Positions 1 to 64,000 of a DNA stretch of 64,000 bases are shown piece by piece. The notes beneath the pieces were generated by a model. That model worked only from the letters and a program-made list of their open reading frames with translations. It was not told the DNA's origin and searched no databases. This stretch comes from Bugula neritina. Lineage: Eukaryota > Animalia > Bryozoa. The stretch lies in contig OZ037765.1 of NCBI GenBank assembly GCA_964035545.1, positions 3,534,001 through 3,598,000 of the forward strand, written 5' to 3'. The position numbers and the translations under genes were made by a program. Position 1 is the stretch's first letter, and every line of letters starts with the position of its first letter.

Positions 1-27
1 CTGTTAACATGAGAAGTCTGCAGACTA

Positions 28-302
<275 letters not shown>

Positions 303-632
303 CTAAATACATGTGCTATATAACTAAATATAATATGCAGCATGCATGAAGTCTGTGTTTATATTAATTTTTACAGCTATATTGCAGGCTATTTTTTAAT
401 ATAATATATTATCTTAACCAATGATATATATTAAAAAGCCATGTATTTATTCATCTCATCTCCTTGTATTGAGATTTGAAATGTTACAAAGCTTAGCAAA
501 TAGAGATTCTTCTCATACAAATGACCTCTGACCTGTGAAATGTATCATTATTATTGGTCAAATCTTTCATCTTTAAACAGTATAAAAGAAACTGGAAACT
601 TGGACAATATTATATACTAACATAGCACATAA

Positions 633-1916
633 ATGGAGTGGAGAACTTGCGTTATAGTGTTTGCTTTGGCTGGGATGCTTTTCCCAGTGGCTTGTGTAGC
701 CAGATTTTGCAGTAAGTATTCTGTTCGTAATTAAGTTAATATTCACAGACCAATTTGTATTTCAAATTTGTCTGTGTAATCTGATAATTTTAATATGTAT
801 AATTGCCCTGTAATAAAATTATGCATTTGTTTTTGCAACAAACCCGTGTGACTGTATGCATAATATATAACAAATTAGCAATGATTTTCCCTTCTTTTAT
901 TTTTTGTTATATATATATTAATTAAAAACTTCTATATTACACCCTTGTACTATATTTTCTATAATGATGCTACATCTATATGTCCATTTTCCTTGTTTCT
1001 TTTTATAGTGCTAAACCTATAATGGGTCTTTAAAACAATCTTTCAGTTCTTGAACTCCACCACCTCAATATGCTTAGTCAAATATCTCACATGCTCTTTA
1101 TATGCGGAAACTGTTAGAATTCCTGTCTTTTGAAAAGATTTTAAAATATTACTAAGTTTTTTTATCCGTTCTCTTCAATTTATCTTTTTAATCACAGAGC
1201 AAAGTGATTAAACTCTGCTCTCTCTTATACTCTCTTTACCCTGTCTAAGTATATACTCACAGAGCAAAGTGACGCCCTGTTTAACCCCTACACCAGCACC
1301 TGTCTAACCATTGTGAATAAGACGAGCAGCTGGGATGCTGCCAGAGATTATTGTGAGTCAGCAGAGAGTCAGCTCGCAGTGCTGCCAACTCTGGAGAGTA
1401 TTTTCTGGCTCAAACACATGAGAAAGAGTTACTATGGTATAACCTGTTCTGTTTTTAGAGATTATATATATCACTTTTTCTTGATTATTTAATGAGCTAA
1501 ACCACATATGCATCAGATCCCTGTGTAATAACTTGCACTCACCTATAGCATTACTACAGTCTATACACATACGTTTTATATACTGCTAATTGGTACTTTT
1601 TTAAGGTTTTGCTAATTTTAATTGTCTGGTCGGCCAGTTTTTACCAACAGCTCATGTCAAAATGTTACAAAGTTTTCAATTTCATGCTGCAGCATGGAAA
1701 GATTACAGATCAAGCTTCTTGTGGATTGGGGGAATAGAAGTTGACGGCCAGTGGAGATGGAAAGGCATGAAATACGTTGATATCGGCGTCGCTGATTGGG
1801 CAGTCAGACAACCTAGTGGGAATGGAAACTGTTTGCAACTTTTTGGAGAAGACAACTACCAGTGGAATGACCAGAACTGTTCCTTGCCATTCTACTTCCT
1901 GTGTGAATCAAGTTAA
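633..1916 (+). CDS. Secreted single-domain C-type lectin (perlucin-like), 3 exons, 158 aa
   Basis: Exons 633-711 (signal peptide MEWRTCVIVFALAGMLFPVACVA), 1263-1436 (TCL..SWDAARDYCESAESQLAVL) and 1693-1916 (LWIGG..WRW..W..QPS..C..WNDQNC..FLCE*). Both introns are GT-AG phase 1 and the total of 477 nt is in frame. AATAAA at ~1991. Confidence 0.9.
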
Positions 1917-4567
1917 TTTACAGTTAGAGTAATTATAATTAAATATTGCTTCGTAGATTATATTGTAGCATATATTATACTGCATTACAGAATAAAATAA
2001 TCATAATAACTTGACTTAAGATCATGCACAGTGTTTCATAATACACTTAAACTATTATATTGTTACTTACTAATGTGATGTGTGCCTAAATGAATGCCTA
2101 ATTTGAACATTTTGTATGTTATTTTTACAAAAACAATGACAATCCAGAATTGCTGCTAATTATGAATAAAGTCATTTATTTAATCATAACTTTTCTCATA
2201 AAACGTTTTTTGTGATCCGATGCCAAAAAGTATCAGTTTATATAATACATCACATAATTTATATCATACAGCTCATTGTGTGGTAATTTGTATATTAAAT
2301 AAATAAAACTATATACACACATACGGCATGCAATCATAATAAAATTAGGCTGCTCTATTGTATAATATTTTATGTCCATAAAAACAATTTGCTACGAACA
2401 AAAAGATTGAGAATGCTACAATTAGCATAAAAGTGTTGGAAAATAGGCTGCTAGTTTGATATCAAAACGTTGCATATACTGTCAGCATTTCACAAATTCT
2501 TTAACATATTCTAAAGTATAAACTTTAGCAGCATTCAATTTAATTTAATCATAAATTTATTCTATTGACAAATTTAGGAGTTGTTCTCTATATTTGTTGC
2601 TACCAACTATTATAATATCTGGTTACTATAATATTATAATTATTGTAGGGTGCTAATAATTATTGTAATACAACATGTTACTACTAGCTATAACTATATA
2701 TTATACTATATTATATGTTACTACTAACTACTATATGGTATATATCATACTATATTATGCGTTATAAAGCACGATGGACTAAACAAGTGGTAGGTAAATA
2801 GTTTTATGGCTCGGTGAGTCATATTTTGTTTCCTCTCTATTTTAAAACAGCATTTTCATATTTATGGCATGTTATATAGTATATAAATTGTATCTCTTCA
2901 CCCTCAATTGCTGCTGTTATTCCATGTTAAACACAGTAGATATATTAACAACACATTATGCTAACAGCCAAAGTAATTAACTTTAGTTTAAAGTCCGTGT
3001 GACCTAGTTTATGATAGCTGTACTGTGCATCACCAGTTATGTATTTTGTGGTTAAAATTGCCAGCATAATTGAAGTAATGAAATTATAACTAAAACTAGT
3101 TTGCTAACAATGAAAAACGGAGCAATAATACATACTCAGTGTGTATCATATTATGAAAGTTTGTCAATTAAAAAGCAGTAAAAAGCTAACTGTAAAAAAG
3201 CAGAAAACCTACATATATTATACCTACAAAGCCATGGTAAATGCTAAATCATAAGAATAAGCTCACTAAATTTGTGCTGTGTATTGTATATAATTCTGGA
3301 GAAAAGAGGTTTATTCAGTCATCAAATAGAAGTCTTTTAGGTGTGGCAGCGGAGAAGTTTCATTAGTCTAAGTTCTATAAGCTTTTTATATATATCTTGA
3401 TTCTCATGAGAACATAACTTCCTTTGCTACATTTTCCATCGAGAACACAAGCTTTTCGGAAATCCATTACATGCACCTTTACGTCCTAGCTCTTGTTTAT
3501 ATCATCATTCTTTATACATAGTATATTAATATATTATGAGGCTTATGAACTATTCTGAGAATATTTATAATATAAATGGGTAACCTTATAAACTGATACT
3601 ACATTCTCACATATTATAATACTCTGACTGGAAGCTACATAGAACTGCAGTATCTGAATGGAGGTAGGAGAGTTTATATTTACTTTTACTAGTTGCCATT
3701 CTATCCATATAAAGTAGCAAATGGTATAACACGCTCAATATACTTGATGTTGTTATAAAGTAACTATGCAAGAGTTGAGACAACCCACAACGCTCCACAT
3801 ATACTTACAACTCTTTAATGGATAAGAAAATTCTCAAAGAGTGCAGTTATGAAGATTTTATACTATATATTCGGTAGCAATCAAGTTAGCTGATGCATAC
3901 AGCACTGTGACTCTTATTTTTAAGATTGTAAATACTATATCACAGCTACAAAAATAATATCATATGACATTCACTTATTTTTTATAAATATCACTATGCT
4001 CTCTATATCGGAGCATAACTACATTTATTACTCATCATTGCACATCTGTTCACATAATGATGCTGGTACCCACAATAAGCCACACATTGTTGGAATATTA
4101 TCTATAAACTAAAGCATTGAATGATACTAACGAGTAGGCTATACATCATACTAAATTTAATAACCACTAGAAACAAATTTGAGCATAAAACCATATATCT
4201 TGACGAAAGCTGTCACGTGATCATGTAAACATTTTATTCATTATAGTCACGGCACAACTAGCACACTGTAGGGTTTGTTGCTTGACATCATGCAATAAGA
4301 GAAGCCACCTGTCTCTTACTGGACATAGTAAAAAGATAATTGAGCTAGTTTATAAAGAATTCTGTGTACCATATGCTGGTGGTGCAGAACTACACACCTC
4401 ACCTGGTCAGGTAACTTCATGGCAAGTAAGATTTATTATGAAAAGTGTTACCTACTAACAAGCCTAATTCTCGGTAGGCTGTACAATGAAGTAATAATAT
4501 GTAGTTTTCTGTGTTAGAATTATAAATATCTTAATTATGGTGTCCAGTTATTTTTCTGGTTGCGGTT

Positions 4568-4575
4568 TATATAAA
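4568..4575 (+). promoter_or_regulatory. Probable TATA box of the Roco-caspase gene
   Basis: TATATAAA ~45 bp upstream of ATG 4615, which opens an 18-codon exon ending in a G|GTGAGG donor. Confidence 0.4.
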
Positions 4576-4614
4576 CAGCCAGTCCTGTATTCTTACTCTG
4601 TTGGTGAGGAAGAA

Positions 4615-7600
4615 ATGGAAACCTGGACTTTTAAAATTACTCCCTTATTGCACCTAGATGAAGAAATGGTGAGGCAAATAATTAATTGAAACTATTTCAG
4701 TACTGATTAGCAGCCTACTAGAAATGTAGTATTTAAAGCCATTAATAAGTTTTACATTTAGGTGCAAGAGTGGAGAAATTTTAATAGTTTAAGTTCTTTG
4801 ATTTTGGAACAAAATAACATAAGTCTTTTGCTCCATTTCTAATCTAGAACACAGCTTTTTTCAAATCTTTAACACATACTGCACCAACCTAAGTTTTCTG
4901 AGTAGGCTAAAGAAGTAAAAGGAATTTTACTGTGGCACGGGAGCAAATATGATTGGATGCCCTTCCTGACATCATCAACGGTTCCGCTGGGATTCGAACC
5001 GTGACTATTTTGAACAATAGGCCAGTGTTCTAATGTTACAAATCGAGGCTTATCCTTGAAATTGTCCTGATTTAATCATAATTAAAATGGTATGAGGTGT
5101 GAGGCAACAGGACACTGGCAAATTAACATACATGTAGAGTGCAGCAAGTATAAGTTACAGCAACAGCACCAGCCCATAATTTCGCAGTGGATCAGCATAA
5201 TTTTCATGTTGCTAAAATATATATAGGAGAGCCTTTCTGTATCACCTTGTGCATTGAATGGATTCGGGTGGGATGCTGGAATTACATTTAATGAAAACTT
5301 ATTCTTCTTATGGTTATAATTTCATTTGATTGACACTATTTTCATGCTTAGAATAAAAAAGTCTATTTCCCTGATCAAAGCGTGGGAATGTTGTAGTATA
5401 TTATGTATATGTCACAACCATATAGTAATTTATATAGACATCATTTCATTGTTATCATGTAGACATGGTCTACGACTCTACGAACAGGGCAAGTTTTACT
5501 TGATGTGTTCTCTAAAAGTGTTGGAAGGCCATGGTTTGGGGATATATTGTAGAATTAATGCATACCAGCAGGCTAATATAGGTTTAATTATATTATTATG
5601 ACTCAAGATATTCTGCTTACAGATGAAAGTAAAGGCTAGTGAACACAACTACAGCCTGTAACCAGTGACTACAAGATGGGGCAATGTACCTCTACACCTA
5701 AAAGTGAATCAAGTTAGTAAATAATCTAATTACAGATACTGCAGAATATGGAGCATTGCTAGTTGTATTGTATTATATTATATTATATAATAGTAAATTG
5801 TGTTTAGTATATTATAGTTATTATATTATACTTGTATTATATTGTATTGCATTGAATTATTTTGCTGCCCCTACTATATTATAATACAAACTCTGTTTGA
5901 CCACCATATTATAATTATTATGCTAACTTGTGTGTATATCACATGGGTTTATAGTCATCATTTCTGTGTAAGCCCCTGATGGAAAAGAACTTTTTAAGTT
6001 AGCTATGAACTTGTTTTTATTGTGGCAATGATTGGGTGCCCTTCCTAACATCCCCCTTTGGGTGTAGAACCACTGACCTTGTGGTTACTAAGCTATTGCT
6101 TTAACCATTAGACCACAGCTGTTCCCTTATACCACTATTACGTCTTATAAAAAACAGCAGTGTATTTAAATTAGATATAATCATTATTTATATGGTATTC
6201 TGCTTAAAAACTAGTTTGATAAACTGAATAAAACTTAGAAACGCATTTAGAATGTATCACAGAATTTTAATTTGTTCAACAGTATTTGTGAATATTTACA
6301 ATATAAAACTATGCTGTTTGCGTAACTTTTAGAGACGTATTACAATGCATGGTTCAACAGATCCAGTATAGATAGAGATGATGAATGGATGATGAATAAG
6401 ACTAAATCCTACACTATAGAAGAGATCAATGCTAAAAGTAGACATCATAAAGTTACTCATGCTATACTGAAGTATGACATTCCTCCAGATATTGGCACAC
6501 TGTTACCTCACCTCACCCATCTAAAGCTGTATGAAGTAGGCAGAATAGCTGATTGGGTCAGGTATGGTATTGTTATAAAGTTGTATTCATAGTGACCTAT
6601 TAGTTTGTAGTTAGTGTAGGGGTAACACTGCCCCTACCCGTACTAACATAAAATTGGGCTGCTGGATTTCAGGCACTCAAAATGCCGAATGAATATGGTA
6701 GCAATCCAATTGGCCAATTGATATTTAGCGAGCTCACTTTTCATGTTTCAATTTTCAATTTTCCAATTGCAACTTCACATTAGTAAGAGCACCTAGTGAT
6801 AATTTACAATTCAATACTTTTTATCAGGCAGTAAATTAATTGGCCACTTGAGTTTTGCCACGGCTGGCAATGTATTGTGCGTGGGTAATTCCTGCAGTGG
6901 GTTCCCCCTGGCATGTACTCGAGTTTCAAATTCGGAATTTCCCATTATGTGATTCCAAGCTTATAGTTAAAATATGAAGTAATCTCCCGTATAATAATAC
7001 TAGCTTTAGTAACAACTGTTATATGGGTTTATCTGACTTATAATTGCGTATCAATTTATAATTCAATCTAAAGTTAAGTAATCTCATTCAAGAGTAATAA
7101 TATGCAGTAGTTAAATTGAAATATAACTATGTTTTTTACAGCATATCTTCACTGAAGAATCTTGAGATATTGAATATATCATGGAACAACCTATCTGAAG
7201 GTCTACCAGACAATATGTTCACATCCTTACTATCCTTGAAAAGTTTGAGCATGGTGAACTGTAAACTGCCAACTCTACCCAACAGGTAAGGGTATAATCA
7301 CATATATATTATTTTAAAGTAGGGTTAGCTTAGACTTTACCAACATCACTATAAAATTTCATATAGCATAATTGTTATATTATAGTCAAAGTGTTCTAAG
7401 CAGTACATGTGTACTTATTATTAAGGTGGATGACAATTATCAAAACTTTGTCATCAGTAGAAGGGAATTTTATGTGATGTTCAATGACTTGTATGCTGTA
7501 TTGATATTTATACTGAAATATTTTACGGCATTTTATACCTGTGTGTTATGTTACAGCATAGCTTCACTCAAGAATCTTGAGGTATTGAATATATCAGGGA

Positions 7601-10600
7601 ATAGAATCTCTGGTTTACCTGACAATATACTCTCATCCTTACCATTACTGAAAGAGCTGTACATGTCAAACTGTGCACTAGTGACTCTACCAAACAGGTG
7701 TGTGTTGTATTGTATTATCGGTGATACTTTATTAAATAAAAATTATAATTATATCCTTAATACAGATTTGTTGTAGCTTGCAATATATTTGTATAGACTT
7801 GAAGTAATGTATGCTTTACACAACATTTGCATGTTGCATCAAAAATTATATTCATATAAACTAATATTATATACATAGTTTTATTTCTGTGTGTTATGTT
7901 ACAGCATGTCTTTACTGAAGAATCTTGAGGTATTGATCATGTCGGAGAATAGCTTTTCTGAAGGTCTGCCTGAAGATATATTCTCATCCTTACGGTCTTT
8001 AAGAGTGTTGTCCATGCGTTACTGCGATCTATCAACTCTACCAGACAGGTGTGTGTTATATATTTTAGAGTTGTCTGCACTTTAATGAGTCAACTTAACT
8101 TTTTATAAGAACACTACTCTAGTTCAACTAATATGGTTAGGGTATTCACTTTTAGGGTCATTGCTACAAGTAAGTGATGAGTCGTAAAGTTAATAAAAGT
8201 TGTAACATGAAACTCAGTAATAAATGTACTCAGAAAGTAATGTTACAATGAATTGCCATTTATTACTCTAATGAATTCATATCTTTAATAAACTAGTATC
8301 TAATAAATGCCAGTGCTTGACCAATAAAATCCAGTTCCACTATTACTACTGTGTTTGGCATTTTAGCACTTATAAGCTCCACAGTACTCAACATCTGGGA
8401 GATAACTCCTATTTTATACTATATGTTGCACATACATGCGCTGTAAGAGTGTAATGTAAGATATGATGGCATTTTATTATAATCTGTTTGTGTATGAAGC
8501 AGTGTTCAAGACAGCATATTCACATTTTATATTTGTTAGCATGCAGAGTCTACAGAAGTTAGAGAAATTGAAAATATCCTCAAATAACTTCACCAGTTTA
8601 CCACTTCCGGTGTACACATTGAGTAGTCTGCAGGAACTGGATATATCTGAGAATATTTATCTAACATCCTTTGATCCTAAGATATTACAGTTGACTCATC
8701 TCCATACACTGAATGCTGAAGGTTGCCTTGCTCTTATATCTCCTCCACCTGAAGTATATCAGAGAGGCATAGGTTCGGTTGAACAGTACTACACAGACTT
8801 GGCTGAAGGAGCTGGTAACAACCTGCCATTTGCTACCATAGCTGTGCTAGGTAATACCATGGCTGGAAAAACTAGCTTAATCAAAACATTACAAAATGCT
8901 GACAGAAAGCGAGTTCTGACCGACAGAAGTCCAGATGCTGTGAGAGATGAGACAACAAAGGTGTTTAATCTTGAAGAGGTTGAGGTAGATGGTACAGTAC
9001 TCCGTCTTATCGATTTTGGAGGTCAAGAAGTTTATCACATTACTTATCAACTGACATTGCGCCAAAATTGCCTACCCGTAATAGTAGTCAACATGGAACA
9101 GTATAGCAAAATTTCAAAAGAATCAACACACAGAGAAGCTGTTAGAAGATTAGCCTTTGATTACATGTCTCACCTCTACCTCGCCAACCCAACTCTGGGA
9201 GCACCAAAACTCATTTTTACCCACAAAGACAAGTTTCAAACTACAGAATTTCAAAAGCTTCGAAAAGTTTTCCTGGAAACTTCAAACCAGCTGTGTGAAC
9301 AAATTATTCGAGAAGAAAAAGCATTGGGTGGAGAATTTGCTCAAATTAAACATTTTAATAAATCAGTTAAAGAAGTCTTTCTTCATGGCGACATATACGA
9401 AGTAGGAAGCAATGATAAGTATGAAGTGTTCGACATAGTTAAAAACTCTCTCCTTCAAAGCAGTCAAAACTTTGTGAAACTTTTACCTCTGGTCTGGGAG
9501 GAAGTGAATGAAAAAGTTCTGTCATTTCAATCTGTGTACATCACCTTTGATGAGGTACTGAAAGAGGTACAAACGGAATTTCGACACATTGAGGCAAGCC
9601 AGCTGAACATAATCCTCACATACATGCATGACTGCGGCAAAGTCTTGTGGTATAAAGATATCGGCTCTCTTCGGCCATACATATTCCACAGGATTTCAGA
9701 AGTTACCAAACTTCTATGTGTCTTGTATCATCATGATTCTAACATATGGCAAAGTAGAGTTGATTTGTTTGAGCCATACCTTTCCAAGGATGGAACCCCT
9801 GTTGAAAAAGAAGACTTTGAGAGGTTTGTGAGTCACTTCACCAACACAGGTTTGATGCTGCAATGTCTTCTCACTCATCTGATTAAAAATGAAACATCAT
9901 TTGACGGTGTCAAAAATGAAGAGGTTGCGCTATGCTTGCTTCACACATTCCGTTTGTTATATGGTCCTTTACCTAGTGATTTCAAGGAACCTTGCTTTAT
10001 TGTTCCCCAGTTTGCTAACGATTTCTTCAATACTTCTTACTCATCCCCAAAAAACATGCTTCTTCAAGTTGAAGTGCAATTCAACGGCTTAACTCTACCG
10101 CAATACGTTTACCATCAAATGAATGTTGGCTTGTTAGAACTCTTTCCTGATGGGTTTGCTGTTGTTAAAGTAAAGAAAAATGGAGCAAATGTTTATCAAG
10201 ATGGAATCTACACACAGCTTGTGCATGACTGTAAATCTAGAAAAGTGTTACTCCACGTGTCATCTAATGCTGCTAACATCTACAGCATGTGGCAAAGACT
10301 CATCACAGTCATCAATAACATCCTTAGACATGTTCTGCAAACTTGGACAGCATGTAGACCTGTCACTACATGTTACTGCGCTCACTGCCTTCTGCTGGGA
10401 CTTCCTTGTCCAAAAAAGGTGCTCAATCCTCAGTGGTGTATCCGATCCTTGAAACATCCTACACCAAATATCAAGCTGTGTAATGGATCTTCAACAACTT
10501 TGTGCGATGACGAGGAGATGCCCAGTGCTTTTCTGCATCCATGTATGTGTAAATAAATTATTTCTTTGTATTTTGGCTCCTCAACTTTTATGATTTAAAT

Positions 10601-13600
10601 TATCAAATCTAAAAATATTTTATACATGGTAAATGACAGCGTTTTACTCACCAGGTGGCCCTCTGTCTACAGAAGAAGCTGATACAATTAAAGAATGTGT
10701 CAATAAGTTGAGGTCTGCTAAAGAACAGGCCACCTTGACTGCCTCTGGTAAGATCAGTTTCCTTATCATAAACTCGTAGCTGTTGGCAGCATATTTATAT
10801 GTAAACAACAGGAGACAAAGAGCCCAGGTGATCAGTTGGATACTCTACTCTTTTGCAGAAATTTACCATTTCAATTTATTTGTGTCTCTATTAACCAGAA
10901 CACTACAGGTCCAGAAAAATTAGTTTTCGCAAGTTCTTCTAGCCTACAGTCATCCTGATACTTAGTGACGAAATGCAGTACCATATAATATGTTATTTAT
11001 TTTTGAAGCACCCAGAGACAAGAGTCTGCACACTCAGACTATCTCGACCCCTTTTGAAGACGATAACATCAGTGAATGCTCTGATGTCGAAGAGGAAGGA
11101 TTTGCTGATTTCACTGAAGATGACCTTGAACCTTTTTTATTTAACATTGATGGTATGCAGCTGAAACCTACAGAAAATGAAAAAGTTAAACACCTGTTTC
11201 ACAGTCACCATAAGGTAAAACAAATGGATATCTTTTAACGCAATAAGCAATTTTTGGTAATGTTTTGGCTGATTATTTAATTTTGATTGACTTTCAAGTT
11301 AATTTTATTTACCAACTTTTAGTTAAAGAAATTTGAATAATTTACAGGTTTATAAGATGAGTGACCCTGTTAGAGGTCGTGCCATGATTATCAATAATGA
11401 AAGATTTTTTCTGGATGATGGGAGGGAGCTGACTAAGGCAACTCGACATGGTTCATACATCGACTATGTTAACATCAAAACTCTGCTAAAAGACATGGGA
11501 TTTGTTGTAGCCGGTGAAGATGAGCCTCTGTTTGACTTGAGTAAACAGGTTTCTGAATAAATTTTTTATTTCTTATGCAACAAAGGGTGCTAGCTTCAAG
11601 ATGTTTACACAAATCGCTAATGTATAATAATTAATTAATTTACAGTTTTTATTAGTATTTAGTTTGTTCAGCTATAACAAATTCTGGAGTTGTCACTAGT
11701 CAAATAGAAGATAACTGTATATTTGCATGAAACAAAGAAGCCCTACCGGTGTCAGTTGTTTTGTCTAATAATTCTGTCAGAAATCTTAGTTTCTGTTGGT
11801 TTTCGTTTCGGTTCCAAACTGCCAGTTGTACTTAACAGGCTGGCGTTAGTCTCTGTAATAGTGAAATTTTTAAGCTTTTCATTTGCTAAAATCAGTTGTT
11901 GTGCTTTGCTAAATACTTCATTTACTGCACAGTATCTTTTACAACCCAATATGTATATGTTGATTCAACAGGAAATCATGTCAGAAGTGAAAAAGGAGAC
12001 CACCCGCAAAGACCACCAGCACCTAGGCATGTTTATTCTAGTCATCATGTCACATGGAACCTCTGGAAACATTTTCTATGACAGAGATTGTAAACCTGTC
12101 TTCTTGTCGGAAGTTAGAGACTTGCTCTCAGCTAGCAAATTTCCTGCCATGAGAGGAAAACCCAAACTCATCATATTCCACGCTTGTTCTGGCAGTGAGT
12201 AACACAGATTCATGACTCATGTTACTAAAATTAGCAAATTAAGCTACATTGATCTATATAGCAATAACATCGGTTGTTGACTTCATAAAGTTAATATATT
12301 ATGTTATCTTATATTAGTCTTTTTAAAGTACTTGAATCAGTTAAACTACAATCAAATTTTCACACTAAATCAGAACATTTTTAGGCGTTTTGATTATCGA
12401 TATTATTGAATACAGAAGTAGGCTACACTTCATAATTATATTATTTCTTCTATTTCTAAGTTTGTTTTATAACTCTAAATTACTTAGTAGTGCTGCGTGA
12501 TCTTTTTTCTCATTGTGATTCCAGTCCTAAGTATTCTCATTATGCATCTTATAGCAGGGTCTGCTGTAGGTGATAAGATTTTCGATGAAAAAATCAGACA
12601 TTATTGTTGATCATGCAAGTAAAATGGTAGATATGAACTGTTGAAAATATTGCATTTTTACTTTATCTCACAGGTAGAGCTGACTCTGGTAATGTTATGC
12701 AGTCACAAAACCCTGTCAACTTCTCACCACCAACATCTCCAGCAGAAGCAGGGAGTGAGTCTTCTGTAAGTCAAACTGCGTCTTCAAACATTCCCTTTGA
12801 TAAATTCGCTCACTTGGACGCTGATGACTTCTACATTGTAAAGCCAAGCACAGAAAGTTAGTGTGAAATACATTATATATCTGAATAGACTCAACATCCT
12901 ATTTTAACTAAAACAGTTCACAATTTTTAATCAGTCAGACTTTAGGTATAACTGAAGCACTCACGTGTTACTAGTAACTCCGCCATGTGTTACAGCTTAC
13001 AAGGCTGGTAGAAATGAGAATTATGGTACCTGGTTTATCAGGATACTGGTGGCTACATTCTACAGACACAGCTGTCACAGGGATGTTAGTGAGCTGTTTA
13101 GAATAGTGAGTATTACTTGAAATCTGCGTTATTATACTTGATTAGCCATTATATGGCTGTGACAATTAATGCTAGGAAAATCCAGTGGTATTAAATAGCC
13201 AATATATAGTAAAGGTAGTTTTATAGGCACCAGAGAAACTATCAATTATAGAGTAACACATCATCTTTTGTGTATATAAAGTTAGTAACCTATTATTACA
13301 CAATCTTTTTGCCAGTTATTCTTTCAGTAACTTTAATAGAAAACCTTGTAGAATAACAAAAAATATTAAATACTTAAAAATTAATGTAGTAAATTTCATT
13401 ATTTATATTAATTACATGTAAATTGCTATATATTATTATGAAATACTGAGGAGTTAGTTTTATATTTTATTCGTTGTTTCCCAAATCTACCCTGCAGATA
13501 CAAGACAGAGTTAGAAGAGTCAGTATTGCTTATTGTAAGAAAACAGGAGACGAAACAGCTGGTGGGAATGTACCTAATTGTCAGGAATGTACTTTCACCC

Positions 13601-13656
13601 ACCTCAGAAAGCTTTTCTTTTTTCCAAAGTTTCATGGCAGACAACTCCCGCAGTGA
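4615..13656 (+). CDS. LRR-Roc-COR-caspase fusion protein (Roco protein with a C-terminal peptidase C14 domain), 13 exons, ~1295 aa
   Basis: Exons 4615-4668 (tentative), 6335-6561, 7142-7285, 7557-7697, 7905-8048, 8540-10542, 10655-10747, 11009-11214, 11348-11548, 11972-12194, 12674-12856, 12996-13105, 13498-13656. All introns are GT-AG, phases match and the sum is 3888 nt. About 10 LRRs; pre-Roc PPPEV..G motif; Roc G1 GNTMAGKTS, G3 DFGGQ, G4 THKD; COR (YMHDCGKVLWY, FIVP); caspase YKM...RGRAMIINN, TRHGS, IMSHG, RGKPKLIIFHACSG, DF, GTWFI, KLFFFP. Exon structure 5' of 6335 is uncertain. Confidence 0.88.
4930..5033 (-). mobile_element. tRNA-derived SINE fragment, copy 1
   Basis: The minus strand has a B-box GGTTCGAATCCC followed by GTCAGGAAGGGCATCCAATC, shared with the copy at 6020-6121. 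Confidence 0.55.
6020..6121 (-). mobile_element. tRNA-derived SINE fragment, copy 2
   Basis: Minus strand: A-box TGGTCTAATGG, B-box-like GGTTCTACACC, then GTTAGGAAGGGCACCCAATCATTGCCACA, homologous to 4930-5033. Confidence 0.6.
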
Positions 13657-15790
13657 CTGCGGTCTGCAGCACTTCACTTGCAGCAGAAACAGACCTGCCA
13701 TGTGCACTTGCCCCTCATAGACAGACCTATCATATAAGTCTTTGGTTTTATACAACTAGTTTCTAATTTTGTTAATCAATATAATATTGTGCCTGTTCTG
13801 GTAATTTGAGCGAAAATATGAATATTTTTATTTGTTAAGTTGGCTCGAAGGCTAAAAAATATAATATTTTTATGTCTTTATATATTTTATTTTAGTTTGA
13901 ATAATTGTAAAGGCAATTTTATACAGTAGGTATATAGTGGTTTGTTTACATTATAAAAGATGATTAGGGAAGTTGGTTAGCTACTCAGATTTTTTTTCCA
14001 TCAAAGCATTTTATGTCTCGTCTTGAAATTTGCCAAAACTCCATTCACCCACAAGTAACTTAGTTTTGCTAATAGGACAATCTCAAAGTGACCTAAATGA
14101 TATATGTTGTAGTTATTGCTAGAATTAAAGTCTAGTACACGATTATTTGGTTTGGCAATTATTCAGCTTTTAACAAATGATAAAACTAGCTTGTTTATGT
14201 TATTCCTTAGTAAAAATTACATCTATGATAATACAGCCATGTACAGAAATCTGTGTGTTATAGATAGAAATGTGGGTATTGTAATTTTCACTTTTAATTG
14301 TTTTTTTATACTGCAGGGCCTATTTATTATATGAGAATAATCATAATTTTTTTATTCTGAATGTATAAATCGTCTCTGTACAACTATAGGCAAGCTGCTG
14401 GAAAAGTTTCTTGAAAAGATTATAATTACCCCAATATTTAATCAAAGTGCGGTCAACTTGATGAGTCAAGATATATCACTATCCCTTTAACCTTTTGAAT
14501 TAGCATTGTATTTTGTTTACGCTAGTAGCTGGTGATGAGCACTGTCACATGAAGTTACTGCAGCACTTAGCAGCTAATATGCATGCCACAAACTATTTGC
14601 ATGTTCGACAATAGCTGTGATTTGTGAGTCTAAATCTTCCAGCTTGGCAAAAACATGCTCTGGTGGGGCTATTTCACTGGAGCGCTTCACCTAAATTCGT
14701 AGTTGTCTGCTCTATCATCACTAGGTTATAAGTTATATAAATTCAATTTACTAGTATCAAGCGAAATTCAAGGCTGAAATGAAATTGAGCTGAAGCACGA
14801 GAGGTGCGTCACTCATTTGAAAAAATAAAGGTGTAAGTACCAGTCTAACGTTATTAAAGGTCAAGGTTAGTAACAATGTAAACTACAAGTAAACGTGAAT
14901 TTTCTTTTAATCAGTTGATTGAATACAGTAATAATATCAACCTATTGGTGTTATTAGTTGCTTTTAGTTAACTATATTCACCTTTTGATCTGAATTAATG
15001 CTAATACTAATAGTATTACTAATAGTCTGATTAAAGCTATTCCTATCTGTATGATTATGAGTATGACTCAGTATCGAAGTCAAACTATCAAAATGAAAAT
15101 GAATATCATAAATTTAAAATTAAATAATAATTAATAATATTAATTAGATATTCATATTGAATTTAATAGAAAGTAATAAATTTATTAAAAGTTAAATTAT
15201 TATATTCATATTGATAATGATAATCTATTTTATAACGATAATTATTATCATGATTAATAGGATAATCATTAATTCATTAGGAGTTATGATTTAACAATAA
15301 TTTTACGATGATAAAACAATTGTAGCCGTAACACTGACTTTGACTGTGAGCGTGCAGGCCTGTCCTTTTAACAGTGAGTGCAACTAATTGTAAAACTAAG
15401 CGTAACTGTCTGTAAGTGTAAGATCTAAGTTGTTCATCTTTATATTGAGTTTGACATTGGCATTACTTATAGTTATTCATATTCATATTGGTGATTACTA
15501 TCACTAATACTATTACTATCAGTATCAGACCTCACAGTCTGGTAGTGATAGTATTAGTCCTAATCATAATGATAAATGTTTGTGATAGCCAATAGGCAAT
15601 GGGCGAATATCAAAGATAAATCATGAAATATAATTATAGTTATTCACTGGTAACAAAGGTTTTACAGTTACTACTGAATTCAAAGTCATAAAATACCCCT
15701 TTAGCCTGATTTTTTTCTCAATTTACCTGTTACTGCACCTACCTTAAAACATTAAACTTTGTATTTATTTTCAGTTGGAGTGTCGTATTG

Positions 15791-16917
15791 ATGGTTAAAT
15801 CATTTCTCTGCGTGTTATTCAAGCAAGCCAGAAAGCATGCAACGTATGCAGTCAACAAAGCCTTTTCTGCAAAATATCTCCTGCTGACCAATGGCCTAGT
15901 ATCTGCTGGAATGTCTGGTTCAGCTGATAGTTTAGTACAGAAAGTATGCAGACGGCATAATTTAAACAAGTCCACACCATCCGAGACTAGCAAAGTGTGA
16001 GCATTTTGATGTTACCTTATGTTGTGCATTGCTAAAATATGCTAGCAAGGTTTGGCTGCTTCATATAATTCATCAATATAATGCCCACCTGATTTTCTTT
16101 TGCCATTTGTCCTTGGATAATATTTTGTGTTTTCCTAGGTGTTATTCCTACTTTGCTCCATGTATTATCATTCACTTAAAGGTGTTAGATTTAGTGAGGC
16201 AACATGTGAAAAGCAAACAAAATTTGACATGAATTTTTTACTTGACGGCCTAATACTTGATTAACTTGCATTTTTATATAAGGCTGAATTATTTTGTACA
16301 TTTTAAGTGTGCCCTATATCAAATAGATTCAGTTTTTAAGTAATGATTGCAAAATTTTCACTAAATTGAATCATTGCAAATTAAATTGAATTTTGTAAAT
16401 AATTGAATCAAAATTATACTGCTTATGACACTAAATATCATAACATTCTGCAGAAGTTTCTTTTAAAAAAAGTCAATAATGTTACTGGCAAAAATATCTA
16501 GTTTATCATTTTAGGTGCACATCAATCGACGGTGCTCGAGTATGTAGAATGACTGTAACTGGCATGGTATTGGGAGTTATCGCACACCACTGGTATATAT
16601 TCTTAGACAAGCGATACACAGGAACAACCCTGCGTATGGTCATGAAGAAGACCTTGATAGATCAAATAGTCTTAGGTCCAATATGCCTACTAACATTCTT
16701 GGGTCTTTTATCTATTCTGGAAGGATCCTATTACAAAGGGTTTAAATCCGAGTTGTACAAAAAGGGGCCAGAAATGGTGGCCGTAGACTGGCTTGTGTAT
16801 CCACCCGCCCAATTTATTAACTTCAAGTTTCTACCTTCTAGATTCCGAGTCCTGTACGATTGTTGCATAGCCTTCGCTCTTGACATCTATTATTCTCATA
16901 TCAAATATGAGAGGTAG
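15791..16917 (+). CDS. Mpv17/PMP22-family membrane protein (MPV17L2-like), 2 exons, 202 aa
   Basis: Exon 15791-15996 (KYLLLTN...S.D..VQ) joins 16515-16917 across a phase-2 intron. Motifs: ID.AR..RM..G, HHWY..LDK, KK.LIDQ...P, W..YPPAQFINF.F.P..FRVLY. Confidence 0.88.
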
Positions 16918-17880
16918 CAGGAGTTGTCTAACTTATTATAAGTTCAACCTTTTAGCTGGTCACTTCTATTTTTAAATATTTTATTAGTTTGTTGCTCCAG
17001 TCATTGCTATAGTCAATCAACATCTTTCACTTGATATTATAATTCTTAATAATGTCACTATGCAGCCTCGACTGGTAAAAAATTCACTGAAGATCAATTT
17101 ATTTTTGTATTTCCACTAATAAGGAATTGATATTGCTAGTTTTAACAACACCATGCTCATTTATTATTGAGCTTCACAGAGCATTACTTATTTTTTGTGA
17201 CTAATTCAATAGTTTAACAGTTGGCAAGGTCTCTCAAACAAAATACTATTAAGACAACTATCTGGTATTTACACAAGTTGCCTTTATTTCAAATTGCTAC
17301 AAATATAAGTATAATACCAAAACAAATATATAAGAAAATAAAATAATATACTCACTAAATTTGGTCAATTTCCAGGAGAAAAGTGCATTAATGCAATTAA
17401 ATAAACTGATATGCTAGAAAAAACCTTGTTTCACATCATATCATTACAGCTAGCAACTTTGAAATACAAAATGCACAAATATTAGTTCTATTTTTGGAGA
17501 TCAATTTATTCATGCCATCAACTTTGAACAGTTGAGCAAATACTAAAATCTGAAAAGTTTGTTTTCTAGTTAAAGCGAATCAAATGTTGTCAGCATGATT
17601 ATCATTTGCAGTTACCTAATAAGATAATACTGATGAACTTGACCAACACTGTAGCCTCAGCTCCACAGCAGAGCTCTAAACTACACGCAAGAATTAACTT
17701 GCAAATTCAATGGCATCGAAAGGTTTGCAAAAGAAATTACGAACAAAAATATAGCCCATTCCTTAAATGACCAATCAACTATGAGAAGCTCAGAAAATGT
17801 CTGCAGAGAAATTGCACAGCGCTGGAAAGTATTTAAGATAGTAATTATGACTGAGTTTAATATGCTTACATTATAAAAAC

Positions 17881-17966
17881 ATCAATTTAATTGGCCAGTA
17901 AGGAACAACCATCAATTTAATTGGCCAGTAAGGAACAACCATCAATTTAATTGGCCAGTAAGGAAC
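17881..17966. repeat. 30-bp tandem repeat, ~3 copies, in the probable NFAT5 3' UTR
   Basis: ATCAATTTAATTGGCCAGTAAGGAACAACC x2.9, perfect. Confidence 0.9.
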
Positions 17967-18794
17967 GAGAAACTAAGTAACCATCCACCTACTATTAGTT
18001 ACAATCCAATATATTATATGGCTAGGTTTAAATATAACATCAATATAAAACATAAGAGTAATAATACATGTAAAGCTGCCTTGGTTAGCTATTTAGCAGA
18101 GTTTCCTATACTTCAAGAGTCACTGGGCGAAAAGGTATTATGGTTATCTACAGTCAATGAAGGTCCCGTGTAAAATTTGGCACTGTTAACTAATCCATTG
18201 CCCAAAGTAATGGGCTTGAAATCTGATGAGAAATCTACAAAATAAAAGAAATTATAAACAAACCTTCACCAATGTCAAGGACACATGATAGTGCAAACAT
18301 ACCAAAGTTAATTGAATAAATGTGTTGGCTAAATCATGATGTAACTAAACATGTTCACATTAAAACATGAATGGTACCCCTTGCTATGCATAGCTAAACT
18401 TTTCACAGTATATTATGTTTGGACCTTCATATGTGACAAATTACTGTCTAGTCGTGAATTGTAATCAGTAACATGGGTATCGTGTGCACACTACTCAACA
18501 CTTATAATATTATAATAAATTATTATATATATCAGGAGTGAATGAATTCATTGCACAGCATTATTTCTTTAAAATTGTAAAACTCATCACGCTTACGAAA
18601 ATACTTTCTAAACACAAAATTAGCGAAGAAAACTTATGAAGTATATTTCCAATCTCTATAAAAACAGGATTTTGTTGCTGATAGACATACAACATACAAA
18701 ACTTGCAATTTTTCACTTAAACTCTTCAAAGCAGCTAATTTCAACAGAGTTCAATCTACCAACATCATATAAATATCATCAGGTGGTGAGACAG

Positions 18795-21700
18795 CTAACC
18801 TGTAGCACCTTTATAGCCATCATTACCACCAGCACCCTCGTCATTGACACCACCACTGTCTTGTGATATAAAGTCTATGCCGTTAGGAATCTGAAAGATC
18901 TTGGAGGAGTTGGTGGAGGATTGCTGCTGTAGCTGTGCCACCAGCTCCAGCGCTTCTGAAAGCATAAAACATACAGACTACATAGCCTCTGAGCATTAAA
19001 AAAAGAGGAAGAATATTTTGGTATGCAGAAGTAAAACCTGCGCTAAAAATAATAATAATTCAAATAAACTATTTTCTTACATCGTCACAACTAAATACTC
19101 GTTTAGCCTCAAGACTTACCAGGAGCCACAATGGACATGGGAGGGGAGTTGTTATTGCTGGCAGACGCACTGGTGGTCATAGGGCTAGTTGTAGCCTGAG
19201 GACTGCCCGACATGGAGGTGCAGCTGGTGGGCGTAGCCGTCTCTTTGGTTGGCTCATCTGAAAGAACACAGTACAAACATCTGATCTCCCTCTACTTGAC
19301 AAACCTGACTGCTCTATTGATATTCCTTTGAAATTGTAAAACATATCTTAGCCTTATTCTCTACAGTATAGCCTGTGCTATCAAGTAAAGAGAGCCATTG
19401 CAATGGAATCTTAAAGCTAACATACACAAAATCTTTAATCCACAATACAGCCTGTGCTACCAAATGAAGTGAGACAATAGAATGGAATATTGGAGAGTTA
19501 CAAATCCTTTACTCTACAATAGACTCTTTCTATACTAATATAACCACATGTATTACATTGTGTTGCGTTGCGGTGGAGATGAACACCTACCTGACTCGTA
19601 GGTGAAAGGTACAGGTTCACTGACACCCCCGCTAGCCATCACTATCACCTGAGCAGTGACAGGGGAGGATAATGCAGACGTCACCTTGTAGGGAGGAACA
19701 GTGCAGATGAAGTGCGTCTGCAAAGAAGAGACAAAGCGTAACTAGCAGAGTTCATCAATATTTTATACATGGCCAGTGTAAATCAGCTGATAGCCTTGCA
19801 GCTAACAGTACGTAGTTGTTGATCACTAGAAATTGTGTGCTTTAATAACAGACGAGAAATAGAGAGAAAGCTCTACGAAGTATGTGTTATTAGATACACA
19901 TATAATCAATGATAGAAACATTGAACCATAACTCCCATTCAGTTTATTGGATAGAAACACCACATAAAGTCATACACTCTAGAGTCTAGTCTCTCAATGA
20001 CAACATATAATATAGACTCCCCCTCCCCGAAAAGGATGTCAAGCTTGTTGGGTTTTAGGCCCATGCACGAGCTAAACAAAAAAACCTAACTTGAAAATTG
20101 ACTGTAAATTAATACAGAATTCATTCAATACACATTTTTATAAACACAACTCATTTACGGGAGGGGTACATAATCTACGTATGCCAAAACTCACCGTATG
20201 TGTGAACTCGTGCTCTATTTCCGCCTCTTGCTCCCATAAGACAACATCCGACTCATCTAACACTTCCTGGAACTTGACCCGGAAACCCTTCACAAAGTTC
20301 TTGCCGATAACAAACAGCGACTGGCCACCGGAGAGGGGAGACTTTTCCAGAGACATTCGACAGACTTCTGGTTGTCCAGCCGGCTGAGCTACAGTCATGA
20401 TAAGATAACTCCTTGCATAGGATACCAAATAGTAATATATATTCAAACTATACCCCGTTACCCGCAGGATTAAAACGTTAAGGTGAGAAGCTGTATCCAG
20501 ATTATAAAATATTACTAGGTGCTGGTTGCTACAGTATATCAAATAAATAACATGGCTGGAAATTTTTGAGAAATAGAATGAAATATAGTTTTACAAAAAT
20601 ATATATAACCAGTTATCTACCAGGTAAAGATTCCCTTCAAGCTGGGAAGAATAATCTAATAAAATCACCACTGCAAAGAAATTGACAAAATACAAGAAAA
20701 CCATTAGAGAGAGACTCGGTATTTCAGGAGGTGACAAATCTAGATTTCAGATGCCATCATAAAATCTATAAGTCAACAGTTGAAGGTTACTAGAAGCCTT
20801 GTGGCCTACTTACTACACGCTATGACTGTGGAGGCCGTCTGCAGTGTGATGTGAGTGCCTGAGGCTAAGCAGAGGTTTACTCTGCATATCAGTCGGCACT
20901 TTGTACTCTTCTTCTTGTTCTTCACCAGACCTATTCGCTTCTCCACGTCCGTGTTCCGCAACTTGAGTATACCGATGCAGTCGATACTACAATGCCACAC
21001 AGTACAAGTATAGAAATGACACTACAATACCACACAGTTCAAGTTTAGAAATGATACAATACTACACAGTATAACACTAGGCAGGTGGTCTGGTTGTATG
21101 TCCGGAATATTGTGAGCTCTACCATAGAAAACACTGGCTGTCGGAGGAAATACTCATCACATTTCTGGCAGTGTGCCAGAATTCTAGTACGCAGTTGAAA
21201 GTAAAACTCCTTGTATGTTTGTGCTAACTGCACTGTATTTAAAATAGTCAAGTGCCAGAAAATACACATATTTTATGCTGTGGTATGCAGCAGAATTTGT
21301 TAGTCAATAAACAAGGCATTTCAGAGTGAAAAGTCAGCAACTTTCAACTCCTAATGAACAACTATTCAGAGACTCAAGTGGCCGGCAAAGAAAGAATTGA
21401 ATTTGAGCATCAAACGAAAGATTCATTCTTGAACTCATTAGCAACTGTGCAAGTGTCTATTGATAGGGTACAAGAGTACTATATGACAGCAACAGTAATT
21501 CGTGTAGAGATATTATAGAATGTCTCCGCAGATCAACAAACTTCTATTGAAGTATTAGGACCACATAAAAGTATATTTTATCAATTTATAATAGAAAAAC
21601 CAAATGGGAATTACACAAAGAGGACAGTTACAGCTAACAGGATCTGAAGTGTGTTGGGGGCATGTTGTGTTAGCCAGTTTTTACAATCCCAAGTAGTCTT

Positions 21701-24700
21701 CGAATACAAGCATCTCTATTGCACAAGAGAAAGTGCACTAGATATTGTGTTCCCAAGGAACTAATAAGTTTCCACTGCCTTCAAGGCAAACATTTCAACA
21801 CTGGGCCAACAAACATAAACATTGGAGTAGCAAATCTAAAGTCAAATTTCACTGATGCCGTTAAAAATCAATAACATTCCAACAGCAAACATTCCAGGAA
21901 TAGTTTATTGATTCTCCACTTATTTTGGCAGCAACTGTATTTAATTTCATGACATTACAGCATACGTTGCATTACTTCTAGCAGAGTGGAAGACCAAGCC
22001 CTGCATGTCACTATACTAATTTATAGTGAAACACCTGCCACTAGCTGTCAAACCTATTCCTGCTTCTTAGAAATAGGAAAATGTGGCATGAGAAAAAGAC
22101 AAACTTGATGAGCTGTAAACTCTATACACATTCTACTCCCACTACTGTGAATTTAACAGAGAGATCAGCCAGACTGCATAGAATTCAGTTGACATGTAAA
22201 TATATTCCATATGTTTCAGACATCTTTCGGCCAGACAATCTCATGTGCTTTTTATTATATTATGTTTTATAAATTAAAAATAAAACTAGCATTTTTCTGT
22301 CAAAAAATAATAGACTTTTAAACAGTTTCTAGACCTGCGACACATCTATAATGACTATCAGCTGCAGTACGTAGCTTATGACAATCACTGATGAATTAAC
22401 TGTTGAGTAAAAGTCATTTCCCTGCACCTATTTTCACCTCATCAACTCAAACAAACCTAACATGATCTCACTAATAGTAAACAGCTTTACTCCTAAATAC
22501 AGTCTAAACTTTTCAAGCAACTGGTGACAGCAGCTATTGGTTAACATAAACAAAAATATTAATTTCTTTTGAATCTGCTGCCCAAGAGAGCTGATGAAGC
22601 TGAGGTGACACTTGATAGGTGCGGCAGCAGCCAACTATAGCAGTAACTTAGCAGCAAAACAATTCCAACTGAATCACATGTTATTTTCTCTCTGGTGCCC
22701 AACCTAATTATACTCTATGTAAACAAGGCAGTGATGATATAACAGTGAGCTAAATGAAGTGTGTCAAATGACATGGTGGGAGAGAATTTTCTACCTCGGA
22801 ACACAGTTGAAATAAAAGCTTCATTTTTCATGCAAATTACGATTCAATTCCAGCATTAATTTCTCCCTTTACAAAAAAAGCAATTATTACACTGTTGGGT
22901 GTAGACCGTAGAGTAATAGAAGTATGTGATGCACCTGAAAAACCTGGTATTTCCAATACTTTCCAAACTGGATGTTTCATATTTGTTGTATTTTGCACAA
23001 TAATGAGATTCTTTGAATACAAATTTGAATTGTAAAAATAATCCTAATAACATCTATTTGAAATTTGCAATATTAAAGAATATGCTTGGATTATGAGTTA
23101 CTGTTAGGGAATTTTTGCAGTGCCTTTAGCCTGAGTGTACATATCTATAGCCTTGGTGCACATACTCTTACACTTTATACATAGTCTGCATCCTTGACCT
23201 TAATATTTTCTTAGCCCGAGCGCACACACTCTAAGCACACGAGAGGTTTGCTGTACCCTTTACTTACGTGGCTGTCATGTGTTTAGTTTTGTCAAACTCC
23301 AGCTCTATGACGTTTGTTCCATCAATTTGTCTCTCACGACTAGACGAGGCGTTCTTCCCGCTGATACGACAGGCCTGGTAGAAGCCGTGGGGCTTCACCT
23401 TGCCGGAGTCTACGCCAATAAACACCTCTAACTTCGCATCGTCGTTCCAGCCCAGCAGCTAAACAAAGACAACCATTGGCACTGCAATTTGAAACTTTCC
23501 TATAGTAAAATATGGTGGATACAAGAAGTTTTTCCCCCTGACTGTAAGAGTGCCAGAAAATAACTATCCCTAGTAACAGTTAGTGATAATAACATGTGTT
23601 TGTGGAGCTAATCACTAAATATTCTACCAATTAGCATATTTTAGCTAGGAGGGTTTCCCAGGTGAACAGAGTTACTGTAAACAAATGAGATCCAACTGTG
23701 CATCTGTACTAACAGCATACAGGCATCTATTTGTGTAGAGTGTAGAGTGTAGAGTGAAGGTGATACTGAACTGACACCAGTAATACCCATAAATCACATG
23801 CTGTCTAACATAATATATGAAACAGTACAATACCAGAATAGCTGGGCTGAAAGTAATTCATAATATATCACTAATGGAACAATAAATATTTACTAAAATA
23901 ATAAATTTATGGCCTCTTAAACTGCAGGGTTGGCAAAATTGGTAGCCATGGTAACTATTACCTGCTGTCAAGTAAATAAACACCTTAAAGCTGCGTAATC
24001 ACATAGACTGTGGCTCAGCCCTTTGTAACATAGTCAGTATACACAACCTGACTAATAGTCTATATTAGGATGACTCACCTGAACAACCGGGTGGCCCTGC
24101 TGCTCCGTATCCTTGACAGCACCCCTGCTGCCTTCCGTCATGTACCGGGCTCTGTGCTGTGACTCGGGCTGCTTCAGCATCTTCAGGATGATGCCGCCGT
24201 GTCGGTCAGCAAAACTGTGGTTGAGGGGCGGAGATTTGTAGACATGATTTCTTCTTGGACTGAAACAAGTAAACTGACAGTAGAATATATATATTATATA
24301 TAATATGAAGTAAAACATAGTATAATAATTATAATGTATAATATACTATCATCTAGAACATTGTATAATCTAGAACATTGTATAATGTATAACAGAATAT
24401 ATGACATAGTATAATATAATTATATAATGTAGTATAAAGTACAACATAGTATAATGTACCTAATATAGGGAAAATAATACAACGCATAATAGAACATAGT
24501 AAAATATATACATTTTGTATAATGTACCTAATATATAGAATACAGTATAATATACAGAATATAGCCTAACATAAAATAACATAGAACAAGTATAATAGTA
24601 TGCAGACATTCATATGTGATAGAAACAGATGAGGTATAAGGTACAACAACATCCATGCCTGTAATTTTACAAAGATAATTATAATCTAAACAAACTGATA

Positions 24701-27700
24701 TAATCTCAATAATATTGTTGGTGCAAGTTGAGAGAGCCAGAAAGCAGTACCTTCGATTAGACCTTGAATGGGGCAAGGGAAATGATGGTGGAGATATTTG
24801 AGGAAGATTTTCTGTAAACTTCATCTCTTTGAGAGAGGTTTTAGGAGAGACGTGGGGGTGGATTTGGATGGGTTGGGAGATGGAGGGAGTGGTTATCATC
24901 TTTTCTGGTTCCTGTCTTGTCTGCTGGCTGAACTGGGAACTAAGGACAGCAAGACACTGTGTATTAGTCAGAACAAACCTACTACATATTCTACAATACT
25001 GGTGGAGGTCTAAATATAACGCATATGTAATGCCTTGTGTCACATTTCCAGTTTTTTGTTTAGTTTTTTTGCCTTTTAATGGCTCTAAGCAAGGAAATCA
25101 GTGTTCTAGAAGACAACTCCCATTGTATGAATATTATGTTTTATAGGAGTCATTGCACACATCTCTAGTCACCCATGCCTGAACCTATGAACATTTTCTT
25201 ACCCCTAACCATAAACTTCCTTATAGTATTCTAGTCATAAGATTTTATACTTCATCAGTTCATAATTGAAACTCATTTCCCTAACAATTATCACACACAA
25301 AACTTCAAGCAGAAAATATATATATAATATTTTTATCCTCATAATATGTGAAACATATGCAATCTTCCCTTTTCTATTATATTTAGTTCAACTGTATTAT
25401 ACAGTACAGTATTACGATGGGCCTTTAAAAATATCCCTTTCCCTTGGAAATTCCTGCTGCAATAGCATGACATTTATTCCATGGCTTGTAAACAAAAACT
25501 ATGACTCATAAACCTATCTTCAGCAAACATTGAGTATTAACATAAAAAAGATGGTTTACCAAAAACTTAATATTTCTAACTTTTAATAAAATTTGAGTGT
25601 TTTACAAACTGCTTCCGTTAGCTAAGATATCAGGTTATGGGTGAATATACTGATTAGATAATATAAAGGAGGTCGCCTAGAGCAAAAGACACCCAAATAA
25701 CTGAGCCATATTTAACAAATTCTTTAAGGAAGTACAGCTAAATGAAAATCAATCATAAAAAGAGCAAATGTTTAAGATGGGAATCAATAGATAATTTCCA
25801 TAAATAAACCAAGTAACTTTTTAAACTGGAAGATGAAAAGAGAAGAAACTTTATTGAACAAGTGGACTAAATGAAAAATACGGCTGCTGCATGTTTCCCA
25901 GGAGGAAGGAAATGAAGTCTGCTGCAACTAGTACTTAATACTAACAAACTATTTGCTCTGGTAATACTGAATCAAAACAAAATCTCAACATATTTAACAA
26001 ATTCTTTAAGGAAGTACAGCTAAATGAAAATCAATCATAAAAAGAGCAAATGTTTAAGATGGGAATCAATAGATAATTTCCATAAATAAACCAAGTAACT
26101 TTTTAAACTGGAAGATGAAAAGAGAAGAAACTTTATTGAACAAGTGGACTAAATGAAAAATACGGCTGCTGCATGTTTCCCAGGAGGAAGGAAATGAAGT
26201 CTGCTGCAACTAGTACTTAATACTAACAAACTATTTGCTCTGGTAATACTGAATCAAAACAAAATCTCAGCATATACTTTATCTAATGGCTAACAGTTAT
26301 CTAAACATTTCATAATAATATGCTGGCCAGTGTGTAGCTCAGTTCAGTAATAAGAATATTGATTTATGAGAGAAGAGTTTACCAGAGGACATCACAAGAC
26401 AACTTCAGAATGTGAGCTAAAACCATGGCAAGGCTTAGTAGTACAAGACTGTCGCAATGCACTGTCACATGCTAGTCACATGACATTTTCACAGCTACAC
26501 AGTACATTATATTGCATGCAGTTTTGTATCTTCTAAAGTTGCAAAGTGTTGAAAATTTGCTGTTCTATGAAGTCAGTGAGAGTTTTTGACTGTGACATTT
26601 TATTGGCAGAGTGAATTTACTGTAATTTGAGGTGGATATATAGTGAGAAAAAACCCAGCCCTGTTCATAGTGAAATAATATATGTAATACTTTTACGCTG
26701 TATAGTGTACCTTTAGCTTCAACAGACAAGTTGTGCCTAGCTCTCAAATACAGTCACTTGGCAAAAATATGTGTTAGCTGACAGGTTATGTTATATAGCA
26801 AACGAAGTAAATTTTTAAAATATTTTCTTTTCTCTAATGATGTTAGATACAATTACTTGCAGTTAATTTCTGCTCCCTTAACACAAAAAGTTCATTTGTT
26901 TTTAGAGGTTTATTTCATGTTTATGTACTTTTAAATTGTTTGTAGCCTTGCTGGTGTGGGTAGTTGCCATGTAGAGATGTATTTGTAAGCACAATAAAAT
27001 AAGCACCAATGAGGATTACCTGCCCACTTCAATATATATAGAGTATGACTGCACATATTCATCAAGGTGATGAGATGAAATGTAGAAAAGTCATTGCGTC
27101 TGGAATGCTGGAGTAGGAGAAAGAAAACTGAATGATGAGTTACTGGAAAGTTGCTAATTCAAACAGCTTCCAACTTTCCATGAGTTGAGTGAAAATCCCC
27201 CCTCCCAACAGCCAACCACTATATCACAGTTGGAACTCTTTCCATTAACTGAGACAACAGACTGAAATTGTTAGAAGCAGCACCAAGTTGGTGAGCATCG
27301 AGTACAGCAGTTTGTGGTCTCCAGTTTAGAGTTGAGGGTTTGGGTTGGAACTCTGAACCCTACTCTATGCTTGAGACCCCAAACTACTGCACTCAATGCT
27401 CACCAACTCGGTGCTGCTTCTAAATATTTTCTAACAGACTGGTAGAGTGAGACAGTAAAACTAGCAGCTCTCTGTTATACTTGACTATTATAAGCAACTT
27501 GTGAATACTTCTAGAAAATTCTATTCCAAAACAAACAGGAGTGGCAGAAGCTAAGTTCAATGTTTCCTGACAGATCATTCTTTCCAAATGCTTGGCATAG
27601 CTAAATCACTGGCATAACTAACTATGAATTTGAATAACAATTAGAATATTCCATTTTGGCAAATGGTTTTAGTCCACAGAGCTTACATAGTCAAAGTCTA

Positions 27701-30700
27701 CTCCAATCAATTTTATTTTATTTTTTGTTTTTCCGACATTTTGGATAATAAAGACACTTTCTATCAGAAAATAGTGACCCACACTAGTGAACACACTGCC
27801 TGCTGTCAGGAAACGAATGTCTAGCAAAGCTGTCAGCGAGTCTCACCTGTTGCTGTCGGAGACGTTTGAAGAGGGCAGCTGGGTTGGACCACCAACATTG
27901 CTGATGTCCATGCCAAACTTCTCAAAAGTAAAGTTTGCATTCGTCACTTGTCCAGAGTTGGCGTCTGCATTGAACAGCTTCTCGTAGTTGACTGATGACT
28001 CATCGCTGTGAGAGCCGACACGACTCATCTTCCGAGGTGACTCGTCGTAATCCCGCTCGCTCTACAACCACCAACAAGACAGCTAGAGTCAGACTGCCAG
28101 CTCCACAGCAGGTCTGTGGCCATGAGGAAGCTAGCTAGACATGAATACGTTACCCAGAGGCCGTGACCTCTCAACAACTTACAATAAACATCTGATCATC
28201 CTTTATATTAATCCTCTGCGAAGGCTCGAGCAAAGCTGAAATGGTAACGGCATCAAAGTCGGCCGCCATCACCGGTCTGGATGGTGAACTTACAAATGCT
28301 ATATCGTCGCCCAACATAGACAAGTCATTCTGCAGTGCAAGGGTGTCTAAAATTTATTTAGCAAACAAAATAACGAGTGGCACCTATTTTCTTTCTCAAT
28401 TTCTGGTAGTCGTGTTGTTGACAGTAGACAGGCATGTAGAACTAGACTCTAGAGCCTTGTGGCTAGAAAACATGGGTCTACATATTTCAACAGTTAATCA
28501 TGTTGTTTTCAAACAGAGGCTATCAAAATAACTTTGTTTTGAAGGATAGAGAGTTGCAGTAGAGCTAAAGTGATGGGATACCATGGCAATGGAACTGGCT
28601 GAGATGTGTAACAACTGAATAACCAGAAAGTAACACCACTTTACTTTAATCCTCCCCCTTCCCCTACGTTCCTTTCTAGCCTACATGCCTGAACACCCCC
28701 TCCGCTGAGTGCAGACAGAGACACCAACAAGACGACTGGTTTGGGCTGTGTATGTCAAGGACAAAGAGAAATATACTCACCAGCATCCATCTCCGTGAAT
28801 GCCATGACACTGGCGTCATCGATCAGGTCTGGAGGATTGTTCCTGTAGTTCGAGGAAGCCGGGATGGTGTTGGTTGGTCGGTACTGCGCTGCCGTCACAC
28901 TCGCTTCGGTCACTCGGATAAAGTTCTGCTGAAAGTGAGGCTGACTGGCTTGTATATCGTGGCCGAGGTTGGAGAGCTGACCGGGGCTATAGTGATGGAC
29001 TAGCGGCAGCGAAGACGTGGTAATGAGAGACTGGGTGGAGGTGGGAGCCTGGGAAGGCAGGTGTGGCTGCTCATCCATAGCGTGTATCTGCTGGAGGTGA
29101 CTAACCGGCTGCTCTTTGTTCGTCTGGTGATGAGACATGGTGTCCTGGTGAAGGGCGACATTGTGCTGAGTCACAGGCGAACCCGAGTGCTGCCCGTGCT
29201 GCTGCTGCCCGTGCTGCTGCTGTCCGTGTTGCTGCTGTCCGTGTTGCTGCTGTCCGTGTTGCTGCTGTCCGTGTTGCTGCTGTCCGTGTTGCTGCTGTCC
29301 GTGTTGCTGCTGTCCGTGTTGCTGCTGCCCGTGCTGCTCAAAGTGATTGTGTAACTGCTGACCTTCAAGATCCAGCCTCGGCATCGCTGCCTGCATGTTC
29401 AGCGAAGAACTCGGCAGCACCTGACTGTCCAACTGACGCTGAGAGTCAATTTGATGCGGCGAGACGGGAACCTGAGACTGAAACATATAGACGTTCTGCT
29501 GCTCCTGGTGCGGACTGTGCTGTTGGTGGGGACCCTGTAGCTGGAGAGGGGTCTGCTGAGAGTGGGGGCTGTGCAGTTGGCCGGAGGTTTCCGGTTGCTG
29601 ACGGAATAGCGGCTGCAGCTGGATGTCATGACGGATACTGGAACCCTGTGGAATGCTGTGGTTGTGTTGGAAGTGTGGGTGGATGCCAGACTCCCCCTGC
29701 TGCTCCTCGCCCAAGATCTGGCAAATCTGCTCCAGCGAGGAGGCATCAGCTGCCTGTACATCTACTTTCCTCATGCCTCTCGCTGAATCCAGTAACTTCA
29801 TGTCTGAAAAAATAACAAATTTATATAACTAGCTTGTATTACAGAGACTACTAGCTTGTATTACACAGACTACTAACTTGTATTATAGAGACTACTAACT
29901 TGTATTACACAGACTACTAGCTTGTATTATAGAGACTACTAACTTGTATTACAGAGACTACTAGCTTGTATTACAGAGACTACTAACTTGTATTACAGAG
30001 ACTACTAACTTGTATTACAGAGACTACTAGCTTGTATTACACAGACTACTAACTTGTATTACAGAGACTACTAACTTGTATTATAGAGACTACTAACTTG
30101 TATTATAGAGACTACTAGCTTGTATTACAGAGACTACTAACTTGTATTACACAGACTACTAGCTTGTATTACAGAGACTACTAGCTTGTATTACAGAGAC
30201 TATTAGCTTGTATTACACAGACTACTAGCTTGTATTACAGAGACTACTAGCTTGTATTACACAGACTACTAACTTGTATTACAGAGACTACTAGCTTGTA
30301 TTACAGAGACTACTAGCTTGTATTACACAGACTACTAACTTGTATTACAGAGACTACCAGCTTGTATTACAGAGACTACTAACTTGTATTACAGAGACTA
30401 CTAACTTGTATTACACAGACTACTAGCTTGTATTACAGAGACTACTAGCTTGTATTACAGAGACTACTAACTTGTATTATAGAGACTACTAACTTGTATT
30501 ACAGAGACTACTAGCTTGTATTACAGAGACTACTAGCTTGTATTACAGAGACTACTAGCTTGTATTACACAGACTACTAACTTGTATTACAGAGACTACC
30601 AGCTTGTATTACAGAGACTACTAACTTGTATTACAGAGACTACTAACTTGTATTACAGAGACTACTAGCTTGTATTATAGAGACTACTAGCTTGTATTAC

Positions 30701-33369
30701 AGAGACTACTAGCTTGTATTATAGAGACTACTAGCTTGTATTACAGAGACTACTAACTTGTATTACAGAGACTACTAACTTGTATTACAGAGACTACTAA
30801 CTTGTATTACAGAGACTACTAGCTTGTATTACAGAGACTACTAACTTGTATTACAGAGACTACTAGCTTGTATTACAGAGACTACTAACTTGTATTATAG
30901 AGACTACTAACTTGTATTACAGAGACTACTAGCTTGTATTACACAGACTACTAACTTGTATTACAGAGACTACTAACTTGTATTATAGAGACTACTAACT
31001 TGTATTACAGAGACTACTAGCTTGTATTACACAGACTACTAACTTGTATTACAGAGACTACCAGCTTGTATCACAGAGAATACTAGCTTGTATTACAGAG
31101 ACTACTAACTTGTATTACACAGACTACTAACTTGTATTACAGAGACTACTAACTTGTATTACAGAGACTACTAGCTTGTATTACAGAGACTACTAACTTG
31201 TATTACAGAGACTACTAACTTGTATTACACAGACTACTAACTTGTATTATAGAGACTACTAGCTTGTATTACAGAGACTACTAACTTGTATTACACAGAC
31301 TACTAGCTTGTATTACAGAGACTACTAGCTTGTATTACAGAGACTATTAGCTTGTATTACACAGACTACTAGCTTGTATTACAGAGACTAAAACCAGCTC
31401 AAACCAGCTTCCAACTGACATGTCAATAACAACTTTGGAACCAAAAGACAAACAATGCCAAGAACCATGTATTGCATAATACTGGCATAGTGTGTAGAAT
31501 ATAACTGGGTGGTAGAACTCATAGCTAAACAGTGTGCAAGGTACTATAGAAGGTCAAGTTCCCATCTAGAACAAATACTCTAAAGTTTAGAATACAGACA
31601 AACTGCATCCATAGGTCAAGAGGTCAACAAATAGACAGCATAGTATAGCATAGTTTATTGTGGTACTTTAGCTCAAAGTATGACTGTATGATTACATTTA
31701 GGTAGTGTTTAAATACTCTCAAATACGGAGTTGTATCTGTACTAACAGAGTGGTATTTGATTGGCAACTAGTTATATTCTCATGAAATAATTTTGTACCC
31801 TGCAAAGGTTTTACCATAGACATGAAACAATAGAAAAACTACAAACCAGGATTACTCAACATAACACCAAATTCAAACAGGAAAACAGACAGCAAATGAG
31901 CATTATATACTCTACATAACAAATTAGTCACTGAGAGTCACTAAATAATAACAATAAACTTACAATGACAACAATAAAACTCACAATTGGTGGAGGAAAG
32001 GGTCTTTACCACTCAGCAACAAAGTTTACCCTATTCCATAATACATGTAGCCTAGTTGTTGGCATCTGCATGTCAAGAAAGTGCTGCTTGTTTACCCCCA
32101 GCTTGCTGCATTCTCTTATGAATACCCAGAGCTGAGTGTAATGACAAACCAAACCTACAGCTTTAAAGTCTTTTATTTCCTTTACGTAATACAAGATGGC
32201 ATCTGGTTACATAAACTCCATGGAGTTTGATTTTATAGATACTTTGTCTTCAATCAGCTCAGACAACTTCTATATCGCAGGAGAAGTTGGTTCAACTAAG
32301 CTGCTGGGTACACAGCATTGATACTAACTGCTACCTACATCTATGATATATGAATGTGACTAGACAGTCCTGTTTTAAAAGTGATGGTCAAAGGGGTCAC
32401 TTGTTAGAGCAGCTGTGATTGGACAAGCAAGGGAAATACAAGCTATGATTGGCTATAAGTTATATTTACTGGTAAAGGTTCTCCTACTATGACTCAATTT
32501 ACCAATAAAAGCAACTAACACAAAATCAATAATTGGAAACTTCCACAGTTCAAGGACTTGTTGAAAGTATAGGTAACAGCTACCTTAATGCTAAGTAAAC
32601 ATTGAAATTAACAAAAGCTGCATATTTGGATATTGTTTTAGGACTATGGCTTTCATTGTATTAGGTAATGTGTACAAGTGGATTTTAACACACTTTTGGA
32701 AACGTTCCAGGTTTATAAATTAATTCTGAAGCATTTCACAGCATTATAATACCAACACCTCAATGAAAATGCCAGTTATCCATCACCAACTTGTCTGGTA
32801 GCAGACAGTTTTATAAATACAAAAAACTAGCAAATCAATCAGCAAATGGTACTGTAGTTCAATCAGTTAAATGGATGATGGCTGGAAAAAATGCAGCATA
32901 AACACACTCTGCCAAGAAATGCAATCGCAGCAGTGGCAAAGCTATTTTGAAATATCTGCATATGAAATTTTGCTGCTAGGCCAGTAAACTGCATTACCTG
33001 AAGAGAATTAAAACTAACCAAATGTATGCCAATGGAATCAGTGATGTCAAAATTAGAGCCCTGGTAATGCAATGCATCATCAATAAAATCGGTTCACCTA
33101 ACTGGCAGCAATGCAAATTTTAAATTTCTACAAACCATGCAAAAATCAAAGGTAAAACCAACATTATTGCTAAAAATCAATATTAACATACACTCAGCCT
33201 CCACCATTTCATCCTCTATCTTCGTGTTCATATGTTGGTTCTCCGTTGGTCGCGAGGGGCAAAAGTTCTCCAAATGAACACCGTTAGTGACTGCCACTGA
33301 GGCAGCGGCTGAGGCAGCGGTTGGAGAGAGTGTTGTTGAAGACGTTGTGGGTTCATTAGACTGCTGCAT
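18795..33369 (-). CDS. NFAT5: Nuclear factor of activated T cells 5 (TonEBP)-like Rel-homology transcription factor, 12 coding exons, ~977 aa
   Basis: Coding exons 33369-33192, 29803-28781, 28346-28183, 28061-27847, 24939-24751, 24259-24079, 23458-23268, 20986-20814, 20388-20195, 19717-19591, 19257-19120, 18955-18795 (sum 2934 nt, phases consistent). RHD motifs QPESQHRARYMTEGSRGAVKD, VKPHGFYQACR and DCIGILKLRNTDVEKRIG..KKKST; IPT domain QPAGQPEV..GG..LFVIGKNF..VPPY. These match the NFAT5 rather than the NFATc signature. Confidence 0.92.
25707..26269. repeat. Perfect 282-bp tandem duplication in an NFAT5 intron
   Basis: CATATTTAACAAATTCTTTAAGG...CAAAATCTCA starts at 25707 and again at 25989. 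Confidence 0.92.
27271..27423. mobile_element. 153-bp foldback (MITE-like) element
   Basis: The left arm TTAGAAGCAGCACCAAGTTGGTGAGCATCGAGTACAGCAGTTTGTGGTCTC... is the near reverse complement of the right arm ...GAGACCCCAAACTACTGCACTCAATGCTCACCAACTCGGTGCTGCTTCTAA (~70-bp arms). Confidence 0.7.
29190..29337 (-). repeat. Coding 15-bp minisatellite encoding (HGQQQ)9-HGQH in NFAT5
   Basis: Ten CCGTG-containing units at 15-bp spacing within exon 29803-28781. Confidence 0.95.
29827..31390. repeat. 22-bp minisatellite, ~70 copies, in an NFAT5 intron
   Basis: Unit ACTACTA(A/G)CTTGTATTA(C/T)A(G/C)AG. Confidence 0.98.
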
Positions 33370-35972
33370 GATTGCTGTCGTTGGTCCATTGGTAAGTAAA
33401 CCAATAGCCTTTAACCGATACAGAAGGTATCAATGCTCTGGAACAAATAGTGAGTGACACTACTGACCAAGTATGAATATGTACTCATATACTTTCATGG
33501 CACGTGATTGCAGGTGCTCTGATGTCACTAATGAAGCAATTTAGTAGCTGTCTGAATAAAACACTACAAATGTTGGAAAAATTTAACAAATAAGAAGTAT
33601 CCATGTAGGTTTGAAGTTTACTCCGTGTTGGTTATACTTTATAATTGAGCGATTTCAGTTAGCACACAGTAGGTAGGCACTTGTAAATTCATGTAAAGCT
33701 TTTTCTCAAAATAAATTAAGTCTGTGTGATCAATCATAATTTTTACCAATAAGTAGTGTAGAAAATGAGACTGCACCATGACATAAAGTGTAATAACCTT
33801 CAGAACTAATGCAGTATGGGCATTTTACTGTGAACAAAGTCCACAATGATTTGGGGTTAATCCTATATCTCCCATCACTTGGGTTACCTCTGTGATGCTA
33901 TATTAGTACAGCAATTTCCACAGTTAACCAATAGTTAGTGGGAATTTCACTTTACAAATGCTGATTACTTGCTAAGTTGCTGTGTAGATAGAAACAGCTG
34001 TTGTAGGGTTATCACTGCATACACGCAACATAAATAGAACATGATAAGGCATGTTTGCTCTGTTAGCCCAAAATTTTGATGTCAAAAATTGGTTAACTTT
34101 AATTCAAGCTACTCGAACTAAATCAACCTAGCCACAATATTCCCCAAATTTTCAACTACAGTTTTTTCGTGTCATTTCAGATATTTCTCGCAACATTTAA
34201 CTTTCACCAAAGTTATTGCAGTAAAACTAAGTTTAGATTTTAGTGTATTGATATGTAAATCGGCACTTGTGATCTTGTAATCAGTATGATCTTGTGATCA
34301 GTACGATCTTGTAGCAGCATGGTTGCACAAATTCAACTGCAACATAGCTAATCCATAGGAAAAAATGAGTAAGTTTAAGTTTACCCATCTCTTAACAGAA
34401 ACTACTATGATTCCTATGTCAACATCTGTTTATATTGAATTTAGTATTTTAATTATAAATATCACTATTAGAATTTATGTTGACATTTGTAGACTGTACT
34501 TATCTCCATTATGTCATATTAAGCTTGTGCTTACTTTCAGCATTCCAGTTTTGTCAAATATTTTATAAGTAGGTACCAAAGTATTCAGCAGCACTCAAAC
34601 TGAAATCATTGATCCACCTAAGAACTAGAAAGCTACAAAGCTACTCTCTAAAAAAGTTGCAAGTTAAAATTAAAGTTACAGAAAATAAATACTACAGACT
34701 GGACTAGCATAATGTTAAAAATGTTCTACTTTTAGTTCAACTGTGACTTCAAGTTAGTTTTACTTTTACTTTAAGCGTAGTTAATTTCACAGCTAAACTT
34801 AAATTTAATAATTATGAAGTTGAACAACATAATCATCAAGTATGATTATCATTATGAATCGCTACGTATTAAATTAAAGAATAATTTCCACTTTCTAATA
34901 GTGATACTATAACTATTATCATTATGACTAATGAGCGTATTCATATCATTTTAACAATTATTGTAAGTATCAGTATCAATATGAATCTCAATACAAAAAC
35001 ATTAACACGACATACTTATAGTTATACTCAGGCCGAGACTGTCACTCATTAATGTGAGTCACTCTGAAATGTCAAATTCACACTGACAATAATTATGGTA
35101 ATATTAAGTAATTAACACTGACAATGCGCACCAGTACTCATAGTCTCAATTTGAGTATCAGAATGAGAAGTATTACTATTTAGATTATCAGAGTGAGTGT
35201 TACACGTACTCTTAGAGTGCTACCATAAGAATAAGAATTCAAAACAATTACAATGTCATTATTATTATATTCAACCAATCGGTATGAGTATCACTAAAAG
35301 CAAATCTAATAACATTGAGTTTTACTAAAACAAAAAGAAAAATAAGTATAATTATAGCTATTAGTATTACCAATGCAGATACCATAACTCCATAATCATT
35401 ATTATTAACTTTAAATGATGATAATAATGATAATCTGATTATGATAGTTTTAATTATACGAAAATACAACTTAAAGTTAAATTTAATAATTACTATATTA
35501 ATATTTATTGTGATCATGATTATCATTATCATTATCAAATACGATTATTATTAGTCTTACTATTACTATTAGTATTAGTATTACTATTACTCAGTATTAG
35601 TATTAGTATGAGTATTACTATTACAGTAATACTATTAGTATTACTATTACTATTAGTATTACATTTACTGTGTATAAATTAATCTATAAGTATAACTAAT
35701 ACAGTAATACTAATAGTAATACTAATAGTAATAGTAAATGTAATACTAATAGTAATACTATAAGTATAACTATAAGTATAACTATAAGTATCACTTATTT
35801 ACTATTAGTATTACTATAAGTATCAGTTATACTGTAAGACTAAGTGTATAACTATAAGTAACTACACGTTATCCATAAATGAAATAATCACTAAAGCTAC
35901 TAACTGCAACACCAAATTAATGTTTTAGTTTAGTCATCACAACACATATTATATCGACTTGCTTTCACTCAC

Positions 35973-36100
35973 CTGTTAGCCAAACTGATAAATTTGTGTC
36001 GCTTTAGCTGTGAACGACGTCTCATATAAAATCGCTAATAAAACGACCGGTTTCGATATTTAACTGACAACAATCTAGATAAACACAACTTATCCTTTTA
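35973..36100 (-). other. Probable non-coding first exon of NFAT5
   Basis: Minus-strand donor AACAG|GTGAGT at 35973, CpG-containing sequence upstream and a CCAAT box near 36155; the next acceptor is at 33438. The upstream boundary is a guess. Confidence 0.45.
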
Positions 36101-37260
36101 CAGTGTCGTTATTTCTTAGATTATGCTTGTTGCCATTGGTGGTACTGGCTAACTGATTGGGCTATGCAGATATCACATGAGACTGTAACTCCCATCTTTG
36201 ACTTTCTATATAATTCTTATAATTTATTATATAATTGTGTCTCGTTTATCTGAATTCTAAAATAATGTTCTAATGCATCTATGCCATTGCATAGTCCCGA
36301 ACTGTATTTTCACAATTAAGAACTCACCCCAAAAACTATGTTGTGAATTGTGATCATACCATATAAGAATATTAAAGTCTGAAACTTTCACATAAATCTT
36401 TTTTGGTGATAAGCTATGTATACAGACAGCGTAATTACAATATTTTATCATAAAATCTTTATTTTATAAAGGCAATCGTTTTTTATCCTAATTTGAGTTG
36501 CTACTTGAAATGCCTGTTCATTAGAAATGTAACTAAATAGAAACTTGGAATTGCAAACAGTCCTACAGTAAGAGTAGAAACTTGTAAAGTTATATATCAC
36601 AATATCGACACACCCTAATTCATGTGATCAAAATATTACAGTACATCTTCAATATTTGAAAGCTTTATAAAACAGTATTTTGTGTTTTTACACTCATGAG
36701 AAGAATATTATTGTTTGGAAACAAATTCTTAGAACCAATTCAATTAGTTATATATATCTATAATAAAACTATTTGTGGTAAAAGCTAGGTCTTCATACAT
36801 GTGTATATACACTTTGAAACCTTCTTTTTCCGTGTACTGACAAAACTAAAAACATATCTGCCATTGTATGTTTTTGAGTGAATGTAAGTGGAGGCTATAC
36901 AATATGTGACAGAACTGCACATGCATGTAGTTCTGTTTCATGCATATGATAAAATTGCATAGTCATGCAATGGTACATTCAAAGGGATGAAATTCTTTTA
37001 AGAATTATCTGCAGCCAGTAAAATAGAATGTTAAACTTTTAAAAATTAGAGGTGGTATATCTGCATAAGCTGTAATTATATTCTATAGCAATAAAATACT
37101 TATATGAACATTTTAGTTTCAATTGGTAATAATTATTATTACCAATGAAGTGTTTTGCTTCTTTCTGGTTTTTATGTATGGGTTGTGCAACTATAAAAGC
37201 AGTGACACTAATAGTAACAGTAACAGTAACAGTGACACCAACAGTAACAGTTACTGTAGC

Positions 37261-39051
37261 CAGGGATGTAGTGGTACCCATACGGTCCCATACGCCGTAT
37301 GGCCTAGAAGAAAATAGGCTGTTCTTGGCCATACGCCCGTATGGGCATATTTTTGAAAGTGTTCCTGATGATTAGTGCACAGGATAGTTAGGGCATCCTC
37401 ACTGAGAATATCATAAATTTCGCTCACAATCTAGTTTAAGTTCTTGTTTTGTTAATGCTATGTGGGTGGCATGCGTGTTGCCTACTTGTGATTGTTTAGC
37501 CTGAGATTACACTATGAATAATAAGCAGCTATCAACATTTCATCTTCTCATCTCTACGTATTCACTGAAGCGCGAAGTGCTGTGCATTGGTGATTACTAG
37601 GGAAAAAATATTTCATTTTCGGTGTATAAATCACTAATTTGTAGAAAATCAATGAAGGCTATTGAAAAGATAAAAGTAGCTGTTATGCATAAATTTCTCA
37701 GGATTCCAACAGTGTTTGTTCTATTCAAATACTATGCTTTTCTGCTGAGATATTTAGCAGGGATTGGAAAATAAACTTCAGGTAAAATTGGCCAAAAATA
37801 GTAGATTTTTGTCTATAACCTTGCAAAAAAAAATATTGAAAATTCGAAAAAGCAGGTGCTCTGGGAAATAGGAAGGTCTAAAACATAGTTTTTAAATTTT
37901 AATTCTAGCACAATAAAGTATGGTTTTATTTGGCAGGACTGAATTCTTATAATATACCAATAATGTGGCCTCAGCAATGCAGTGACAGCTAGAAAGTTGC
38001 CCTTATCTATCTTGTGTGGACTTGCATTTTGTCAATAAGCAATGAAATTTGGAAAAAAACCAACATGAAATCCAGAAATAAAATCAAAATGTATTCAGGA
38101 AAGAGTACCAGGTGTGCAGGAGAGGTTAATGAAAATTTATCACTGAGGTCTACAGGTACTATAATATCCACATTTTGGTCGAAAACCTAGCGTTATTGTA
38201 TGGTAATTATTAATGCAATGAGGTTTTGCAAACTGTACACCACCATAAGCAATCTTTTATGTTTGATTGTACCAACTCTGGCTTTACATTTAATCATCTT
38301 CTAGGTTAACACATGTTAAACCTGTCAAATTTGTTCTTTTGGGGTATATTTCCTTGATGTGTTTAGTGAAAGCTCAGGGGTTTAATTTTAAAACCAAGTT
38401 AACATACTCTTCTTTGGTGTGCTTTATTGTGTGTAAGGAGGTGCGGCGGTATCTCCTTATGGATTAGACTAGTATTCTAATAAACTCCAAATAGGTTTTC
38501 AACCAATTTCTGCTTGCCAATGAGTTATCAATTCAAATTGCTTTTTATAAATAACCAACACACATTTTCTGATTTGCAATCTTTTCTGATCTATAATTCT
38601 TTTTCTGTGCACGTCAGTGTATTAGTTATTTAAAGTAATCAGGTTGCATTTGGAGAGAACTTGTTACCTGCCTCTATCCTTCCATCTTTTTGAGATCTTC
38701 AGAAATTTTTCTGTACAGGTTGGACTTAGTGTCTGTTGAGTAAGACTACATTTAAAATTACAGTCAACAGGTATGGGACAATACTGAATATTTATATAGT
38801 TTGCAGCAATGCCCAGTCGTCATGTATAGCTGGTATGGTATGAAAATAATAGTGAGGTGCACATTTCAACACAGATTTTTTTCAGAAGAATTAAAAATCA
38901 AATGGCTTTAAATTGCATAAATTTGCATCAGAAGCGCTCTGAGGGCTTCGGCAGCCGGGGCGCTGCCCCGCACCCCGCCGGGGGCCTGGGCGGCCCCCTG
39001 GACCCCCGGCCTGAGAGTATGGCCTAGAATAATTTTGCCACTACATCCCTG
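37261..39051. mobile_element. Non-autonomous hAT-type DNA transposon, 1791 bp
   Basis: Perfect 14-bp TIRs CAGGGATGTAGTGG (37261-37274) and CCACTACATCCCTG (39038-39051); exact 8-bp TSD ACTGTAGC (37253-37260, 39052-39059). Subterminal CCATACG/GTATGGCCTAGAA motifs are present and there is no transposase ORF. Confidence 0.9.
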
Positions 39052-40316
39052 ACTGTAGCAGTAACAATTAAACTAAATAGTTGCTGTAACACTAACATCG
39101 ACACCAATAGTGACAACATAGCAGTAGTAACATCAGTTACACTACAACATATACATAGCAATCAGATAAATAGTAGCAATTTGAAAAAAAAATATTTAAT
39201 TTGTGGTCTTTTTATTGCTACCAATGCAATTTACCTATCTTAAAACTGTTTAAATGTTTTAAAAGTAAGTTACATGAAACCCACACATGAATGCTATGAA
39301 AAGTTTTCACTAGATATACAAAAAAATGTGAAAAGTTTGTGAGCTATAAGTCATAGTGTGAGTGATAATGCTACTAAACTGTTGAATTATTTTTTTAAAA
39401 CAAATTGGTTTTTATTTACTTGTACATATGTAAGCATCCAAAATTCAGTTAATAATCATTTTTAAAATAAAATTATCAACTAAAATTATTATGAAATTAA
39501 AACAAAATTAGTATTATACTATATTGTTTGAATAGCTGTTTTAAAGTTATACTAAATTATAAACATTAAATATTTTGTAACTTATATACAGGTATAACCC
39601 ATAAGACTTATTAATACGAGTAACTTATAGTGTACATCTATATTGATATGCAGGTATGATTGTTATACAAACATATAATTATGCATTAGCTTGAAGTCAG
39701 AAGTTGCAATTACCATCAGAACAACTATGCTTTTAGCACAGCATGCTCCATTCTATGACAGATTTCATTCCCAAGTGTTAACACCACACATTGCTTTTGG
39801 ATTTTGTGATATTTCATAACTACTGTATGAATTTCTGATTGTGTACTGCTATGGGACTAGGCTGAATGCAAGCATTATTAAACTGTCTAATAGCTACCTG
39901 CATGCATAAATGCCAATAAAGCTTTAGTCAAATCATATGGTTTACTTATTTTGGCTCTGTTTTATTTGCTGCAAATAGCATGCAAGCTTTTCATAAATAA
40001 CTTTTATTTTTGCGTGAACTCGAATAAAATAGGAGTTGTTTAACCTTGCCCTCCACCTGTTGCACAACTCCTTTCATAAATTAGCCAATAATTGCAAAGG
40101 TCATAGTTCACAAGGGCACATGGCTCAATAAAATAATACTTGTAACAGGTGGTGCGTGACAAGATAGTAGTAGTAGTTAATGTCATGTCATAATTTAGTA
40201 TTGTCATTTTAGTATCTAGTTTTAGTATACCGCTACTGGGCCTTTTTATCAACTATTCTTGTCTAACGAAAGCAAGTAATACCTGGTTCTCTTAGTAAAG
40301 TACTCGTAAAATCACA

Positions 40317-43300
40317 ATGGCTGGTCCCCCAACACATCTTACTGTGTTCTATGCAGCTACAGCTGGAAAACAAGGCGAAGAATTGGGTGCAGACGAGTCG
40401 CAACTTGTTAATCTTGTCTACTTGTTGTTTGACCTACTCAACAGCAAGGTAAGCTTTCAATTGCATAAATAGTAAGAGTGAACTTGTTAACTTTAAGTAC
40501 GTGCATGTTGTGTGGTTTGTAATAGTTTACCCTCTGGCTCTAGTCTACGGAAGTGGTATTCATTGTCATAGTCATAGTGAGTATGAGTAATCAATGACTA
40601 AGAGTAAGAGTAAGAAACAGAGTAAAATTATTCATGATTAATGTGCAAATGTATTTGTAATAACCTGGTTAAAGCTTTCAGTTTCAGCCCATATATGAGT
40701 TCCACCATAATGATAAATGGTAACTCTAATCAAGTGTGGGTAATGTAACTTTAAGGTTCAACAGCAACTCCAAATTAGTTTTATGGTCATTCTGACTAGT
40801 GTCCATGTCTGGTTAAGGAATATTATATTTATTATATAAACCCTTAGAGTTTAGAACAAGCCTGGTATAGGCTCACTAGTACCATTAGATTTATAGCTTT
40901 GATCTTGCTATTTTGACCTAAGACTTAAACTTCCAAGTTGGAAATATAATGTTAGTAAAACTTACACTAGTGCAACATTGACAATAAGTATAACAATTGG
41001 CAACCCACCTTCACTTTCATCATCTAACTCTATCATTCTATGCTATTAACTTTAAGTAATAGTATTAAATGTAGATGGTATCACATGAATTATATCACTG
41101 ATATTACCTGAAATTTAATTTATTCTTTTACTAGTCTGTAATAAATGACACTTTAAATTTGCCTAGTGCTAGTAATTGCTATATTGCATTTATTTTATTA
41201 AAATTATTAATTGTGATTGCTGGCAATCACTAACATGCATTAACTATAAATTATTATTAACTCTACAAATAACACTGTGAGTGTGACCTTTCAAAAACTA
41301 AGACTGAAAACATTTAAGTAACAGAAAAATTGAAGAAAGCCTTCATTCTAAATGAAAAATATAACAAAAGTAGTTATGCTCTTATAAGATTTTTAAGACT
41401 GTAGCAGTCATTTAGTATGACTTATTGTCATAGATATCTAATTCATGGAAATTTCAATTATTTGGCAAGTATTAGTAATTAAAAAAATAGTGCATAGCAG
41501 CAATAGAAACATAAAAAAGGTGTTTTTACTGTACGTTTTCCTCTCTGTCAGCGTAAATAGAACTGGGTGTCATGTGCCTATGAGTTGGATATTACACAGG
41601 ACTTCTGTACTTAGGAATTCGTACTGTGGACATGTGCAAAGGTTTGTAATGTCTCATCTAAACCAAGAACAGTAGAGGGTTATAATGATTACACAATAGC
41701 GCACCTCCACATATTATACATGAAATATTTTCATAATAAATCATTATTAATGACATCCTGGATTACTGACAAATTAAATAATGTGTTGAATGGATAATTA
41801 AATTATCTTTAGGGGTGGAGAGACAAGGGAGGTTTTCAGAAACTTGTTTTTAATAGAAATTCAGCTGCCAGGCTATAAAACAAAGTTCAATGAAACCCTT
41901 AAATTGACCTGACTAGATATAATGTCGTCTCAAGCAACTTGCTTTCCAAGCTTCTTACCCCCTGTTGTCATTCTCAGTTGCCACGGTTACATAATATGCT
42001 CTTTGTAAATGAAATTGTTCATTAAAATTAATTAAAATGGCTGATTTCCAGCTTTTTCTAAGTTGAAAAAAGGCAAAAGGTAAATTATATAATGCAAAGC
42101 TTTCAGCCAGATTGGTTTCAAGAAAGTCAACATACCTTCTTGCTAATATTATTACTAGAATTATAAATACTTATGTAACACCTGCAACCATAACATTAAC
42201 TGCATCGTATAGATGCTATGATGTTGCCCTCTGTTCCAACTATTCTCTACTAACCAACTCCAGCTGGTTATCATGTTTTGATGGCAGTGACCAACCATAA
42301 GATTTGGTAACTTGTAAACAAATCAAATTCAGTAATAAACTGACATGGCTTGTGGTTATTTTGCAATCAGCAACCACCACTGGGGTTTGGTATGTGAGCC
42401 CACCACTGCGACGCTACTGGTAGTAGGATCTTAGTGGTGACTGGTATGCCCATCAATTTCTCATCTAGAGTTTCCCACAGGACTACTTTCTGCATAATAT
42501 TATGGTCTCATTGCTTGTACAGTTAGATCACAGCACTGTACTGGTACAGGCATCTTTCTCCCTACAGATATTACATCCGTTCTTATAAAAACCTCAAGCT
42601 GCGAGTTTATAATCTGTAATGCACTATTTGCATATATAAAAACTTCGATTCTTCATAACAGTTTTAACTTTCATATATATGCCTTTGTAAAGCATTGAAT
42701 TATATACAACAAGAAGAGCCTTTTTCCTAGTATTTCCAGCCATCTATTTATAAATAGAAGGATTTTATATTCAGAAACTTAGTAGAAAATGGCGATGCAA
42801 TACTATTGCTACTAGAAAAGATATTTTATTAGTTTAGTATCTGCTTTTAAGTGTGTATTCTATGATGAAGGGTGCGTTAAAGTCAAGCTGTTGTCTTGCT
42901 GGAGAATAACTAACCTTATCTTTGAGTATTTACCAAAAGATAGATATTGGAGGTTCATGTGACGATGTGTTGTAGATAGTGACAGTACAGCAGCATTATG
43001 TGAAGCCTACTATTCACGACTACACAGACAATGTCCTATCTGAAGAGTGTAAACAGTTTACAGGGCTTAACGAAGAGCTCATCAAGAATGCACAACCTCT
43101 AGAGCAAGTTTTAGATGAGGTAAGATTGGCTGAAAGTTGAAATGCTGTTGGAATGTAGCGTGGTGTTAGAATAATGCTATTGTATGTATAGGTGTGTGCA
43201 CTTTCTGACCAGTAAGCCGTAGAAAATGACATGAAAAATGACTTTCTAAATATTTAAAATCCCCAAAAAATTGTCAATATTTTGGTGTTGGGTATTGTAT

Positions 43301-46300
43301 ATGCATTGATGTGTGGTCTTTATGTAAATAAATAGCATTTGGTAGAAGCTATCTAATAGCATGCAGTGAGTGCAGGGTTATTATCCATGGAGCAATGAGC
43401 ACCTATTAGCATCAGGCCTATGAAACGAAATCCCCCATCCTTTCATTCTATTCTCCATCATTACGTTGACATCTGATACAAAATCGTGTTAATAAATTTA
43501 ATAACTTTGAAAAGAAGAAAATGCTTGCCAGCAGTAAGACTATCTCACACTTAGGTTGCCTATTGAATTCTAGTGAGTCAATCCCCTGCATTGTTATTCC
43601 GGAGATATGAAAATGATAACGTGTGTTATTCATGAATAGAGAAGCTGTCCCATTGAGCGTCCCATCTCACTATCATCACTACATGAGCTTGCAGGATTTA
43701 TCGAAAACCTTATTTTGGTTTTAGTTGCACAGTGTTTGCTAAAGATATTATCGTGGATCTCAGATTGTAGATTACATTCTCAAGTATTTGCTAATATTTC
43801 ACTCACTGCTACCTCAAATCTCACATTATTCTCTTATTTATATAAAAAAGTAGAGAAATACTATAATCTATCTCCAGTTCATCTCTTAATATGTAGTTAG
43901 GGGTGTGGTAGAGGGTGCTAAGTAAATGTCTAGTCACCTAATCCACTCCTGTTTGCTATTCAGCTTTCATCTTGCCACAGTAGATGTTCACAATAAACCT
44001 ACTTTACCACCTGAGTATCACTGCATTTCCATGGAAAATTAATTGGAATAATGTGGAGTTTTGCTCCTACTAGTTTGTCACGTTGAATTTGCGTGTTTGA
44101 AAGAAGATTTTAAGATTCATTTCCTTTTTTACTGTAAGCCCACACGTAACACATTATACGCTACTTATTACTAACCCCACTGTGTATCTTTTCCCCTAAA
44201 GTATTCAGCAAATTAAAACCAGACTTCCTAGAAAAGATACTAGAATGCTTGTGTGCCCTTCTCACAGCCCCGCTCTAAGCCTACTTCACTCATGGAGCTT
44301 GTTTATACATCTTTAAAGGTACGTTTTATTTTAGATGGAGAGGTTTTTCAAATCAAAAGGGATTCACCCGGACTATGGCGGGAACCTGTTCTCATTCTGT
44401 GTAGATGGCCCGCAGTTACTCCGACTCTGCCTTCAAGCTGAGGCTATGCAAAAGTCTATTCAATTAAAGTCATATTTTTTCCATTACTTTGATCTCAGAA
44501 AAGAATTCCAGAAGTTGTACAAAAGACCTGCAAACTCCATTGCAGATATGTTAGAGTGTATCCTTTACCACCAACGTCATTACCATACATATACCTTCTA
44601 ATGATCATAAATGTAGAAATATTTAGTGATTTTAAATTTTTTCTCCCAAGACTTTAATAGACAACCCACAAAAATATGCTAATAATATTTCTATTTTTAC
44701 TGCTCTCCGTTTTTAAGCGCTAGTAACAAATATTCCATCAGATTTGAGCCATTTTTTCCAAACAAATTTCCTGTTTTTGCAATTTTCCATATTCAATTTA
44801 AAGCAAAACAATATATGAAGATACAGTTTTGAAATCTGATGGTGCAACACTCTCCATGTTTTCTGGGAATCAAATGGACACTCACTCATTTAGGACACTG
44901 ATACATGTTTTTATTACTTCAACACTCACTGATAGTCATACTATCATTACATACACTAACTACTAAGCTCCAAGTTCACTTCTGTTTGTGTCTTTTGTAT
45001 CTATTTGTTACACAATATTTGCTCTCTCCTTCTATACTTGACACCCTTGTGCTGAAAGGTCATTGGTGTTGTTTAGCTTTAAATGTGTAATGGTTTTGTT
45101 GTTGTTTTCCTTAACTGGTGCCCCAGTCCTCTCTATAGATGCTGATCAATCCATTGACTATGGAGTCAGGCAAGTGCATGAGATGGCCTGCGTTATCAAA
45201 AGACTTATCAATGATGGTACGTGTTTGATACCACACTATCTAAGTTCCATTTATTCACAGGCTATGTAGAAAAATATGTTGAAAGTCAAGTTGAAGGAGT
45301 TTTTGATATTTCTCACGTTTTCTCACAAAATTGAGCTGTGCAGAAATGACACAGCATTTATTTAGCACCAAGTTCTTATTTTGAAAACTTTCCAAATCAG
45401 CCTAGCATTTTTGGTAAATTCTGTTGTATATGAAAACAACTTTTCTGCATAGAAATGAAACTTTGTTTATGGCATGTCGTTTACTTGTGGAAAATATTTA
45501 ATTATTGTGAGTTTTAAGCTGAAATATAATGTGCACTTTGGCAACATAATAGATGGTTATCAAATATTTGCAGTGATTGTAAATCATTGTTTTAGTTAAT
45601 GCGTTGATGATTGATAGAAATGTATTGCCAACTGCAAGATACTGTTTATGTTTCATCCTACCATCATTTTAAACATAAACATAGTTAGTACATATGTGCT
45701 GGCAGCGATGATTAAAGAGTTTCACTTGTTATTATGCAATATTCAAAGCAGCAACATCAGCAGCAGTATAATTCCCTCTTTTGACAATAATTTTTGCCGT
45801 TTTATTGGAATTTTATTCCTGTTCCCCAGGTACCAAGTGGTTACTTTGACAGGGCCTGTGTGTTGGTAGATTTTATGGGGTAAAAGTCATTTAGGTGTTG
45901 TTGTCGAGAAACTGAGATAGCCTAAGATCTCTAGCTTTAATAACAAAATGGTTTGGGGCTGGGAACATAATTTCTTTTGCTAAAATTTCAATTTAGAACA
46001 CAAGGTTTTCTTAAATTCTTCTTTACTGGATCTTCCTTAAAACTAACAGTCAACCAAAGTTAAGTCTATAATCTTTTTAAAAAAAAAGGTTTTCAAGTAT
46101 AACAGCATGTACTTAGTGAATGTTGTGCCGGCAGAATCGTGTTTTTTTAAAAGTGACTGACAGAAAATTATCAGCAGTGAATCTCTATAAGGGATTTCTA
46201 CTTCTATTCATCAGGTTTAAATAGCTGAACTCTCAGCTGATCAAATCACAACAACCAGTGGAATATTCTAGAGTAGAGCACACTAAACAGGAACCCTTTC

Positions 46301-49300
46301 AAACACCAGGTGGCTTAAAAACATAATGGAGGGGTATTACACCACTTGACACCTTGTTATTTGCTGTTACATAGGCATATTATTACACTAAAGGTTGGAA
46401 AATGTTAGCTAAAGATTTGGGGTCACTTGTAGCCACCAGGGTGGGTAGGGGATCCACCCTATACAAACTAGTTCATAGCCTGAATATAGTTTTAGCATAA
46501 ACTGCTTCCACAGTAACTGAAGTCATTTGGTGCTGATGAGAATCCAAGCTACCAACACAGGTGCTGTTTATCTTCTAACAGTTTCAAAATGTCCATTACT
46601 GATAGACCCTGGCAAGTGTTGAACTAGCCAGCTTCTAAGCACTTCTGAGTGGAGAGGAATATATTGCATAACAACTAAGATATGATAAGCTGTGTGTCTT
46701 GTTTCAACACCATTGATGCACGCACCAGCTGTTTAGAATAGCCATGAATCTAATGTTATTTGAGAACACTTCATGGGCTGTGAATTAGATAATAATAAGC
46801 AGCCGACAAAGTTGGCATCGAAACTTATTCTACTTGTCAACATCGCAAAAAGTGGCTGGTGCCATTTTGAGAGCCAAGTAAACTAATGGCTTTATCAGCT
46901 CCACTGGTTGTAGCAAAACACTCTTCATTATTACTCAGTCGGCCAACCATCATTTTATGGTCCAATAAGTTTCTAGTTTCTATATTTAGTATTCTGTACA
47001 GAGTAGAGACTACAACTTTGGCCTAATAACTACCTACATAGACATAGAGCTGAATTATAATTTATAGTATTTTTCTTTGAAGCCGGTTATTAACTGCTGT
47101 GGTTAAAGTAGTCGACACCCATTATTTACAATCCACAAAATGACATGGTTGCTTGCACTTTGATGTCTCGCTATAACCTGGTGTTTTCAATTCAGTAGTG
47201 GGTCACCTGAGTATTGGTTTCGTGTTGCTTTATCCACTTGGCTATTTCAAAAATGTGCAGTAGTTGTTCAAAGCTTTCATCAATCTAACTGAAATTGTTG
47301 GTGAAAACCTACCGCTTTTAAATGGCCCACATTCTTCTCTGATATCACACAGCTACCATGATCTCCACGTAGTGATAGGAAGTCACTATGCTGAGGGTAT
47401 ATTTCCTTCCAGTCAGGGTTGCTGGGCGGCTACAGTTGTTTGCTATACAGATGTTTTCAGATGAGACATAGAAGTTACTTTGAAGAAGAAGCTGGTAGAG
47501 CTAGAGATGATCAGCAAGTAGTATATGTGAAGTGTACCGTCTGTGATAAACAAGATATCTCTTCCAGACAGTCTCTAACCAAGTATATGTATGTATTTTC
47601 AGGTCACCAGTTCACTGAGCCTGAGAGAATTAAAGACAGACTACAGCCAGGCATATGGTAGGTTGGTGTATATTAACTCCCCTCTCACAATATTATCCTC
47701 TCTTCTCATTTCGCTATTTATTTCAACTTTGTTCACCATTTATTCTTTTTATTCTCTTCTATTTTTCTTTTTTGTTTCTTTAGTTTAAGGGTTTTCTTGG
47801 ATATTTCTGTGGAAATTAAAATAATATAATTAGACAATTATTCATTATTACAACCAGTGTGTCTATTCACATGACCTAGAATTAGTTGTTTTATCCAATC
47901 AGAAACACTCATTGAATAAGTGGAACTAACTGTGAATAAACATAATTGAATTTAAACTCCTCATTAATCATAAAACTATAGAAAAATATTTATCTGATGG
48001 CATAGTTACTGCTAAAGTAATATTTTTTCTGTTGGTGTATTAATAACTGTCTAGATGAAAGACATGTTTAGTCACCTACTCAAGTCAAGTGTTGTGTTTA
48101 GTGTTTTCGTTTTAATTAATGCTCAAAATAGTCTTAATTTACAAATATGCAACAGTTGAGAAGAAACACACAGTTGATTATAGTTGTAAAATTAGTCTAC
48201 ACTCTTATATTGTAATCATTTGATGCTCTTTGGTCAAACTCTACATATCAATTTCTTTATTATCAACTGCATTTGGAGTTTGACTGTTATAATTTATCAA
48301 CTGTATTCCAACTCTCCAGTTCCTTTCAGCCAGATTCTAAGTAGATAGTAACTTGTGAATTCCTGGCGTAACTGCAATAAGTTTCAGTGAATAGTTCTGG
48401 GTTAACCAAGTTACCCAACTATGGTGAATAATATCAAAATAAATTGGCTGAAGTATTTGAGTCATCTAAAACACATGCCAGTAGCTTCAGAATGCTGGGG
48501 AATCCATCCAGTGGTTACAGCACTGTGCTTTATTCTTATCAGGCTTCCTATAACATTTAGTTGAATCAATTTTTATATAATTTTGCCATAGGTAGTTGTA
48601 TAAATACTTTAATTTTAGCAATAAATCAGACTACGTGGATGATGACACAGTGGTGAGAGCTCGAGGGTTACCGTGGCAGTCTTCTGATGCGGACATTGCT
48701 AGGTTCTTCACTGGACTCAACATTGCTAAGTAAGTTAATTCACTGAATGTGTAAGTATGTGAAATCACTGAGTGTAAGTACATGCACTTTCAGTAAAATC
48801 ACCTACTTACACTGGGAATGTAAGTGGGTAATTTTACTGAAAGTATATGTAAATTAGTTCACTAAACGTAAGTATTGGAATTGTTGAGAGAGTAAGTAAA
48901 GTAAGTTACTGAGTTTGTGGATGTTAGTTTTCTGAGTGTGTTTGTATGTTAAGTAACTGAGATTGTAAGTAAGTAAGTTCACTGAGGGAGTAAGTTAATT
49001 CACTGAGTGTAAGTAAACTAATTTACTGAGTTACTAAGTTGGTTTACTGAGGGTGTATCTAAGTGAATGTACTGTCACAGTCAGTGTGATCAAACAGAAC
49101 AGCTGCTCAAAGTCAATGTCTCTGTAATGGAGAGATTCTGTGCAGACGTACACCATTAGACTGAGAGTTGATGCTATTGAAGGTCCACTAGGGCTCTCAT
49201 TCATCACCAGCCTGTCATAGCTACTAGCACCAAACTTAAAGCATTTCTACTTGGTACCAGCATGATTTACTCATTGGTCATGAGTTGTTGATGCAACACC

Positions 49301-52300
49301 AGTGGCTAGATTGCAGTTCATCTTCAAATGTACATTCCTAGCAGAAATGAATTTTTTATCTCATCAATATCCAATAAGCAAGGAGTGATATGGTGAGATC
49401 ATTAGGATCTATTTGAAGTGGTTGTCATGACAACCACAGGGTGACATCCTCTAGCCACGTATATAAATACTTATTTTAGAATAATAATCTGCATGATGTA
49501 TGCAGCTACATGACCGTATTACAGCATCCCTAGTCCTATGTTGAACAGCTGCACCATCTGCTAGTAACTGCATTTCCAGCACAGCTGCAGTGGTGAATAC
49601 ATACTTGCTTTCCTATGTTACTTAGGTTTCATAGTAGGCTGGAGCCATTGAAGGTTGCTGAATACAAAGCAAAAAAGGTTTTATTTTTGCCTTTCTAGTT
49701 TCACAGAAAAATCTAGATTGTGGGACAAGCAGCTTTCCTCTACTCTTTGATTAGTAGCTGATTGTTACACAACCTTTCAGTTGAAAAAAGACTTAGCTCT
49801 ATATAAAAGCACTACAGCCACGATGATTGATATAAGAATTACATTCACTGGTTGAATGGCTGTTTCATTATACAAATTCTTGTATGCTGAAGTTCACATT
49901 CTAATGATACCTTGTAGAGGGGGTGTAGCCTTATGTCTAAGTCAACAAGGACGCAGAAATGGCGAGGCGTTGATTAGATTTGAGGATGTAGAGAGTAGAG
50001 ATCTGGCGCTAAAGAAGCACAAGCATCACCTTGGCAACAGATACATAGAAGTGTACAAAGCATCCGGTCGGGACTTTCTCAATGTCGCCGGAGGTTAGTC
50101 ACATGACCTCTCGTCCCAAGGGAATTCTGCTTCTCACCAGACAAGTTGTTGGTAACCTTCTGAACTGAAAACTTGTTTGTGGAAAAACAGCGTATAATTC
50201 CTAATGTGTTAACCTAAAATTTTCCTAAACATATCTGTTTTTGAAGTTAGCAGACTAAAATGTCATAATGATTTTGCATTATTTGATGAGTTTTGATAAA
50301 TATATATACACTGTAAACTTTTGCCCCCCCCCCTCACCTAAAATGAACTGCAGGCCTCTAACTTGCAAGCCAGCGTTGCTAAACATTATGCTAAGGGGTG
50401 GGGGGGGGGGCTGGAGTGTTTTAACACCACATACACATTATTTGTGGTGACCCAGTTAGTGTTATTGAATGAAGAACTAAAAAGAGCCACATGTGGAGTT
50501 GTCAGGACATGTAACTGTTGATTAGGAGGGGAAATGTGTGGAGCATTTCATGACTCTTTTCCCCTACTACCAGATTAGCTGTTGGTTAAAAATTATCATT
50601 GGAGGAAATTCAATAAATTTTTCTATAGTACAAAGAATTATCAAAAGTTAAAATACTGTTCATTACTAACTGAAAAGCTAAGTTTATGGAAATTTAATCT
50701 TTGCTAAAGGTAACAGCTATGCAAGCATTAAGAGTTGTCATTCCATTTCATGTGTTGTTTTAGGAAGTAATAGCGAAGCTCAAGCCTTCCTCTCCCGGGG
50801 AGCTCAATGTATTATACGCATGAGAGGATTGCCTTATACAGCCACAGCTGACCAAGTGGTAATTATCTTCCCTTTTTACCGGTTCATTCATAACTGTGAT
50901 ATTGAGGTTTTTTAAACATTACATTGATTCGTTTAAAAGTTGTCTTTTTTAATAGTGTAGAAATTGGCTAAATTTCAACTGTTTAAATCTACATTTAGTC
51001 AATATTGACCTGTTGTAAAATGATTAATATGATCCCCCCTTTGATATAACTGACTGATGGAGATTATTCACCATAATATAAATACTGTAATATGTAGTCT
51101 ACATACAGTTTAAGTGACTTTATTTAAAATAATTTGCAGAAGATAACTTGAAAATTTATTTTGTTTCAACAGCTCACACCTCGAGGTTCTAGCCTCAGGT
51201 TTACTATGAACTGCTGCTTTCTTTTAGATGTGTTCTGTGTGAATAGGTAGGTTATTGAGACCAGCGTGACCACGGTCTGGGTTAAGGATGTATACTGCAG
51301 AGAGTAGTGGGAATGTGATAATCTAGGTGGTGATAACTTCAAATTATTACATAATTTTATGTCAAGGGAAAGTAATTGATTAGTGTGATAGGTAGAGTGC
51401 TGGCTGCTATTCAGCTGGGCTTTGGGTAATATCGGTGTTTGGGACAAAACGTACCTCCCTCAGGTACAGCATACCTGGCATAATTCTAGTTGCAATGTAT
51501 TTCCTGTATATATTAGATGGTTGCTATGGTGATATGGCACCATTGGATATACAAAGTAAAGCCTTAATATCACGTGATTGGTGTAGTGGTAGCGGGACTT
51601 GTTGCAATTCATTTCACCCACCCCGATTGTGATGGGTCAACAGGTACACTCCACGGCAGCAGGGTACGGGTAGACTAATCTGTAGCCTGGGGTGCTGCCG
51701 CACTTTGCTTTATTAGATGTTACATTGTAGTGTGATTTACACTTCTGCAGCGGCTGTGGTGAAGTAATTATATTTCTGTTGCCTCCTATGTACACGCGCT
51801 GTCGCTGGTTTGGGATTACTGATTGGTAATTTTCTCGATTGGTGTTGTGGTTGGAGATTCGGATTGGTTTCCACTTTATTACATAATTTTACTTTGTATG
51901 ACTTTTTCTGAAAACTCCCTCTGCTACCTTATAATAAAGTTTCACTAAAATCTGTCTGATGATCACTTCAGTGTGAATGCGTGTGAAATGGTCATATCAT
52001 TTCTATTTTTAAATCTGAACTATAAAACAGTTGAACAAATCAAGTTCATTGGAAATTTTTTATTTCAATTTTAAAAGTATCAATGAATTGTTTAATAATA
52101 TGATAAATTATTTAGATAGACTTTTCAATAAGTTAATTTTAAATACATTTTAGAGTTGTATTATTTAGCTGATGCTATGCATTCACTCAACTATTAAACC
52201 AACACTTTCACACTACGCAGGGTAGTCCTTAATCTAAACTCTAAGCAATATAATAGGTGCTACTGTAGCTAAAAGTAAACCTATTGTGACCAAAGGATGT

Positions 52301-55300
52301 TGGTGCTGTAAAAGTTCAAACACCTATAAGACATGCTATCTCACACTTCTGTACTAGACTTTACAAACTAGATTTCTCATTTCATAAGACATTAGATAAT
52401 AAAATAATAATACATTTAAATTGTTTCTTAAAACTTTAATTTAGAAGAATTAAAGGAGTCAATACAATATAACATGTCTTTAGCAGTCAAGTGAATAAAT
52501 AAATAGACTTTGGAATTCATCAGGTTACTGCAGTACACTGCTGGGAAATAAACCTTACTAGCAACTCTACGTTCTTGATAGAACCTCATCCAAGTCTCTT
52601 CTCTCTGCATACTGCGCAGCTTTCATCACACTATTGTGTCATTTAGTCTCAACTGAGAAACTAACAACACATTGCCATTGTCATCACCACACAGCTGTCC
52701 TATCCGGGTGTCATGTTGAAGAGTGCTGTCTGGGTGTGCAAGGCTCGTCTGTGGTGATTGTTTTCCTGTCACCAGCCAGAAGCTGCTGACAGCGTCTATC
52801 TGCTGCTGACAGCGTCTATCTGCTGCTATGTGTAGCTGTCGTCTGCTATTGTTTCAGTTGGAGTTCTTCGCTACTGGCGATAAGTCAGTGGACGTCTTAC
52901 AAGGCAAGGATGGAATTATGTTTGTCCACCAGGTGGATGGTAGAGCTACAGGTGACGCGTTTGTACTGTTTGCCACTGATGAAGACGCCAATGTAGCTCT
53001 GAGTAAGCATAGAAACCTCATTGGTACGCGATACATTGAGCTCTTCAAGAGCACCACTGCTGAGGTGCAACAGGTTAGTACTTGAATTTATTTATTTATT
53101 GTTGATTTTTGATGTAGTTGATGTTTAAATACAGACTGCTTTGGCTATAATGATAGCTGTTGGGGTAGATTGTCATAGATTTTGCACAGAGGGTTTTGCT
53201 GCAATATTTTAAAATTATTTTTGAAATAAATTTTTAGGATTTGTTTCAAAATGAATGAAACTTTTTGAGTTTTGCTCTTCTTGGGAAAAACTAAAACACA
53301 TATTTTAACTTAGTTTTGTTCAGGGTTATCTTCTCTGTAATGTGTTCATACTGCAATTTAATTACATCAAGGAACACGTTGCTTTGCATATTAATTATCA
53401 TCTCAACTTTTTCAACAATATAATCACCAAATGGAGTAGGGAAAAATACCTAAAGTTACAGTAATGTATGTTATAGTAAATTAACAAAAAAAATATTATG
53501 CTGTTTGCTACCATACAACTTTGCTTATTGCTTACATCATTTACATACCTCATCAGTAGAATTTGGTTATTTGTTGTGTAGGTTTTACTCTCCAAACAAT
53601 TTTGACAGGTCTTAAATAGAACGATGGAACCCCAGACACGCAACACACCCCCTACTGGAGAGCAACTTGCCTTTCCACCACTAGGCCTCCCCCAAATGAA
53701 CCCCATCAGTCCACCTCTGATGTCCTTCTTGCCCACCCAGGCAGCAGCTCCCATGCCCCCGACAGGGCTACTGGCAGGGGGCGCTGTCAGGGACTGTATT
53801 CGGCTGAGGGGACTTCTGTTTGAGGCAACCGTGACAGACATTCTAAACTTCCTGGGGGAACATTCTAGAAACATTGTGTACAAGGGAGTTCACATGGTGT
53901 ACAGTGCAGCTGTAAGTCATATTCCTTCACAGCAATTTTACAATTAAATACTTTAATTTAGGTATTTGTTATAAATTTATTTCTGAAGCAACTTTTGCAA
54001 AATAAGTTCAAATAAACATTTTATGTAAATAAATAGTTGTCTTCTCTTTCCACTTGCTGTATAGTCAATACCTCAGCTTACAGCTGCTGTACTTCTTGAA
54101 GGGCACTTTCTCCGGCGAGGCCTTCATACAGATGGACTCTGAACAGGCTGCCGAGGCGGTCGCTGCCAACAGACACAAGAAGTTCATGCTGCTGCCGGGA
54201 CCAACTGGCCCCAGGAAGAGGTACATAGAGGTGTTCCAGTGCTCCAGCGCTGACATGTCTGTCGTTCTGGCCAACCCAGAGCTGCCGACTAACCTGCAGC
54301 TGCCTGCCATGAATCTCTCCCCCCACACTCCTGGATTCAGCGGTGCCCTCCCCCCTGTAGTTAATCTCACACCACCGGGACTCTCGGCTCAAACGTCACC
54401 TCAGCAAGGCTCCCCTCCTATGATGGCTGGAGCACCCCCACCCACACAACCGCCCTCAGCTTTCCTCCCCCAGCTTCAGCAACTGCCACAGTTATTCCAG
54501 CAACCCCAGCCCAGGGCTCAGCTAGTCTCTCATGGTAAGATAGGACAATGTACGGGGGGGGGGGGGTATATTCTATTCAATGTGCTAACCTCTCAGCACC
54601 AAACATGCACTGCCAGTCTTGTTGGCAGAGATGATGCTATATAGTCAGTTCTAGAAATGTTATCGAAGGTGCTAATTGAAACTGGTATATTTGAATTTAA
54701 ATTTGGTGGGGAAATTATTTTAATATATGGAGAAAAGTGACAATAAAATTCCGTCTTTAAAAACCTCACATTTGTTTAAACAAAGCCTTATGATACCCAC
54801 AATATCTACCTAATGTGCAATATGCTTGTATTAAAGTCGAGGTTTGCGGCAAATTATGTTACACTGAGAAAAGTGACGTTAAATATTTACTGTAAAGTTT
54901 TTACTTATGAAAGTTAGTGGTGTTCGCATCTTCCACTTACCTTATTATTACCTTCAAGCACCTTATTCTAATGTATTGTAGGAGGTGCCACTATGCCAAG
55001 TAATACAGGTGCTCTGATGACCACACTAGGTGCTTACCCGCTGCCAGCCGTGTCAACAGCTGCAGCAGCGCAACAACCCGTTCTTCAGCAGCAACTTCTG
55101 GCCCAGTTGGCGCAGCAGCAGTTTCTGTTGGCCAGTCACCAACCCACCTTTCCTCAGATGCCGGCTGGTGTTCAACGCCCGGTTGTCCCGGGACTATTTG
55201 GGGCGTCCCCTATGCTCTACTACTACCCCAGCCCACCCCTGTCTCCCCAGAACTACTTCACCCCAGCAGCTGCTGTGGCTGGTGAGCTAGTATGTTACTT

Positions 55301-55578
55301 CAGCTAATTTCTCGGCACACAGGTTACACTCTTGATATTTGTAATCTCTCACTGAGTCGGCTGCTGCATACAATGTTGTGTAAATATTTGTCGGCTAACC
55401 GTTTCCTGTGTAAATGTGTTTTAACATTTCAATGATGTATAAGTAATGGTGCATCTATAACTCATGAATGATTAGCTGTTAATCGAAAGTCACATTCTCT
55501 AACATTGCGTACAATGATGCAGGTGCAGGCGCCCCAAGAACTGCAGAAACAATAGTGGCCAGTCAAGAAAGGTGGTGA
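40317..55578 (+). CDS. ESRP: Epithelial splicing regulatory protein (ESRP/fusilli): DnaQ-like N-domain, 3 quasi-RRMs, Pro/Gln tail; 13 exons, ~777 aa
   Basis: Exons 40317-40448, 42976-43119, 44335-44557, 45127-45216, 47603-47657, 48619-48729, 49918-50093, 50764-50858, 52858-53073, 53609-53911, 54102-54534, 54982-55281, 55523-55578 (sum 2334 nt). Motifs [107 protein letters not shown] and YYPSPP.SP. The last exon is less certain. Confidence 0.93.
44558..45126 (+). other. U12-type (minor spliceosome) GT-AG intron of ESRP
   Basis: 5' site GTATCCTTT; branch point TTCCTTAAC (45107-45115) lies 11 nt before the end of the 3' CAG with no polypyrimidine tract. The phase-1 join restores the reading frame (MLE-F-LSIDAD). 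Confidence 0.9.
48730..49070 (+). repeat. Degenerate ~21-23-bp repeat containing many GTAAGT copies, starting at the ESRP exon-6 donor
   Basis: GTAAGTTAATTCACTGA at 48730 and 48990; about ten GTAAGT hexamers in ~300 bp. Confidence 0.7.
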
Positions 55579-58091
55579 AAGAAAGAGATAAATTCCTGAA
55601 TGTTATATATCGGGATTTGTCTTTCTTTTACAACTGAAGTATCGTATGTGGAAACTATTCTCCATTCCTCCATATTGCAACAGAGTAGAGATTTAGTACT
55701 TATTTTAAGTTATCGGCATAACCATTCCTAACATTTATCATATCCGTATTTTATTATATTTAATATATTAATTAGTATTTAGCCTGTGGATGCCTGTGCA
55801 ATCGCATAGATTTATGGGGTGGCAAAGCACCCTACTCCTAGTCAATCTCTACCGCATAGTTACGTTTGCACATAATAGTTGTATCTACTTTCATACTAGT
55901 TATTCTAAAGTCATAAATGCATTTCATTTTTTAAAATATTCTACAATATTTTTTGTCTCCTAATGACAGCTTTTATTTTAATATTTTATTCAAGAGGAAA
56001 GATTTATCATACATGCACATGTATATAATTATAGTTTTTGCTGAAACATTATTTTGCAAAGGTACATCTTCAAGCGTTCTAGTCGCTCGTGAATATTTGT
56101 TGGTGCTTACACACTAAGTATTTTTGCTGCGCATTTTGCTCAATTGTTTATGTTTTACCAGTTTTTGTTGTTGAGTCAGTATGACTAAGCCTGTGCTAAT
56201 TTTAAGACCCGAAACGAAATCTCATGCCACTACTTTTATATTTTTAAAAGTTGTAACTTTTTACCTGCTGAATTAGACGGATTCTATCATCAGCGGCCAT
56301 CTTGGCAGCTGATGATTAATAAAATCTTCAAGTCATGTCAGTTCAGATGGTATTGAGTAAGTGGCCCAGAAGCACGTGGTGACAGCAAACACTTGATTGG
56401 ATGATTGCTCGCTGACTGGTGAGCAGTAATGGTTGCGGCTATGCTGACTGTATTCTCTTCCCACTCGCTGACGTTATCCTAAGCTTTGTTACTGCAGACG
56501 CTGTGCTGATGATTATGTAGTTTAGTGGTGATAGTGCCTAATATTAGCTCTTTTAATACCAACACTTGTATCATATGCTCACTACTGGTTGTTAATAGCT
56601 GCACTTGGGTTGCTCTGCAATGTTTTATAAGCGATATTTTATCAGCTACAAGTATGAGGATGTGATGCCAGTATTTTTATTATTCTCGATGTATTAATGT
56701 TTAGCTATTATTTTATATACATGTATTTTGCTTCTTCCCATGTGCACAATCTAACGTAATAAACCTGAGATAACATATCGATATACTAATCACTGTGCTT
56801 TGGTGGAGGTTTGGCCAGCGTGGTTTACAATAAGGTTGGGGGTGCCTCAATATCCCACATGGACTGCGAAATTGCAATGCACACAAGCTTTTATTTTTCA
56901 CATTTGTTGATTACTTTTAGACTTTAGTATGGTGTGGTTCCTGAAATTAGCATAAATTTAAACTGTAATTGACTTTCCTACGCTATGCCACAAGGTGATG
57001 GATGTGTAACTTGTATTTTGGTGTTGGTGATGTTGTATTAAAAGGCAACGAGTTATTGTGCCAGTAATTGGTAATGGTTGATACATCATAAGCGTATTTT
57101 TCTGTCTGCATGCTATGTGTGCTAAAAACATTAAAACCAAAATGTTGGGCGGGTTTGGGCTTTCCACTTTTAAACGCTTGTGGATCAGTGAGGGAAAATA
57201 TGCTGGTTGCTATAATGTCAAATATTTTCCAAGATCCAAGGCACTTGGCTTCTCTGTAGTTATTTGCCAACAGCTCCACTTCAATTAATTTGTAAAAAAA
57301 GTATTAGCAACTTCTGTTAAATTTTGAACAAAATTTTCCGTTTAGTTGCACTGAGGGAGGGTGCTGATGACTTATTTTTTAATTGCATGGGAGGATGATT
57401 ACTGGTTATACCTAAAAGCCTGGCATGGTTTAACTAATTCAAACATTTTGATTAACCCAGGCAACAAAGACTTTGGACACAAAGGTTTCCATAACAGCAT
57501 AAAATTGCTAGCGGTCACTCTTCCGTAAACCATATATAGTTCAATTTAACACAGAGCTGTACAATGGTTATAATTAGCTGCTCTCCTCATAGAAATGCAT
57601 GAGCAGCTGTGTGGGGGGCTAGCACAGTACACCCCTTCATAGTAACATAGGTACTCGACTTGAAATATTAAGTAAAATTGATTTTACTGGAGAGGGTGGA
57701 TATGTGGGGCTTCAATGGTACCTTGGAGAATAGTTGCAAAAAAATTCAATTTGCTTCTTTAAACATTACTGATAAAACAATGTGATAAAAACATCACTAT
57801 CCAGTGTATGACATATATTTTATCCATTGAATGAAGCCACTGTTGAGATTAAATTACAAATACAAGACTGTTGAAGAAAAGGCAACTGTGATATAAACAA
57901 GTTTTCTATATAAGCCTGCATATTATGACAATGTTATATAATATAAGGCAACAATAACATACAAGTTTACAACTTTACAATTACTCAACTAAAATAAGTA
58001 AAAATAGACTGGCATCAGTAAGAAATATCTTCAGTACACTTGATACAAGGGTAAATCTTTCAAGTAGATGGAACTCAGGCTAGAGTTAATG

Positions 58092-61000
58092 TCAAGATAG
58101 CGAGGGGTATATGCGAGGAGAGTGTAGTGTCTGCTCAGTGGACTTCTTCACCTGGACTTTAGTAAACTCTGCGTGAGGGAACTTCTGGTGGTACTTGCTT
58201 GACTCCATAAACTTGCACTGCACACAGTCGCCAGTAGCTGCAAACACATGGAAACAATCGCCTTAGTTGAATATCAATTCATCAAACTAAACCTACACAG
58301 CTGTTTATACCAGTTTACTAGAGTGCATTTAGAACCGGCAGGTGAACAACCAAGCAGTGTGAGAGGTGAGCTGTTGGAACGCAGACAAGGAGAAAAAGAT
58401 AGTGCACAAGAATAGTGCCAGAGTAACTGGAAGGTGAAAAGTCTCTTTACCTTCATAGTAAGAACCATTGAGCAGCTGGAAAGCCCTGCCTGCGTGCTTT
58501 CTGGAGGCCAGTTTGATGTAAACACAATTCTGCAAATAGAAGTAAATTAATGTAGCCACTCGGTTAGTCAGTGAAAATAAACTAGAGAGCACAACTCTAA
58601 ACGGGAGAATATATTTTCACTGTCCTGCTTGTTCAGTTTATTTTACTGTAGTTTAAAAAGCAACGTGAGTGGAGACCAGCAGCTGATGAAAAACACGTTT
58701 TCAACAAGACAGGAGTAATTGAATGTAGAAAAAGAAGCTCCTGTAGACACAGGCGATTTTGGAAGAGCAACTCCCATCTTAGCAAGCTTGAAATATTTGT
58801 CCTCTAACAGCTGTCACACTTCCTATGATTTAAGACCCAATAATTCTATCCAACACAGCGTAAAATATACTCTACTATGTAGAAGTACGATATGTTCTAC
58901 TATAAAAACGTATAATAATTTAACCTCCAATAGCCCATCCATAAAGCCCTTTCACCTTCTTATATAGCATGGAAAATAGTTCCCTGATACATGCATCTTT
59001 ACATTAGACAGATCTGTTAATCCTGAAATTGTCTGATAATATGGAAAGAGGTAGCAGAATATATTTTACTAATTAAAACTTGGAGCAAATTAGTAGACCC
59101 TTGAATGGTATGACAAGAGTCGTCTACCCTACAAACACCTGCCATCACCTGCTATTACTTGTTGTCACATACCTCATTGAGTTCATCTCCAATAGCAATG
59201 TGCACAACACCGTGGTCAGGCTCCAGTCTCTCCAGAATGTCATCCTGAATCCGCAGCACCCACTCAGTCCCGACTACCCTGCAATACAACCACACTACAA
59301 CCCTGCAATACAACCACACTACAACCCTGCAATACAACCACACTACAACCCTGCAATACAACCATACTACAACCCTGTAATACAACCACACTACTACCCT
59401 GTAATACAACCACACTACAACCCTGCAATACAACCACACTGCAACCCTGCAATACAACCACATTACAACCCTGCAATACAACCACACTACTACCCTGTAA
59501 TACAACCACACTACTACCCTGCAATACAACCACATTACAACCCTGCAATACAACCACACTACAACCCTGCAATACAACCACACTACAACCCTGCAATACA
59601 ACCACACTACAACCCTGCAATACAACCACACTACAACCCTGCAATACAACCACACTACAACCCTGCAATACAACCACACTACTACCCTGCAATACAACCA
59701 CACTACAACCCTGCAATACAACCACACTACAACCCTGTAATATAACCACACGTGTCCGATACAAATCCCCATCTCAAGTCATTCGTTGCAATAACCTTCC
59801 CCGAGACGATTCACGAGCCATCCTCGTTGTTTTGACATACGATAGACGATCACGAGTCGCAATCTCGTGTATTTAAAATTTGATGCCAAAACAAAACTCT
59901 ATCCAAAATAACCCTGGCAGACATATACACAGTGAGACACAAACCATTTGGAACTTGATCACACAATTACAAAAATGTACTGTATTTGAGAATATATGAG
60001 CTGTGGTATAAGGGCCACAGGCACTTGTCTAGCATGACACTAGGTGTGTTGGGCAGGTAGTCCCAAAACCAGAAAAGTTATTGGTGAAGACAGAGAATAT
60101 CTGGTTTTAATCGCCCAGCCCTAACACCAGATTCTAAGAGATTCTGTTTACACACAAATGCAACAATTGAACATATTAATTTAACTGCAAGGAGCCGCAT
60201 TCGTAAAATTTATGAGTTGATTTTCAATAAAAAACTATAAGCTTACAAGACAGCGTTCCACCATAAGAGGACAATACTAAAATCCACCAGCAAAGACACA
60301 CTGACAAGGATAGACAACTGTTACCAACACCTACTTTCTCCTGTCAAACATTCCTCTTATCTTGAGGCAATGTTTTGGGGTAAAGTTGAGTTTCTGTGTC
60401 ATGGCGTCTCTCAGAGCCGTGCCTAACCAGCGGCTGCGACCACTTCCTGGGGAGGTCTTCGGGTCTGTCGACTACAAGAATGCATTACTATTGTGAGTAA
60501 TGCACCACTAGTCTGAATATTGAACAGTGAGCCTGAATACATCACTGTCCCAACATTCAGTGACAATTACAGTTAAATAATTACACAGTGTCATTCAGTG
60601 AGTAGCTGGAACATGTGACTAAAGGTGGAATTGACTACATGACCTTCTATAATCTAGATAATCTTGTAGTTGATCAACATTGGTATTTAATTATTGCACA
60701 AGATTCCTGCATACTATTTTCTTAGTTATGCTTTCCCTCAGTCCTGTACAATAATAACATTTCACATATTTACTCTGACAAAGACAAATGATCAGCAAAA
60801 TAAAATTAAAATGCATGTTGTTATTCATATCCGAAATGAATTCATTTTTTACACTGCAGCACCTGCATATTGGTCTACACATACTTGACTATACACAGCA
60901 ACTACAAGACATACTGTATAGTGAATCATCTCCTGTAGCACCTGGCCGACAGGTGAAGTCAATACCTCACATATGGCAGAGTTGCCAGAGCAATGCCACT

Positions 61001-62875
61001 ATCACGAGATACTGACTGGTTCATACACAGTTATTAGCCAGCCCCATGTTATGATTTTCTCATATAAACAGAATCTCTTTCTTTTACTATCTGTTAGAAT
61101 GTGAAAATAATTGAGTGTTTTGATAACAATTGAAAATGTACCTTTGCGATATCATAATACTGAGGGAATATTTGAAGGGAGCACAAAGCACGTACTGCTG
61201 GCCCTGTGCACCACTGAGCCACCAGTAACTTGGGATTTGCCTCGGTTAATCTATTTTTCATACGAATTTTATGTACAAAAAAAATTTGAAGGTCATTTGA
61301 CAGCCATCATCTTTATGCATTATTAAAAAGCTTGAGATTTCCTTATTTTAACCAGGCATGTGTTCTACCATACAGCAAGATAAAGATAACAAGGAACCAT
61401 TCCATTCGCACTCAAGTACCTCCCTACATCTTGCTGATGGCTAGTCAACTCAGTAAATCTTAAAATTTCTGATATAAAACGGCAGGAGGGCTTTAAAGGT
61501 CAAGTAATGTGACCTTTAGTCGATCAGAAATAATATTTGGTAAAAAAGAGATCACATTTATTACACATTCATCAATAAAATTATGCATCAACTTACGAGT
61601 CGTTGGGTATGCATCTACCATAACTTTCAAGTTACAAACTAATGTCTTTATTTAACTTAAAATAAAATACTTTTATTATTTGCGGACTTGTTACATTATA
61701 GAATGCATTTAGATCCATTAAAATCCTGCAAGGACTTGCCGACACTAGCATATAACACACACCTGCAAGGACTTGCCGACACTAGCATATAATACAGACC
61801 TGCAAGCACCTGCTGACACTAGTACATAATACACACCTGCTGACACTAGTATATAATACACACCTTCAAGCACCTGCTGAAATTAGTATATAATACACAC
61901 CTGCTGACACTAGTATATAATACACACCTGCTGACACTAGTATATGATACACACCTGCTGACACTAGTACATAATACACACCTGCTGACACTAGTACATA
62001 ATACACACCTGCTGATACTAGTATATAAAACACACCTGCTGATACTAGTATATAATACACACCTTCAAGCACCTGCCGACACTAGTATATAATACACACC
62101 TGCTGACATTAGTATATAATACACACCTGCTGACACTAGTATATAATACACACCTGCAGGCACCTGCTGACACTAGTATATAATACACACCTGCAAGCAC
62201 CTGCTGACACTAGTATATAATACACACCTGCAAGCACCTGCTGACACTAGTATATAATACACACCTGCAAGCACCTGCTGACACTAGTATATAATACACA
62301 CCTGCAAGCACCTGCTGACACTAGTATATAATACACACCTGCAGCCATCTCCACACAAGGTACTCTTCACCTTGCACCTGCTGTAGCTCCTCTCTCACCC
62401 TCGACTCATTCTCCTTCATATGCCTCACCACTCTGGCCCACACACCCCTCATTGCATTCCTACAAATATAGCAGAGTACACATAACAAGTTGAACCTCAA
62501 GACAATATAAAAACAAAGTTGCTATTTTGCAGTTTGTGCTACATGAAAGACACGATGGAATAAACTTTCTAAGAAACATGCAAGACAGTGAGCTGATTTT
62601 CCACATATCAGCACAACTCTACAGTTAGGTAACTTTGTTAGAATCGACAGATGTTATGCCATGAGAGTTCTACCACTGTTACTAATATAAACTGTGGCAA
62701 CAGAGCAGAAAGAAAGTAGAAACAAATAGGAGAAACTTGCAAGTTTACAAATTGCTAGTGCAAATATTTCACCTGTCGGGAGGATTGATCAGAGTGTCGT
62801 GTACGTGGCTGATGGCAAGGTAGGGCTTCTCGTCAGGGTTGTCTTTACTGAGGGCCAGCTGACTCTCCAGCATAT
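58092..62875 (-). CDS. LEMD3: Inner nuclear membrane protein MAN1/LEMD3, 3' portion (winged-helix end plus UHM/RRM); the 5' part lies beyond the window
   Basis: Exons 62875-62773 (PYLAISHVHDTLINPPDR), 62459-62339 (VWARVV...NESRVR...GEEYLVWRWLQ), 60471-60335 (HCLKIRGMFD), 59278-59173 (W...IQDDILE...GVVHIAI), 58529-58451 (CVYIK...AGRAF.LLNGSYYE) and 58237-58092 (YHQKFP...*). Phases are consistent, and the UHM distinguishes it from LEMD2. Confidence 0.9.
59274..59750. repeat. 24-bp minisatellite, ~20 copies, overlapping a MAN1 splice acceptor
   Basis: Unit (A/T)ACCCTG(C/T)AATACAACCACACTAC. Confidence 0.97.
61724..62343. repeat. 27/37-bp minisatellite, ~19 units, overlapping a MAN1 splice donor
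   Basis: Core CACCTGCTGACACTAGTATATAATACA with an optional 10-bp CACCTGCAAG subunit. Confidence 0.95.
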
Positions 62876-62884
62876 CTACAGTGT

Positions 62885-64000
62885 AAGTATATAATAGTAA
62901 GTAATTGAGTATATAATATAATAGTAAGTAATTGAGTATATAATATAATAGTAAGTAATTGAGTATATAATATAATAGTAAGTAGTTGAGTATATAATAT
63001 AATAGTAAGTAATTGAGTATATAATATAATAGTAAGTAATTGAGTATATAATATAATAGTAAGTAATTTAGTATATAATATAATAGTAAGTAATTGAGTA
63101 TATAATATAATAGTAAGTAATTGAGTATATAATATAATAGTAAGTAATTGAGTATATAATATAATGGTAAGTGATTGAGTATATAATATAATAGTAAGTA
63201 ATTTAGTATATAATATAATAGTAAGTGATTGAGTATATAATATAATAGTAAGTAATTGAGTATATAATATAATAGTAAGTAATTGAGTATATAATATAAT
63301 AGTAAGTGATTGAGTATATAATATAATAGTAAGTAGTTGAGTATATAATATAATAGTAAGTAATTGAGTATATAATATAATAGTAAGTAATTGAGTATAT
63401 AATATAATAGTAAGTAATTGAGTATATAATATAATAGTAAGTAAGTGAGTATATAATATAATAGTAAGTAATTGAGTATATAATATAATAGTAAGTAATT
63501 GAGTATATAATATAATAGTAAGTAATTGAGTATATAATATAACAGTAAGTAATTTAGTATATAATATAATAGTAAGTAATTGAGTATATAATATAATAGT
63601 AAGTAATTGAGTATATAATATAATAGTAAGTAATTTAGTATATAATATAATAGTAAGTGATTGAGTATATAATATAATAGTAAGTAATTGAGTATATAAT
63701 ATAATAGTAAGTAATTGAGTATATAATATAATAGTAAGTAATGGAGTATATAATATAATAGTAAGTAAGTGAGTATATAATATAATAGTAAGTAATTGAG
63801 TATATAATATAATAGTAAGTAATTGAGTATATAATATAATAGTAAGTAATTGAGTATATAATATAATAGTAAGTAAGTGAGTATATAATATAATAGTAAG
63901 TAATTGAGTATATAATATAATAGTAAGTAATTTAGTATATAATATAATAGTAAGTAATTGAGTATATAATATAATAGTAAGTAATTGAGTATATAATATA
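62885..64000. repeat. 27-bp AT-rich minisatellite, >40 copies, truncated by the window end, in a MAN1 intron
   Basis: Unit TATATAATATAATAGTAAGTAATTGAG. Confidence 0.98.

What the first reader, a model, noticed from the sequence alone, without database searches (positions are those of the whole stretch)
4615..13656. Single-chain LRR-Roc-COR-caspase: candidate all-in-one immune or cell-death receptor
Seen: the ORF track shows the Roco and caspase pieces separately, but two short linker exons (10655-10747, 11009-11214) join them in frame with matching phases (1,1,0). The result is one ~1295-aa protein with ~10 LRRs, a Roc GTPase with intact G1/G3/G4 motifs, COR, a Cys cluster, an acidic linker and complete caspase large and small subunits. 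Established: the familiar animal Roco proteins (LRRK1/2, DAPK1, MFHAS1) carry kinase or death domains or no enzyme effector. Roc-COR modules dimerise in a nucleotide-regulated way, and initiator caspases are activated by induced dimerisation on separate platforms (apoptosome, PIDDosome, inflammasome). Inference: LRR ligand sensing controls Roc-COR dimerisation, which directly activates the fused caspase. This would be a GTPase-based analogue of an NLR-adaptor-caspase pathway in one gene. I know of no characterised animal protein with this architecture, but I cannot search.
Basis: partly seen in the sequence, partly recalled or inferred. Interest (0 to 1): 0.93.

Follow-up and report, generated by a model that had tools for sequence, protein, structure and literature searches.

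The report
Bryozoan Roco GTPase fused to caspase
This moss-animal gene really does join a leucine-rich-repeat sensor, an LRRK2-like GTPase switch and a cell-death protease in one protein; it belongs to a large untested family whose design was glimpsed before in amphioxus, an annelid and bacteria, and whose protease part has been exchanged between copies.

Summary
Confirmed. Exons 6333/6335-13656 splice in frame (GT-AG) into about 10 LRRs, Roc, COR, a Cys cluster, an acidic linker and a full caspase. RNA contigs from three studies cover exons, not introns. They show joints 10542/10655, 11214/11348, 12856/12996 and 13105/13498, but match at only 92-97%, so they may be alleles or paralogs. The host is probably Bugula neritina.

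Corrections: the proposed first exon (4615-4668) is doubtful. The catalytic motif is HACSG, not QACxG (His-Cys dyad and both S1 arginines kept). The model Roco monomerises on GTP, so the switch direction is unknown.

Not unique: Watersipora and Bugula database models and at least 12 Branchiostoma clusters share the architecture. Papers noted amphioxus 'LRRs-caspase', an Owenia ROC-caspase and bacterial LRR-Roc-COR-caspase; none was tested. This scan already holds 44 findings on this family in this genome.

New here: Bugula paralogs carry two caspase cassettes (43-48% alike) whose history conflicts with their Roc-COR (AU p<0.001), with the break at intron 6. LRR cassette exons vary in number. 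Best reading: a modular one-chain danger or pathogen sensor with a caspase output (0.6).

The parts
4615..4668 (+).
4419..4425 (+). Alternative tiny phase-1 first coding exon (M-A-), like the M-A-E exon candidate in paralog L028 and the short start of Bugula model KAF6038145; a guess, no RNA test
6333..6561 (+).
7142..7285 (+). LRR cassette exon, 144 nt, phase 2-2, two LRRs
7557..7697 (+). LRR cassette exon, 141 nt, phase 2-2, two LRRs
7905..8048 (+). LRR cassette exon, 144 nt, phase 2-2, two LRRs; RNA-covered
8540..10542 (+). Large exon 6: three LRRs, Roc GTPase (G1 8850-8876, G3 9012-9023, G4 9219-9230), COR-A/B, Cys cluster (CAHC 10377-10388)
10543..10654 (+). Intron 6 (phase 1), holds the in-frame TAA; similarity to type-B paralogs stops at its donor
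10655..10747 (+). Linker exon 7 (helical), phase 1-1
11009..11214 (+). Linker exon 8 (acidic, Asp-rich), phase 1-0
11348..11548 (+). Caspase large subunit, first exon; Arg179-equivalent at 11444-11446
11972..12194 (+). Caspase large subunit, catalytic exon: His 12053-12055, motif HACSG (His for Gln283 at 12179-12181, Cys 12185-12187)
12674..12856 (+). Intersubunit linker with candidate Asp cleavage sites and start of small subunit
12996..13105 (+). Small subunit exon; Arg341-equivalent at 13010-13012
13498..13656 (+). Last coding exon of small subunit with TGA stop

Best explanation
A member of an expanded bryozoan family of cytosolic one-chain sensors. Shown: one spliced gene encodes LRRs, Roc-COR and a caspase with an intact His-Cys dyad; LRR cassette number and exposed residues vary between paralogs; caspase cassettes have been exchanged between Roc-COR backbones. 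Inferred: the LRRs, or a guarded host factor, sense a foreign or damage cue; this shifts the Roc nucleotide state and with it the monomer-dimer balance of Roc-COR; the tethered initiator-type caspase domains are brought together or released, cut their own linker and cleave targets for cell death or an immune signal. If it behaves like CtRoco, the caspase-on dimer would be the GDP or empty state, or the dimer restrains the caspases until GTP frees them.
For: Gene and splicing. Roco fold; caspase fold in the Watersipora homolog joined by a disordered linker. Conserved GTPase motifs across 19 paralogs. His-Cys and both S1 arginines kept in bryozoan and amphioxus copies. Expansion: at least 28 distinct JGI clusters at 44-83% identity; all 7 Bugula loci read have caspase exons downstream. 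LRR cassettes 3-6 per gene where the contig reaches them, with twice the amino-acid change at exposed positions (pN 0.37 against 0.19). Effector exchange. Amphioxus sister paralogs carry GT4, OTU or Death in the same slot, like bacterial LRR-AP-GTPase-COR conflict proteins.
Against: No ligand, substrate or activity is known. dN/dS at exposed LRR positions is about 0.8, so diversifying selection is not shown. GTP drives CtRoco to a monomer, the opposite of the simple model. About 100 residues of linker, much of it low-confidence in the homolog model, lie between COR and caspase and could uncouple them. His replaces the S1 Gln (for the role of Gln283). RNA matches are short contigs at 92-97%.
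Confidence: 0.6

Rival explanations
1. A self/non-self or developmental death switch rather than a pathogen sensor: it acts in colony allorecognition, polypide degeneration (brown-body formation) or symbiont control, with the same Roc-COR to caspase coupling.
For: Broad expression in RNA runs from three studies with no recorded challenge; lack of a clear positive-selection signal; bryozoan polypide cycling and the Bugula symbiont are from my own knowledge.
Against: Large paralog number, variable LRR cassettes and swapped effectors are the usual marks of conflict genes.
Confidence: 0.17
2. This copy's caspase is weak or non-proteolytic, or has altered P1 specificity, and acts as a scaffold, decoy or regulator (cFLIP-like) for active paralogs.
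For: Gln283 position is His in type A (this gene, L001, L031, L033) and Glu in type B, against Gln in Watersipora and amphioxus copies; one divergent Bugula model lacks a canonical P-loop.
Against: Catalytic His and Cys and both arginines are kept; the catalytic exon is 88-96% identical among type-A genes while their Roc-COR exons are 68-87% identical, which points to constraint (or to recent spread of the cassette).
Confidence: 0.15
3. Roc-COR works as a localisation or scaffolding module (membrane or organelle damage, as with LRRK2 and Rab partners), and caspase activation comes from local crowding, not from a nucleotide-gated dimer.
For: Long flexible linker; LRRK structures include Rab-bound monomers, dimers and tetramers; some Watersipora models begin with Met-Gly, a possible myristoylation start.
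Against: This gene's start is unknown; G1, G3 and G4 are conserved.
Confidence: 0.06
4. Two neighbouring genes (a Roco ending at TAA 10556 and a separate caspase) joined by prediction only.
For: No single read spans the gene; the 10747/11009 joint was not displayed; some Watersipora models end without a caspase.
Against: RNA joint 10542/10655 in two studies and 11214/11348 in three runs; same exon order in 7 Bugula loci and matching intron positions in Watersipora; annotated full-length models in two bryozoans.
Confidence: 0.02

Closest known systems
Amphioxus (Branchiostoma) LRR-Roc-COR-caspase models, probably the 'LRRs-caspase' hybrids of Zhang et al. 2008 (PMC2575513)
   Same: Same domain order; catalytic dyad intact; intron after COR and the five caspase introns fall at matching places; proposed as direct recognition-to-apoptosis links.
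   Different: About 23-28% identity over Roc-COR; QACRG motif; LRRs and Roc-COR on one exon in the gene read; the paper names no Roc or GTPase; that these are the same gene models is my inference. A common origin is neither shown nor rejected (AU p 0.10 for Roc-COR, 0.18 for caspase).
Owenia fusiformis caspase with ROC pro-domain (Horkan et al. 2024, PMC11463336)
   Same: Lophotrochozoan Roc plus caspase in one chain.
   Different: Single gene, LRR and COR not mentioned, no family, no function; I did not obtain its sequence.
Bacterial LRR-AP-GTPase(Roc)-COR-effector proteins (Kaur et al. 2021, PMC8195603)
   Same: Variable LRRs, Roc-COR, interchangeable C-terminal effector that can be a caspase; several paralogs per genome.
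   Different: Prokaryotic and predicted only; here the effector is an animal-type caspase with Arg-lined S1 and spliceosomal introns.
MFHAS1/MASL1, LRRK1/2 and CtRoco (Roco family)
   Same: LRR-Roc-COR core by Pfam and predicted fold; databases label the Watersipora homologs 'MFHAS1 homolog'.
   Different: No kinase or WD40; a caspase follows COR.
Brown algal LRR-ROCO genes (PMC11378527)
   Same: Phase-2 LRR cassette exons varying in number; proposed immune receptors; a small group has a C-terminal peptidase.
   Different: One LRR per 72-nt exon against two per 141-144-nt exon here; the algal peptidase is IPR009003 (trypsin-like clan, from my knowledge), not a caspase.
NLR inflammasome, apoptosome, PIDDosome
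   Same: Works-like analogy only: repeat sensor, nucleotide switch, proximity-activated caspase.
   Different: No STAND ATPase, no death-fold adaptor; caspase is covalently fused.

Membership tests
Roco proteins | Roc small-GTPase domain with G1, G3, G4 motifs | tested here: met
   Pfam Roc above cut-off; motifs located and conserved in paralogs
Roco proteins | COR domain directly after Roc | tested here: met
   Pfam COR-A weak (E 0.0015, below cut-off), but the predicted fold matches LRRK1, CtRoco and LRRK2 across Roc-COR
Roco proteins | GTP binding and hydrolysis with a nucleotide-dependent monomer-dimer cycle | not testable with these tools
   needs biochemistry
Caspases (C14A) | Caspase fold with large and small subunits | tested here: met
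   Pfam on exons 9 and 10; homolog covers 1-225 of the 233-position model and folds like caspases; exons 12-13 alone are too short for Pfam but align to the homolog at 52-67%
Caspases (C14A) | His-Cys catalytic dyad | tested here: met
   SHG and ACSG in exon 10
Caspases (C14A) | QACxG pentapeptide and S1 triad Arg179, Gln283, Arg341 | tested here: not met
   Both Arg kept, Gln replaced by His (HACSG); Watersipora relatives keep QACSG. It is a caspase-fold protease of the caspase lineage with a non-canonical motif; Asp specificity is not assured
Caspases (C14A) | Cleavage after Asp and activation by dimerisation | not testable with these tools
   needs enzyme assay
Metacaspases/paracaspases | Acidic S1 pocket (Asp for Gln283, Asp/Glu for Arg341) | tested here: not met
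   Arg179 and Arg341 equivalents present
NLR receptors | NACHT or NB-ARC STAND ATPase | tested here: not met
   no such Pfam hit; the NTPase is a Roc GTPase
LRRK/DAPK kinases | Protein kinase domain | tested here: not met
   none in the window exons or in full-length homologs
Amphioxus LRR-Roc-COR-caspases (as orthologues) | One clade with them in both Roc-COR and caspase trees | tested here: inconclusive
   best trees separate them; forcing them together is not rejected

The most novel reading that the evidence does not exclude
Bryozoans have built a large innate receptor repertoire from Roco GTPases: dozens of one-chain receptors assembled from variable LRR cassette exons, a Roc-COR switch and exchangeable caspase cassettes with different S1 pockets, in which the nucleotide state of Roc directly gates the protease. 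It would be an animal caspase-activation route that needs neither a STAND ATPase nor a death-fold adaptor, reached independently in amphioxus and bacteria.
Probability: 0.4. Interest if true: 0.85.

Novelty: new variant of a known kind. Interest (0 to 1): 0.62.

Why it matters
How the Roc-COR nucleotide cycle controls a C-terminal output is an open question for the whole Roco family, LRRK2 included. A natural fusion to a dimerisation-dependent protease gives a direct read-out of that cycle. For comparative immunology it points to a non-NLR route to caspase activation in a little-studied phylum, with modular swapping of sensor and effector parts. The architecture has been glimpsed in three papers but never tested, and I found no paper on the bryozoan expansion (most subscription journals were not searchable).

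Tried and rejected
Exon 1 at 4615-4668: no paralog match, wrong phase, on an inverted repeat; a short-exon scan gave several candidates, none proven. Positive selection on exposed LRR residues: dN 0.50 against dS 0.63, not above 1, and the exons are not independent. Repeated caspase swapping: the unrooted type-A/type-B split is not rejected in the Roc-COR tree (AU p 0.12, 0.28); only the rooted test is decisive, so one exchange is enough. A first clade test had L033 in the wrong group and was discarded. Single or separate origin with amphioxus: inconclusive. Caspase subtype: the PDB sequence search is dominated by caspase-3 entries and no reference set was available, so initiator type rests on the long pro-region and my recollection of caspase-2 intron positions. 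The JGI metagenome locus scan returned mostly short contigs of other hosts. The bacterial promoter scan is irrelevant for an animal gene. A paper search for Peptidase_C14 with Roc, COR and LRR found nothing; Huang et al. 2008 on amphioxus immunity was not held. ESM Atlas gave only leads under 0.9 for an unassigned Roc-caspase.
Full report
Observation. The region 4000-14500 was read and exon boundaries were set from the sequence and corrected in scripts. The order is an N-cap with one degenerate LRR, three phase 2-2 cassette exons of two LRRs each, a 2003-nt exon with three LRRs, Roc, COR and a Cys cluster, two linker exons (phases 1,1,0), and five caspase exons. Pfam supports LRR, Roc, weak COR-A and Peptidase_C14. 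A predicted structure of the large exon (pLDDT 82) matches LRRK1, C. tepidum Roco and LRRK2 along its length. As the operators asked, database searches were made exon by exon by reference; the joined model was not sent to any search or folding tool and was built only inside scripts to check the frame and locate motifs.

Transcripts. Thirteen RNA-like runs from four studies hold small shares of the stretch. Four were laid on 7800-13750 at 85% likeness. Depth is near zero in introns. GT-AG joints appear at 10542/10655 (two studies), 11214/11348 (three runs), 12856/12996 and 13105/13498, and one contig runs through exons 10, 11 and 12. The 10747/11009 joint was not among the rows shown, but paralog contigs join the same two exons directly. 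The TAA at 10554-10556 is intronic in these transcripts; a minor unspliced form cannot be excluded. Limits: these are short contigs, the best are 92-97% alike, most are from paralogs, and none spans the gene.

The start is probably wrong. It has no counterpart in paralog loci and lies on an arm of a 46-nt inverted repeat. A Bugula database model starts only a few residues before the exon-2 segment, L028 has a candidate three-codon first exon, and the window has a similar candidate at 4419-4425. This is a guess.

Host and family. The closest hits are at least 28 JGI clusters at 44-83% identity; those fetched lie on contigs named after AY690838, the Bugula neritina mitochondrial accession, and one JGI protein clusters with a B. 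neritina GenBank model. The window is therefore probably Bugula neritina or a close relative (inference). All seven Bugula loci read have caspase exons after the Roc-COR exon. Watersipora subatra has at least ten annotated models with a Roc-COR-like core and a caspase domain, with introns at the same places as here; B. neritina KAF6038145 is a divergent full-length example. Branchiostoma species have at least 12 clusters with LRR, Roc, COR and caspase, and sister paralogs with GT4, OTU or Death in the same slot. Other Roc-caspase proteins without LRRs occur in amphioxus and unassigned assemblies. Earlier notes of this scan report 50-109 such genes in this genome; I did not count them myself.

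The caspase. His and Cys are intact, and the equivalents of Arg179 and Arg341 are present. The third S1 residue, Gln283 (PMC2064784), is His: the motif is HACSG. This is shared by L001, L031 and L033 (type A), while L002, L027, L028 and L032 have E-x-CSG (type B), Watersipora mostly QACSG and amphioxus QACRG. The pocket is not the acidic one of metacaspases. Asp specificity is likely but unproven. The Watersipora homolog folds as Roc-COR plus a caspase domain joined by a low-confidence linker.

Module exchange. Type A and B catalytic exons are only 42-48% identical, yet L027 (type B) has a Roc-COR exon 75-79% identical to type-A genes and 51% to type-B L002. DNA similarity between the window and L027, L032 or L028 stops at the donor of intron 6, whereas it continues through the caspase exons with type-A genes. 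Type B is one clade in the caspase tree (100/100), but that clade is rejected in the rooted Roc-COR tree under two models (AU p 0.00016 and 0.0006). At least one replacement of the linker-plus-caspase cassette, or conversion of the Roc-COR exon, is needed. Repeated swapping is not shown, and the JGI contigs are short-read assemblies. A word search of the scan's notes found no mention of this.

The LRRs. Cassette exons number 3 here and 4, 5 and 6 in L028, L027 and L031. Predicted exposed positions change twice as much as the rest (pN 0.37 against 0.19), but dN/dS is about 0.8. This resembles the phase-2 LRR exons of brown algal ROCO genes (PMC11378527).

Mechanism. Shown: architecture, splicing, conserved GTPase and protease residues, expansion, variable LRRs and cassette exchange. 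From established knowledge: initiator caspases are activated by induced proximity, and Roc-COR cycles between dimer and monomer. Inferred: a cue read by the LRRs changes the Roc state and so caspase proximity. The direction is open, because GTP-bound CtRoco is a monomer (PMC11052575). Either the GDP or empty dimer is the caspase-on state, or the dimer holds the caspases apart until GTP releases them. I give 0.6 to an immune or danger sensor with a caspase output, 0.17 to a developmental or allorecognition role, 0.15 to a weak or non-catalytic copy, 0.06 to a localisation-driven model and 0.02 to a prediction artefact.

Prior knowledge. Zhang et al. 2008 described amphioxus 'LRRs-caspase' proteins as direct links from recognition to apoptosis without naming Roc (PMC2575513); I could not match model ids. 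Horkan et al. 2024 reported one Owenia caspase with a ROC pro-domain (PMC11463336); bryozoans are not mentioned there. Kaur et al. 2021 list caspase among at least 24 effectors of bacterial LRR-AP-GTPase-COR proteins (PMC8195603). I found no paper on the bryozoan family and no experiment on any of them. One origin with amphioxus is undecided: best trees separate them and amphioxus caspase copies are interleaved with other effectors, but forced clades are not rejected, and the shared caspase introns may be ancestral to initiator caspases generally (my recollection of caspase-2).

Verdict. A real, expressed Roco-caspase fusion: a new variant of a known kind, untested, one of many copies. Interest 0.62.

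Noticed in passing
window:4620-4665 and 4750-4795: 46-nt inverted repeat, 76% complementary, overlapping the proposed first exon; may be a transposon remnant or local inversion.
   Followed up: partly
window:1662-1916 (+): C-type lectin domain exon just upstream of the Roco gene (Pfam Lectin_C).
   Followed up: partly
window:16549-16917 (+): Mpv17/PMP22 family exon.
   Followed up: partly
window:20138-20542 (-) and 28755-29801 (-): Rel-homology dimerisation domain exon and a Gln/His-rich repeat ORF, possibly one NFAT5-like gene (NFAT5 is my guess).
   Followed up: partly
window:53624-55307 (+): Exons that look like an ESRP/fusilli-type RNA-binding protein by eye; no Pfam hit on the single pieces.
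   Followed up: partly
window:59080-59772: Tandem 24-nt repeat giving open frames on both strands; probably a minisatellite.
   Followed up: no
P0296 (Bugula KAF6038145.1): Divergent LRR-Roco-caspase model with no canonical P-loop or DxGG motif and a QSCSG caspase motif; possible GTPase-dead family member.
   Followed up: partly
L026:6001-11043 (P0249) and P0252 cluster: Single-exon Roc plus caspase (QACRG) genes without LRRs in unassigned, eukaryote-like metagenome contigs; P0295 has Roc, a CARD-like stretch and caspase.
   Followed up: partly
Branchiostoma proteins P0184-P0224: One amphioxus Roco clade carries caspase, GT4 glycosyltransferase, OTU or Death after COR, interleaved on the tree, which suggests effector shuffling there too.
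   Followed up: partly
P0287, P0062 (Watersipora): N-termini begin Met-Gly with basic residues, a possible myristoylation signal.
   Followed up: no
window:10377-10500: CxHC plus further Cys after COR-B, invariant from bryozoan to amphioxus copies; possible zinc site.
   Followed up: no
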